Positions 1-64,000 are shown, counted from the stretch's first letter. The stretch: DNA of 64,000 nt from an uncultured virus (IMG/VR IMGVR_UViG_3300035516_000278) (IMGVR_UViG_3300035516_000278); one strand, 5' to 3'. Program-made: numbers and translations. The notes: generated by a model not told the origin, from the sequence alone.

Positions 1-254
1 GATTGATAATTACTATCTTCCACTAAAATTTCAGACAAGGGTCTAGCTTCTTTTGGTTTAAATTTCAGACCAACATTCCAACCTTGTCCTGTAAAGTGAG
101 AAGTATCTAAATTTAATTCTTTAATTTTGTTTTTTACAGTCGCATAATTTCCACCTGCAGGAATTAATCCTAAATCTTTAATAACTCCTGCAATTGATTT
201 ATTATTTGCAACTACTTCAACAAATTGTTCATCAGTCCATTTTCTTTTACTCAT
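1..254 (-). CDS. HNH-type homing endonuclease, N-terminal part (runs off the window start)
   Basis: ATG at 254 gives MSKRKWTDEQFVEVVANNKSIAGVIKDLGLIPAGGNYATVKNKIKELNLDTSHFTGQGW. This resembles the N-terminus of the HNH ORF at 9349. The HNH motif itself is outside the window. Confidence 0.7.
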   Translation of the reverse strand, partial: MSKRKWTDEQFVEVVANNKSIAGVIKDLGLIPAGGNYATVKNKIKELNLDTSHFTGQGWNVGLKFKPKEARPLSEILVEDSNYQ

Positions 255-336
255 TGTATTAATAATTTAATACACAATGATAAAGAAAATTTTCGACTTT
301 ACCGAGTTAAATTTACAAAATAAAAATAAATTTTTT

Positions 337-372
337 CTAAGTCCTCTGCGGCTGCCTTTTCGCCATTGGAGC
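337..372 (-). tRNA. 5' half of a tRNA-Leu-like gene, interrupted at the anticodon loop
   Basis: GCTCCAA TG GCG AAAAGGCAGC CGC A GAGGA CT TAG gives an acceptor strand, D arm and 5' anticodon strand. The matching TCCTC does not follow; AT-rich sequence and an HNH-type ORF follow instead. Confidence 0.6.
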
Positions 373-462
373 AGGTGATTTACTTTATATATCACATACC
401 AAGTAAATCTATTGTTTAATTTAATACCGAAATAATTTTAATTTGATAGTTAGTACTATACG

Positions 463-535
463 TAGACCATGTAGGACTCAAACCTACGCCCCAAGGATTA
501 GAAATCCTTTGCTCTATTCACTGAGCTAATGGTCC
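463..535 (-). tRNA. trnR: tRNA-Arg(UCU)
   Basis: Cloverleaf GGACCAT TA GCTC AGTGAATA GAGC A AAGGA TT TCT AA TCCTT GGGGC GTAGG TTTGAGT CCTAC ATGGTCT A; no encoded CCA. Confidence 0.92.
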
Positions 536-602
536 ATAGGTCTTACTATTTTCACAAACCGTAAGACTAAGTGCTTTATTGTTTAACTCTAATTCTTCAT
601 AG

Positions 603-674
603 TCGGGATATTTGGAATCAAACCAAATCTTAGACATTCAAAGTGTCTCGTGCGAATCTTTACACTATATCCCA
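603..674 (-). tRNA. trnQ: tRNA-Gln(UUG)
   Basis: Cloverleaf TGGGATA TA GTGT AAAGATTC GCAC G AGACA CT TTG AA TGTCT AAGA TTTGG TTTGATT CCAAA TATCCCG A; U1-G72 wobble and A73. Confidence 0.88.
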
Positions 675-772
675 AAAGATTTACCTGCCATTCTCACGAA
701 CAACAGGTAAATATATACATATAATACCGAATATAAAAACATAAATTGTTAATACTTGTTAAGGTTCAGAAT

Positions 773-1411
773 CTAGTCCTCAAAACAAATACTTAACCTA
801 TTATATAAATAGTTTCCTTCAATGAAATCCTTGTGATTATCCATTGATCCTGTATTAAGTATTTGTTCCCATTGGAAATTGTGAACACGCCAATATCTTG
901 TTTCTGTAATAAACATTTTGGGATTGATCACAATTTTACCTTGATAGAAAACTACTAGCTCTTCATCAGTCTGCCGAAGAACATGAAGTCCTTCTACATC
1001 AGAAGAATCTGCGGCAAACATCCAACAGAAGTTGAAGTTTACATACAGATTATCATTTTCTTCTACCTTATATAAGAAGTAAACCTTACCCTCTTCATCA
1101 GGTACAGGAATAACTTCTGAGATTGTGAGAACTTCCAAAGCATGCTCTTTATTATTAAAGGCAATAATGTCTTTATAAAAGACATTAAAGAAATTCTCAT
1201 CCTGCACAAGTACTTTATCTCCTACTTGCCAAGTAGGAGGAGTAAGTACTGTAAGGTTTTTCACATCAGCAATATAAATATCGTTGATATATGAGCAGTA
1301 TACTAATGCTCGACCAGTTTCTTTCATTTGTTTGACAATACCCGCATAATGCCGTTTATTGTCATACACGTAATCATAATTGTTCATACCTTTATTTGTT
1401 ATGGATTGCAT
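773..1411 (-). CDS. hypothetical protein (ends in TAG; read-through would add QILNLNKY)
   Basis: 212-aa ORF overlapping the neighbouring gene in an operon-like array. Confidence 0.8.
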   Translation of the reverse strand: MQSITNKGMNNYDYVYDNKRHYAGIVKQMKETGRALVYCSYINDIYIADVKNLTVLTPPTWQVGDKVLVQDENFFNVFYKDIIAFNNKEHALEVLTISEVIPVPDEEGKVYFLYKVEENDNLYVNFNFCWMFAADSSDVEGLHVLRQTDEELVVFYQGKIVINPKMFITETRYWRVHNFQWEQILNTGSMDNHKDFIEGNYLYNRLSICFED

Positions 1412-1700
1412 AATCTACTGCATTTGCTAAGCAGTAATATGTAGTAGTGTCTTGTGTTATCAACCTACATACTCCGTAATCTTCAAATTCTATTTTCAGT
1501 TCATCACCATTAATGACTGAAACTATTCTATCTGAAACTACATCTGCACGCAAATAAACAGTACCCTCTACATATTCGCTGAAAGTATCTTTAAAGACTA
1601 ACCTATTTCCAATGTTGGCTTTTATAAACTCAACACATTTGTCTTTCAGATTTTCCTGAAGAATTTTTACTTCTTCAAATAACTCGTCAATTTCTTCCAT
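1392..1700 (-). CDS. small hypothetical protein, member of a tandem family
   Basis: 102-aa ORF overlapping its neighbours. Confidence 0.8.
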   Translation of the reverse strand: MEEIDELFEEVKILQENLKDKCVEFIKANIGNRLVFKDTFSEYVEGTVYLRADVVSDRIVSVINGDELKIEFEDYGVCRLITQDTTTYYCLANAVDYAIHNK

Positions 1701-2010
1701 CTTTAAGAAGTTTTATTGCTTCTGCAATTGCATAAATCTCCCAAAGTTCAAAGGAAGATACAGGAAGATACATATCAGAAGTAAGTTTTGCAATTACTTC
1801 CCCATTATGGGGTTCTTGATATACTGCAAGAACTTGTACTGGTTTATATTCTCCCTGGCAAAAGACTACAACACTAGGATGTGTATCTATTTCGCAAAAA
1901 CCTTTATTATAAGAGATTTGAACTTTAATATATTCAAGACACGCATTAATACAGTCAGTCTCAAGCTCAGATAAATCTGCCGCAAGCTTTTCAAAATGCT
2001 CTTCCATCAT
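1687..2010 (-). CDS. small hypothetical protein, member of a tandem family
   Basis: 107-aa ORF overlapping its neighbours. Confidence 0.8.
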   Translation of the reverse strand: MMEEHFEKLAADLSELETDCINACLEYIKVQISYNKGFCEIDTHPSVVVFCQGEYKPVQVLAVYQEPHNGEVIAKLTSDMYLPVSSFELWEIYAIAEAIKLLKDGRN

Positions 2011-2344
2011 CTAATACAATTTCGGGAATTTTACTATTATACTGAATGGCGTCTACAATGCCGAATACTTCTTTGGCATCGAAGATTACAACATTCATTT
2101 CCTTATTGTTGTCTAAGGAGACTTTCAAATCTCCTTCAGAGGAAGTAAAGAGTTTCGTAATTGTAACATTACGATAAACAATGCGTCCAGAAGCTTCTCG
2201 TTCTGAATCCAATATTTGGGGTTTGCGGAATTTATCCGTAAAGTCAAACTCTTTCTTTTTCTTAAGAATTTCGATACACTCGTTTTTCAAACTCTCTTCA
2301 TTGGATATGAGAGTTTGAAGTAAATCATCTAATTTTGTTGTCAT
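1991..2344 (-). CDS. small hypothetical protein, member of a tandem family
   Basis: 117-aa ORF overlapping its neighbours. Confidence 0.8.
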   Translation of the reverse strand: MTTKLDDLLQTLISNEESLKNECIEILKKKKEFDFTDKFRKPQILDSEREASGRIVYRNVTITKLFTSSEGDLKVSLDNNKEMNVVIFDAKEVFGIVDAIQYNSKIPEIVLDDGRAF

Positions 2345-2622
2345 GATTTTAAATTTATGATTAATTTGTATATATCATTAATTTCTAAAAGAGCAACCTT
2401 ATAACGTCCTTCTTTAGTTATAATCCAAAGAAGGTTATTATTAGATTTTTCAATTTCCAGAATTTCAACATTCACACCTTGAATACAAACCACTGGTTTA
2501 GTTACAAATGTAACTTTTGTATTCACATTCTCTCTCAAATAAAGGGAGAAAAGACGGTAGGTTTCTTCTTCTGCATTAGAAAACCATTCCATCTTTTCTC
2601 CACACTCCTTCAGCGTAACCAT
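2341..2622 (-). CDS. small hypothetical protein, member of a tandem family
   Basis: 93-aa ORF with ATGA and TAATG start/stop overlaps. Confidence 0.8.
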   Translation of the reverse strand: MVTLKECGEKMEWFSNAEEETYRLFSLYLRENVNTKVTFVTKPVVCIQGVNVEILEIEKSNNNLLWIITKEGRYKVALLEINDIYKLIINLKS

Positions 2623-2945
2623 TATTTCTTAAAGGAGTTAGCTACTGTTTGTAGTAGTTGATACTGTTCTACAGTACTTAATTTTGAGAGAGAGCAGTGA
2701 TGACAATCTCCGTGATTAATGTAGAGCACCTCCACGTGGTCTGTCCAGATCTCAACCCCCGTGATCTCAACCACCACAACGTGGTGGCGAGCGTAATGAC
2801 TTACCATCGTGGGTAATACTTCTTCATTAAATTCAAGGTATTCTAATTTATGGTCGTTTAGAATACTAAGAATTTCTGATTTTACAAAGCTTTCAAAGTC
2901 AGCCATTGCCTGCTTAACTTTGATAAATTGTTCAGTTCCTTTCAT
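2622..2945 (-). CDS. small hypothetical protein, member of a tandem family
   Basis: 107-aa ORF whose stop overlaps the next start. Confidence 0.8.
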   Translation of the reverse strand: MKGTEQFIKVKQAMADFESFVKSEILSILNDHKLEYLEFNEEVLPTMVSHYARHHVVVVEITGVEIWTDHVEVLYINHGDCHHCSLSKLSTVEQYQLLQTVANSFKK

Positions 2946-2966
2946 TTGTTCATACTTTTTTAATAG

Positions 2967-3272
2967 TTATTTATTTTCACCACATTCAATTGCGATGGTT
3001 TCTGCCAATAAACCAAGAATATCCATAGTTAAGTCTGCTATGTAAATTCTAAGACTAGCAGTTTCTACATAAATATCTTCATCAGATCTCAAAAACAGTC
3101 TGAGAGCTTTTAAAATGTTACCACCATACGTAATGTGAGGTGGCACTTTAAATTCATATTCGCCTTTTTCATTTAAATGCTCCTTAAAATAGAGCATATA
3201 ATGAGTGAGACAGCGAGCTGCCATTTCTCTGTATGTCGCTAAGGAAATACGACAGCGATTAATTGTTACCAT
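2967..3272 (-). CDS. small hypothetical protein, member of a tandem family
   Basis: 101-aa ORF in the array. Confidence 0.75.
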   Translation of the reverse strand: MVTINRCRISLATYREMAARCLTHYMLYFKEHLNEKGEYEFKVPPHITYGGNILKALRLFLRSDEDIYVETASLRIYIADLTMDILGLLAETIAIECGENK

Positions 3273-3558
3273 AATGCATACGATTATAAGTTATTGTCGC
3301 TTCCATAAACTTTATGACTGCAAATCTCTCTGCAGGAGTGAACTCCGAGAATTTTACCTCGTATCCATTATTGAATACGAGATAAATTCCATCAAAACCA
3401 TCAATGCCTAAAACAGGCATTTGGTAGTATTCCCCTTCGTCTTCCACGACCACAGTAGGCTGTAAAAGATTAAATTCGAAGTTTCTATTTTCGTCCAGAT
3501 GTGAGGAAATATATTCCTCCTGTGCATCTAGAAAGAGTTGTTTATCCTTGATCTCCAT
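3259..3558 (-). CDS. small hypothetical protein, member of a tandem family
   Basis: Track ORF 3259..3597; the likely start is ATG 3558 (MEIKDKQ), which reduces overlap with the upstream gene. Confidence 0.75.
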   Translation of the reverse strand: MEIKDKQLFLDAQEEYISSHLDENRNFEFNLLQPTVVVEDEGEYYQMPVLGIDGFDGIYLVFNNGYEVKFSEFTPAERFAVIKFMEATITYNRMHYGNN

Positions 3559-3859
3559 TTTGCTTTTCCCATTCAAGTGTGATCGTTTCCTCCTCAAGAT
3601 ATATATATACCTTACCGTATGCAGTACGAAAGTGTATTCTTCGTTCTTGATTAATGATGTGGAATATAGCTTCCTTTTTACTTAATTCAATCAACGATCT
3701 GATCGTATCTGTCCTGAGTGTTGTATTGCCGTATGCAAAGAGTATTTCCTGAATACGGCTAACACAAGTTTCCTTGTACTTGTTATACAAGTATTCGGAA
3801 ACAGTGTAACAATTTGATCTTGTTACAGTCTTTTTTTCAATGAGTTCAAATGTTTGCAT
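3542..3859 (-). CDS. hypothetical protein
   Basis: 105-aa ORF with an A-rich leader. Confidence 0.75.
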   Translation of the reverse strand: MQTFELIEKKTVTRSNCYTVSEYLYNKYKETCVSRIQEILFAYGNTTLRTDTIRSLIELSKKEAIFHIINQERRIHFRTAYGKVYIYLEEETITLEWEKQNGDQG

Positions 3860-3890
3860 GAGTTTGTTGTTTTTTGTAAAGTTGGAAAAT

Positions 3891-3953
3891 GGGCATATAA
3901 AGATTGAAAACTGACTTGGTTCAATTAATTTCTGTCTTCAATTTTATATGCCC
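3891..3953. terminator. long intergenic hairpin, possible terminator or processing stem
   Basis: GGGCATATAAAGATTGAA ... TTCAATTTTATATGCCC imperfect inverted repeat. Confidence 0.4.
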
Positions 3954-4015
3954 GGTTATGTATTAAGGAAAGAAAATTCCTAGGAGCATCTAAAGATGAT
4001 ACTCCTAGTTATTTG

Positions 4016-4231
4016 TTATCCTAAATCAAAAGGATTTCTTGGCTCTCCATATTTCGCAGAGATTTCCGAGAAATCCGAGAACGTAGCTATACCAATGGTG
4101 ATAGCTACAACAGCTATCCCGAAGACAGCTTCAATCTGTGCCCCTTCTAGGGCAAACAAAAACATAAATAAAGCCTCTATTACAATAATATAATAGAAGT
4201 TTTTATAGAATCTAATCTTTAATTTTTTCAT
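4016..4231 (-). CDS. small membrane protein
   Basis: 71 aa with a basic N-terminus and two hydrophobic segments. Confidence 0.75.
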   Translation of the reverse strand: MKKLKIRFYKNFYYIIVIEALFMFLFALEGAQIEAVFGIAVVAITIGIATFSDFSEISAKYGEPRNPFDLG

Positions 4232-4614
4232 TATAACATGTATCTTTTATCAAGGATAATATATCCATTCTCCTTGAGAAGATGTATTGCATTTTCAATT
4301 GCAATTTGTTTACGACCTTCTTCTCCTGAAAAACGATAATGCTCCTTGAGTTTGTAATAACCATCAATAGCTTTACGCAACAAGCTGATGTGAACTGGCT
4401 CGTCCACAAAAGCGTATTGCCCTCTTGAAATTTTAATAATACATCCCTGTCTTATTAAGTTTATCAATAGTGGACTGTTGAGAGAAATTCCTATTTCTAA
4501 AAATTTCTCTTTCAATTCTGCAAAACTAAAGGATTTTAGTGTGTTCTCTTGGCGTAGACTATTAAAGTCGGAAATAAGTGTCCTATCTACGCAAATTGCT
4601 TTAGGGCGACTCAT
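4231..4614 (-). CDS. hypothetical protein, possible winged-helix DNA-binding domain
   Basis: 127 aa; LINLIRQGCIIKISRGQYAF resembles a wHTH recognition helix and wing. Confidence 0.65.
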   Translation of the reverse strand: MSRPKAICVDRTLISDFNSLRQENTLKSFSFAELKEKFLEIGISLNSPLLINLIRQGCIIKISRGQYAFVDEPVHISLLRKAIDGYYKLKEHYRFSGEEGRKQIAIENAIHLLKENGYIILDKRYML

Positions 4615-4615
4615 T

Positions 4616-4780
4616 TTACATAGTCTTTAAGGTACTAATTAACTTATCAACAGGCCATCCATGCACCTCGTTGAAAAAATCACGTGGTTGCACATCATGC
4701 ACCTGATTCAGGCGATTAACCTGAATTGTGTAAACTTTTTCTCCCATTTCGAGTTCGATTGTACGATTAAACTTTTTCAT
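4616..4780 (-). CDS. small hypothetical protein (54 aa, not in the track)
   Basis: MKKFNRTIELEMGEKVYTIQVNRLNQVHDVQPRDFFNEVHGWPVDKLISTLKTM; stop lies next to the following start. Confidence 0.65.
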   Translation of the reverse strand: MKKFNRTIELEMGEKVYTIQVNRLNQVHDVQPRDFFNEVHGWPVDKLISTLKTM

Positions 4781-5149
4781 AGGACATAAGGGTATTAAGC
4801 TCTAACCGAGCGAACGATACTATTCTATTCTGGTCGTACCAACCAGTCTTGTTTTAAGCAAAGCAATGTGGGTAACACATTCTTATAAACAAGCTAAAGC
4901 AATTTCTGTATTACTGGGAATGTAAATACAGATTGGGAAAATTCGAAAATAATTTTAGCACAGTTGGGATTTGTAAGTTTGCTACTAACTAATACAGTGT
5001 TCAAACGCAGAAAAATTAATTTAGAAAATGGTGAGGAAGTGAGGGAGTGGGGTAGTGTAATCTCACTCACTCAACCTCCTCTACCATCAAAAAACCTTAT
5101 TTAATTTCACTTTCCTGGCAAAAATACCAGTATACGTATTTACACACAT

Positions 5150-5386
5150 TCATTCGCATTCCTCGTCGTAATCGTGGGTCTGAATGTAAATCAGACGATG
5201 CATTGCAAGTTGATTACCCACAACACTCAACACAATTACTGTCACCAGCTGAAAATAACTGTGATTCACACAAAAGGTATTAGGATGTCCTAACACTTTC
5301 ATTATCATCACAGCTCCTGCTGATGTTACTAATATTACTGTAGCAACCATAATGATGATTGCCATCACTTGCTCAAATCGTTTCAT
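5150..5386 (-). CDS. small membrane protein
   Basis: 78 aa with two hydrophobic segments. Confidence 0.7.
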   Translation of the reverse strand: MKRFEQVMAIIIMVATVILVTSAGAVMIMKVLGHPNTFCVNHSYFQLVTVIVLSVVGNQLAMHRLIYIQTHDYDEECE

Positions 5387-5474
5387 GTTATTGTTGTTTT
5401 AGTTGTTATTTTTGCTCTTACGTAAAATGCTACTTCTCACTGAATAATTTATACCCAGCGAGAAGTATTAAGGA

Positions 5475-5906
5475 TTATTTAAACTCGGAGTTAGTTTTAT
5501 TGGCAACTAAGCAAACCTCCATTGCTACGTTAAACACGTAAAGTTGCTCGTAATCGTATTTGCCTCCGTAAATTCCCTCAAAGGCAATCTGTTTTGCCAC
5601 CTGCTGGCCAAGCAGGGGATCTTTGAAGAAATCCCGCTTACCATTTACAAACTCCTCTAAGGCTTCATATACAGGGAATGAGAAATGACCTTGCGGCCAC
5701 ACAATTATCTGACCATCGGAAACTGCTTTCGCATCTCCTTCTTCAAGGTGCTGCAGCAACAATTGTTCACAATGTTCCATACGCTTTAAAGCATACTCAT
5801 GCGCCATTTCTAATACGCCCTCTTTAGTGAGGGGACGATGGGAACATACGAAATCACTTTCTTGCAACTTTGAGCACATGTTGCTTAACTCTTTACTTGT
5901 TTTCAT
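5475..5906 (-). CDS. hypothetical protein
   Basis: 143-aa ORF. Confidence 0.8.
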   Translation of the reverse strand: MKTSKELSNMCSKLQESDFVCSHRPLTKEGVLEMAHEYALKRMEHCEQLLLQHLEEGDAKAVSDGQIIVWPQGHFSFPVYEALEEFVNGKRDFFKDPLLGQQVAKQIAFEGIYGGKYDYEQLYVFNVAMEVCLVANKTNSEFK

Positions 5907-5997
5907 TTCGGTAATGTATTAAATTAAACAATAATATAGTTTGTTTCCAACTAAGTAATTACTAAACTGCCCAGTTTTTCCAAGGAATACTGGATTC

Positions 5998-6186
5998 TTA
6001 TCTTTGATGTCTGCCCAAAGGCAGTACTCGATGAATGCCATAGATTCTTTCTCTTATATGTACCAACTCATAGAAAGCAGGCACATCCATTAACAAACTC
6101 GGTGTTGTAATGTAAAAGCAACCTTCTGTTGTTATCAGAAGGTTGCCTTTGTGAGAAGTACCTAGTACGACCTTCTTAAAGGTCAT
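5998..6186 (-). CDS. small hypothetical protein
   Basis: 62 aa; ATGA overlap with the upstream gene. Confidence 0.6.
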   Translation of the reverse strand: MTFKKVVLGTSHKGNLLITTEGCFYITTPSLLMDVPAFYELVHIRERIYGIHRVLPLGRHQR

Positions 6187-6704
6187 ACTTCGGTAAAGGT
6201 TACAACGGATTGCATACGAGTGCCAACAACCTGATTGTTCACACGGTCTGCAATGCGCACACGCTCAACTTTCGTGACCTCAAGGGTCATACCTGCGATG
6301 AGCTCCAAGATGTCATACTGCGTGGCGCATTTCATAACATCCGTGTAGAGATCATCTTCACTGTGAACTCTACGGCCAGTTGGCTGTAGATCCTCTCCAT
6401 ATTCCGTCGCATTGCGGCGCAACGAAGAGATGATGAGGAAGCGGCCGATACCTGCTTCCGTCTCGACAGCGATACCCGCGAAGGGCTGCTTTTGGTATTC
6501 ACGAAGAACGAGCAACTCCTTGTAGTTCTGAGGCACAGTGAACTTATCACCAACCTCCCACGTACTCTCGCTGGGATCGTTGTTCGTCATAGTCTTCAAC
6601 TTCTCAACAGCCTCATTTCCTGTGACTGCACCATCCATCTTAGACTGTCTGTCAAAGACTAACTTAGCAACTTCACTAACTGCACTAGTTTTACCTTTTG
6701 CCAT
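6183..6704 (-). CDS. hypothetical protein
   Basis: 173-aa ORF with an AT-rich leader (TAAAATTATG). Confidence 0.85.
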   Translation of the reverse strand: MAKGKTSAVSEVAKLVFDRQSKMDGAVTGNEAVEKLKTMTNNDPSESTWEVGDKFTVPQNYKELLVLREYQKQPFAGIAVETEAGIGRFLIISSLRRNATEYGEDLQPTGRRVHSEDDLYTDVMKCATQYDILELIAGMTLEVTKVERVRIADRVNNQVVGTRMQSVVTFTEV

Positions 6705-6777
6705 AATTTTAAATATTGTGATACACTATGGGACCGTAGTGTATCGGGTTAATTATTAAATGTTAAAGTGATAATTG

Positions 6778-6842
6778 CCCCAGACTACCAACGTACAACT
6801 GTTGATAGTTTCGTCGCAATTCTCAGCGACTCTTCAGTGGAG
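6778..6842 (-). ncRNA. type I hammerhead ribozyme
   Basis: CTCCA CTGAAGA GTCGC TGAGAATT GCGAC GAAA CTATCAAC AGTTGTAC GTTGGTAG TC TGGGG: complete CUGANGA / GAAA / UH core with stems I, II and III. Confidence 0.92.
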
Positions 6843-7154
6843 TTAAAAGTGCTCGTCTTTCCGAGCTGCCAACTGTCACATGTACTCCTCGCATACAGTA
6901 TTTGCGATTCGTGAGCTAAACTCTCCGTAGCTCCTCAGAGGTCTACCAAGCTTGTCAATATGGATACATTCTCCTTATGTAGACGTCGGAGAATAATTAC
7001 CAGCCTGTCATTAAAGTGCGTCAAGCCATACACTAGTTTACCCGCTTTGCTTACGTCCTTGGGTCTCAGACTGCCTAGGACATTTATAAGAGGAACTTCC
7101 TCTCGCCTAGGAATGGTTGTTTTGTCATAATGAACGACGCAAAAGTTAATAATG

Positions 7155-7188
7155 CATCTCCCAACTACGCGTCAATAGTTGGGAGATG
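7155..7188 (-). terminator. hairpin directly after the 7192..7653 gene
   Basis: CATCTCCCAACTA / TAGTTGGGAGATG perfect inverted repeat. Confidence 0.55.
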
Positions 7189-7191
7189 TTG

Positions 7192-7653
7192 TTACTTCTT
7201 AATCCAGCCGATAGCCCCATTCAGGGGATCGACATAATTACCCTCTGCATCGGGACCTTCCGGCCAGTCTTCCAAATTCATAGAATTGAAAGACTTATGA
7301 GTGCCCTTGTACTGGAACTCTTCATCAGGAGTATCACGACGAGGCCAGCTATCATTGGCTGCAGCCTCCTCAGATTTGTAATACTGAGGTTCGTCGTATG
7401 AATACTTAACAGAACCATGTAGAAGATCTACTGATTCCAAAGTACGTACTGTCCCCTTGATAACAGCAGTTTTTGCAAACTGCTGCGAAGGCATCATAAA
7501 CGATGCCAAAAAGTTAAGGGCAGTGACTTCATCCATACCTGTGCATAACGCACGGAATACAGTTTCCAATGATACTGTTGTACCTTGCATGAGACCACGT
7601 ACAAAAGCATTTGCATTCTTGTTCATAATGAAAATAGATATTAAATTAAACAT
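7192..7653 (-). CDS. hypothetical protein (start may be ATG 7626)
   Basis: ORF of up to 153 aa followed by a hairpin. Confidence 0.75.
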   Translation of the reverse strand: MFNLISIFIMNKNANAFVRGLMQGTTVSLETVFRALCTGMDEVTALNFLASFMMPSQQFAKTAVIKGTVRTLESVDLLHGSVKYSYDEPQYYKSEEAAANDSWPRRDTPDEEFQYKGTHKSFNSMNLEDWPEGPDAEGNYVDPLNGAIGWIKK

Positions 7654-7769
7654 TTGTTATACATCTGTAAGGTATGGGAGCGGGTATACATGAGGCTACA
7701 TTTTGCTCGCGCCGCGAGCACCCCCGAAGCACCACCAAAAAATGGTGGTGTCCGAGGATGCCCGTGGGG

Positions 7770-7907
7770 TCAGCGAAACACCTCTTTCACCTCGTCGGCG
7801 AAAGGGAGCAGTTTTTCAAAATTATCTGCTGAAACAAAAACCGCCGTATCAACGTGGCAATTTAGAAAACTTCCCCTGTCTGTAGGGTAGTAAACACGAA
7901 TTTTCAT
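7770..7907 (-). CDS. small hypothetical protein (MKIRVYYPTD...)
   Basis: C-terminal part of track ORF 7770..7997, starting at an internal ATG with an AT-rich leader. Confidence 0.45.
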   Translation of the reverse strand: MKIRVYYPTDRGSFLNCHVDTAVFVSADNFEKLLPFADEVKEVFR

Positions 7908-8010
7908 AGTGTGACATTTTAAGTTAAACAATAAAGTTGAAAAGGGACTTTTATAGGTAAAAGTCCCAAAGAAAAACCGCTCGCTTTTTGGTATCAAAAC
8001 GAGCTGAAAA

Positions 8011-8505
8011 TTACTTTGACTGAATTTTCGCCTTATATTGTGTTTCAGTCAGAAAGCCGCCTATGCGACCTTTGCCCTCCTTTTTGGCACGCGACCAATA
8101 GACGAACGTTTGCCCGCCTAAAGTATTGCATTTGTCTGCGAGTTCTTTGCCGACGATGTTCCCGAGGGCAAAGTCCTCATGGTCATCTCCAATACCGCGA
8201 CGACCAAAAAGGGCGGGGGACACGCCGTCAAAAGCGTGCCCGTTGAGGGTGCATGAAAGCACGTAGTAGTTACCGCTTTCCTCCTTTCCCTCATCATTGA
8301 CACGCTTCCACGTGCCAAGATTCCAGAATGTTTTCTTTGGATTCTTTGAATCCAAAGACTTAATAACGATTTTATCGCCATTGTAGAATGGCGATTTTGA
8401 GGCAAACCCACCTTCACCTTTTTCGGCGGCGGGTTTAATCGTCTTTTCAAAATCAACTGATTTTGAAGCGATTTTAACCTCATAAGTTGTGGTTGATTTT
8501 CCCAT
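8011..8505 (-). CDS. hypothetical basic protein, first gene of the leftward arm
   Basis: 164-aa Lys/Gly-rich ORF. Confidence 0.8.
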   Translation of the reverse strand: MGKSTTTYEVKIASKSVDFEKTIKPAAEKGEGGFASKSPFYNGDKIVIKSLDSKNPKKTFWNLGTWKRVNDEGKEESGNYYVLSCTLNGHAFDGVSPALFGRRGIGDDHEDFALGNIVGKELADKCNTLGGQTFVYWSRAKKEGKGRIGGFLTETQYKAKIQSK

Positions 8506-8885
8506 AACTCGTAAAGTTTAAGATTGAACAATAATAGGAAAAAGATAACGTTTCTTCAATCGACGATACCCTTTGTACCTATGGTACTAGTACCTCTTTA
8601 CCTACTGCTACATTTTGCCATGGGAAAGGGGCGGGGGCCCCAGCCCATGGTGGACTCTCACTCACTTCACACAATTTATTTTTATTATTCTCTCCCTCAC
8701 TTCACACTTTAAATTTTTTTCATCACCCTAATATTATTCCTCCCATCCTCTTACTTTTTAAAATATCGCCCTAGGGGTGGGGTATTCCTTTATTTTTCAA
8801 GGTGTTTCCAAAGTCGTATGGGAGGGGGAACAAATAATACTATAAATTCACAATTAATAATGTAATTGTTAATAACTCTTAATTA

Positions 8886-8921
8886 CTTTGTTGCGAGCTA
8901 ATCTTTATATATCATTGTGTA
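8886..8921 (+). promoter_or_regulatory. Bacteroidota-type promoter candidate
   Basis: TTTG ... TATCATTG, close to the -33 TTTG / -7 TAnnTTTG consensus. TATCATTGTGTA recurs at 271-282 (minus strand) and 50219-50230. Confidence 0.45.
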
Positions 8922-9289
8922 TGGAAATATTAAATGACATTCTCGCTAACTACGATAATTTAGAAATCGTAACACTGGATAATGGTGATGTACAAATCAC
9001 AATCCACAAAAACAATAGATTAAATGAAATCAAACAAGAATTAGATACTATAGACAATGATCTTTTTATTGCTGCTGCATCGTTTTTTAAGACTTATGAT
9101 CCCGAACATTTCTCAATCTTTCAGGAGCAAATAAGTGATTGTACAGATGAGAATCTTCTTGAAGAGAATTATCTTCGCTTTAAGAGTGCTCTTGCAAAGG
9201 CAGCACAAGATGAAGTAGCAAATTTGAAATCTTCAATTAATTCTGCTGAAGATAGAATTAATGAATTGCAAACTAAGTATTTGAAATAA
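8921..9289 (+). CDS. hypothetical protein with a C-terminal coiled coil
   Basis: Track ORF 8888..9289 with a likely ATG at 8921; contains no TAG. Confidence 0.75.
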   Translation: MEILNDILANYDNLEIVTLDNGDVQITIHKNNRLNEIKQELDTIDNDLFIAAASFFKTYDPEHFSIFQEQISDCTDENLLEENYLRFKSALAKAAQDEVANLKSSINSAEDRINELQTKYLK

Positions 9290-9332
9290 GATATTAATGC
9301 CTTATGTTGTAACGGTTAGCAAGGAAGACTCT

Positions 9333-10317
9333 TAAAAATTTTAAAGTAATGGAAAACAAAATTTATAAACTTCACGATCAAGAGTTTATAGACTTAGTTA
9401 AGTCAAGTCTTAACATCTCAGAAGTTTTATTTAAACTTGGATATACTACAAAAGGTAATTCTTGGGGATATTCACAAGTTAAACAACGTATGACAGATTT
9501 AAATTTGGCAGGAAAGGATTTTAGAGGAAGATCAGCAATAGCTGAAACAGTTAAAAAAGTAAACCCTGAAAATTTATTCTGTAAAGGTTCAAAGCACAAT
9601 AGATCAGTATTAAGAAGAACGATTATTCAACAGCAATTATTGCCTTATAAATGTGCAATATGTGGAATAACTGAATGGCAAGGAAAAACATTATCATTAG
9701 AACTTGACCATATTAATGGAGAGAATAACGATAATAGAATTGAAAATTTAAGATTTTTATGTCCTAACTGTCATTCTCAAACTGATACATACGGATCTAG
9801 AAATCAAAAAATCACTGAATCTAAATACGATATAACTGATGAATTAAGAGATTTAGTTATTAGTAAATATCTAGAATTAAAGAGTCAAAAGAAAGTTTCA
9901 GAAATACTAAACATTAAACATTTAGTAGTAAAACAAATTATATCTGAGGCTGGGTTGGGGAAATCAAATCAAAAGTATGTTATTCAATACGATAAAGATA
10001 TGAATGAAGTACAAAGATTTGGAACGATTTCCGAATGTTGTGATTATTTAATGGCTAATAATTTAGTAACAACTAAAATTATGAAAACTTGTAGAACTAC
10101 CTTATTGAGAAATGTCGATAAATTTTGGAATAATTATTACTTTAAATTATTGGATGCTTAAAGGATAATACATAATCTTTAAGTAGAATCTCTTTTAATT
10201 GACTTAGAAGCGTATAGTGATAAGGCGCAAGCGTAATGGTAGCGTGAACGACTAAATAAAGAGACTGGTCTTAGGACTGGATGCGATAGTCTAATCCAAA
10301 CAAATTGGTGTAAAATG
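9333..10317 (+). mobile_element. group I intron in the suppressor tRNA anticodon, carrying an HNH ORF
   Basis: The exon ends in U and the intron ends in G. Core elements follow the ORF: P3 TCTCTTT/AAAGAGA and P7 GACTA/TAGTC (AACGACTAAA ... GATAGTCTA). P1/IGS could not be identified unambiguously. Confidence 0.85.
9349..10161 (+). CDS. intron-encoded HNH homing endonuclease
   Basis: CAICG...LELDHINGENNDNRIENLRFLCPNCHSQT motif; C-terminal VIQYDKDMNEVQRFGTISE resembles a NUMOD1-type repeat. Confidence 0.92.
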   Translation: MENKIYKLHDQEFIDLVKSSLNISEVLFKLGYTTKGNSWGYSQVKQRMTDLNLAGKDFRGRSAIAETVKKVNPENLFCKGSKHNRSVLRRTIIQQQLLPYKCAICGITEWQGKTLSLELDHINGENNDNRIENLRFLCPNCHSQTDTYGSRNQKITESKYDITDELRDLVISKYLELKSQKKVSEILNIKHLVVKQIISEAGLGKSNQKYVIQYDKDMNEVQRFGTISECCDYLMANNLVTTKIMKTCRTTLLRNVDKFWNNYYFKLLDA

Positions 10318-10355
10318 AAATCTTCAAGTCTCAGTTCGAGTCTGAGTGGGGCGAC

Positions 10356-10514
10356 ATGAATACCTTATTAACTAAAGTCCTCAATCTTTAGATGTACATC
10401 GTTCTTAAATGGACGAAGCATATAATAAAAAAGATTGAGAAGCTAAATTTACAAAACCAGCAAAATGTGCTCGAATGGCTGGATGAATTAAATAGATTTT
10501 CAGTTATGTATTAA
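10356..10514 (+). CDS. small hypothetical protein (needs TAG=Gln at codon 12)
   Basis: 52-aa read-through ORF between the tRNA 3' end and a terminator. Confidence 0.4.
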
Positions 10515-10518
10515 GATT

Positions 10519-10558
10519 AAAAAAGGCGGCTTCCCGAATAAGGAAGTCGCCTAATTTT
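10519..10558. terminator. bidirectional intrinsic terminator between convergent units
   Basis: A-run, AGGCGGCTTCC / GGAAGTCGCCT stem, then a T-rich tail. Confidence 0.8.
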
Positions 10559-11234
10559 ATTTTATATTCTCTGGACCAAAATGGTAGCCAGTTTGAGCTA
10601 CACGTAATGCTGTATTATCAATATAATCTCCTGCTTTCTACAACTAAACACTAAATTCATCAGCTGTATGTTCTGGTATATAAATTTTCTTACTCCTAAC
10701 TCGTAAAGTCTTAGCAGGAACTTTATCTCCAATTTTTACTATGGGATTTAAAGTACGGATGTATTTTGCTCCTAATATATCCAAAGCAAGTTCTCCACCA
10801 TTATAAGCAGCGTCCTTCCAATCTCTCTTCTATATATCTCTTAGAATTTGATAGCCATCAACAACGCCACTTAATATAGCATGAGGAACACGAGTCCAAG
10901 GAGTTGTCCAACTTACAAGACTTGTGGCAGCTAAAGCATCATCAGCAGTCTATGCCATTTCATCAATGGTTTCAATATTAGGAAAGAAATCTTGACGATT
11001 ATTTTTTATAGAATTTACTCTGGAGTTATCAGATTTTGACTTAGCATAAGTTCCACCTAATTTACCTGAATTATAGAGTTCAATTATATCCCCCCCATTA
11101 GACTCAATTGCCTAAGCAATTCTATCATAATCTTCATCAGTTAAGTGCGCTCTTCTTCTCTAATCTATCTCTAAGAATTTCTAAGGATATTGTACATAGT
11201 AATCTGCTAACTATTCACCATATCTCTTTGCCAT
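10557..11234 (-). CDS. hypothetical protein, 225 aa (TAG=Gln), N-terminal domain paralogous to 14228..15775
   Basis: MAKRYGEQLADYYVQYPQKFLEIDQRRRAHLTDEDYDRIAQAIESNGG...; length is a multiple of 3 up to TAA. Confidence 0.75.
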
Positions 11235-13512
11235 ATTTTCTATATATTAAAGTTCCACCATATTTCTTCTCCTATGCTGCTCCTACTGTAACTCCAGTAA
11301 CAACACCTACTTTAATCATTGCTTGTTTAATCTTATTTATTTGATCAAGTATTTCTGGATTACTTTCAGCTATAAATTCTAACTATTTAGGAGTAAGAGT
11401 ATTTAAGTATTTTACTCCAGTTAATTCTTGAATGCGCGGTCTAATGGCTTCTAAGTAAGGTTCTTTAAGTACCATTTTAAGGATTTCTCCTGGAGGAGTT
11501 TCTTCAATAACCTTATTCAATTCTGCACCAACTACATGCCCATTTCTTGCAGATATTTCGGCTCTAAATCCAGTATTTACTGCTCCTTGCTCATCTAGAG
11601 GTGAAATATCTGGGTATTCATTTATTTGTGGATAGGCGTCATTTAAGATTCTAGATTCTCGTCGAGTAAACGCCGAAGTTCTTTCAATAGCATCATCTGG
11701 AGCATCAAAAATTACTGTTCCCCAGTCATCATTAACATTATATCCCTAACTTTTAAGTTGAGCATTAAAAGCCTTTCTAGATACTGCAGGCCCAGTTTTT
11801 GTAAGATTATGTCTTACATAATGTCCTCCAATCTCATGTGCATTTGTACCATAATCAAGTAAAACACCCTTATTTTTTAAAGTAACATCATTAAAATTAG
11901 AAGAATAATAGCCTCTTGCAGAAGGAAAGTTTGTTGCATCAAAATAGTCTTCAGCAGTATCTCCTAAGCGTACCATAGGCATTCTAAAGGTCGGAGGTAT
12001 ATGTCCCTGAGTTCTTAATCTAGGATATACATCTTGCTATATGAATTTAGTCAAATGCTCTTCAACAGCGGGATCTATTACAGAAGCCTCTTCCTCTCCA
12101 ACAGAAGGACTAGGAAAGAATCTTGTGGGTTTTCTAGAAAAATATTTACCTCCATTAGTATCAAATGTACCTCTATCTACAGGATATAAATGGTCAGTAC
12201 TTAATTTTACTTCATATTCTGGAGCAACATTTCCTAAAGAAATTCCATTTTCTCCAGGAGTCCATTCTGCTTGCTGTCTCCATTGTAGAGGATTTCTTAA
12301 ACTGAAAGGTCGTCTAACAGCACCAACTAATTCGGAATTTCCTCCAGCATATTGTAAAGCCTAGTCATACTAAGGTGCAACAAATACAAAAGGATCAGAA
12401 AATCCTTCTGTGGAGTACTCAAAGTTTCTTAAAAATGTAGGGTATCCTTTAGATGCTAATAAATTTACTCTATCTCTTAAAGACATATTAGCTAATTGCT
12501 AAAATGTAGGATTACTTGTGTCAGGAGCTCCTATAGAATTTAAAAACTAAATATTTTCAGGACTATAGCGTTCTGCATCAACTGCCCTATAGAATGTATT
12601 ATGATTCTAATACATCGTTTTAATTTCATCTAAAGTAGTAGGGGTTTTGTATCCATATTTAGAAGCAAAATCCTAGGCATCTTTAAATACCTATTTAAGC
12701 TATTCACTAGTTAGCTATCTTTCTAATGCCCCTTTTGGAAGTCCCGCTTGTTCTGCTTCAGATAAATTAGAAGGTCTTTCAAGAAGTTGTAAGGAAGCAC
12801 CAGATCTAGGATCTCTAGGAGCAGTATAATCAATTGTATGAGGATTACTAGTTGCTTCAGCAGTTGTAGTAGTTTCAGGCAAATCAGAAAGCTTAACAGC
12901 GCCTCTCTTTATGCCTTTAGATGCCTACAAATAATCAAAGTAATCTCCTCCTATCTAATAACCTCTCTAACCTAATTGATACCCTTTATATCCTCCCCAT
13001 AATCCTCCTAGTGTACCTAAGAAAGGAGAAAAGAATCTTGTACCGCCATCTCTATCAACAGCTTCTCCTACTTTACTTCCTATAGTTGAACCAATTACTC
13101 CACCAAGAGTACTACCTGCAAATTCAGCTGCACCAGCAAGTCCTCCTTCTAATATCATTGGTCCTCCTATAGCTCCAGCAAGTAAGAAAGGAGCTACAGT
13201 CTAATTCATCTATCTGGTATCTCTAAGTGCTTGAGCAGCACTCTTATCATCTGGTGCATTGGCTACAGCATCCACACCTGTAAACTAATCAACTTTATAG
13301 TCTAGTGGGTCTCTAAGGATTCCTTTAGATCCCATAATTCTATAAGCATTAATAGTTGATGTTGGAATACTGTAAGTTCCATTAATGGTAACTTCAGGTA
13401 GAGTTTTAGTCCCAAGGTTTATTACACCTTGTTCTTTATCATATTGGTTTTGCATAGCTCTACCTATATGATTGTTACTAAATGTAAAGTATTTTCTTTT
13501 AGGAGGTGCCAT
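11215..13512 (-). CDS. large hypothetical protein, 765 aa (TAG=Gln), putative virion cargo with a Gly-rich hydrophobic segment
   Basis: Track fragments 13285-13512, 12967-13158 and 11746-11982 share one frame and each ends at TAG. C-terminus KKYGGTLIYRKYGKEIW. Confidence 0.75.
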
Positions 13513-14228
13513 TAAGTTATTGGTTGATATTTATAAAGTATTCTACCTTTTTTAGCTGTGGGAATATTTATCTGTGGAAGATTGTTCAAGTTTAAATTCT
13601 TAGCAAAAGACACATCAACTCTAGGAAAAGAATTTTCATATTCAATAGGTGTAGCTTTAATCTATCTAGGTTTAAAGTGTAAATAATTATTTAATACATC
13701 ACTCTATCTTCTTCTTGCCTCAGATCTATTTCTATTGATATATTTTTTTTGTTTAGTATCATAGGGATCAGGTCTTACATAGCCAGTAGATAAATAATAA
13801 GCGGCTTCTCCTGGAGTTTGAGCATTCCAAAAATTGTCGAAATCCTAAGTCCAGTTATTACTTCTATCTATTTTACCTTTAATAGTATCAAGAGCATACT
13901 AAAACTACTCCTATTCAGACATCTTATCTACGTTAATGTTTAAATCCGCATTGCGTCTACGTGCTCCTCTATATCCAAATAAACCAAAAGCACCTTTATC
14001 ACTATGAACTCCTAAAGTTCCACCTTCAGCTGCTGCATTAGAAATAATACCAGCAATCTATACTTGGGGAACTCCATTATCATATAAGAACTTGGCAAAT
14101 CTATTCAATACGCCTTTATCAGTTTCGGGATGAAAGCCTCTTAAACTGCCTCCGTGAACCTATGCCCAATTTGCATCTTTTTCTAGGCCATCTATATCAA
14201 AAACAATTTCATCTTGCTATGGTTCCAT
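13512..14228 (-). CDS. phage tail lysozyme-like protein, 238 aa (TAG=Gln)
   Basis: QIAGIISNAAAEGG...GAFGLFGYRGARR and AAYYLSTGYVRP resemble the Phage_lysozyme2 family; TAATG overlaps at both ends. Confidence 0.7.
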
Positions 14229-15775
14229 TACTGTGGGTAATATTTATATAAAACTCCTCCATGCTTTCTCTCTGTTGTGAATGTGGTAGGAGTTTGAATA
14301 GTTATTTTATTATTGTTTCTAGGATTCTATCTTACATCATACCAATCCCTTACTCCTTCACTAGGATTAACCTAAATACTAGCATCGAAAGGCAATGAGT
14401 AATAAGCAGTATCAGCTTGGGGACCACTAACCCTATAGGCTTCAGATCTTGTAGTAGGATTTCCTGAAGAAGCATGATTTACATCAATATAATAATCATG
14501 ACCAAATTTAACTTCATAAGGTTTTCCTCCAAACCAGAATTGTTTTAGTCCAGCCTTAGCAGCTTTTCTAAACTCTCTTTTAAATGCATCAGAACCCTAC
14601 CACCATTGCTTAGATACTTTATTACCATCAATAATAACTAAAGGACCATGACCTTCAGGAATAGTATCAGGAGGAGTTACTGGAATTGTATCAGGAGGAG
14701 TAGGAGGTACCGGAGGAGTACTCCATGAAGGTACAAATGGAAGAGCTTCTGATGTTCCAGTAGCATGAGTAGGAGTAGAGCCTCCTACAGATACAGTAGT
14801 TCTATTCTATGACGGAGGAGTTCTATCAGTAGTAGTTCTCCATGATGGATTGCCTTTATTTGGTGAACCTCCGTTAGATACTCTTACAGTACCCTATGTA
14901 CCACCTGCTGAAACTCCAGGAGTAGCTACAGTATTAGTCTATTTACCAGCAGTAAATGATGGTGTTGCAGGAACTTCTATCTAGGTTCCCAAGTAATTAC
15001 TAAGATAGTTACGTCCAGCACTAACTAATGAAGGCCACTATCTTGCAAGACCATAAATACCTGTACCTACAGCGGTAGCATTAAGAGCATCACCTAATGC
15101 AGATCTTAAAGCACCATTAAAGTCTCCTTGATTAATTAACTGTTGAGTTTTTTGTAAACCATTTTCATTAGCTAATCCGTAAGTACCACCAGCAACACTA
15201 GTTGCATTAAGTAATGCAGAAGCTGCAGGGCTATTTCTAATAGCTTGAACTAACTGCTCAACTTGTTTAATTCCTTGTAAATTTTTAATTCCCCCAAGAG
15301 CTTCTGTTAATTCAGGACCAAGTGCTTTAGCCAAACCTTGACCTCCAAGAGCCTCTAAAGAAGTTAAGCCACTTAATCCAGATACAGCAGCTAGAGCATA
15401 AAGGACAGGCTAGAAAGATTCCCATCTAGCATTACCAATGTCCTTTTTAAGATTATTAATTCTAAGATTATCAGCTACACTTTTTGCGTATGTGCCGCCA
15501 ATCTTTCCTTGATTATATAAATTGATAAGAGTTTCTTGACCTCCTTCACCAGAAGCTTCAATGGCTCTTGCAACATCATCCCAATCAGTATCAGTAAGAT
15601 ACTGTGTATATCTATTTGATCTATCTGCCATAATCTATTCAGGATATTTAGTATAATAATCTCTTACTTGACTATGGTATTCTTTCTAGTCTTGCCAATT
15701 ACGTAATCTTTCGGCAATTTGCTAATCGGTTAATCCTGTAGTTTTGAGAAACTCTAATAATTCTTCGTAAGTCAT
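14228..15775 (-). CDS. hypothetical protein, 515 aa (TAG=Gln), putative virion cargo with a Pro/Thr-rich linker
   Basis: Fragments 15410-15631 and 15038-15334 are in frame with ATG 15775. C-terminus RKHGGVLYKYYPQ. Confidence 0.75.
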
Positions 15776-15776
15776 G

Positions 15777-15992
15777 TTATTTCTTCCAAATTCCGGTTAC
15801 ACTATCAACTCCTAATAATATTACTGAGGCGTATATTACTGTACTTAATATTTCAGGAGTCTATACATTATTAAATGTTGCATATATAGAACATACTGCT
15901 ATTATTATCCAAGCAAAACATCCACATACGCGTTTACTACTGATGCCAGATCTTGAAGATAGCATCAGTTTTATAAATTCTAAAAATTTCAT
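15777..15992 (-). CDS. holin-like membrane protein, 71 aa (one TAG)
   Basis: MKFLEFIKLMLSSRSGISSKRVCGCFAWIIIAVCSIYATFNNVQTPEILSTVIYASVILLGVDSVTGIWKK: two TM segments, next to a transglycosylase gene. Confidence 0.65.
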
Positions 15993-15998
15993 ATAGTT

Positions 15999-16865
15999 TT
16001 AATGTTCAAAGTGAAGACTCTTTTCAATAAGACTTTTAGTTGCACCTTTTATTATAGTACCTTCATTGAGATAATCAGCAAGCCCTTTATGCCCAAGGTA
16101 ATGAGCTGTAGCAGCTAATTCATTCTCAGTGTACTAGTTTAATATCTCACTAGATACATGTTCCTTTAAATAATCTAAATTCATTCGTGCATATTTAAGA
16201 GCAGCTCTATCTTGTGCAGCTCCATCCCATACATTTTCTCCAGGAGCGATTGTTGCCCAAGTCTTATCTATAAATTGATAACGACCTTTAGCTGTAGAAT
16301 GCGCGTTCTAAGCATCATCTCTTCCACCCGATTCTCTATTTCTTAAATAAGGTAAATAAGTAGTAGGATTGAAAGCCCTTCTAGCAGTTACATCATCTTT
16401 CTTATCATCCTTTGTATCATCTGAATATAAATATTCAAAAGGATTGATCTTAGTTATTGCATCAAGTTCTTCAGCTGTGTAATAATCTGGAGTACTTATT
16501 AAGGGTGATGAGTATAGATCCTCAAAATTTAAAGTTGAATCACTGTATGATGGGAAACTTAACTTAGAAGACTTAGCAGTTTGATAAGTAGTAAATATAT
16601 CTGGATCTATTTTTAAAGTTTCAAGTATTCCTCCTTTAGCCCATTTTCTTGCATTATCTGCAAAGGTAGCTCTTTTACGAACTGCAGGGTCTGAACTTTG
16701 TTTGCCTCTACTAATACATTCCGCAGTTACAGTTCCTCCACAGTAATCAGTAAACTTACCTTGATTTTCTTTTTTAATGTGAATTTTACTTCCTTCTTTG
16801 AATTTCTATATAAAATAATTTATATTAGAGAAGGAAGGAGATTTATTAATTTCTTCAAATTCCAT
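15999..16865 (-). CDS. protein with a C-terminal lytic transglycosylase (SLT/lysozyme-like) domain, 288 aa (TAG=Gln)
   Basis: RNRESGGRDDAQNAHSTAKGRYQFIDKTW catalytic motif; N-terminal basic IHIKKENQGKFT...KRATFADNARKWAKGG segment. Confidence 0.8.
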
Positions 16866-16880
16866 AATTGAATAGAATAA

Positions 16881-16914
16881 TTTTGCATTTTACAAACTTA
16901 TTAATAAATTTGCA
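16881..16914 (+). promoter_or_regulatory. Bacteroidota sigma-type promoter in a divergent intergenic region
   Basis: TTTTG ... TAAATTTGCA matches -33 TTTG / -7 TAnnTTTG. Confidence 0.6.
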
Positions 16915-16989
16915 TAAATGCAAATAAGTTACACTTAACTTATAAAACAAACGAATTTTATATGATTATGTTTATTTAAATAAAACTGT

Positions 16990-17691
16990 ATGTCCTTAAA
17001 TCAACTAAAGAACATTTGGAATTTAATTAATAACATTAATCCTAAACTAAAAACTTTATTAATACTGTTACTTACACTTATAGCAACGTAGGCGTATGTA
17101 AATAATTGGAGTACTAAGTTAATAGAACAATATGTAGAAGTGCAGGAGCGGAGTAATCAAAAATTTGATAATTATACTTTAAGAATCGCTCCATATATAA
17201 ATGAATATGTTCTTAATATTTAGTAGGCTGACTAGGATTGTTTTAATGTTTTGTTATTAAACTATCATAATTCTAAAAAAAGTTTGCAAGGGATAAGATA
17301 TGTTTACTTAAATTGCATCATTGAAAAACCAAAAGGATTAGATGATTACAATTTAAAGTAGTATTGGTCAGATCTTGAATATATCTATTATGACGATGAG
17401 CTTAGTAGAATACATAATTAGGGATACCTACAAATTGAAAACATTGATTCTGTAAAGACTACGTTTCCTAAATTATATAAGAAGTTAGTAGCCAGTGATG
17501 CAAAATCAGCAGGATTTTATGTGATTCAAGGAACAGACAGTCCTATTGGAATAATTGCTATTCTTTATAGAGAACCTCACAAATTTAAAATTAATTTTTA
17601 TAAAGGAGTTGTCAATCCTTGGATTTAGAAATTAGCAATTATTCTGGATTACCCTAATACCGATGCTAAAATGATTAATGATGATGAGTAA
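16990..17691 (+). CDS. single-TM membrane protein with a soluble C-terminal domain, holin-like candidate, 233 aa (TAG=Gln)
   Basis: Absent from the track because of repeated TAGs. N-terminal hydrophobic helix, then LLNYHNSKKSLQGIRYVYLN. Confidence 0.7.
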
Positions 17692-18505
17692 TGTTTTTTC
17701 TGTAACTGAACTTATAGACAAGTATAAGCAACCTTTTGATAGGGATTTCTGGAGTGCATATAAAGCATTAGAGCAATTACTATCTAAAGAACAGTGGAAT
17801 ATTGAGAAGAAGTCTTTATTAAATACTAAACGATTTGATGCTTCTATCTTAGATGTATATAGTATAAGTAAGAATGACTTTAATGCAACCCAGCAATCAA
17901 TTTTAGATGCCTGGGAAGCTAAAAGAGTTGAGGGTCAGACTAGAGGAACTTTCCTACATGATTCTTTATATAAACAGATTTCCAATAATAAATATGATTT
18001 CTCTAAATTAGTAGAAGTTCATAATCCATTAACCATTCAACAATCTTTAGATGAAGCTTATGGAATTTATCCTGAGTTTCCAATTCAATATTCTTTTATG
18101 AATATTGTAATTAAAGGTAGACCTGATTTGATTATTAAAAATGAAAATGAGCTATCTATAGTTGATTGGAAAACGGATGAGAAAATTGAACAGAAATCTG
18201 GATTCAATACTGCAATTAAGTCTAATGCAAAGATGTTATTTCCATTAAATGATATTATGGATTGTAATTACTTTCATTATACTATGCAACTATCTTTATA
18301 TGCTTATATTCTTGAACAATTATATCCTAAATTGCATGTATCTAATTTAATGATTGTTCACTTTGATCCCAAAGGAATACAATCTTTATATAGATTAGAT
18401 TATATGAAAGAAGCCGTAGTAAGACTTCTTAAATATGCAAATAAGATGTATATCCACGAAGTTCAGAAAGAAAAACGTAAACACATTGATTATGGAGATC
18501 GGTAA
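17678..18505 (+). CDS. PD-(D/E)xK family exonuclease
   Basis: RGTFLH, E...KGRPDLI...IVDWKT and YTMQLSLY motifs. Confidence 0.85.
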   Translation: MMMSNVFSVTELIDKYKQPFDRDFWSAYKALEQLLSKEQWNIEKKSLLNTKRFDASILDVYSISKNDFNATQQSILDAWEAKRVEGQTRGTFLHDSLYKQISNNKYDFSKLVEVHNPLTIQQSLDEAYGIYPEFPIQYSFMNIVIKGRPDLIIKNENELSIVDWKTDEKIEQKSGFNTAIKSNAKMLFPLNDIMDCNYFHYTMQLSLYAYILEQLYPKLHVSNLMIVHFDPKGIQSLYRLDYMKEAVVRLLKYANKMYIHEVQKEKRKHIDYGDR

Positions 18506-18752
18506 TGTTGTAAAAGGCAATGCAAGTAAACTAGTAGGAGCAGATGTAGATCTTCCTGCGGCACGTAAAGAGATTTGTAAGAAATGCCTAATCTATTCAA
18601 GAGAAGGCTTATGTAATAACAAGCTATACCTTAATCCTGAAACTAACGATGTTGCTGTCGAACCAGCTGAAGGATATGTAAGAGGATGTGGCTGTGTTAT
18701 TGATGTAAAAACTAAGAATCCAACCTCACATTGTCCTGCTAAGAAATGGTAA
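18492..18752 (+). CDS. small Cys-rich, putative Zn-binding protein
   Basis: ICKKC...GCGC...HCPAKKW; likely start ATG 18492. Confidence 0.75.
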   Translation: MEIGNVVKGNASKLVGADVDLPAARKEICKKCLIYSREGLCNNKLYLNPETNDVAVEPAEGYVRGCGCVIDVKTKNPTSHCPAKKW

Positions 18753-18985
18753 TAGTCAAATGGATTAAAGCTATATTTACACATCCTACACAAATAATAA
18801 AAGGTGCTTATCTAAATCTTAGAAATAAAAATCGAGATTTAGCTTAGCACCGTTTGTGTATATGTAGCAATTGCGAATACAAAACTAATATATATAAATT
18901 CGGAGATATTTGTGGAATATGTGGGTGTATCTTAAAAAATAAGGTTACACTTCCAGATGCTGAATGTGATAAAGGAAAATGGTAA
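18746..18985 (+). CDS. small Cys-rich protein, paralog of the upstream gene (one TAG)
   Basis: ICSNC...CGICGC...ECDKGKW. Confidence 0.75.
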
Positions 18986-18991
18986 TGATTT

Positions 18992-19585
18992 ATGAAAGAC
19001 CCTAGACTTCAATTAAATGAAAAGGAAAAGCTTGCAAGAGTTGCAACTAACAATCAAACAAATCCCTCAACTTATTTTGTAGCTAATGAACAGGCTGCAG
19101 ATGATTTAAAGCAGCTTAGTGATGTAAATAAGTTCAATGATCGAGTAGATGCATATATTAAAGATTTTGATGAACACGCTAATAAACTCAATGAATATGG
19201 TGAAGCTCTTGCAGAAAAAATGGATGGACTTGAAATTAAACCTGTATTTAATTATCTTTTGGTTAAACCCTTTAAAGAGAATCCGTTCCAAAAAATAACT
19301 ACCACTAAGAGTGGTCTTATTGTTGATTTAGGAGGAAAAGCTCCTGGATATAAAGATGACGATACTGGGGAATATAAAGAAGAGGAATGCTTTATTCACG
19401 TAGGTGTTGTTGTTGATGCCGGTCCTAAGTGTGACTACACTAAGGAGGGCGATGTGATTATGTGGACTAAGACTAGCGAAGTTCCTGTTCCTTTCTATAA
19501 GCAAGGTCTTGTAGTAGTAAATGAGCAACGTGTCTTGGTTGTAATTAATGAAGGTCTGAGTAAAAGATTTAATGGTGATGAGTGA
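18992..19585 (+). CDS. GroES-like co-chaperonin with an N-terminal extension
   Basis: IKPVFNYLLVKP...TTKSGLIV...GVVVDAGP...EGDVI pattern. Confidence 0.8.
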   Translation: MKDPRLQLNEKEKLARVATNNQTNPSTYFVANEQAADDLKQLSDVNKFNDRVDAYIKDFDEHANKLNEYGEALAEKMDGLEIKPVFNYLLVKPFKENPFQKITTTKSGLIVDLGGKAPGYKDDDTGEYKEEECFIHVGVVVDAGPKCDYTKEGDVIMWTKTSEVPVPFYKQGLVVVNEQRVLVVINEGLSKRFNGDE

Positions 19586-19802
19586 CGATAAAATATTTTT
19601 CGTTCCTGGGGATGTAGTAACACTTAAATAGGATATTCCCAATAAACCTACAATGGTCGTTATTAAGAAAGTAACATCTATACTTAAACATAAGGAAAGT
19701 AATGAAGGCATTCTTCGTGGTATTAAATGTAGATGGTTTACTAGTGATGGTACTTTGTAGGAAGATATTTTCAATACAAAGGATTTACAAAAAGTAGAAT
19801 AA
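19578..19802 (+). CDS. small SH3-like protein of YodC/DUF2158 type (two TAG)
   Basis: FVPGDVVTLKQDIPNKPTMVV...IKCRWFTSDGTLQEDIF. Confidence 0.7.
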
Positions 19803-20191
19803 TGATTAATAAATTTCAGCAAGGTGGCTCTGCACAGGATGCGCAGATGCAAGCATTTGTTCAATTCGCAGCATAGGTCTTCCAGCAGTAGACTGGTAAA
19901 GATGCACAGCAAAATCAAAAAGAGTTTGAGGCATTTGTAAAGCAGAATCAGAAAGAATTAGTAGCTGCTTTCCAGAAGCAATCTGCACAAAAGGCTGCTA
20001 AGGGTGCTAAGTTATCTTACATTAATCGTCTTAATGATCGCTGTCCTGAAGGTTATGAATTAACTTTCCATAAGGCTGGTGGATCTATTTGCCCTGTATG
20101 CAAAAAGAAAGCTGCAGTGGAGGCTAAAGGTGGTAATATAGTAGACAAATTCAAAGCAGAACGCTGCGGTGGTAAGATGAAGAAGAAGTGA
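19802..20191 (+). CDS. Gln/Lys-rich hypothetical protein with repeated xxGG motifs, 129 aa (two TAG)
   Basis: MINKFQQGG...KAAKGAK...HKAGG...EAKGG...RCGGKMKKK; the TAGs fall inside Gln-rich runs. Confidence 0.75.
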
Positions 20192-20230
20192 TTACTTCTT
20201 GACTTTAAATGATAAATGGAATAATGTTAT

Positions 20231-20812
20231 ATGAATAATTTTTTTAGTTATAATAATATGTCAGGAAAATTAGAGTTGAATACTCCAGAAATCTTATTGA
20301 TTCCAGAGTTCAAAGCTTTAGTTGATGAAGAACGAAATAAATGTCCAGAAGACCCTAATGGGGTGTATAGCTTATTGGCATTTAAAGAGTTCTCCTATAT
20401 TTACTTGGCATTACATTGGCAAAGTCCCTATGCTGATTATGAAGAGCAAGAACGTCATGTTGAATCTTTACATGATTCAGGATTGACAGAAGAGCAATTC
20501 AATGATCCATTATTTAGAGCTGCCTGTAGGAAATTTAAAAGCCTTCAAGAATCTAATAAGAGTTATAGACTACTTCAATCTGCACGTGATACTGTAGATA
20601 AACTTGTAAACTATTTTGAGAACTTAGATGTAGAAGAAAGAGACCCCTTAACTGGAAAGCCTGTTTTTGCAGTAAAGAATGTTATTGCAGAAATTACTTC
20701 TCTTACTAAAGTTCAAGAAAGCCTTGTACAACTTGAAGCACAAGTTAAGAAAGAATTGCAAGAAACTACAACTATTCGCGGTGGAGCAGTTGAAGGATTT
20801 GAACCTGATTGA
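20231..20812 (+). CDS. conserved phage protein upstream of terL, possible terminase small subunit
   Basis: 193-aa helical ORF ending 2 nt before the terL start; the function is inferred from position only. Confidence 0.6.
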   Translation: MNNFFSYNNMSGKLELNTPEILLIPEFKALVDEERNKCPEDPNGVYSLLAFKEFSYIYLALHWQSPYADYEEQERHVESLHDSGLTEEQFNDPLFRAACRKFKSLQESNKSYRLLQSARDTVDKLVNYFENLDVEERDPLTGKPVFAVKNVIAEITSLTKVQESLVQLEAQVKKELQETTTIRGGAVEGFEPD

Positions 20813-20814
20813 TT

Positions 20815-23306
20815 ATGGAAGAAGTTAAAAGAAAACGAGGTAGACCTAGAAAGCATCCTATTGAAGAACCTAAATAGGAAGCACCTAAAGTTGAGGAACC
20901 TGTGATTGTGGTGCCTGAACCAGGACCTGTAAAGGAAGAAAAATCCATTACTAGTGATTGGGATATTCCTTTAGGTGCAACTATTACATTCTTTGATAGG
21001 AATCTTTCTTACGAATTAACTGGATATAAACCTATTAACGGAACTAAAGGATTAGACTTTAAAGTTTCATGGTTTACAGAAGCTAGGGAAACATATAAAC
21101 AGACTGGACATTATTGTTCCTACAATTCTAAAACAAAAGCATATAAAGAATTTTGGAAAGAGGAATACAGAAGATGTAGAGAAGGTTATACTGTAAATGG
21201 TTATACTATTACAGGAGATCACTACTTCTTTCTTAATTACTATCAATTAAATAATACTGCTGATACAGTAAAAGCTATGTCAGCAATTACAAAAGACTTT
21301 CCAAACTTTATTGTTGCTTAGTACGAATACTTACATTATCTAGAATTATGTAAACGTCTTAGAATGAATGCCGTACTTGTGAAAGCACGTGCCTTAGGAT
21401 TCTCTGAATTAAATGCTGCAATTACTGCAAACTTCTATAGTACATGTAAAAACTCAACTGGCATTGTAGTTGCATCAGAAGAAAAGAAACTCACTCCAAC
21501 TTTAAATAAACTCTGGGAAGAGTTGTCATTTCTTAATTATCATACCGATGGGGGTTTCTTTAAACTAAGACAAGTAGTTGATAAGGCATTACATAAGAAA
21601 GCATCTCGTTATGAAGTTATAAATGGACAGAAAGCAGAAGTAGGATTCGGATCTTAGCTTATTGGAATTGTAGCAGATAGCCCTGATAAAGTCAGAGGTT
21701 ATCGTTGTGGTTTACTAGTCTTTGAAGAAGCAGGTTCATTCCCTAATCTTTAGAAATCAGTAATTCAGGGTGAAGCTTTACTTGATGTAGGAGGTAATAA
21801 GATTGGAATATCGTTAATTGGAGGTAAATAAACCTGTAAACTGCCTCCTAATTGGGCAAAAACGGTGAAACCTGAGATGGCAATACCGTGCTAAGTTTAG
21901 AAATTACGAAAGGTTCTAAACCAGTGTAACGCATAGGAAGTGAATAAATATAATCTTCCCACGAGTGCCCAACGTACTTATGTACGAAAATATATGCTGG
22001 ACTTATACAAATCAAAGTATAAGAAATTAAGGATAAAAAGCCTTAATGATAACATACGACAGGTGGTGATTCTAACGGTAAATCCTTGGAAGGACTTAGA
22101 AACATATACTATAATCCAGATGATTTTGGTGTTTTACCTTACCGTCATAATTACACTGTTACAGGTGAACAAGTTTTAACTGGATATTTCTTACCTTCTT
22201 ATAGTGTTATTCTTAAACCCGGATTCCTTGATGAGAGGGGATATACTGATCCTGCTATTGCTAAAGCCTATTGGCAAGCATAGCGGGATAAACTTGTTAA
22301 TAACCCATCTGCTTATATAGATCACTGTGCAGAACGTTGTTTCGTTGCAGATGAAGCTTTTGCACTTGAAGGTACTAACAAGTTTAATAAATTGGAGATT
22401 GCTTCACAGTTGGCACAAATAAGATTATTGCATTAGCCTAAAGTAGAGAATGGTAATATATCTTATATATATAAAGATTCAGTACATTCTCGTGATAATA
22501 TCTCTGGATTTAAATGGACTCCAGATATTCAAGGCAAAGTCCATATTGTAGAACATCCTTTATGGATTGATAATGAGAATATGAAATAGATGAAGGATTT
22601 ATATGTTGCAGGAATTGATGCCATTGATTTGGGCTAGAATGATACATCTGATGCAACTAAAGATCCATCTAAGTTTTGTATTGTTATTAAGCGTAGAGCT
22701 TATGGGATGTCAGAACCACAATATGTAGCCTATTATAAAGACAGACCTGCTGATATTAGAACTGCTTTCAAAACAGCAATATGTCTTGCCAAATATTATA
22801 ACTGTAAAATAAATATAGAGGCTTCTAAAATATCCATGCTTAATTATGCAAAGATTACAGGGGATTTAGGATTGTTTATGAAACGTCCCAGAGCCACTCT
22901 TGCAGATTTAAAAAGTGGTAAAAGTAATACTTATGGTACTCCAGCTACTCCAGCAATTATTGATCATCAAACTGACTTAATTGCTAACTTTGTAGAGGAT
23001 TATTGTTACACTATTTGGTTTGATGAGTTCTTAGATGAACTTAATCGTTATACCGATGATGCTAAACGAAAGTTTGATATTGTAGCAAGTTTAGGTATGT
23101 GTGAATTAGCTGATGAGGAATTATCAGGGGTTGTACCTACATCTACAGTAGTTTAGAAATAGGAGTTCTCTGATTATGGATACTATATAGATGAGAATGG
23201 ATATAAACGTAAAGGCATAATACCTAAGCAAGTTCAACAATAGAATACAATAATTAGTAATGACTACGGAGGAATTAGAAGCAGCGATCCGAGAAATTAT
23301 TCTTAA
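20815..23306 (+). CDS. terL: terminase large subunit, about 752 aa; exons 20815-21825 and 22059-23306 (TAG=Gln)
   Basis: KARALGFS Walker A-like motif, LVFEEAG Walker B, spliced IGG|TGGD motif, YVAGIDAID nuclease motif and KFDIVASLGM. Confidence 0.93.
21826..22058 (+). mobile_element. ORF-less group I intron in terL (233 nt)
   Basis: The exon ends GGAGGT and pairs with the IGS GCCTCC through a U-G pair. CCTGT pairs with the 3' exon ACAGG. P7 is GCATA/TATGC and the intron ends in G. Removal restores the frame. Confidence 0.9.
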
Positions 23307-23523
23307 AGACTTTAATGCAATCTATACTGGAAACTTAAAGATAACAGAATTGAATCCTGGATTCAAGATTGATTTCTATTTACAGGATAATTACGAAAGA
23401 CCTGTTTCTTTAATTGCTTCCATAGAAGATGATGCAGTATTACTACAATGGTTAAAAAAAGAATTGAGACGATCTGCTTGGCCAACTATAAAATTTTATC
23501 AAGTAAAGAAACCTTATGACTGA
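23260..23523 (+). CDS. hypothetical protein between terL and portal
   Basis: 87-aa ORF overlapping both neighbours. Confidence 0.75.
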   Translation: MTTEELEAAIREIILKDFNAIYTGNLKITELNPGFKIDFYLQDNYERPVSLIASIEDDAVLLQWLKKELRRSAWPTIKFYQVKKPYD

Positions 23524-25681
23524 TAATGAATTAATTGATAAAACCAACAGAGCTATTTCTGAGTTAGTAATTGAAAAAACTTCATTTAAGAAAGCATACA
23601 ATTACTATCATGGAATAATGGATAAAGAATAGTTCAGATACCTTGAAGAAAACTTTGGTATTGGTACTCCTACATCTGTAAAATTTATTCCACTTATTAA
23701 GAAACATATTGATGCTCTTGTTGGTGAATATTTAGGATTTCCAATAAATCCTATAATTACATGTGTAGACTCTGAAACAATCTCTAATATAGCTAGACAA
23801 AAGTAGCTTGAGATTTCAAGTGCTATTTATAAGAAGTTGTAGGATAATTTACAGAATAAGTTACTTGAGTTCATCTAGACAGGTGATGAAAAAAAGCTTG
23901 TAGATCCTTTTATAAAATCATAGTTAGATAATATTGTATAGGATATTCAAACGGGATTTACTTCTCAATATGAGATTGCAGCTAATAATGTATTAACTTA
24001 TTTAATGCAATCTAGAAGTATTGATTTAAAGACTAAGCTTAGTACATTATTTATTGACTTGCTAGTTACAGGTTATTCCTTTTATGAAATAGTTAAAGAA
24101 GGAGATGGAATACAAATGGAAGTATATTCACCTAAAGATGTATTCCCAGATGAAAACTATTCTTCTCCTTATGTAAAGGATTCATACAGAATAGTTGTAA
24201 GAAAATATCTTACTTCTGATCAAATTCTTAATAAATATCATGAGGAATTAACTGAAGATGATATAGCACAATTAAGAGGAAGTATTTATTCTGCTTATGA
24301 TGACCGTGCTTATATTAAATTGTCATCTGCTCCTTCTTAGGGAATTTTAGCAGACCATGAAATGATAAATAGTGAGGATGGAGAGCCTCTTGATTATAAT
24401 TGGCGTCTTATTCCTGTTTATGAAGTACAATGGGTAGAAGCTGATGAGAATTTTGTAATGCAGCGATATAAGACTGTTAAAATCAATGATTCTATTTATA
24501 TACTTCGAGGAATAGATGAAAATGCTACAAGATCAAGAAGTAATCCGAAAGCTGTATCATTATCAGTAAATGGAGTATTCTTCCGTGATCGTGCTAAGAA
24601 GCCTTTCTCTCTTGTATTAGCTTGCGCTGATTTACAAGATGAATATAACATTATGCACTACTATAGAGATAACCTTATTGCAAACAGTGGTACTACAGGA
24701 GATTGGTTAGATGTATCATTACTTCCTACATTCTTAGGTGAATCACCTACAGAAAGAATTGAGAAATGGCTGGCATATAAAAAGAATGGCACAGGTTTGT
24801 TAGATTCTTCTTAGGAAGGACGACAATCAATGAATGCTGCTCCAATCAATACAATCTTTAATGGTTATGACAATACTGTTAAGGTAAATGCAGTACAAGC
24901 TGTTTAGATGGTTATCGAAGCAATTGAACAGACAACTTCTTCCATTACAGGAGTATTTAAAGAAAGACTGAATGGTATTCAATAGAGAGATGCAGTAACT
25001 AATGTTTAGACAAGTGTTAATAATTCATTTATAGTAACCAAGCGTTATTATTAGCAAATGGATTTGATTACTGAGGAATCTCTAACAGATGCTTTGAATA
25101 CTGCTAAATGGGTATTTAAGGATGGAATCACTGGTACTCTCATTTTAGGTGAACATCGTAAGCAAATATTTACTGCTCTGCCACAACATTTCACTCTTAG
25201 TGACTTCAATATTCATGTAAGTACAAGTTCTGAAATGGTTAAGGATCTTGAATAGCTTAGAGCTATTGTTCCTCAGTTTGTACAAGCTGGAATAATGGAC
25301 CCTGATATTATTTTGGATATTATGACTACTAAGAGTACAACTTAGTTGAAGTAGAAAGTAACTGCTGCAATGAAAGCTAAGAAAGAAGAAAATAATGTTG
25401 TTAAACAATTGCAAGAACAGTTACAGCAAGCTGAATAGCAAATGAATTAGATGAAGTAGTAGCTTCAACAATCTCAAGCTAAATTAGAGCAGCTTAACGA
25501 ACAAAAGATGCAGTTAGAGAAAGAACGTATGCAATTAGACTATAAGGTTAATTGGTATAAAGCACAGACTGATCGTAATTTCAAAACCAATCAGGCAGAG
25601 AATGATACTAAGAGAACTGAAATAGAATTAGAGTAGATGCACGATGGAAATCCTTATAATGATCAAATAAAACAAGTATAA
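23516..25681 (+). CDS. portal protein, 721 aa (TAG=Gln)
   Basis: KAYNYYHG...YLEENFGIGTPTSVKFIPLIKKHIDALVGEY N-terminus, Gln-rich coiled-coil C-terminus, position after terL; track fragments share one frame. Confidence 0.88.
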
Positions 25682-26445
25682 TGGAATTAACATTTAGACT
25701 TTGTAAATAGCCAAGCTGTAAACTTCTTATATAGGGATTAGAGTATGATGGTGGATCTTATCTAACTTCTTCTATACTTACAGCTGACAACACCTATACT
25801 TATACTGAAACTGCAACAGTAAACATTATATAGACAATTGATTCCGAAGAAAAGAAAACTTATGTTAATCATTATGTGAATAAACATTTAATAGTAAATG
25901 AAGAAGCATATCCTGATGAAACAGAAGTAGAACTTGAAAAGGATGGTCTATATGAAATTACACATATAATAATTCCTACAGTCGCTTGGTATAAACAATA
26001 TACTGAAAGAACTGATAAACCTGAGTTGTATTATAATTCTATTTATTTATATGATGAGGATAATGATGCACTTGTAAAGGTTAGTGGAAAGTTCTTAAAG
26101 AAAATAGACATTGAAGAATTATTAGAAGTAAATGTTGCGGGAACAACTATAAGCTCATTGGTAAAGAATACGTTTTCAACTTGTAGATTAGAAAACTGTC
26201 TTTATGAATTAACTAAGAATTTATTACCTAAACTTTGTAAAGAATGTAATTATTAGAAATACTCTTAGGATATTCGTAATCGTGATTTTATCTGGATGGG
26301 TTTACATACTATCAGATATTCATTACAACTAGGACAATACTATCAAGCACAATCATTCCTTGAGTTTATAAACTCTTGTGGCAGTGTTTGTAAAACCTTA
26401 ACTGAACATAAAAAAACTAGTGGTTGTGGATGCTCTAAAGAATAA
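25681..26445 (+). CDS. hypothetical structural-region protein, 254 aa (TAG=Gln)
   Basis: Read-through ORF containing fragment 25876-26256; ends GCGCSKE. Confidence 0.75.
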
Positions 26446-26590
26446 AGCAATTTCTAAATTCAAGGAATTGATAAATAGTTGGAGTAATGGTTACTACGAC
26501 TATGACTATGGTTGTATTATGAATATTATTTCATATATTGAAACTAGATAGCAATCCGAGAGTGTTTATGAATGTTTAAAAGACTCGTAA
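26426..26590 (+). CDS. small hypothetical protein (GTG start, one TAG)
   Basis: 54-aa ORF filling the gap between its neighbours. Confidence 0.5.
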
Positions 26591-26591
26591 T

Positions 26592-27491
26592 ATGGGCTAG
26601 AGATATGCTTGTAAAAGTGATCTGTCAGGCTATTTTAAGAAGAGTGATTTATTATCAGGCTTAACAGAATCAGAAAAGGAATAGCTTAAAAATAACATAG
26701 GTATTCAGTTATCTTCTACTGAAACCTATGATGTTACTTATGCAGATTTGAAACATAAGATTGATAACAGTCTTTTATCTCCTGGTGCAATTTATACTAT
26801 TACGGATTTCTAGACTATTTATTCATCTAATGTTTTAACTAATGGTAAATATGAAACTTGGGGATTGGATAGTTCTAAAAGACCTTCATAGAAATGGAAC
26901 CTTATTGTACATGCAATCTCGGATACCATCTTAGATACACGAGCTGTAATTAGAGAATATCCTGAATTATTTGTATTATATAATGCAGAATAGGAAACTT
27001 TAGATGATGGAAATGTCACTAAAGGAAAAATTATCTATATGAAAGATTCTAATAACAATTCTGCTTATTATGATTTTAAAAATGTAAGATTCAGAAGAGA
27101 TTCCCTGGATTATTATACATTTACAGAAATTGTTAATGGATCTATTACGGATGCTTCTACATTACATAATACATCACATAATGAATTACAATAGGGTTGT
27201 TGGAACAATATATTTTTAGGTGATACTTATAATAATGTTCTTCAACCTAATTGTACAGGTAATACATTCTTTAAAGGATGTCATGACTCTATAATTGGTT
27301 GGGATTCTGTAAATAATGTTTTCAGAGAACCAGTATGTTATACTTCTGGATCTATTTACAACCAATAGTTTGAAGTTGGTGATACTACCCTTACTACATC
27401 TATTACTAAATCTATATAGAAAGTAAATGATGCAACAATAGTAACTTTCTTAGATCCAATTACTTACGCATAGCAAATAATTATATTATGA
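26592..27491 (+). CDS. hypothetical protein with Asn-rich, beta-helix-like repeats, 299 aa (TAG=Gln)
   Basis: Read-through ORF with CWNNIFLGDTYNNVLQPNCTGNTF repeats and an ATGA overlap with the next gene. Confidence 0.75.
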
Positions 27492-28327
27492 ATTATGAGA
27501 GTTTGTATCTTCCAGATGCTCCTCTGCAAGAATTTGTAATCAATCCTCCTATAATAGAAGAAGAGGAATCTGATGAAATCTGTATTCGTGATGAATGTGA
27601 AACACCAAAATGTACATCACAATACTTAGAAAAGTCTAACTATCTTTCAGAATTTTTAACGTCCTGGGAAAAGCACTTAGTTAGACAAAATCTTGGAATC
27701 AGTGATAGTTTTGCAATTGCATGGGGAAATATTGAGGGCAACTTGTTAAATTAGAAAGATTTATATAAGTTTGTAAATGATTAGATTGAATCTTCTAAAG
27801 AGGAAATCTTTAAAGAAATTGAGGATAAACTTGCAAATGTTACACCTTCTGTAAGTTCAGACATAAATGCTAATCCATCTTATGTAACTCCAGAAGGAAA
27901 TGATATAATTGTCACATGGTCTTATCCTACTGAAATTACCGAACAATCTATTAATGGCATACCATTAAATAACTCAGTTAGAACTTATACTTTTGTTAAT
28001 CAAACAGAAGCATTTACAATTACAATACAATATGTAAGTTCTGGAGTTACAAACACATTATATAAAAGTATTCCAATTAAATATTATGCTTATTATGGGA
28101 GTAATCTCAGTTCTTTAAGTAAGACACTTGAAACTTCATTTTCTATAAATGCAAATGATTATGTATATTTGCTTTTGCCTTATTAGAATGCAATTATAAA
28201 TGTAAATGGATTTATAGGAGGATTTTCTGATGAAGGAACTACAGTGATTGGGGAAGTGACATATTATATATATAAAAGTGTTAATAATAATCTTGGAAAC
28301 TTATATATAAAGTATGGCAGTCAATAA
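27488..28327 (+). CDS. hypothetical tail-region protein, 279 aa (TAG=Gln)
   Basis: Extends fragment 27488-27754; contains WGNIEGNLLNQKDL. Confidence 0.75.
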
Positions 28328-29375
28328 TAGATAGGTAAATTGCTGGAGGGGTTCTGATCCCCCTCCTACAATCCATCATATATGGATTAAAGATGAACAT
28401 CACGTTTTATTATATAATGGATTAGATTGGGTTGAATATGTAAGTGCTACATCTACTGCAAAGATAAATGTTACTGAGGAATTAGGAAATGTAATTATAG
28501 AAATTAATGATTCAGCCTTTACAATCTCTTCTGAAGGAAGTAGTATTGGATTACGTAAAGGATCCGATAATACTGTTATTATTAGTAGCAATGCTTTAAA
28601 TACTATTAATACTGAAGCACCTCTATAGTGGAATGGACAAAAGCTTACTCATTTATCTAGCGGAGTAGAAGCTGGAGCTTATGGTCAATCAGTAAGTTCA
28701 GATAATGCAAATACTTTTAAAATACCTAGTATTGAAGTAAGTGCAACTGGCCATATAACTAAAGCATAGACTACTCAAGTAACAATACGTGATTATGTAG
28801 GGCAAAATGCAGTATCAGCAACTGATACCAATGCTTACCCTATAATATTAGCAAGTAGTGCTAATAGTAAAAACGAAACTAATGAAGTTTAGAAAACCTC
28901 TAAAGTAACTTTTGATGGAAGTACCTTATCAATTTAGGGAGGAGTTGCCGCTACAGGAGATATTAATGCTGACGGTGACTTAGTTGTAAAAGGCGTTATT
29001 ATTGGTTAGTTACAAGGTAACGTTACGGGAACTGCAACCCCTAAAATACATTTATCAGAATAGCCAGATTACGGAGGAGCATCTACTAATTTATATGGCC
29101 ATGTAAAACTACAAGATGAACTTGGAGTAAGTGCTCCTAATCCATCCTCTACTAATGCTGATACATCTAAAGGAGTTGAGGCAATTGCTGCTTCTCCTTT
29201 AATGGTTTGGAATGCTTTACAAGAAGCAAAGAACTATGTGGATGATAATTAGTTTACGGTGAATGGAGTAAATGCTGCAAGTGAACCTATAACAATTAAA
29301 AATAATCTTTCTTTAACTGATGACTTTGTTGTTAATGACGAGAATAAGTTAGAGATACAATTTATGGAAATATAA
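28314..29375 (+). CDS. tail fibre-like protein, 353 aa (TAG=Gln)
   Basis: GVEAGAYG...IPSIEVSATGHIT and LYGHVKL fibre-type repeats. Confidence 0.7.
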
Positions 29376-31093
29376 TGGCAAAATTAATATATTCACAATA
29401 GGCGTGGAGTACATTAAAAAGTAATACTACTTATAATTTCGGAAGCTCTTCTAGTGACTATGCCAAATCTTTATTAATTACTTCAGATGGCTATTTAGTA
29501 ACACATGGTTTAGCTTTTAGAATTGGATCTAGTTCTGCATCTACGCTTCTTTCTACAATTACTTCTGGTAATTCAAAAAATATTGTAGTAACACAGAGTG
29601 GAGATACTGCCTCTATTAATTTGGCAACTACAGGAGCTACAGCTGGTACTTATGGTTCTACAACTACTATTCCTTCAATTACTGTTGATTCTTATGGTAG
29701 AATTACTTCAGTATCTTCTGTTACTCCCACATTAAATAATGTAAAAGTTTCTGCAGCAAGTAATAGTAAAACTTATTATATTGCAGGAGCTACTGGAGCT
29801 GCAGATAATACAACTTTATATGAATCTGGCAAGCTTTATTTCACAACAGATGCTTCTGGAAATGTTTCTTTTGTTTTAAATGGAACTACTAATACAGGAG
29901 TAACTAGTGACATTGCTTCTAATAGTTCTAGTACTACATTAGTTCCTTCTACTTCAGGAGTTGCAACTTATGTAGCCAATCAAATTAGTTCTAAACTTGC
30001 ATCTAATGATGCAATGCTATTTGTTGGTACTATTAATGGTACAGGAGTTATTCAATCACACAATAGTAGTGTAGTTACTGCTACTGACGATACTACTAAT
30101 ATTAGTGCTTTAACTGGCTATAGTGCTGGTTGGACATTTAAAGTGACTGCTTCAGGAACTATTTCAGGTGTTGGTACTGTTGAATCAGGAGATATGGTAA
30201 TCTGTATTAAGGATTATGCTTCTGCATACAGTGCTTCTGATTGGACTGTAGTTCAGGCTAATATTGATGGAGCTGTAACTGCTAGTGCAGCTCTTACTGC
30301 TAGCCAACTCGTTATTGGTTCTTCTGGATCTAAAGATGTAAAAACTTTAGCTGCAGGAACTAATGGCTATTTCTTATCAATGGTTAGTGGAGTTCCTACA
30401 TGGGTTGCCAATCCTAATTCAAATACTTGGCGTCCTATTAACTTAAATGGTACTGCTATTTTAACTAATAGTACTAGCTCAGGAACTTTAAACTTTGTAA
30501 CAGGAGATGGTATTAGTCTTTCTAATAGTTCTGGTTCTTTAACTATCGCAGGAAATTACGCTGCAGGTACTGGTTTATCTAGTAGCACAAGTTCTGGCAA
30601 GATAACTTTCAGTTTAGTTAATGCTAAAACTGATACTATTGGTGGTATTAAAGTAGGAGCTATAGCAACTTCTGCAGTTACTTATACAACTTCAACTTCT
30701 GGAGTTAATAACTGCAAAGTTAATTTAGATCCTAACTATTTAGCTTATGTAAGTGTTCCTAATACCTCATTAGCTGCATTATCAGTTAATACTTCACAGA
30801 GTAATGGAAATGTTGCTCTTACATTTAAAAACAATGCAGGTTCTTCTAATAGTATTAAGATTAAGGGTGACGGTACCTATACTACAGTAACTACTGATTC
30901 CAGTGGAGTTATTACAGTTACTGGCAGTAATTCCTGGCGTACTGTAAATGCTTATACTACAGCAATGTCTTCTGCAAGTTCTATTGGTACAAGCACTTTG
31001 ACGTTTGCTAAAGATTTTGTTTGGAGTAATTCAGAACTTTCATTAACTTGGGGAGAAATTGATTCTACCGGTGCAATAACTTATACAGCTTAA
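29375..31093 (+). CDS. tail fibre-like Ser/Thr-rich protein, 572 aa
   Basis: Extends track ORF 29621-31093 upstream through TAG; contains TAGTYGSTTTIPSITVDSYGRIT and DWTVVQANIDG. Confidence 0.8.
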
Positions 31094-31099
31094 TAATAT

Positions 31100-34000
31100 A
31101 TGGCAAAACTAATCATGTGTGCCACTAGAGCACAGTTTGACAAGTAGACTATTCCAGATACTTCAATTGTTTTTATAAAAGACACTGGCGAAATTTGGAC
31201 ACATGGTTAGTTTTTTAGTGGAACTTCTAACTATGTGACTCTTTCTGGGGCATAGACAATTACTGGAGCAAAAACATTTACTTCAGCAATTACTGCTCCT
31301 AAGTATATTGTGAGTAGTGGAACCTCTTCACAATTCTTAAAAGCAGATGGCAGTCTTGATTCTACATCTTATGCAACAGTTTCTGACCTTGATGGATTTT
31401 ACAGAAATGTAAGAATTAGTGCTAACGAGGATCTTGATGAGAAGACTGCATCTGCTGCTTACTGGGTTCAAACTGATGGCCAAGCTAAATCAGTTTCAGA
31501 AGCACCTTTTACTACATCGTTTGGTATGTGGCGAATCTATTGTCATTTAGATAATGATATTTATAGATTACCTACAATTGCTGCTGATGCTTATGGTAAC
31601 GGCAAATTGTTTAACAGTCGTACTAGTCCTACAGAATGGTACGACATTATTACTTCCAATAACTATACTTCTTTAGTAAAGAAGATCGGTACAAGTAATG
31701 TTGGAGGCTCTGGAAATCCTATTTATTTAAAGTCAGGAGTTCCTACTAAATGTAATGACACATTATCAGTAAGTATTACAGGCTCTGCTGCTTCTGTAAG
31801 TAATAAATTAATATTAAAGATTAATGGAGGTAGTACAGAAGGATCTAATATATATACATATAATGGTTCTGCAGCTAAGACTTTAAACATAGCTCCTGGG
31901 TCTAACACATATTTTAATACATCTTCTGGAACATTTACCATCAACTCCTACGATTAGAAAGCTTCTTCAGGAGCTTCTACAGGAACTAAATTATTTCTTC
32001 TCGGAACTACTAGTCAATCTACCTCTGGGCAAACAGTTTATAGTAATGTAAATTGTTATGTAGGAACTGATAACTGTTTATATTCAGGAGGAAGTAAGGT
32101 ATCTGTAACAGGACATACTCATAGTACAGCAGATATTACTTCTTTATCTAGCTATACAATAGCTACTGCTGATAGCGATTTAACAACTAGTGATTCTTTA
32201 AATACAGCTTTAGGAAAATTAGCTTATAAAGGAAATCTTGGTGTTTCTGCCTATAATATAATAACTGCAGCAACAGATAGTGATGGTACTATCGAAAATT
32301 TAAATGAAGTATTAAAAGTTCTACAAGGAATTAGTGATACTGATACGATTCAATCTTTATTGGGAAAATATCTACCTCTTACAGGAGGAACTATGACAGG
32401 AGCTATTACTTCTTCCAGCTATTATGATTCCTCCTTAGCTGCACAACCTACTGCAGGAAAACTAGCAGGATTAACAACTGGACATTCCAGACTTTATGGT
32501 AATGCTTTATATATATCAAATCCTGCAACAGCTAATGACCAAGGTTGGATAAGAGTCACAGGTACTGGGGAGTCTGATACGGTGCTTGAAATAGCTACTG
32601 GAGATGATGGAGGATCAGGAGAAACAATTGTATTCAGACATTATAATACAAGTAATGCAGTTGCTTATCAAGTTAATGTACCAAAAGCAACCGGAACCAT
32701 TGCTCTTACATCATAGATTCCTTCTACTTTAAAGAATCCCAATTCTCTTACAATTCAAACCAATGGTACTAGTTTAGGAAGTTATGACGGTAGTTCTGCA
32801 TTAACTTGGAATATTACAGCTTCTAATGTAGGAGCTATACCCCTTACTGGATCTACTAGTATTTCTGGAGTATTACGTTCCTCTCAAGAATATCAATCTA
32901 CAGCTGCAAATGCTTTTCGTGCAGTTTATGGTAATTATGGGGTATTCCTTAGAAACGATGGAACTAATACTTATATATTATTAACCAATTCAGGAGATTA
33001 GTATGGCACTTGGAACTCTTATAGACCTTTAACTATAACCAATTCTACTGGAGTATGTAGTATTAATGGAAATGCTGCCACAGCTACTGCATTAACAACT
33101 AATGCAGGCAGTTCTACTTAGCCTGTTTATTTTAGTAGTGGTAAACCTGTAGCTTGCAGTTATAGTTTTGGTAATTCTTCAGGAAATGCTGCAATAAATA
33201 ATGGTACTGTTAATACTAATCTAAATGCAGATATGTTAGATGGAATACATGCTGATTCGTTCTTTAAAACGAAGGTAGGAAACATTCCAACAGCATATAT
33301 TGATAATGATTTATCAGCTTCAGGTAATTCTGATTATGCAAATTACCAATCTGGTACCTATGCTATTAGTCGTAGTGGATATAGCGAATTATTTATTAAT
33401 TTTGCTAGCGCTGGCTCTACATCAGCATTACAATTTAAAACTTCCTACGCTGATAGTGCATACCTTTATTTTAGAAAGACAATTGATTCCAATAGAACTT
33501 CTGGAGCTTGGAGGTATTTCTTAACTGATTAGAATTACACAACGTTAGTTCCAACAAAAACTGGTAGTGGAGCAAGCGGTACTTGGGGAATTTCCATTAC
33601 AGGAACTGCAAATTCGGCAACTAAAGTCATTGTAAATTATCATAACACTAATGATATTAAATATCCGTTAGTATGGAGTAATCAAGTAATTACTAGTACA
33701 GTTACAGAAAATTAGTTATATAAAAGTTCTAACTTCTATATTAATCCTAGTACAGGTTATTTGTATGCTACTGTATTTAGTGGAAATTTAGCAGGTAATG
33801 CTTCTACAGCAACTACTTTAGAAACTACTAGAACTATAAATGGTACAAGTTTTAATGGCTCTGCTAATATTACAACTGCTAATTGGGGAACTGCTAGAAA
33901 TATTTATATCGCTGATAGCAATGGAACAAATACAGGATCTGCTGTTAGCGTGAATGGTAGCGGAAATATCACTCTTAAACTGCCTTCAACTATCGTAGCA

Positions 34001-36640
34001 ACACTTAGTGGTAAGGCTTCGTATGCTGGGTATATTCCTTTGACCTACATGTCTATCGGTAGTACCTCTAGTTACACCGTCTTAAACGCAAAAGATGAGT
34101 TAACAACGCTTGTTGCAACGCAAGCGACTGGCGTAGGTCAAGCAATATATGTAAGTGCATCTGTCATTAATCAATGGAATAATGAGAGTGCAACCTTATA
34201 TGCGAGCAATGCTTACGCAATGATTAAGATTGGTGGTGCATACGTAGGCAGCACTTACGGACAATGGTTATTATCGACTTACGCATCAAATAGAGTTGGT
34301 ATAGTTGGACGTGATAATGATAAATGGGGTAGTATTAAATGGTTCGCTTGGACTGAGGATATACCAACAACACTTAAAAACCCTTACTCATTAACCGCTG
34401 GCTCTAAAACTTATGATGGTAGTGCAGCAGTAACTATTACGGCAGAGGATCTTGGTGCACTGACATCACATTAGAGTCTGACTAATTATGTTACTCTTAA
34501 TTCATCACAAACAATTACTGGAGCAAAAACATTTACTTCTAATCTTAATTCAAATGGCCAGGCATGTTTTAAAAAAGATTTAGGAGGAACCTTAACTGAT
34601 TGGCTTACTTACCAGCATCAAACTCCAGTGGAAATAGGACAAATATCTACAACTTGGAGAATTGCTATTGCTGTTACTGATGCTTGGGATACCGATAAAA
34701 AGAATTCTGTAGGTGTAATACAGATGAAAGGTAACTCGATTTCTAGTTCAGGATGGTTAGTGTTAAATCCTCATGGTCCTTATACTAATGTAGATAAGGA
34801 TGGTAATTCTGTTACAGGTTCTGTAGGTATTGGAATAAAAACTCCACCTAAAGCTAGTTTGCACGTAGGAGGAACTTTATACGCTACAGGAGCAACAACA
34901 CTTGATTCTACTCTTAAAGTTATTGGAGCAACTACTTTATCAAGTACACTTACAGCTAGTTCCTCTATATATGCTCCAACTTTCGTAGAAAATGGCACTG
35001 CGTTAAGTTCTAAATATTTAGGAATTTCAGCAAACGCAGCAAGTGCTAGTAAAGTAACTAATAATTTAACTCTCCAATATAATGGAACTTCTGCATGGAC
35101 ATTTAATGGTGATACAGCTAGAACATTAAATATTAAACCAGGAAGCAATGTAAGTGTTAGTGGGGATTCTAGTGGAAATATTACGATTGCTGCAACTAAT
35201 ACAACTTATTCTGCAAGTACAGGATTAACTTTATCTAGCGGTGCATTTAGTTTGAACACTGCAAGCACAAGTACAATAGGAGGTATTAAAGTGGCTAGTA
35301 CAAGTTACAATCCTACATTAACTGCTAGTTCTACAACTACTAAATGTTATCCTGTATAGCTTAATTCTTCTAATGTAGCTTATGTACAAGTACCTTGGAC
35401 TGATAATAATACTACATATAGTACAGTAACTTCTTCTGCAGCTGGTCTTGCTCCTGCAATGCCTACTTCTACTACAACAGTAATTGGCACACAATCTACA
35501 GAATATGTATTAACTACAACTAGTGGGGGTACTCCTACTTGGAGAAGATTACCTACTACGGCATTCTCTGATAATAATACAACTTATAGTGTAGCAACTA
35601 ATAGTTATGCTGGTTTAGTTAAACCTTGGTACAATCATACTGCTGCTTCTACTGGGCCTACTGCTGGAAGTAACTCAACTGCTGTAACTGTAAATCCAAT
35701 TACTACAACTACTGGTAGATATTATGCACTTGAAATGGATAGTAATGGTAGAGGATTTGTTAATGTACCTTGGCCAACCTACTGTGAAACACCATTTATT
35801 AGTGAAAAATATTATTTATCTGCAAATAAAGGTTTAAATATATGTTATTTGGGTTATGATAACATAACTACTTATTATAATGAATCTTGTTATATAGAAG
35901 GAGAATGCCTTTATTCTGGAGGATCATTAGTAATGACTGCAGATGATATAGTAACTTCTTCTGCTGCTGGTATAGTTCCTGCAATTACAATGGATAGTAC
36001 TACTATCAGTTCACAATCTACTGATTGGGTATTAACATCTAGAAGTGGTGCAACTCCTGTATGGAGAAAGTTACCATCAACTGCCTATGCAAATACTAAT
36101 ACAACTACTACAACTGGTACATCAAGTAAGACAGGAACTAAAATGTATTTGGTAGGAGCTACTTCATAGACTACATCTACAACAACCTACTCTAATGCAA
36201 ATTGTTATATTGGAACAGACAACTGTTTATACAGTGGGGGATCTAAAGTTTCTACTACTGATCAGAATTTGAAATATACATATTCTACATCAAGTAACTT
36301 ACCTTCTTATGCAGAGGTTCCTTTACTTTCTCCTATCTACAGTGGTGATAGTACTGGAACTGCATATGTTACTGCTGCTTTAAGAGTTAGTGTTGGATAT
36401 AGTCAATGTTACTTTTAGGTAGGAGATTCTACTAATAAAGGTGTAATACAATTAATTACAGGATCTAATTATTGTAATATTGTTGCCCCTGATGCATCTA
36501 GTTCCGTGGATTTGAAATTACCTTCTAAGTCAGGAACTTTAGCTACTACTGATGATATTGCATCTTCATATAAAATCGAAGTAGTATCTACATTACCTAC
36601 TAGTCCAGATTCACAAACTATTTATTTTGTAATATCTTAA
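31100..36640 (+). CDS. long tail fibre / receptor-binding protein, 1846 aa (TAG=Gln)
   Basis: Six track fragments lie in one frame. Contains YLPLTGGTMTG, NADMLDG, RTINGTSFNGSANIT and TYDGSAA fibre motifs plus internal repeats. Confidence 0.85.
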
Positions 36641-36641
36641 T

Positions 36642-37472
36642 ATGTCATATAAGGTTAATAAAATATTCAATGCTTCTGGAAAAAGTCCGAATACAATTGC
36701 TATAGCTACAGGAACTACTTTTAGCAGCCTTAAAGGAGTAAAGGCAGTTTATGTTGGAAGTACTTTAGTTTATGGTACTTTAGATGATAATAGCTTAGAT
36801 ATAAGTGTAACTCCTATTGCAACAGTTACTGCAAATAGTACATTAGGAATATATTATAGAGTAATTACTTATTAGGTTGCAGAAAGTGTATCAATAACTA
36901 CTGCATCTTCAGGAGATAGTTTTTATTATAAGAAACAAGGATCTTCTGGGTCAATAGTTTCTACTACTGCAGTTACTCTTGCAAAAAGTTCTACATATTT
37001 TATATTTATTCCTCATGGTAAAACCTTACTCTTTAAAGATTCTGAAGGACAAGGAACAATTACTGCAAATTCTAATGGAAGTACTACTTATAATAATATA
37101 GATGGGGGCTCTTTAAATGTTTCAAATTTAAGAATGTTTACGGTTATACTAACTAATACTTCTCAATTTAAATCATTTAGTTATGTAGAGGACACAGGAG
37201 TTACCTAGGATCCTGCTGGTGTGGAAAGTTATTCTGTCTACCCTAACAGCCATACTTATATTATTGACAAATCAACTTTTAGTGGTACTTTAGGATTATC
37301 TATCACAACATCAGACACTTATAAAAATACAGGATGTGTGGTTGGTTATGAATCTGATTTAATTTATTCTGATAACCCGTACCAGACCACTTTATATAAT
37401 AATACTTCAAAAGAGTTTACTTGTGCAGGATACACTTTTAAAGTACTTCCCCTTTATTTACTTATAATTTAA
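36642..37472 (+). CDS. tail-associated hypothetical protein, 276 aa (TAG=Gln)
   Basis: Fragments 36642-36875 and 37221-37472 are in frame. Confidence 0.7.
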
Positions 37473-37483
37473 ATTGAATAATT

Positions 37484-37771
37484 ATGGAATTTGAAATTAA
37501 AACCGCAAAATCAGCCAGATTTACTGTTAGTACTAAATCAGATATTTATGTTGTAGAAGCAGAACTTTCTGTAGAAGACGGAGTTGTACAAAATGCTTCT
37601 TCTGGAGTAATAAAAAGAGACGAAAATGTTATTGCTTCTTTTGATTATTATGGAGGACTTAATATTAATTACACAGCTCTTGACGATAATGTTACTCCTA
37701 TTACAAATATAATTCTTGAGTTTATTAAGAACACCAGAGAAACTACTTGGCAGGTTGAAGTTGCAAATTGA
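37484..37771 (+). CDS. hypothetical protein
   Basis: 95-aa ORF. Confidence 0.75.
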   Translation: MEFEIKTAKSARFTVSTKSDIYVVEAELSVEDGVVQNASSGVIKRDENVIASFDYYGGLNINYTALDDNVTPITNIILEFIKNTRETTWQVEVAN

Positions 37772-37872
37772 GTAGTAAATCTTTAAAAAATCTTATATTT
37801 GGGATAATTAAACACTTTAGTTTGGTTATCCCAAATATTATATATATACTTGCATAGTAATGTTAATGTAAT

Positions 37873-38322
37873 ATGACAGTAAATGAAATTTTAACTAAGC
37901 AGAACTTCTTGTCGAAGATTTTGTTTAAGAATGAAGGTAAGGATCTTTCAACAGACCTTAAAGTAAAGATTATGTCAATGCGAATCGAGTTCTCGAAGGT
38001 TCGTAAACAATTTGATGAAGATTTGCAAGAATTTGGTAAAGGATTGACAGATGATAAATTTACAGCCCTCTCTAATAAAGAAAACAAGACTGAGGAGGAG
38101 AACGCACAGCTAAATGAACTTACCAAAAACATTAATGAGGCTTATGCTAAGTACGCAAATGAACGTGGACTTGAGGAAGTCGAAGTTAAGCAGAGTACAT
38201 TTACAAACGATGAATACTTTGAAATTGTTGAAGTAAATGCTGGTGCTGACGTAGAAATTAATGGAACTAAGATTAGTTCTGGCGATTTTCTCGAAATTTT
38301 TTATAGTTTATTTGTTGAATAA
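37873..38322 (+). CDS. hypothetical protein, possible tail fibre chaperone
   Basis: 149-aa acidic helical ORF after the fibre genes; the function is inferred from position. Confidence 0.7.
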   Translation: MTVNEILTKQNFLSKILFKNEGKDLSTDLKVKIMSMRIEFSKVRKQFDEDLQEFGKGLTDDKFTALSNKENKTEEENAQLNELTKNINEAYAKYANERGLEEVEVKQSTFTNDEYFEIVEVNAGADVEINGTKISSGDFLEIFYSLFVE

Positions 38323-38330
38323 ATAAATTG

Positions 38331-38358
38331 AAGGGGACTCTAATCGGTCCCCTTTTTT
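38331..38358 (+). terminator. intrinsic terminator
   Basis: AAGGGGAC / GTCCCCTT stem followed by a T-run. Confidence 0.75.
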
Positions 38359-38367
38359 GTTATATAT

Positions 38368-41300
38368 ATGAGTGAATTTGTTGAACTAATTGCACAAATA
38401 AAATAGTCAGGAAATTCAAAATTCCCTATTGTTGATAGCTCTGATTTACTTGGAGGTTATATTCAAGTAGATACTCTTGAAGAACGTGATGAATATCTAT
38501 CAGTAAAGAAGTCCTTTGCACGAGAAGGTATGCGTTGTTATGTAAAAGATACAGACAGTGTATATGTTCTTAAAGACGATAAATGGATTGCTTCTAACTC
38601 TGATGGAAATGGAAACATTATTATTTAGGCAGAAGAGCCCGAAGCATAGGATAATACTTTATGGGTCGATACCTCTAAAGAAGATTCTATTTTAAGTAGT
38701 CCTTCAGTTATTTAGGACTTATTATCTGTTATAGGAACATTACAACAAAAGGTTAGAAAACTTGAATATGCTCTAGAATGTCATTTAGATTCTGGAGATT
38801 TTTCTAACAATATGTACACAGACTTTGAAGGTGTTGAATCTGAAGAACCTTAGTTAGGATCTTCTGAAGAGGATGATAACGCTGAATAGGAAGAGTATAC
38901 TAAAACAGAAGTAGCAGATGCTACTGAACCTACAGAATATAAAGATTATACTCCTAATTTAAAGCATTTAAGTGTTAAGCATGGAACTTACGCAGAAATG
39001 CAAAAGTATGCTGATGATTTTGTTGGCGCAGAATTACTTTGGTGTACTGATACTCAATCTTTATATATCAAGGATCCTAAAACATATAAACTAATTAAAA
39101 TAGGAAGTACAACTTCAAGTGACCCCATAATTATTCCTGAAACTACTATGGATGGTATTTTAACCGAATTATTTGGCAGCGACACAAAAATCGTTGGAAT
39201 TGAATTTGCTGATATGGCAAATACATCTAAAACATATAAAGTTTCTGTGTAGAATGGAGCTTTGAATGTTTACGATTATAGTTTAGATACAGCTACTTAT
39301 TTACCAGATACAAACAAACAGGTGGCATCTACAGGTGATTACTATACAACTTTATATGAACCTAAACCATCTGGAACTTCTACAAGTAAACAATGCCCTC
39401 TTGTTTATATAAACATGGTATATTGTGGGGAGAATGATGGGTATTCTCCTATTTCTCATAATTTTGTAGAATTATGTAATCTTACTGATTATGATATAAA
39501 TCTTAAAGGATTATATTTACATTACACTGAAAATGCTAAGGGAGATACAAGACAATGGATTACTTTACCATTGGAAGGATTAATTAAATCTAAGAGTACC
39601 TTCCTTATTAAAGGTTCTAAGGTTAGTAAACTTCCTAAAATCAAGGTAGGAACTCCTGATATGTATTGGACTAAATCACTTACTTCAAATAGTGAAATAT
39701 TTGAAACAGATGATTACTCAATTTGGAGTGATGATTTGTTGAATTTTAGTCATACTTGTTCCTTCTTTTTAAGTGGTGAATCTGAGGCTCCTGAAGAGCC
39801 GTGGAAGAAAGATATGATTGTTACTAAGGGTTATATTGACTTGGTAGGTTTTGGTATGTATAACAATGTGTCAATGCCTTGTGAAGGTACTGCACAGTCT
39901 ACTGCAACTTATGACAAATTGTTTTTACGTTACTATAATATGGATCCAGTATCTCAAGCTTATGTAGCTCCTGGTAGTAGATCTAATTACAAGGATTGGA
40001 CTTATATTGATTTAATTAATACTAATCAAAATATAAATCTCGAAGACTATACTCCAAAAGCATCTTCTGAAGGTAAAACAATCTTCTTCAATAAGAATTT
40101 ACTTACAGACGGTAAACCTGTAATTGTTACTTGTACTTTTGGATATAATGCACATACTACTCGTTGTTTTAACTGGGTATCTAAAGGTTATAGAGATGAG
40201 TATTTAATGTATAAGAAAAACTCTGATACAGAATGGACAACTGTAGAATCATTTAAAGCTGGTGACGGCAGAGCATCTAATAAGAATTGGAATAACTCTA
40301 TTTATAACAGAATAAGAAGCATTACAACGGATGGTACTGTATTTACTGTGCATAAATGTATTATTGATTTACCTGAACCTGATGATTCAGAAACTTATAC
40401 GTACAAAGTCGGATATAAAGATAATTGGACTGATGAAAGAACTTTTACTTTAAGAAATAGATAGAAAGTAATTGATTCTGGATTTAACTTTATATAGGTT
40501 ACTGATCAGCAAGGATTTAATGCTGAGGAGTATGAAACTTGGCGACTTGCTGCTGAGTTTATAAATAAGAATGAAAGCTAGTTTGATTTTACTATCAATA
40601 CTGGTGATGCAACTCAAAATGGTAATAGAATAAATGAGTGGATTGACTATTTTAATGCAGGTAAAGAGTTATTTAAAGATAAAGAGCAAATGTATACAGT
40701 AGGCAATAATGACCTTTGTCCTCTCACACCTTACGAGCTTGGAGATGGTAGTGACTTATCTAAGAATAACCCTATAAATGTATAGTATTTCTTCACCTTT
40801 GAATTTCCGTCAAAAATTCCAATGTCCAATGGCGGAGTCTATATTCCTTGCGTTTACAGCTTTATTTATGGTAATACTTATTTCTTGTCAATGAACTCGG
40901 AGATTACTTCCACTGCTGCAGCTTCTTTATTTAATTAGACTGGTGATAATATTTATTCTGTTACATTAAAGAATTGGTGTGATGAGGATTTAGCCAATGC
41001 TACCGACATTAAATGGAAAATTGCATTCTGTCATGAAGCTCCATTTACTATTAAAACCCAAAGTGATATTGATTCTTACTTAAATACAGGAGGAATACCT
41101 AGAGGAGGTAGTCATTTAAATACCGTTGGTAATTATTGGTTTAGTCATTGGCTTGAGGATAATGAATTTAAACTCTGCATTTGTGGCCATAAACATACTT
41201 ATTCCAATTCTAGACTTCTTAAAGAGCCTGACGATGATTCTATGAAAGTAATTGTTTATGATCCAGAAGGAGAAAATGCTTCTTGGTATTAGAGTTACTC

Positions 41301-41748
41301 AGGGGATTTATCTAAATACTTGAATTTAGTTGAAGTTAGTTCAGATGCTACATAGAATTATGTTAAGTATGTAATGTGCCAAGCTACTGGTTATAAACTT
41401 ACTTCAAATAAAGAATTACCTGGCAGAAACATTCCTTGGCTTTTAGAATATTATCCTGTAACAACAAGTGCAACAGTAAATAAGAATTAGCAATATCCTA
41501 ATTATATTAAATGGAATGTTGGTGTGGGAAATGAAACTGAAACAGGTACTCAGGAAACTTCTCGTGATAGAATACTTGGCGATTCTGTTAAGCTTTATAT
41601 AAATAGTAAGTCGGTTTCAGATTCAGCTAATTGGAGTTATAAATACAATAATCCTTACTCTGTAGGAGATATTAGTTCTTATGGAGGTAATGGAGAAACT
41701 AACTCTGGAAATAATAACATTATAGTTGAATATAGCTTATGGAAATAA
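38368..41748 (+). CDS. large protein with lamin-tail-like, FN3-like and calcineurin-like metallophosphoesterase domains, 1126 aa (TAG=Gln)
   Basis: NFVELCNLTDYDINLKGLYLHY (LTD-like); VTDQQG, NTGDATQNG, VGNND, FCHEAPF and ICGHKH metallophosphoesterase motifs. Confidence 0.85.
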
Positions 41749-44700
41749 AGCACTATAGTGGTGGTAAATGGATTGTAGATGGAGCATCTAATGCTTCAAG
41801 TATAGAACTTACTAACCCCGGATTCTTGAGTGAGTCCGGGGAATCCATTTCCGTAAACAATGGTTTTACTAAAATAGATAATAGATTATCTAAGCTAGAA
41901 AGAAATATAGCTTGGATTTATCAGAATGGTGCTAAAGGAGGAAGTGGGTCTGGAGGAAGTGGAGGTACTTCTACAGATTATACTTTTCAACTCATATCTG
42001 ATTCAACTTTATATACTACCACTGGGTCAGTGGATATTTCTTTTATTATTCAATCTGGGGGTACAAAGAAAAACTTTAAAGTATCTGTGAGAGATACTAC
42101 TTCTGGAAAATACTATGTAAGCTCTGTAACTAAATCTAGTATGGTATAGTAGAGTATTACTATAACTGGTATTACTTCTACAACAACATTAGAATTAAGT
42201 GCTTATGATTCTAATGAATATTATGCTACTCCTGTTTATATAAAAGTAAATTATGGATCTATAGTTTTAGGTATTAAGGAACCTAGTAAAACATTGGATC
42301 TTGGAGGTATTAGTGATAATGCTGTTACTTTTGATATTACCAATAACACAGGTAGTACAGTTACTTTGGAAGTTTACTGTAATGGTTCTTTAATTCGTTC
42401 TTTTGCTACTACTGCTACAAATACAACATAGCAATATTCTACTAGAACCTTAATTAAAGAAATTGCAGGATCTTTAGTTGCTGGTAAAGCTTATAAATTT
42501 TCTGCAATTCTTAAATCAGATTTGCTAGGATTAACTTCTCCTGAGAAAACTTTCTAGGTTACAGTAGTAAATAGTACAACTTTAATCCTTCTTGTAGAAG
42601 ATATTGCAACCTCTGAAGAGGAAGCAAACGAAATTCCTCAAGGAAATTCTCTATCGTTTACATATTATTTAAGTTACTCGCAGTCTAAATATACAGACTT
42701 TTCATATAAAGTTGATATATATGATGGTGAGGATATTGTGCAGACTTTTACATAGTCTAACCTTTCTAATAATACTAATTATTCATTTAGTTTATCTACA
42801 GTAAATTTTGAAGTAGATAAAACTTATAGAATAGAAATGGCAGCTTATGCAACATCTAGTCCAACTGATTCAGATGCTAGCGATTCTACAACTTTATATT
42901 TCAAAATTGTTGAAGGTGATTCAAGTTTGTTATAGGCACGTAGTGAAAATAATACAATGCTTATGCATTTTGGTTATTTATACTTTCCTACTACTACCAA
43001 TACTACTTGGACCTATACTATTCCTTCTGATCCTAATAATTAGTATTATTTAAGTAATGAAAATATTAGAGATAAATTCCCTAACGGAGTAACAATTATT
43101 CCATATAAAGTTGATGGTACAGCAACTGGATTTATTTCAGAAAGTAGTGGAAATTACTCTAAATATTTAAGATTATCAGGTGCTTCTTATGCAGAAGTTG
43201 ATGCTTTTAAACAATTACTCAATCGTTCTGATATAAATGAAACAATTCTTAGTTCTGGAATGAGCATTCAATGTACATTTAATGCAACTTCTGGAACAGT
43301 TTTGTGTCTTGGAGAATATAAGGATTCTTCTTTATATACAGGATTTGAGATTACTGCCGAAAAAGTATCAGTAATGACAGAAGGTAGAGAAATGTATAAA
43401 AATATATCTTCTGGAAAAGTTAATACCGTAGCTTTAAATATTAAACCTGCAGGAACACTTGGATAGTACTATTACTTTATTCTCTATATAAATGGTACTA
43501 TGGCAGTTGCATCTACACAACCTATATCTTCCGTAAAGTTATGGTCTAATTTAAACAGATCATTATTCTTAGGTTGTAATGATGAACTTACTAAAAATGG
43601 TACTGTAGATATATATGATTTAAAAATATATACTAATCCCTGTTCAGAACTCACAATAGTTTAGAATTATATACAAGCAGACACTTATGCTAATATTGCA
43701 AATGGAATTCCTGATGATACTTCATTAAAAGAAAAGAATCTGTTTGTAAATAATAAATGCGAATTATGGGATTATAATACAAATGATTATAAATCTGCAT
43801 CAGAATTATACTCATATTTTACAAGTAGCACTACCGAATTTAAAGACTATCCTGTAGTATTAGTTGAAGAAACTTCTACTTCTAGTGAATTTGAATCTTA
43901 TGTAAAAGCAACATGGACTCCTACTTAGATTAATTCTAGTTAGAAATTTCCATGCTCAATGACTCTTACATCTAAGTATGGTACCACTACTATTAAAAAC
44001 GGAAACCAGGGAAATGGTCCTTAGATTTCGTTACAAGGTACTTCAACTTTAAGTAATGATTCTAAGAACTATGAATTTTATTGTGGTAATATTGGTAATA
44101 CTGATTATCCTGTATTATTCTGTCCTGGTAAAGTATCTGTAATGTCTAAAGATGATTCAGATAGTTCTGATGATATATTACAAGAATGGATTCCTGAAAA
44201 TGAATTTACATTTAAATCTGATGTTGTAGATTCAGGACATGTAAATAATGTAGTAATCGGTAAAGTTGTTAATGAATGTAATTTATTTGATGCAACTCCT
44301 CCAATGACTGCAAATTTATGGACTAATGGAGATCCTAAAAAGATTGCACAACGCATTAAATATACTTCTGATGGTTTCCCTTGTTTACTTTTTATAAAGT
44401 TTGCAAGTGGTGCAATGAAATTTTTAGGTATTTATAATTTCAATTTAGGACGTAATGCCTATTATAATCTTGGGCTAAAGATTCTTAAAGATTATGAAAT
44501 ACCTGAAAATCGTGCAGACAATGCTCCTTTCGTACTTGATTCTATGACTAGTGATAATGATTTACCTTATAGTGAATTTACTAGTGCAGAGTTAAATACT
44601 TATTTTCACTAGCAAAGTGGCGATCCTATTTAGGATACTATTTAGGCTGTAGAGAATGGTTCTTGGATTACAGTATCTAACGGAGGCAGCAAAGATGCGG

Positions 44701-47700
44701 GAATATACTCAATGGAAGTAAGCCGACATAATGATAACGAATATGAAGATTTCTCTTAGATGGATATGAACACAATTAAGTCAATGGTTGATTGTAAATA
44801 TACATCTAATACAGAAGATTCAGCATATAAGTGCTTGGCATATAGTATGTACTATTAGTTATCAGAAATGTGTGATGTAAATGATGTAATGTATCGTGAT
44901 GAATATGGTAATTACATTAAAGCCGATACATTACCTAACTTTCCAAATAAATAGTATGGAACCAATAAAGGAGTATTCTATTCTTTTACTTAGGCTAATA
45001 AACATATAAATATTAAGAGCTTATTTGTTTATTATATTATAGCTTTAGTGTTTGGAATGGTGGATTCTTTATGTAAGAATATTACCTTTAGAAGTTGGGG
45101 AGGCTTATTGTGGTATTTAATGTTCTACGATATGGATACTGCAAATAAACTTGATAACAGTGGCGGTGATGTCGTTCCTTATGATGCACATTTACATCGG
45201 TTCTATAATATTAATCAAGGAGGATATACTGTTTCTGGAGATAGTCATAATACTGGTATTACTAGATTCAGTCCTACTGATACTGCAAATGACTTTACCC
45301 AATATTTTGCATCAACTAAAAGCAGATTGTGGGAGATTGCAGAATCTTTAGGTATTGATTATGATAAAAATGAAACTGAAAATTTAGGAGTTATATACTG
45401 GGATATTAGAACTAGAATATTAAGTAATCCTAAGTCTTTTATAGAAAATTATTTCGGAAAGTACATTGAAAATACTGGATCTATAGTTTATAATTATGAT
45501 TACTCAGTAAAATATCTTACTTTTACGAAAACCTACGATTCATCTACAGATAGCTATATTGAACAAGCCAGCGGTAGCCAAGCAGGTTATTTACATGGAA
45601 CCCGTGTAGATGAAATTAAAGATTGGTTTGAAAAGCGTATTTATTTCTTAGATAGTGTATTTAGTGATTATCAACCAACTAATGCAACATCTATTACTTC
45701 TCCATTAAATTCTACATGGTCTGATAATAAAGCAGGTGCTAAAGTATCAGGAGCTACTTCTGCAGTAGCTGTTTTAGCTGCTAAATCTAAAATTAAAATT
45801 ACTAACTCTTTGGAAAATTCTACATAGCAAACATTGTGGGTAGATGAAAATCCTCAGACAGTAACTTTAGCTATTGCAAATGGTGAAAAGAAAGTAACTT
45901 TTAACGGAAATAAATACATAACTTAGTTTGATAATTTTAAGGCGTTTAACTGGACTTATCTCTATACAGTTAATTTTCCTGAATTAACTACTTTAGATTT
46001 AACTAATGTTGCTTTAACAGGTGCATTATTTGGATCTAGTGTTGATACCAATGTTAATAAGGCTTATGATTCTACTCAAGATGTAGGATTAAAAAACGTT
46101 GAGAAAGTAATTCTTAATGGTCTTACAACAGGTGGTGGAGCAATTGACTTTTCAGAATGTACACGTCTTGAATATCTCGATTTATCTAATACCAAGTTTA
46201 GTTTACCTGGACTTTCTAATGCAGGTACACTAAAGACTTTATTATTAGCAAATACTAAATTAACTACTATTGATCTAGATGGTTATAGCTCATTAGAGAC
46301 CTTAGATTTATCTGGATGTACTGATTTAACAAGTATCAATTTAAAGAACTGTACTTCATTAAGTTATATTACAGTTCCTGCCAGTGTTAAAACTGTAGAG
46401 ATTACTAACTGTGGAATTACTCAATTAAGTATTCCTTATTACTCTAATAATAGGAGCAATCTGATTAGTGTACATATTGATAATTGTGATAACTTATTAT
46501 CCTTAGATCTGACAGGGTAGAATAATCCTGACTTAGTAGTTAATGTAAATGCCAAAAACTTACAAGATATTAATTTATCTTAGGTAGTTACCAACAACAT
46601 TACATTCCCTAGTAGGTATATTTTAAGTGGTGAGGAATATATAAAGAATGAATCCGCTATTACTGGCCTACGTTCTTTAAATATATCTGATACATCAATT
46701 ACCACTCTTTTCAAATATGCTGATGGTATAGATAGTGATGGCATTGATCTGTCTGATTAGCTGAATTTTGAAACTATTACTTGTACAAATAACTATAGTA
46801 TCTCCAAAATCACTTTGCCTAAAGATGTACAAGTAACTTTATCTTCTAAAGCTTTCTACAATTGTAGTTCTTTAGAAACTTTAATAGGTAAATTCTTAAT
46901 TGCAGGATCTCAAGTTTTTGAAGGTTGTAGAAGCCTCGCATTTAATTTTGATGATTTAACCTTAGATTTCAAATCTGGGTTATCTTCATTGAAAGGCATC
47001 TTTAAAGATTGCTCTAGCTTGGATTGGAGTTAGTCAGAGTTTTTAAGTATTATGGCTAAAATTCCGCTTACTGCTACTAACTTAGAGGAACTTTTCTATG
47101 GTTCAGGATTAAATAGTTGCACTTCAAAAGATATGTTTAAAAGATGTAGTAATGTAACTAACATAAATAAAGCCTTTACAAATACACATCTTTGGGGAAC
47201 ATTCTATTCTGGAGATAATGGTATTTTATCATATCTTCCTAACCTTGTAGAAGCTTAGTAGGCATTTGCAGGCACTCAACTATAGTGGATCGACAATGAT
47301 TTATTTAGAGGTAAATCTTTATATACAAACATAGACGAAATGTTTGCAAACTGTAGTGAATTAAAGAGTGCTATAGATACAAATGCTAATACTGTAGAAG
47401 AAGGATCTTTACATTCTAAAGACTTCTTCATTGATCTTATATCTATTAAAAACACAACTGGCACAGATTCTAACTATCCTTTAAATGTATTTTATGGCTG
47501 TACAGGTATTTCTATGGAAATAGATTATGAGGATGGAAATCCTTATTTATTCCATATAAAGAATGCTAATAGACAATATAAATTAGGTAGTGGATTATAC
47601 TCTGGAATAAAACTTATTGGAGAACTTAATTCAAATGTATTTGGAGCAGTAAGTAATACTATCGGAGATTATTATATACCCACATTTACTTCTATAAGTA

Positions 47701-49262
47701 GTCCTTTTGGAAATATTATTACAGGGGAACTTACAATGGATATTGAAAATATATCTAATATGATAGGAGATTACATGACTGAATTAGTTGCTCCTTTACA
47801 GGGAGTGACTATTACAGGAAATTCTAAGATTCCTACTGATATATTTAAAGATAAATCTAATTTAGTAAGTATTTCTGGGTTCTTCTCTGGATTAGACTTG
47901 AGTAATGGTGGAGAAATATTTGAGTTCCCCTCAGAAGACTTTTTCAAAGGTTGTACATCGTTAAAAGATGTAAGTTACTTATGGTATGGTAATACTAATT
48001 TAAAAATACATTTACTTGGGGAAGGTTTTAAAGACTGTGCTTTGCAGAATGTTTCTGCAATGTTAAGTAGTACAGCAACTTTTGGATATATTCCTTATAG
48101 ATTATTCTATATGGAACGTAATGGAGAGGTTAAACAAACTATTACAAATATGACAAATCTATTTGATAGTTGCTGGAATATAGGATATACATCTGATAGA
48201 TCTTACAAAATAGGATATTCTTTAAAATTAGATCCTGAACAATCAAATACAGTTCTTTCAAGAACTACCTGGACTGATCATATTGTGGATAATCCTGGAG
48301 AAGAGGTTCCTTATTCTTTAGGAGATTACGATGAAACAGATGAGTGGTATATAGATGGATATGAAGATGATGAAGAGAATAGTTTATTCAATAGCATGTC
48401 TTCTTCTATAAATGCCACTTAGCGATATGCCATTCCTGCAGATTTATTTAGATACTGTGCTAAGAATCCTAATTTAGCAGGCACATTATCAGGGTTATTC
48501 TATAAAGAGAATGTAATATTGACTGATGATAATGATGATTTATCTAGTATAACTTACACAAGTGATAGAAATGTAAATTAGACTGATACTTGGTAGGGGA
48601 TCAAAGGTAGAATACCTAGAAAATTATTCTAGAGTCTTATTACTACAGAAACTTTAAAGAGTGTATTTGCAAGTACTCATTTTGAACCCTTTATTCCTGC
48701 ATACTTTATTTCTGGAAGTTCTTATGTTGCTGGAACAATGTATCCAGATGATCTATTTAAATATAATACAGAATTAAAGGATATATCCAGTATGTTTGAA
48801 GACACAGAAATTTATACAGGATGCTCTATAAATGAAGATTTATTTGCTAATTGTGCATTAACAAATGTTTCTGGTTTATGGAAGAATTGCATATTTGATG
48901 TTACTTCTTATGAAAGTATAAAAGACCTAAATCCTTTAGAAAATAGCCCCTTAAAAGATAATCCTATTACAGATGCTTCTAGTTTGTTTGAAGTATCGAG
49001 AGTATATGCTGGACTTAGAGGACCATTAACTATAACAGCAGATATTCTTGAGGGTTGTGAAGATTATATTACAAATATTAGTAGTATGTTTGCTTACTGT
49101 ACTTAGATGGTTGGTTATGTTCCAACATTTAGTGCTTGTGCAAACTTAACTAAATATAGTGGTTATTTAACAGGATGTCCTAAAGATAATATTAAGAACG
49201 CTGATGACATTATTTCTGGAGGTAAATTAATTCCAGATACATGGTCATTAGACGATAATTAA
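41739..49262 (+). CDS. giant protein with a CotH-kinase-like domain and leucine-rich repeats, 2507 aa (TAG=Gln)
   Basis: Eight track fragments lie in one frame. GIYNFNLG, FGMVDSLCKN and FYDMDTA motifs; LETLDLSGCTDLTSINLKNCTSL and FKxCxxL repeats of BspA/LRR type. Confidence 0.8.
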
Positions 49263-49273
49263 CAATTTTAATA

Positions 49274-49516
49274 ATGGCAGGACCTAAACCTAACGCTTCA
49301 GGAATGGATTCTATTTCTATTCCTGTAAAATAGTCTAATTATGAAGTAATTAAACCACTGCCAATTAAACGCGATTATTATACCGCTGAAGAATGGAGAA
49401 GAGCATATCTGGATGGAAAAGTACGTGATAAGAATAAGCGATATGTTAATCAATATTTTCCCGATTTAGGCATCGGGTAGTGGAGACAACAACTTAACGC
49501 TAGAATGGGCCTATGA
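49274..49516 (+). CDS. small hypothetical protein (two TAG)
   Basis: 80-aa read-through ORF with an ATGA overlap. Confidence 0.6.
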
Positions 49517-49887
49517 AAGAATATTATCGGATTACAATAGTTATACTAAAGTATATTCCGATAATATTCTTATTCGTAAGTTTATTGAATTTAGTGAACG
49601 TAGCATTAAATGTACACGTACTTGGCTATCTAAACGATTTAGTAGGAATAGCTATTGTGCCTGTAGTATTCTTTCTTATATGCTCCTTTTTATTCAGATT
49701 TTGTTATTACCACAAAATGTTACTCGGCTATTCACTAATTGTTGGAATTATTACTTTACTGGATAAGATATTTGTATTTAGCATTTTTGTATTAAACAGT
49801 ATTATTTATTTCTTACTCTTTTTAGGAATTAGTTTATTAATCTACGTATTTTTTAATTATGAGCGATCTAAGAAATGTGATAGGTGA
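49513..49887 (+). CDS. multi-pass membrane protein
   Basis: 124 aa with about four hydrophobic segments. Confidence 0.75.
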   Translation: MKEYYRITIVILKYIPIIFLFVSLLNLVNVALNVHVLGYLNDLVGIAIVPVVFFLICSFLFRFCYYHKMLLGYSLIVGIITLLDKIFVFSIFVLNSIIYFLLFLGISLLIYVFFNYERSKKCDR

Positions 49888-50134
49888 TTATGTCGAACAA
49901 ATTGGAAAAGATATAAAATCCGGTGACTGTTCATTAGATAAAGATGAACTCCTTCACATGTTTTCATTAATAGGGCACATTAAACTTAATAAGGCGGATG
50001 CAGCCGAGGAACTTAGTATTTCAGTTAGAACCTTTGATAGAAAGATTACTTCTGGAGAATTACCTAAAGGAAAGAAAGTTCCACATCATAATAATTTAAT
50101 TTGGTATTTGGATGAACTTAAAAATTCCGATTGA
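49859..50134 (+). CDS. HTH DNA-binding protein, excisionase/AlpA-like
   Basis: LNKADAAEELSISVRTFDRKITSGELPKG...LIWY. Confidence 0.75.
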   Translation: MSDLRNVIGDYVEQIGKDIKSGDCSLDKDELLHMFSLIGHIKLNKADAAEELSISVRTFDRKITSGELPKGKKVPHHNNLIWYLDELKNSD

Positions 50135-50141
50135 CCAATCC

Positions 50142-50184
50142 ATTGAGGGTCTAAGTAGCTGATACTTAGGCCCTTAATGTTTTT
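50142..50184 (+). terminator. intrinsic terminator
   Basis: CATTGAGGGTCTAAGTA / TACTTAGGCCCTTAATG stem followed by TTTTT. Confidence 0.7.
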
Positions 50185-50264
50185 ATGACCATTTGCTACA
50201 CTTAGCTTCTATACTTACTATCATTGTGTACTGATAATATTGTCAGCAACTAAAACTAATTCTT

Positions 50265-51236
50265 ATGAGTGATAGTAAAGTATTTATGTTCCCAGAAGGA
50301 GCAAGCAGAGGAAGTGTAGATCCTGCATTGCTTATGTCTCTTGCCAATAATGGTGGTATGGGAGGTGCTGGTTGGATGTGGGTTATTTTCCTTATGTTCT
50401 TATGGCCTCTTATGGAAAATGGAGGTTTGTGGGGTAATAGAAATAATCAGGCCACTAATGGTACTGACTTTCTTGCCAACATGTATAATAATGATTCAGG
50501 TAGAGAACTTATTATGCAAGCTGTAAATGGTAACAACACAGCTATCCAGCAATTATCTCAGATGTTTGGATGTAAAACAGATTCCATTCAATAGGCAATT
50601 AATGCTGCAACTACATAGATTCAATCTGTTGGTAATCAGGTTGGTTTAAGTGGTTCCCAAGTAATTAATGCTATTCAGGCAGGTAATGCTTAGCTTGCAA
50701 ATCAATTAGCACAGACTTGCTCACAGGCAGCTTTGTCTAATTGTCAGCAGACTAATACAATTACAAATGCAATTAACAATACTGGTAATAGTTTAAATAA
50801 TGCTATTAGTGGTGTTGCAAGAGAACTTGAGTAGGGATTCTCATAGACTGGGTATGCTACTCAACAGTAGACTTGTCAAATACAGGATAGTATAAGTAAA
50901 TTAAATAATAATATTTCTCAGCAATTCTGTAATTTGAAAGAATCCGCAATGCAGGATAAGATTGATTCCTTAATGGAAAAGAATAGTACATTGGCTACAC
51001 AGATCAATCTTGAACATTAGAATCAATATACTTCCCAGCTTATTGGTTAGAGCTTAATTCCTGTAAATCAGGCATTAACTGCTTTAAATGGACAAGTTAA
51101 TTCAATTATTTCTAAGATGCCTGAAACTGCTACCATAGCTTATTCTCCTTTTACTGCTGTACCTAATTGTGTAGCATATAATATGGGATTATATGGTAAT
51201 GGTTACGCTTGTGGTAATAACGGATTTTGGTATTGA
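50265..51236 (+). CDS. Asn/Gln-rich coiled-coil protein with an N-terminal TM segment, 323 aa (TAG=Gln)
   Basis: GWMWVIFLMFLWPL followed by a long N/Q-rich heptad region in which TAG falls among Gln codons. Confidence 0.75.
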
Positions 51237-51238
51237 TT

Positions 51239-51544
51239 ATGGTTTGGACTAATAGAAGAGGAATCCCCGTAGTTCCTACTTTAAATGTTACAGTTGGTAC
51301 TGATAATATCATAGTAACATTGCCAAATCATACTTTCTTAAATACGTGTGCTTCTGGCGTGTTACTTGTATATTTACAAGATGAGATAATTTCTACTACA
51401 GCTTTACCAATTCTTATTTAGATAAACGAAGAAACTAGACCATTAGTAACTTATGGCAATGAAGCTGTAACTACAACTAATACTAAGACTGGCTATTATT
51501 AGATATTCTATAATAAAGAATAGAATGTTTTACAATTACTTTAA
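51239..51544 (+). CDS. hypothetical protein, 101 aa (TAG=Gln)
   Basis: Read-through ORF abutting both neighbours. Confidence 0.7.
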
Positions 51545-51546
51545 GT

Positions 51547-52029
51547 ATGTTCTCAGCTCTACGACAAGGTAATTCTCTTTATATATTAGAGAAAGGAGAT
51601 GCGCCTAAATTAAGTATAGGCCAAGTAATCAGTGTAAGTGCTCCACAAACAAAGTTTGGATCATTCCCAACTGATACTACTGTAGATATTACTGTAAAAG
51701 TAAATGATTCTACTCAAGAATTTAAATAGATTCCTAGTACACTTACTATTGCAAACTTTGGGTCTGCAGTAATAAGTGAAACTAAGGAATCTATGTCAAA
51801 TGAAGTTGAATCTTTATTAAGAAATAGTAGACAAGTAATTGAAAGTGTTCCCTATCATGAGAAAGCAATTGAATCATTTGAAGGAATACTTAAAGATTTG
51901 AATCCTCAGTTTGCTAAATAGAAAGCTTAGGAAGAAAAAATAGACAGTTTAGAAACTAAAGTAGGAGGAATCTAGAATAAACTAGATAGTATTTACACAA
52001 TGTTAAACAAGGCATTAAATAAAGAATAA
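51547..52029 (+). CDS. hypothetical protein with a C-terminal coiled coil, 160 aa (TAG=Gln)
   Basis: MFSALRQG...; read-through to TAA at 52029. Confidence 0.75.
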
Positions 52030-52030
52030 T

Positions 52031-52183
52031 ATGTATTACGAATATGAAGATGAGGAATATCATGTTCTTGAATGTGCTAAGAAAATATTAAAGCACTGCC
52101 AGAAGTTAGTTGATTGGCTAGAGGAACATGAGGAAGAAGATGAAGAGATTGAAACTAAACATCGTCGTCATTCTAGATATTAA
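52031..52183 (+). CDS. small acidic hypothetical protein
   Basis: 50-aa ORF abutting both neighbours. Confidence 0.6.
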   Translation: MYYEYEDEEYHVLECAKKILKHCQKLVDWLEEHEEEDEEIETKHRRHSRY

Positions 52184-52185
52184 TT

Positions 52186-52605
52186 ATGAAACGGGAAAGT
52201 CTTGACTTATATGATACTAGACCTTATGAAATGATCCAGTATTTACGTCATAATGGTATGCACTTTAATAGAAAAATGTGTGATTTTGCAGTCAGTAAAA
52301 TGACGAAAATAAATAGTAATGGAAAACAAGAAAAGATTACCATTATAACTAAACAAACACTGGATGAACTTTTAAAGAGATACAATATTACTTTAAATAA
52401 TAATCAATTATACGATTATGTTTATGTAGCTAATATGTGTAAAGCTGACTTTCTTGGTTCTAGTATTAAAGATGAAGAACATCTTGCTCATTATGTAAAG
52501 GATGTTATAGATGATGATGATGCTTACGATGGAATAGTATTTAATCGTTGGTATGCTGATATGTGTAGATTAGGTATTCCAATTGATTGGGAAGAAATGC
52601 TGTAA
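52186..52605 (+). CDS. hypothetical protein
   Basis: 139-aa ORF. Confidence 0.8.
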   Translation: MKRESLDLYDTRPYEMIQYLRHNGMHFNRKMCDFAVSKMTKINSNGKQEKITIITKQTLDELLKRYNITLNNNQLYDYVYVANMCKADFLGSSIKDEEHLAHYVKDVIDDDDAYDGIVFNRWYADMCRLGIPIDWEEML

Positions 52606-52683
52606 AATTAAGTATTTAAGCATTTAATTTTGCAGAACTTATAAAATTTACTAACTTTACCTAAATTAAGGTAAAGCCTAATG

Positions 52684-52713
52684 AGGAGGGCTTATTACAA
52701 GCTCTCCTTTTTT
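52684..52713 (+). terminator. intrinsic terminator candidate
   Basis: AGGAGGGCTT / AAGCTCTCCT stem followed by a T-run. Confidence 0.6.
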
Positions 52714-52725
52714 ATTATATATACT

Positions 52726-53301
52726 ATGACAGTAATACTTGATGCTGGACACGGAGTTGAAACTCCAGGCAAAAGATCTCCTGATGAGACTTTAAGAGAA
52801 TATAAATACTGCAGAGAAATTGCTTAGAAGGTAAAAGATATTCTTACTTCTAAGGGAATTAAGGTAGTATTTATTATGGAAAATATTGATGAAGATGTCG
52901 CTCTATCTAAAAGATGTAAGACCGTTAATCAGATTTGTAAAACCGATAATTGTATTTTGGTGTCGATACACTGTGATGCTTATGGTTCTGATGGCAAATG
53001 GCATACAGCTTCTGGATGGAGCGCACGTGTTTCTCTTAATGCCTCCTCCAAAAGTAAAGAACTTGCAGGATATTTATTTGATTCTGCTAAATCTCATAAT
53101 CTTAAAACAAGACAATACAGACCTACTGAAAAGTATTGGCAATAGAACTTAGCAATTTGTAGAGATACAAACTGCCCAGCTGTTTTGACTGAGAATTTGT
53201 TTCAAGATAATGAAGAAGATGTAAAGTTCTTACTAGCACATAAAGATGAAATCGCTGATTTACATGTTCAAGGTATTCTTGAATATATAAAGAATCATTG
53301 A
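52726..53301 (+). CDS. N-acetylmuramoyl-L-alanine amidase (Amidase_3), endolysin candidate, 191 aa (TAG at 52825 and 53143)
   Basis: ILDAGHG...RE, VSIHCDA and PAVLTENLF zinc-amidase motifs fall in one ORF only with read-through. Confidence 0.92.
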
Positions 53302-53335
53302 GATACTTATAATATAAATGTAAATATGGACTAAT

Positions 53336-54391
53336 ATGGCTGAAGTGTTAAATTAGGATCCTGTTGAATACAATTTCGACACAGAGGAGGATCCTTCTGT
53401 AGATGAGGTAATTGATGATAATGGAGATGACAATCAACCTACTCCTCCTATTAACAATTTACCTCCGAATAATGATGTTCCTGAGCCTCCTGCTCCTCCG
53501 GTTTTAGATGAAACTGTAGCAGCTCTTTTGAAGGCACAAGGAATTTCTGACCCTAGTAGAATTATTTTTGAAGACACAAACGGTAACCATCAAGAAATTG
53601 CTTGGAATAACCTTACATTACAAGAGCGTATGAATATGCTCCGCGGAGAAGACCCTGAAGTTGGTCTTTCTGCGGATGAAATTAATATGCTTAATGAAAT
53701 GCGTCAAAGCAATATGACTTCTGAATAGTTTAAGAATTACTATAAACAAGCAGGAGCCAGAGAATATGCAAATAATAAAGAGCCTGAATATAACTTATCA
53801 GTTAATCAGCTTACAGATGATGAATTATTTATTTTAGATTTGCAATCCAAAGTAGAAGATTTAACTGACGAAGAGGCTCTTGCAGCACTTGATACAGCAA
53901 AACAGAATGAAGCATTGTATGCACGTCAGGTTGAAGGGTTAAGAAGAGATTACCAAGCTAAGGAAGAGAGAATGAATCAAGAAGAAGCCTATGCTCAGCA
54001 ACAAGAAAAAGCTCAACAGTTTGGTGAATTTAAAAATTCCGTCCTTAATAGTATCCAGAGTTTAAATAGCATTGGAGACATTGGTATTAACCTTGATAAT
54101 GATGATAAAGAAAATCTTGCTTCATTTATTTTAGATACAGACGATACTGGTGTAAGCTACCTAGGTAAAGCATTAAACGACCCGCAGTTGTTAGTGCAGC
54201 TTGCGTGGTTTGCTTTACATGGTGCAGATACATTTAATAGTATTTCAGATTATATGGCTGAGGAAATTAAGCGTGTTGGTCAAAGTAATTATGATAAGGG
54301 TTACAGAGATGGACAGAATCGTCAGCCAAGTTCAAGAGTTGTTTATTAGCAACCACAACGAGATGTAAATTCTTACTTAGATTTAATCTAA
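53336..54391 (+). CDS. acidic protein upstream of MCP, possible scaffold, 351 aa (TAG=Gln)
   Basis: Acidic, Pro-rich N-terminus and coiled coil; fragments 53528 and 53840 are in frame. Confidence 0.7.
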
Positions 54392-54413
54392 CTAGAAAAT
54401 AAAATGATTTAAT

Positions 54414-57400
54414 ATGATTGTAGCACAAATGACGAACTTACGTCCTACGATGAGCGAAACGAGGACGTATGAAGATTTTTATAAGGTCATTGGTACAAAG
54501 CCCCACATGCTCGGTGTTTTGTCTCGTATGAATCCTGACCTTACTACCAACTTTATTACTGAAGGTTTACGTAACGTATTCTATAACGATAATAAGAAGT
54601 CTAACCGTTTCCAGTCAATTGACTCCATGTATTTCGATTGGGAAATTGAATCTAATCAGATTAAGAAGATTCAGTTTGCTGAAGTACCCACCGAGGTTGG
54701 TACTGATGGTACCGAAATTACTATGAAGTTTACTGAGCGCTGGTATGAGAAATATGATATTTTCAAGATTGACAAAACTCGTCAGCAGTGTATCGTAGTT
54801 TCTCGTCCTATCCGTCGTGCAGATAACTGCTGGGAAGTACAGGTTCGTTTGGTAGATAACAACTACGATACGGAGCTTGATCTCGAAGGCTGCCAGATTG
54901 GTGATACTACTACATTCCAGTCTAATGCAGTTCCTGAAATGTCAGAGGAAGGCTACGTTAAGTATCAGAGTAAACAAATATTGCTCCTTGTCATTGTGAG
55001 ATGACTCGAAGAAGCTTTTTAATTGCTGGAAACTTACAATAATTTGTAACAATCAGCAGCGAAGATTGAGATTGTGCAAACATTTTTATGGAGCACTCAA
55101 TAACGTTCAACGACTATCCCGCAAGGGAGTACACCTAAAGGTGGAAATGGAAGCTAACTTTATGAAATATATAATATATTAGACGCTCAATACAATCAAT
55201 AACAAAATCTATGTCGGAGTACATAAAACTAAAGATCCAGAAGTTTTTGATGGATATATAGGATGTGGTATTAGAATAAATATGCCAAGTTCCTATAATA
55301 ATCCGTCAACTCCTTTACAATTTGCAGTAAATAAATATGGAACTAAAGCCTTTAAGAGATCAACTCTTTATATATTTGATACTCCAGAAGAGGCTTATGC
55401 AGAAGAAGCGAGATTGGTAAATAAAGACTTTATCCGCAGAACTGATACCTATAATGCTAAATTAGGTGGTTATGGAAGAAATAGTTGGTTTACAAAAGTT
55501 TATCAATTCACTTTAGATGGTACATTTGTAAAGATGTGGGATTCACTTATAGAGGCTTCCGATTTTTACGGAGTATCTCATACTGCAATTTTACAAGCTG
55601 CTAAATTCAAAGGAAGTTGTAAACGATTCTTTTGGTCTTATGTTGAAAATCCTGATTTATCTAAATACACTAGTAGTGTAGGAACTATTTGCTATCAATA
55701 TGATTCTGATGGTCATTATTGCAATACTTACAATTCTTATTTTGAAGCAATGCAAGATAATGACATTTCAGAACAATCCTTATCAAGGGCAATTAAAGGA
55801 GGATATAATCTTAAAGGATTTTATTACAGTACTAAACTCTTAGAAGAATATAATGGAAAACCTAAAGTATCTTTAAAAGGCAAATCCATTTATGTATATT
55901 CTTTAGATGGAGAATTTATTACTGAACTTAAAAACTCTACAGAGATTTATGAGTTCTTCAATATTAAAACAACTCATGCAATTACTACAGCATTGAGAAC
56001 AGAACGACCATATAAGCAATATCAAATATCTTTAGAGCATGTGCTACAAATGCCTAAAGTTATAAACAAAAGAAACATCAGCAAGCCTGTTGAGTGTTAT
56101 GATTTATATGGTAATTTGATTGAAGAATTTAAAAGCATTACTGAAGCTGTGAAGAAATATGGAACTGGAGTTCAGAAAGTTCTAAAAGGGCAGCAACAAG
56201 TATGCAAAGAACATATATTTCAGTATAAAAGTTAATGATATAGTCTACATTTTTAAAAATGTGAATATTGAGAAGCATAGAGGTTACATTAATACCTTCC
56301 GTGTTGATGATTCTTACTCTTCTCTTTACAAGATCCATGAGCAGAAGTTTATTTCAATTGCAGAAGGTAAAGATCAGGGTAGCTTAAAAGAGACTATCTA
56401 TAAGATGGATACCGTTGAAAAGAACCTCTTGGATAACTTCCAGTTCGTAAAGAATCAGGGACTTCTTTTGAACAAGTCAAATATTGATCCTAAGACAGGA
56501 AAACCGACGATATGTGACCCTAAACTCCAGTATTGGGGTCAAGCAGCTTAACATAAGTTGCAAAAAGCAAAATCTACTGAATTGCTGGAAATCTAAACGG
56601 ATAATGCCGTAGACAATCAGCAGCCAAGACTATACATAGGCAGGCTCGTATGAGTAGCGTATAGTAAGGTTCAACGACTAGCCGCAGGGCGTACACACTT
56701 TATGTGTGGAAGTGGTAGATTCTTATTTTAAAATGTTAAAATATATTTGAATATGATTTATATTGTATATTGTACTACCAATATTCTTAATAAGAAGATT
56801 TATATTGGTGTTCATAAGTGTGAGTCTAATAAGTTTGATGGTTATATTGGCTGTGGTGTTTATGTAAATAAACCTAGTACCTATAATAAACCTAAAACAA
56901 CTTTTCAGTTTGCAGTACAAAAGTATGGGCCTAGCAACTTTAAACGTATTGTTATTAAAGAATACGATAATTTAGAGGATGCTTATAATTTAGAGGCGGA
57001 ACTTGTAAATAAAGAATTTCTTCAAAGAAAGGATGTTTATAATGAAATTCTTGGAGGAAATGTGGGCGATACTACAACAGCAGTACCTTGTTCACAGTAT
57101 GATTTAAATGGTAAATATCTTAGAAGTTTTGATTCTCAACAAGACGCTGCTAGATATGTTGGCAGAGGTTTTTCAACAATCAAACATGCCATTAAAAATC
57201 ATGTAAAATCTGCTGATAGTTATTGGGCACTTGAAAAAGTTGATACTTTAGACTTAACTAATTACAAAACTACTGATAATAGAGTTCCAGTATTTCAATA
57301 CTCTATAAATGGCGAATATGATTGCTGTTATGAATCTGTTGCTGATGCAGCGAGAGTAAATAATGAAGCTACTTCTAATATCTCTAGAAGTTGTAAACTA

Positions 57401-59744
57401 GGATTTAGATGTGGTGATAAATATTTTTCTTATGAATTTCAGCCCACATATTCAATAGCCAGAAATGAGCAAATAAAGAATCAAAAGGTTTATCAATATT
57501 CTTTAGATGGACAGTTTATAAAGGAATATGATTCTTATTTAGTTGCTCAAAGAGAATTGGGAAAACATGGTTTAGGAACTGCTATTAAACTTGGAAGACT
57601 ATTCGCTGATTTTCAGTGGAAATTAGAAAAGTTTGATTCAATAGCACCTGTAAAAAGTATACATAATAAAGCAAGAGCAGTAGGACAGTATGATTTAGAT
57701 GGAAATTTAATTAAAACATATCGTACTGTTACAGATTGTGGAAAAGATTTTCCAGGAAGTTTACAAGTTTTGCGAGGCAAATATAAAACTTCTGGAGGAT
57801 TCGTATTTAAATATATAGAATAAGAAAAGATATAGTCTAATCCTTAAGAAATTAAGGTAATTTTTAATCGGACAATGGATACTGGTCGTCCGATTTACAT
57901 TTCCGATGGATTTATTCCTCAGGTCGAAAGATTTGCATCCAAGTTTGCTGCTTCTCGCATTGATGTAGAGACATTCAACACAATCATCTCTACTATGTGT
58001 GACAAGGCAGAGAAGGCCACTGGTAATAAGTTTGTATTTATTGTAAACGACCGTGCTTGGCATCTCGTACAGCAGTCACTTGGTGGCTATCTCGCTAACT
58101 TTAAGGTTGATGCTACCTACCTCTGGTCTAAGTAGGCTAACGGTTACGTTAAGGTAGGTGCAACTTTCGACACTTATGAGTATGGTGGCAACTAGATTTC
58201 ATTCAAGGTTGATAGAGCACTTACTCGTGAGTTCGGTAGTGAGAAAGCCTACATGATTTGTGTCGATTTGACCGCAGATGCAGCTTCTAATACTCCTGCA
58301 GTAGCATCCTTCGCTTTGAAGGGCAAAGATTTCATCTACAACAAGATTCTTGGTGTTGGTGGTCTTGATGGTATGTCCTCTGGAATTGTTTCTTCGCCTG
58401 TAGCAGGCTCCAAACTCTCAATCCATGGATTAATTCTTCGCATAGTCCATGTAAAACTTTTTAAATTGCTGGAAAGCCGTGTAGGTAATCAGCAGCCAAG
58501 CCGTAAAATAAGAGCCTGATAAGGACAGTTTTACGGAAGGTTCAACGACTAGTGCTAATGCACGTAAATTAATTTTGAAAAAGAAAGTGACCTAACGTAT
58601 GAAATACATTGTATATCAAGTTACAAATAAAGAAAATGGAAAACTATATATAGGAGTCCATAAAACTGAAAATCCCGATGTGTTTGACGGGTATATTGGA
58701 AATGGCATTTGTGTTGGATATTCTTTAGAAAATCCTAAAACAGCATATCAACATGCTTTAAAAAAATATGGCTATAAAGCTTTTGTAAGAACTACATTAA
58801 AGGTCTTTGATAAGCTTGAAGATGCTTTAAGTTATGAAGCATTTTTAGTTACACCAGAATTTGTAAAGCAAGACAATAATTATAATACAGCTGTTGGTGG
58901 AGGTTATGCAATTATATATAAAACAATATATCAATTTAATAACAGAAAAGAACTAGTAAGAACCTGGGAAGGAAATCCTTCTGTAGCAGAGTTCTATGGA
59001 ATATCAAAACAAGTTGTTAATTATGCCATTTTACATAAAAAAATAATTCTTGATTCTTATTTTAGTTATGATGAATCTCCAATATTTGAAGAATTTACAA
59101 CTTATAGAAATGAGTTATTTGAATTTTCTGATACTGGTGATTTATTAAATACTTATAAAAGTACAAGAGATGCAGCAGAAAAGACTGGTTATAATTTAAA
59201 AAGCATTGAAGCTGCTGCAACAGAAAAGAAAATTTATAAAAATCATTATTGGACTAGAAATCCTGATGATATTTATAATATAATTAAAATCAACCATTTA
59301 TATAAACTAACTTACAAGCCTGTAATTCTTTATAATGATAAGAAAGAGGTTATTAAAGAATATAGGAACATGAGAGAAGCTGCTGCTGAGTTAAATCTTA
59401 GTTATGATACTATTAAGCAAGGAGCTAGACTTGGAAGGTTAGTAAATGGAATGTATTATTTCTCTTATACTAATGTAGTTACTAAAGCTACTAAAATAGG
59501 ACAATATGAAAATGGAGAACTTGTTAAAGTTTGGGATACGGTAGCACAATGTGCTAAAGTTCATCCTAAGTGTAGAGAAGTTCTAAAAGGACAGAGAAAT
59601 CAAACACATGGATATACATTTAAGTATTTAGAAGAAGATTAGGTTAATGATATAGTCTAATCCTATATGAAAATATAGGTATCAAATGATGCAGGAATTG
59701 CAGTGTTTAATCCCTATAGATCCTTCATTCTCAGAGAAATTTGA
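54414..59744 (+). CDS. major capsid protein, 474 aa; exons 54414-54971, 56264-56521, 57878-58430, 59689-59744 (two TAG in exon 3)
   Basis: The exons total 1425 nt in one frame. Junctions read YQS|NIEKHRG, ICDP|DTGRP and IHG(Y)AGIAVFNPYRSF. Codon usage is strongly biased, as for a highly expressed gene, and a terminator follows. Confidence 0.88.
54972..56263 (+). mobile_element. group I intron 1 in MCP
   Basis: U at the exon end and terminal G; IGS ATATTGCTC pairs with both exons; AATTGCTGGAA, AATCAGCAGC, TTCAACGACTA and GATATAGTCT core elements. Confidence 0.92.
55162..56235 (+). CDS. intron-encoded GIY-YIG homing endonuclease with NUMOD1-like repeats (TAG at codon 7)
   Basis: MKYIIYQTLNTINNKIYVGVHKT with read-through; repeated YQxxxDG units. 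Confidence 0.88.
56522..57877 (+). mobile_element. group I intron 2 in MCP
   Basis: IGS CCAGTATTGGGGTCA pairs with TGACCCT and GATACTGG; same core elements as intron 1; terminal G. Confidence 0.92.
56753..57823 (+). CDS. intron-encoded GIY-YIG homing endonuclease
   Basis: MIYIVYCTTNILNKKIYIGVHK...YIGCG and QYDLNG repeats. Confidence 0.88.
   Translation: MIYIVYCTTNILNKKIYIGVHKCESNKFDGYIGCGVYVNKPSTYNKPKTTFQFAVQKYGPSNFKRIVIKEYDNLEDAYNLEAELVNKEFLQRKDVYNEILGGNVGDTTTAVPCSQYDLNGKYLRSFDSQQDAARYVGRGFSTIKHAIKNHVKSADSYWALEKVDTLDLTNYKTTDNRVPVFQYSINGEYDCCYESVADAARVNNEATSNISRSCKLGFRCGDKYFSYEFQPTYSIARNEQIKNQKVYQYSLDGQFIKEYDSYLVAQRELGKHGLGTAIKLGRLFADFQWKLEKFDSIAPVKSIHNKARAVGQYDLDGNLIKTYRTVTDCGKDFPGSLQVLRGKYKTSGGFVFKYIE
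58431..59688 (+). mobile_element. group I intron 3 in MCP
   Basis: IGS GCATAGTCCATG pairs with CATGGAT and ATGC; same core elements; terminal G; splits a Tyr codon. Confidence 0.92.
58599..59660 (+). CDS. intron-encoded GIY-YIG homing endonuclease (ends at TAG 59642, or at TAA 59660 with read-through)
   Basis: MKYIVYQVTNKENGKLYIGVHKT and NUMOD1-like repeats. Confidence 0.88.
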
Positions 59745-59766
59745 TGAATTAAGGCTTACAGATAAT

Positions 59767-59799
59767 GCACAGGAGGCTTTCCCCTCCTGTGCTTACTTT
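59767..59799 (+). terminator. terminator after MCP
   Basis: GCACAGGAGG / CCTCCTGTGC stem followed by TTACTTT. Confidence 0.75.
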
Positions 59800-59825
59800 C
59801 AATATAAAATGTAAAATGAATTAAT

Positions 59826-60653
59826 ATGACTACAGAGGAACAGTTGCAATCAAAGACAATTATTTTAAGAAGTGTCTTTGGCAAAGTTGGTCAGAAATAT
59901 TATATCAATCCTTGCAAGGATCCTAAAACTAATCGTTTTCCCGAATGTGTTAAACGTGTAAATTCTCAGGGGGATATGATACTTACTGACGCTGAAAGAA
60001 ATAGCGGTAAATATTTTGTAAAAGAATCAGAAACATTTATTGTTACTGATGGTACAACTTATGATTTATCAAATGAAGTTGATAGAGCACAGTGGGAAGC
60101 AATTCGCTTCTGCCCATTTATTGCTATGAGTAGAGATGAACGAGATAGTTCAGGTAATCTTAAAATTGATGGCAATGCTAAGCGTTATGGCGTTGCCGAA
60201 CTTTATGTAGAGATTCCTGGTGAAGAATCTAACAAGCGTGTATCTAAGAGAGAAATGGTACATAGAGCTGAATCTTATATCTTTGATGATCCGAAGGGTG
60301 CTGATGGTCGTCGTATTGCTGCTAAGTTACTTGGCCGTATTATGAACAATGCTCCTGATGCAGATGTTAAGGAATGGCTTCTTAACATTGCCTCTAAAGA
60401 GCCTCAGAAGATTATTGAAGTTTATACTGGTTCTGATACTGCTCTCAGAATTTTGTTTATTGATGCTCGACAGAAGAATGTAATTTATCAGAAGAATAAG
60501 TTATTCTTATATGCTGATAATATTGTTCTCGGTGCAACTGACGATGCAGTCATTACTTGGATGAAAACTTCCAAAAATTCAAAAGTCCTTGAACTTATTA
60601 AAAAGGATACATATCCTGAGTTATTTGGCATTAAGGACGAAGATAAAGAATAA
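59826..60653 (+). CDS. conserved protein downstream of MCP
   Basis: Intact 275-aa ORF with no TAG, in the crAss-like capsid module. Confidence 0.8.
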   Translation: MTTEEQLQSKTIILRSVFGKVGQKYYINPCKDPKTNRFPECVKRVNSQGDMILTDAERNSGKYFVKESETFIVTDGTTYDLSNEVDRAQWEAIRFCPFIAMSRDERDSSGNLKIDGNAKRYGVAELYVEIPGEESNKRVSKREMVHRAESYIFDDPKGADGRRIAAKLLGRIMNNAPDADVKEWLLNIASKEPQKIIEVYTGSDTALRILFIDARQKNVIYQKNKLFLYADNIVLGATDDAVITWMKTSKNSKVLELIKKDTYPELFGIKDEDKE

Positions 60654-60677
60654 TAGAATTTTTAAAACTATACAACT

Positions 60678-61997
60678 ATCACAGCTCGATAGGTTTATGA
60701 GGGTGTTCTGGTTGAATTAAATAAGGACCAAGCCCCCAGTTTGATTTTAGAGGAGTTTAATTACCTTTTCAATAAAGCTATTAACTAGTATATAAACAAG
60801 AGTTATAATGTATATGATGTTAATTAGCAGTATACTGATAATCTGAGGGTGTTAAAAGCAACTGCCGTTCTTACTCCTAAATTATCCGATCTTTATGGAG
60901 ATACACATAAAGGAGTAAATGCAAGAAATTCATTATATAATGCAACCTATGAAGTATTGCTTCCTCCGGATTATCTACACATTTTAAATTGTATTTGTAA
61001 CTTTGAAGTTAAGAAACAATTTAAATGCTATGATAAGGATACATATGTATAGTTTCCAGCCACACGATTAACTGCGGATGCTTGGTCTTAGGTTATGTAG
61101 AATTTCTATATGAAACCTTCATACAAGCGTCCTTATTATTACTTACATAATACAAACACTTATTCTGAGAATGTTCAATCTCCTAGAATATCCACTAATC
61201 CTTATGAATATGATGAGGAGTTTGGAACATATAGAGGAACTGATGTTGGTTTAAAAACCACATTAACTGCTTTGTTTGAACAATATAAGAGTTTGAATGC
61301 GGATAAATTTACATTTGATCTTGTTACTACTAGTCAAGGTATAAAAACTTGGGTAGCAACTGATAAGAATAATGCAACTGAGTATTTTGTAATTTATGAT
61401 GCTTCAAACAAAAGATTTATTCTTGCAGAAAGTGCTCAAGTTGAAATTTCTATAACAAACGGAGTTGTAAATGTTTATACTCCACTAGAGAGTGTTTATG
61501 TAGGTGATACTACATTATATATAAATACTACAGGAGCTACACTTGGAGATTTAAATCAACAATATAATCTTGTAAGTGAAGATTTTCTTGATAACTATGG
61601 TAATGCTGTAGTTTAGACTGATGCTCCTAGAGAAATTCAACTTGGAAATGGTGAGTATTTAAGTACTGTAGAAAAGACTGCAGGCTATCGTTATGGTAAT
61701 TTATCCAATGTACGCTGCGAAATCCGTTATGGAAAAGACAACAGTGTCTTTGCCCTTACTGATGTGTACATTGACTATATAAAAGCTCCTCAATTTATAA
61801 GACTTACACAGGAACAATTAGATTTGACAGAGGACACATCATAGATGATGGAATTTCCTGATTATGTATGTCAAGAGATAATAAATGAGTTGGTACACTT
61901 AGTTATGGAGAATGCTTCTGATCAGCGTCTTCAAACACATCCCGTAGTTACTTAGTCTATTGCTAATCCAGCTCAACAGTAGACGCAATCAACCTAA
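60678..61997 (+). CDS. putative tail ring / head-tail protein, 439 aa (TAG=Gln; probable ATC start)
   Basis: Frame is open from TAA 60663 to TAA 61997 with read-through; ELNKDQAPSL...FNYLFNKAINQY and EFPDYVCQEIINELV segments. Confidence 0.72.
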
Positions 61998-62008
61998 TAA
62001 TTTAAATT

Positions 62009-62995
62009 ATGTATCAGTACACTAGCACAACTATTGTTAATTCCGCTGATGTAATTTTCAGTAAGAAAGTAAGTGATGAGAAGTCACTTTTCCGTGTTAA
62101 ATTTGGTCCCGAACTTATTGTTGAAGACGATAAGTCTAAAATTACTGCTGTTTACAAGAACTCTTATTCTGAAGGTAAACCCGCTACTGCAGTTATTGAT
62201 CTTGGTAATGAAGCAATTAATACTGACGGTACAGGTATTTATCGTGTGGCTATTTACGTTCGTCTTTCTCCTCATAGCAATGAGGCTAACTACTCTAATG
62301 TATGGGTATTTAAAGGCAAGCCTGTTTATATTGAGTTTGATGTAAATAAGGCTAAGGAAGGAAAACTTGCTGAGTATGCTGCTCGTATTGCTAAAAAGTT
62401 CCAGCTTGCTACTTATGGCAACGATATTCTTGAGATTACTGGCGAAGGTAATACACTTACCATTAAGGGTAAAGATCAGTATCAGCAATTCTTGACACAG
62501 GATAGTCTTCCTGGCATTAATGTTCAGAAGCTTTCTGAAGCTAAATATGCTACTCCTGAGCGTTTTGAAGACGTAATTGATTGGGAGTATGACGAGAATG
62601 CAAAGAAATATACTAACGAACTTGTTACTACTTTTGAGCAGGGAGTTGAAGGCTTTGGTGATTACGATCACATGCTTCGCTCTTATGTATATCCCACTGC
62701 TCAGAATACTCGCTGGAATGGTATCCATGAGGATGAGCGTCCTCTTGTAAATGGCAAGTACACTCAGTACACTGTTTACTTCCAGGCAGAACGTGGTATT
62801 ATGGGTCTTGGTGCAGTTGGTATGCTTGCTAATTCTAAGACTACTCATGTATTCATGGTTGAGGAAGGTGCAACTGCTAAGTTCGAGGAAGAGCTTGCTA
62901 AAGTTCTCAACGGTGTAACAATCGAGGATGTTACTCCTGGTCAGGCTGAAGCTGCTAGCACTCCTGCAACTGCAAGCGTAGATGCTGAGGATTGA
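62009..62995 (+). CDS. abundant structural protein candidate
   Basis: Intact 328-aa ORF with MCP-like codon bias and no TAG, followed by a terminator. Confidence 0.8.
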   Translation: MYQYTSTTIVNSADVIFSKKVSDEKSLFRVKFGPELIVEDDKSKITAVYKNSYSEGKPATAVIDLGNEAINTDGTGIYRVAIYVRLSPHSNEANYSNVWVFKGKPVYIEFDVNKAKEGKLAEYAARIAKKFQLATYGNDILEITGEGNTLTIKGKDQYQQFLTQDSLPGINVQKLSEAKYATPERFEDVIDWEYDENAKKYTNELVTTFEQGVEGFGDYDHMLRSYVYPTAQNTRWNGIHEDERPLVNGKYTQYTVYFQAERGIMGLGAVGMLANSKTTHVFMVEEGATAKFEEELAKVLNGVTIEDVTPGQAEAASTPATASVDAED

Positions 62996-63008
62996 TAATC
63001 ATTAATTG

Positions 63009-63040
63009 AGGCGGTGGCAATTAAGCCTCCGCCTTTATTT
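63009..63040 (+). terminator. intrinsic terminator
   Basis: AGGCGGTGGC / GCCTCCGCCT stem followed by a T-rich tail. Confidence 0.7.
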
Positions 63041-63047
63041 GTTTTAT

Positions 63048-63719
63048 ATGTACAGTAAACTAGCTTCAGCAATATATAACCATTTAGTAACTGGTTTACG
63101 TGGTTATCATTAGAATCCTACAATAAGCATTGAACAAATTGAAGATGAAATTGTAGAAACTAGATTATAGATTATTAAAGAATATCTAGCTAAGAACTTA
63201 CTTCCTAGAGAAGAGTTATTAACTACAATAAATTGTGTTACTGTAGACTGTTAGGATTTAGAAAGATGCTGCAGTGTAAAATCTGAAAATGGAACTCCTG
63301 TAGCTCATTTTGAAATCCCTTAGCTAGTACACGATTTCGGTACAGGATCTATTGCTTATGTAGGTTCTCCCGACAGACAAAATCCATTCATTGTTTATAT
63401 AAATTCAAACTTTAAGAATACTCTATAGAAATATAGAAGAAGAGGCAAGGATAAACCTTACGTAATGATTGATCCAGCACCTAATGCTGACGGATTTTGT
63501 GATTGTTATATTTTCAATGCTCCATATATAAAGAAAGTGTCTGTAGTAGGCTTATTTAAAGATTTAAGATAGTTGGAGGAATTAACTTGTTGTGTTGATT
63601 CTTCTGAAATTTCTACAGGACTTGATGCAGAAATTAAAGATCGAATGATTAAGAAATTAATGTCTTATTATAGAGCTTATCCTACATAGACTAAACCTAA
63701 TACACAAGAATATACCTAA
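63048..63719 (+). CDS. putative tail ring protein, 223 aa (TAG=Gln)
   Basis: MYSKLASAIYNHLVTGLRGYHQNPTISIEQIEDEIVETRLQIIKEY; absent from the track because of TAGs; TAATG overlap with the next gene. Confidence 0.7.
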
Positions 63720-64000
63720 TGCAAGATTTTCACGCACCAATGTTTCAGGCCAATCTTTTATATGGTCTTAATTTAGATGAAGATACTTATGAAGAACTTG
63801 CATTAAATGCTTGGGGATTAATAGGTAATAAACACTATAGATTGTACAAAATAAGTGCAATTATAGATAAAGATACACTATCAGTTGAATTACCTTGTAA
63901 TGCTTCTACAGTTGAAGCTGTAACAGCTGATGGTGAAGATTGGAGTTATACTTCCAATATTCATGATCATGGTGATATATATACTAAATTTACAGAAGAA
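63719..64000 (+). CDS. tail-region protein, truncated by the window end
   Basis: MQDFHAPMFQANLLYGLNLDEDTYEELALNAWGLIGNK, open to the window end. Confidence 0.7.
   Translation, partial: MQDFHAPMFQANLLYGLNLDEDTYEELALNAWGLIGNKHYRLYKISAIIDKDTLSVELPCNASTVEAVTADGEDWSYTSNIHDHGDIYTKFTEE

What the first reader, a model, noticed from the sequence alone, without database searches (positions are those of the whole stretch)
9298..10354. Amber suppressor tRNA whose CUA anticodon is created only by group I intron splicing: a possible splice-gated genetic code switch
Seen: two tRNA halves 985 nt apart join into a cloverleaf with the loop CU-CU|A-AA. This is the only 7-nt loop compatible with an exon ending in U and an intron ending in G. 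The insert has group I P3 and P7 elements and an HNH ORF free of TAG codons. The tRNA shares U1-G72 and A73 with the phage tRNA-Gln(UUG), and lies at the boundary between the TAG-free arm and the TAG-laden genes. Established: crAss-like phages with TAG-to-Gln recoding and suppressor tRNAs are known, as are group I introns in bacterial anticodon loops. Inference: unspliced precursor cannot decode UAG, so splicing could time late and lysis gene translation, and the intron occupies a site from which imprecise loss would be lethal. Standard tRNA scanners would probably miss this gene. I cannot confirm whether this combination has been described.
Basis: partly seen in the sequence, partly recalled or inferred. 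Interest (0 to 1): 0.95.

Follow-up and report, generated by a model that had tools for sequence, protein, structure and literature searches.

The report
Intron-split amber suppressor tRNA in phage
A gut phage that reads the stop codon TAG as an amino acid keeps its TAG-reading tRNA gene cut in two, inside the anticodon, by a mobile self-splicing-type intron with its own endonuclease gene; this hides the gene from tRNA finders, but the intron looks like a selfish passenger, not a built-in timer.

Summary
Exons 9298-9332 and 10318-10354 join into a 72-nt cloverleaf with loop CUCU|AAA and anticodon CUA. ARAGORN calls it only after the exons are joined.

The 985-nt insert carries an HNH ORF. Its 3' part is a compact group I-type core (P2-P9, with the P3/P7 pseudoknot). 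Covariation across 22 homologues supports that core: 96% of cells paired against 32-47% with partners slid.

A long-range helix, different in sequence in each subtype, closes the ORF loop next to an invariant UUGGA guide. Rfam's group I model does not match.

The same split gene occurs in all 25 sources examined and in more viral contigs. In three complete TAG-recoded 98-kb relatives it is the only CUA tRNA found.

Relatives equally close by portal identity are also TAG-recoded but carry the tRNA uninterrupted. The HNH protein is far more conserved than the portal. So the intron is most likely a homing element. Splicing is obligatory, but nothing shows that it is a timer.

Five literature searches found no description. 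Published surveys report many recoded phages without a detectable suppressor. This scan had already noted the same phenomenon on other genomes.

The parts
9298..9332 (+). tRNA(CUA) 5' exon, tRNA positions 1-35; ends with anticodon bases C34 U35
   Evidence: homologous exons in 24 loci
9333..10317 (+). 985-nt group I-type intron; U at -1, G at its last base (10317)
9340..9352 (+). 5' arm of the long-range helix (P1 extension) that closes the ORF-containing loop; covers the ORF's ATG (9349-9351)
   Evidence: duplex -14.2 kcal/mol with 10134-10146; the equivalent helix, with a different sequence, is present in 17 of 17 loci
9349..10161 (+). HNH homing-endonuclease ORF, 270 aa, no in-frame TAG
   Evidence: PF01844, 25.7 bits; phrog_10822, 4e-43
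10134..10146 (+). 3' arm of the P1-extension helix, inside the last codons of the ORF
10150..10154 (+). candidate internal guide TTGGA: GGA pairs with exon UCU (G.U at the splice site, P1) and UU with the 3' exon's AA (P10)
   Evidence: invariant in 22 of 22 aligned sequences, so without covariation; the position just 5' of P2 fits; inferred
10157..10183 (+). P2 hairpin (10157-10164 with 10176-10183)
   Evidence: 5 of 8 pairs changed on both sides; RNAalifold predicts it independently
10189..10195 (+). P3, 5' strand
   Evidence: 6 of 7 pairs changed on both sides
10203..10224 (+). P4 (10203-10206 with 10221-10224) enclosing a short P5 (10210-10212 with 10216-10218); flanked by invariant GAA and GA junctions
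10225..10245 (+). P6 (10225-10228 with 10242-10245, invariant) and P6a (10231-10232 with 10239-10240)
   Evidence: one P6a pair covaries (CG 15, UA 6)
10250..10254 (+). P7, 5' strand (GACTA)
   Evidence: 100% of cells paired; A-U becomes G-C in 3 distinct sequences
10258..10264 (+). P3, 3' strand; forms the P3/P7 pseudoknot
10265..10280 (+). P8 hairpin
   Evidence: 2 of 6 pairs changed on both sides
10287..10291 (+). P7, 3' strand (TAGTC)
10296..10308 (+). P9 hairpin, present only in the window's intron subtype
   Evidence: read: CCAA..TTGG here, CCTC..GAGG and other pairs in relatives; not counted formally
10318..10354 (+). tRNA(CUA) 3' exon, positions 36-73; starts with anticodon base A36
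10524..10552 (+). terminator-like hairpin (11 pairs, 7 G-C, then a T run) 170 nt after the tRNA
602..674 (-). phage tRNA-Gln(UUG), the comparator: same U1.G72, G2-C71 and A73; 43 of 73 bases identical to the joined suppressor

Best explanation
The locus is a working amber-suppressor tRNA gene, most likely glutamine-accepting, of a TAG-recoded, distantly crAss-like phage. A mobile group I-type intron interrupts it between tRNA positions 35 and 36.

The proposed RNA anatomy is as follows:
- The intron's own HNH endonuclease gene sits in the P1 loop.
- An 11-13-bp long-range helix joins the first ~20 intron bases to the end of the ORF. This brings the 5' splice site next to an invariant guide, UUGGA.
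- That guide can pair with both exon ends: UCU (with a G.U at the splice site) and AA.
- A compact core downstream (P2 to P9) does the chemistry.

Precise excision is the only way to make the CUA anticodon, so translation of the TAG-rich virion and lysis genes needs splicing.

The intron itself is a selfish homing element. Its endonuclease, written in standard code, is expected to cut intron-less tRNA(CUA) alleles of co-infecting phages and copy the intron into them. The element is tolerated because it splices.

Shown here: the split gene, the tRNA fold, covariation of the core and of the closing helix, its spread, TAG recoding, and the absence of another CUA tRNA in complete relatives. Inferred: self-splicing, the P1/P10 pairing, Gln charging and homing.
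For: Split gene and tRNA fold:
-.
- All 25 sources examined (window plus 24 loci) have ...CTCT | intron | AA[A/C].... ARAGORN calls cta in 18 of 25 after joining.

RNA structure:
- Core structure on 22 sequences: 96.3% of 840 cells paired against 32-47% when partners are slid. 18 of 40 pairs changed on both sides. 0 of 500 shuffles reach the covariation score.
- RNAalifold finds P2, P3, P4, P5, P6, P6a and P8 on its own.
- Closing helix: own pairs average -13.0 kcal/mol in 17 of 17 loci. Cross-subtype pairs average -5.6 (n=144) and shuffles -6.0, sd 2.5.
- U at -1 in 25 of 25 sources; G at the last intron base in 24 of 25.

HNH:
-.
- 0 TAG in 24 of 24 ORFs read correctly (the 25th, L004, was read from a wrong start). 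They hold 256 CAA/CAG.

Recoding:
- ORFs of at least 100 aa cover 28.5 kb under the standard code and 57.0 kb with TAG as sense.
- At 95 portal alignment columns with TAG, the other sequences have Q in 111 of 407 cells. That is 27.3% against a 4.7% background.

Sole CUA tRNA: three whole relatives (G002-G004) show none other.

Mobility:
- HNH identity is 85/82/82% where portal identity is 49/52/50%. It is 58-60% where portal identity is 20-25%.
- Intron-less alleles exist in recoded relatives with 47-53% portal identity.
Against: - Rfam's curated group I model RF00028 does not match 9333-10317 at gathering score, nor at E<=10 in 1251-nt or 186-nt searches. It does score 54 bits on another intron of the same window.
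- My own model of the core does not hit that other intron.
- The exon-guide pairing is only 3+2 bp and invariant, so untested by covariation. In one relative (L242) the guide reads AAGGA, which loses the proposed pairing with the 3' exon.
- Four TAG-recoded relatives of the Bohxovirus type end the intron in A, not G.
- No read or contig shows the spliced form. The three runs on record as RNA hold only the unspliced sequence, as contigs.
- The rest of this phage's genome could not be searched for a second CUA tRNA.
Confidence: 0.8

Rival explanations
1. Splice-gated code switch. The intron is kept because the rate or timing of splicing decides when the suppressor appears, and so when TAG-rich late and lysis genes can be translated. 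Competition between ribosomes on the HNH ORF and the P1-extension helix that covers its start codon could contribute.
For: - The anticodon exists only after splicing.
- It is the only CUA tRNA found in three complete recoded relatives.
- The split gene lies at the head or edge of the TAG-rich block in the window and in G002-G004.
- The ORF's ATG lies inside the closing helix.
- The HNH ORF avoids TAG: 0 of 14 Gln-type codons here, where late genes use TAG for 130 of 320. By my arithmetic, P is about 7e-4.
- A ribozyme role in the code switch has been proposed for HDV-like theta ribozymes beside phage suppressor tRNAs (PMC10879173, passages).
Against: - Recoded relatives of the same clade manage with uninterrupted alleles.
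- The intron's distribution and its conservation relative to the portal fit horizontal homing.
- TAG avoidance is also expected of any element that must be expressed in naive genomes. The window's three GIY-YIG endonuclease ORFs have only 2 TAG among 43 Gln-type codons.
- No data on kinetics.
- Recalled, not tested: group I splicing is usually fast and co-transcriptional.
Confidence: 0.12
2. Dead gene. The tRNA was destroyed by insertion of an endonuclease cassette that does not splice, and TAG is decoded by another tRNA, of the phage outside the window or of the host.
For: - No spliced form was seen.
- Rfam's group I model does not match.
- Only 64 kb of the genome could be examined.
Against: - tRNA stems keep pairing through compensatory changes across diverged loci.
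- The non-coding core is more conserved than the ORF and covaries.
- U at -1 and G at the last intron base sit at exactly the split that restores a 7-nt loop identical to that of uninterrupted homologues.
- No other CUA tRNA in three complete recoded relatives.
Confidence: 0.04
3. The insert is a structured self-splicing RNA but not a true group I intron. It could be a different or much reduced ribozyme class that only resembles group I in helix order.
For: - No hit to RF00028, and none by my model to the Rfam-certified intron at 56512-56808.
- Very short P5 and P6.
- No P9 in the second subtype.
- One subgroup ends in A rather than G.
Against: - Helix order P1-P2-P3-P4-P5-P6-P7-P3'-P8-P7'-P9 with the P3/P7 pseudoknot, U at -1, G at the last base, and a guide just 5' of P2.
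- The core motif is shared with 39 other viral loci that lack the tRNA-type guide motif; their host genes were not identified.
- RF00028 also missed all 15 related loci tried. Its seeds include no bacterial intron (Williams 2020 preprint, whole text read).
Confidence: 0.05

Closest known systems
Group I introns in anticodon loops of bacterial and plastid tRNA genes. The classical classes are Leu.3Ug, fMet.2Ug, Arg.5Ug and Ile2.5Ug, all subgroup IC3; 21 classes in Williams 2020 (bioRxiv 10.1101/2020.01.27.920355, whole text read; its table is an image I could not see)
   Same: - A group I-type intron inside the anticodon loop of a tRNA gene.
- U at -1 and G at the last intron base.
- The mature loop, and here the anticodon, exists only after splicing.
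- Ordinary tRNA finders miss such genes.
   Different: - The host is a phage and the tRNA reads a stop codon.
- The site is after the fourth loop base (between 35 and 36). That would be '4Ug' in Williams' numbering and is none of the four classical classes.
- The intron carries an HNH ORF in the P1 loop.
- Rfam's model does not match.
- The subgroup was not determined. The core motifs are shared with other viral introns that lack the tRNA-type guide motif.
Endonuclease-bearing group I introns of phage protein genes, including the intron-rich Delta and Zeta crAss-like phages (Yutin et al. 2021, PMC7886860, passages read)
   Same: - A mobile intron with a homing-endonuclease ORF in an essential phage gene.
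- The same window has three GIY-YIG/NUMOD endonuclease ORFs and one Rfam group I hit splitting a gene at 55-60 kb.
   Different: - The interrupted gene is a tRNA, not a protein gene.
- Yutin et al. found introns through endonuclease domains in protein genes. The passages I read do not mention a tRNA intron.
Theta (HDV-like) ribozymes beside phage tRNAs, one in five of them suppressor tRNAs (PMC10879173, passages read)
   Same: A ribozyme physically tied to maturation of a phage suppressor tRNA in recoded gut phages, and proposed to take part in the code switch.
   Different: That is a small self-cleaving ribozyme at the tRNA's 3' end, not an intron in the anticodon. The word 'intron' does not occur in that paper.
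'Enigmatic' introns in Lak megaphage tRNAs (Devoto et al. preprint 10.1101/356790, passages read)
   Same: Introns in tRNA genes of TAG-recoded gut phages.
   Different: They are reported in tRNA-Phe, Gly, Thr and Tyr, not in the suppressor. They were found with eukaryote settings of a tRNA scanner. No class is named and no endonuclease described in the passages I read.
tRNA-fMet group I intron of a cyanobacterium that encodes its own homing endonuclease
   Same: A tRNA anticodon-loop intron with a homing endonuclease that targets the tRNA gene.
   Different: Another endonuclease family and another tRNA; bacterial, not phage. This is a lead only and was not tested here.

Membership tests
Group I intron (by anatomy) | U as the last base of the 5' exon | tested here: met
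   25 of 25 sources end the 5' exon in ...CTCT
Group I intron (by anatomy) | G as the last base of the intron (omega G) | tested here: met
   Window: G10317. Across sources, 24 of 25. L005 ends in A, as do L033, L077 and L111 as read.
Group I intron (by anatomy) | Core helices P3-P8 in canonical order, with the P3/P7 pseudoknot and the P4-P6 stack | tested here: met
   96.3% paired against 32-47% slid. Changes on both sides in P3 (6 of 7 pairs), P4 (2 of 4), P8 (2 of 6) and P7 (1 of 5). One search agrees for the nested helices.
Group I intron (by anatomy) | Internal guide pairing with the 5' exon (a G.U at the splice site, P1) and with the 3' exon (P10) | tested here: inconclusive
   UUGGA at 10150-10154 can pair with UCU|AA. 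It is invariant in 22 of 22, so there is no covariation. In L242 it reads AAGGA, which loses the P10 pairs. The adjacent closing helix does covary.
Group I intron (by anatomy) | Guanosine-dependent self-splicing | not testable with these tools
   The runs laid were contigs holding only the unspliced form.
Rfam RF00028 Intron_gpI (curated model) | Score at or above the gathering cut-off | tested here: not met
   No match at gathering score or at E<=10. The model also missed 15 of 15 related loci, so it is a weak test for this class.
tRNA, amber suppressor (anticodon CUA) | Cloverleaf with a 7-nt anticodon loop reading CUA at positions 34-36 | tested here: met
   ARAGORN on the joined exons. Uninterrupted homologues have the same loop.
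tRNA, amber suppressor (anticodon CUA) | In-frame TAG read as sense in the same genome | tested here: met
tRNA-Gln identity | Charged with glutamine | not testable with these tools
   Indirect only. Q is enriched 5.9-fold at TAG columns of six portals. U1.G72 and A73 are shared with the phage tRNA-Gln.
HNH homing endonuclease | HNH nuclease domain above the curated cut-off | tested here: met
   PF01844 at 25.7 bits against 21.4; phrog_10822 at 4e-43. No PDB relative by sequence at E<=1.
HNH homing endonuclease | Encoded inside an intron, with intron-less alleles of the same site existing in relatives | tested here: met
HNH homing endonuclease | Cleaves the intron-less allele | not testable with these tools
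Classical bacterial tRNA introns, subgroup IC3 | Insertion at one of the four classical sites and IC3 core features | tested here: not met
   The site after the fourth loop base is none of 3Ug, 2Ug or 5Ug. The subgroup itself was not tested.

The most novel reading that the evidence does not exclude
Splicing of the intron is the rate-limiting step that switches the infected cell to the phage's altered genetic code. It could be tuned by competition between ribosomes on the HNH ORF and the P1-extension helix that buries its start codon. On this reading a mobile ribozyme has been co-opted as the clock for late and lysis gene translation. Its endonuclease would also disable the sole suppressor gene of intron-less competitors.
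Probability: 0.12. Interest if true: 0.85.

Novelty: new variant of a known kind. Interest (0 to 1): 0.6.

Why it matters
Published surveys report a gap:
- TAG suppressor tRNAs were detected in only 40% of TAG-recoded phage genomes (Borges et al. preprint, passages).
- In crAss-like phages recoding and detectable suppressors do not agree (PMC7886860; review PMC10136315; PMC12386605; passages). The review calls the mechanism 'ambiguous'.

An intron inside the anticodon hides the suppressor from ARAGORN and from Rfam's tRNA model. In three complete recoded genomes examined here it is the only CUA tRNA. Split suppressors therefore account for at least part of the missing ones.

They also make the altered code depend on a ribozyme, which gives a direct experimental handle on the code switch. 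Annotation pipelines for recoded phages would need an exon-based search for split tRNAs.

Tried and rejected
- **Rfam group I model.** I ran it on 9200-10450 and on 10140-10325 at E<=10 and got only chance-level hits to unrelated families. On 15 related loci at E<=0.01 it gave nothing.
- **My covariance model R1 of the core.** It scores 148 bits on itself and does not hit the Rfam-certified intron at 56512-56808, so there is no model-based link.
- **Sequencing runs.** X1-X3 are on record as RNA but are kept as contigs. They hold the unspliced stretch (X1 covers 9000-10394) and show no joints. This says nothing on splicing.
- **Whole genome.** None is held. A 40-mer from the window's start was absent from metagenome contigs. 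The second-CUA-tRNA test is therefore limited to the window.
- **Amino acid of TAG from G002-G004.** These genomes are too distant (portal identity 20-25%) and gave no signal. I replaced this with six portals of 47-53% identity.
- **First guesses at the closing helix.** I first paired intron bases with the P2 3' strand, and in the second subtype with the guide itself. I dropped both once P2 proved to covary locally and the real partner was found upstream of the guide.
- **RNAalifold's alternative pairing.** It paired alignment columns 2-9 with 153-160 in place of P7. I rejected this because column 159 changes together with column 126, not with column 3.
- **Other checks that gave nothing.** The promoter scan gave 15 sites against 11.3 expected. 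The PDB sequence search with the HNH protein gave no hit. The scan's notes for this genome or this sequence held nothing.
- **Crude classifier.** It mis-registers some loci (for example L066, L095, L107), so I use its counts only as rough figures.
- **Paper not held.** The journal version of Borges et al. is not in the library. I saw only passages of the preprint.

Full report
**Observation**

The stretch 9298-9332 ends ...GAAGA CTCT, and 10318-10354 begins AAA TCTTC.

Tests on the unjoined DNA found nothing. ARAGORN on the window reports only tRNA-Arg(tct) and tRNA-Gln(ttg) near the window's start. It finds nothing at the locus even with introns allowed. Rfam's tRNA model reports neither half.

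When a script joins the exons by slicing, ARAGORN calls a tRNA with anticodon cta and loop CUCUAAA. Of the eight ways to split a 7-nt loop, only this one puts U before the intron and G at its end (read).

**Not chance: homologues**

A 25-mer of the T arm and acceptor finds three viral contigs of 174-179 kb. They carry uninterrupted tRNA(cta) genes with the same loop, and two of them hold a tandem pair.

GenBank MT835539.1 has the whole split gene at 77% identity. Its junctions are the same, and its acceptor, T and anticodon stems show compensatory changes.

A search with the HNH protein returned 23 loci, 22 of them full length. In every full one the ORF sits between tRNA halves.

I examined 25 sources: the window, L004, L005 and L009-L030.
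- An automatic rule solved 21. It required CTCT, then G, then AA[A/C], and a perfect 5-bp anticodon stem.
- A relaxed rule solved the other 4.
- After joining, ARAGORN called cta in 18 of 25.
- The 7 not called share an unusual T loop. Several sources are near-duplicates.

There are two intron subtypes. The window's type has a 3' exon starting AAA and a P9 hairpin. The second type has a 3' exon starting AAC, no P9, and an ORF that runs on into P7.

**The intron**

Rfam's group I model hits 56512-56808 in this window (54 bits) but not the tRNA insert. That held at E<=10 on 1251 nt and on 186 nt.

The anatomy nevertheless is group I-like. I aligned 22 sequences from the ORF's last codons to the tRNA end. 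On that alignment the structure P2, P3, P4, P5, P6/P6a, P7 (pseudoknot) and P8 gave these figures:
- 96.3% of 840 cells paired, against 32-47% with partners slid by 1 to 3 columns.
- 18 of 40 pairs changed on both sides.
- 0 of 500 shuffles reached the covariation score.

RNAalifold independently returns all the nested helices. The junctions are invariant (GAA and GA around P5, and ATGCRA before P7').

P1 is the weakest part. An invariant TTGGA lies just 5' of P2, inside the ORF's last codons. It can pair with the exon ends UCU|AA, but it never varies.

A second feature does vary. The first ~20-30 intron bases pair with the ORF's last ~30 bases, ending 2-7 nt before the guide's GGA in 16 of 17 loci and 14 nt before it in one.
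- Own pairs average -13.0 kcal/mol in 17 of 17 loci.
- Cross-subtype pairs average -5.6 (n=144), and shuffles -6.0, sd 2.5.
- The sequences differ completely between subtypes.

This helix closes the ORF as the P1 loop and places the 5' splice site beside the guide. In the window it covers the ORF's ATG.

The core motif also occurs in 109 viral stretches. Of the 80 fetched, 77 could be assessed:
- 38 had the tRNA-type guide motif, and 34 of those also passed a crude T-arm test.
- 39 lacked the guide motif; their host genes were not identified.

Rfam's model missed 15 of 15 of these loci that I tried. According to Williams 2020 (whole text read) its seeds include no bacterial intron. I therefore treat the Rfam miss as a weak test. 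I call the element a group I-type intron by anatomy, not by model membership.

**The code**

ORFs of at least 100 aa cover 28.5 kb under the standard code, 57.0 kb with TAG as sense and 32.6 kb with TGA as sense. Portal, tail-fibre and lysozyme-like genes are TAG-rich.

Eight large genes use TAG for 130 of 320 Gln-type codons. The minus-strand arm at 1392-8505 uses it for 0 of 49, and the HNH ORF for 0 of 14. 24 of 24 HNH ORFs read correctly have none.

I aligned six portals of 47-53% identity. At the 95 columns where at least one has TAG, the other sequences carry Q in 111 of 407 cells. That is 27.3% against 4.7% overall, followed by K and E.

The suppressor shares U1.G72, G2-C71 and A73 with the phage's tRNA-Gln, and 43 of 73 bases are identical. 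Gln is thus likely but unproven.

**Is it the only suppressor?**

No whole genome is held for the window, and the window's start was not found in the metagenome collection.

Three complete 98-kb relatives with the split gene were fetched whole.
- They are TAG-recoded. Frame cover rises from 62.0 to 91.7 kb, from 69.5 to 89.5 kb and from 77.7 to 94.3 kb with TAG as sense.
- ARAGORN finds no other cta tRNA in them.

Partial censuses of nine further records also found none. Some Rfam matches there were left untyped.

**Passenger or switch?**

Three observations bear on this.
- The uninterrupted alleles L001-L003 lie in genomes whose portals are 47-53% identical to the window's. That is as close as the intron-bearing relatives. 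Those portals contain 16-28 TAGs. The clade therefore recodes with or without the intron.
- HNH identity to the window is 85, 82 and 82% in genomes with portal identity of 49, 52 and 50%. It is 58-60% in crAss-like genomes with portal identity of 20-25%.
- The intron sits in tRNA bodies with very different acceptor stems.

This is the signature of homing. Splicing is obligatory for decoding, but nothing indicates regulation of its timing. The start codon buried in the closing helix and the gene's place at the edge of the TAG-rich block keep the gating idea alive at low odds.

**Context**

The portal is 22-24% identical to portals of crAss-like phages. The closest relatives are 174-179 kb genomes, or fragments with CheckV completeness estimates of 19-55%. 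That size range and the intron load fit the Zeta group described by Yutin et al. (passages). I did not test that assignment further.

A terminator-like hairpin follows the gene at 10524-10552.

**Literature**

Five full-text searches found no description of an intron-split suppressor tRNA in a phage.

I read passages of PMC7886860, PMC12386605, PMC10879173, PMC10136315, PMC9523058, PMC12363816, PMC11835236 and of two preprints (10.1101/2021.08.26.457843 and 10.1101/356790). I read Williams 2020 whole. The journal version of Borges et al. and all supplements were not seen and may bear on this claim.

The scan's own notebook holds at least eight earlier notes of the same phenomenon on other genomes. 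They reach the same verdict. I formed my reading before seeing them.

Noticed in passing
window 55066-59700: Three GIY-YIG/NUMOD homing-endonuclease ORFs (55066-56235, 56747-57823, 58599-59660) split a gene whose fragments include 56261-56551 and 57875-58519. Rfam calls a group I intron at 56512-56808. My core model gives partial P7'-like matches at 56226-56270 and 59629-59682, at the ends of two of these ORFs. This suggests three introns in one gene.
   Followed up: partly
L005 2380-2395; L033, L077, L111: In four Bohxovirus-type records the intron ends ...TTTAAYA directly before the 3' exon AAC, so its last base would be A, not G. These genomes are TAG-recoded (12-20 TAG in the portal).
   Followed up: partly
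L020, L022, L023, L025-L028 (also L048, L064, L081, L087, L103): A subfamily of split tRNA(CUA) genes has a non-canonical T loop (GGCAGCA or GGCGGCA) in place of TTCGAAT. ARAGORN does not call it even after joining, yet it is conserved across many contigs.
   Followed up: no
L019 and L028 (one 162-kb viral contig): One contig holds two different split tRNA(CUA) genes. One has a canonical T arm and the other the odd one.
   Followed up: no
L001 1600-1750, L002 1476-1626: Two uninterrupted tRNA(cta) genes of different sequence stand in tandem, 5 nt apart.
   Followed up: no
G001:C1:50725-50810: ARAGORN types an 86-nt tRNA with anticodon tta (ochre-reading) in a relative that also has the split CUA gene.
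   Followed up: no
window 9349-9351 with 10136-10146: The HNH ORF's start codon lies inside the long-range helix that closes the P1 loop. Folding of the ribozyme and translation of the endonuclease may therefore exclude each other.
   Followed up: partly
window 2434-2567 (-): A weak full-length match of my intron-core model (17.7 bits, rough E 0.04) inside the TAG-free arm. It is probably chance.
   Followed up: no
window 10298 in run X2: A contig leaves the window's sequence at 10298 and continues with an intron end and 3' exon like those of locus L011. This points to a second strain or a relative in the same sample.
   Followed up: no
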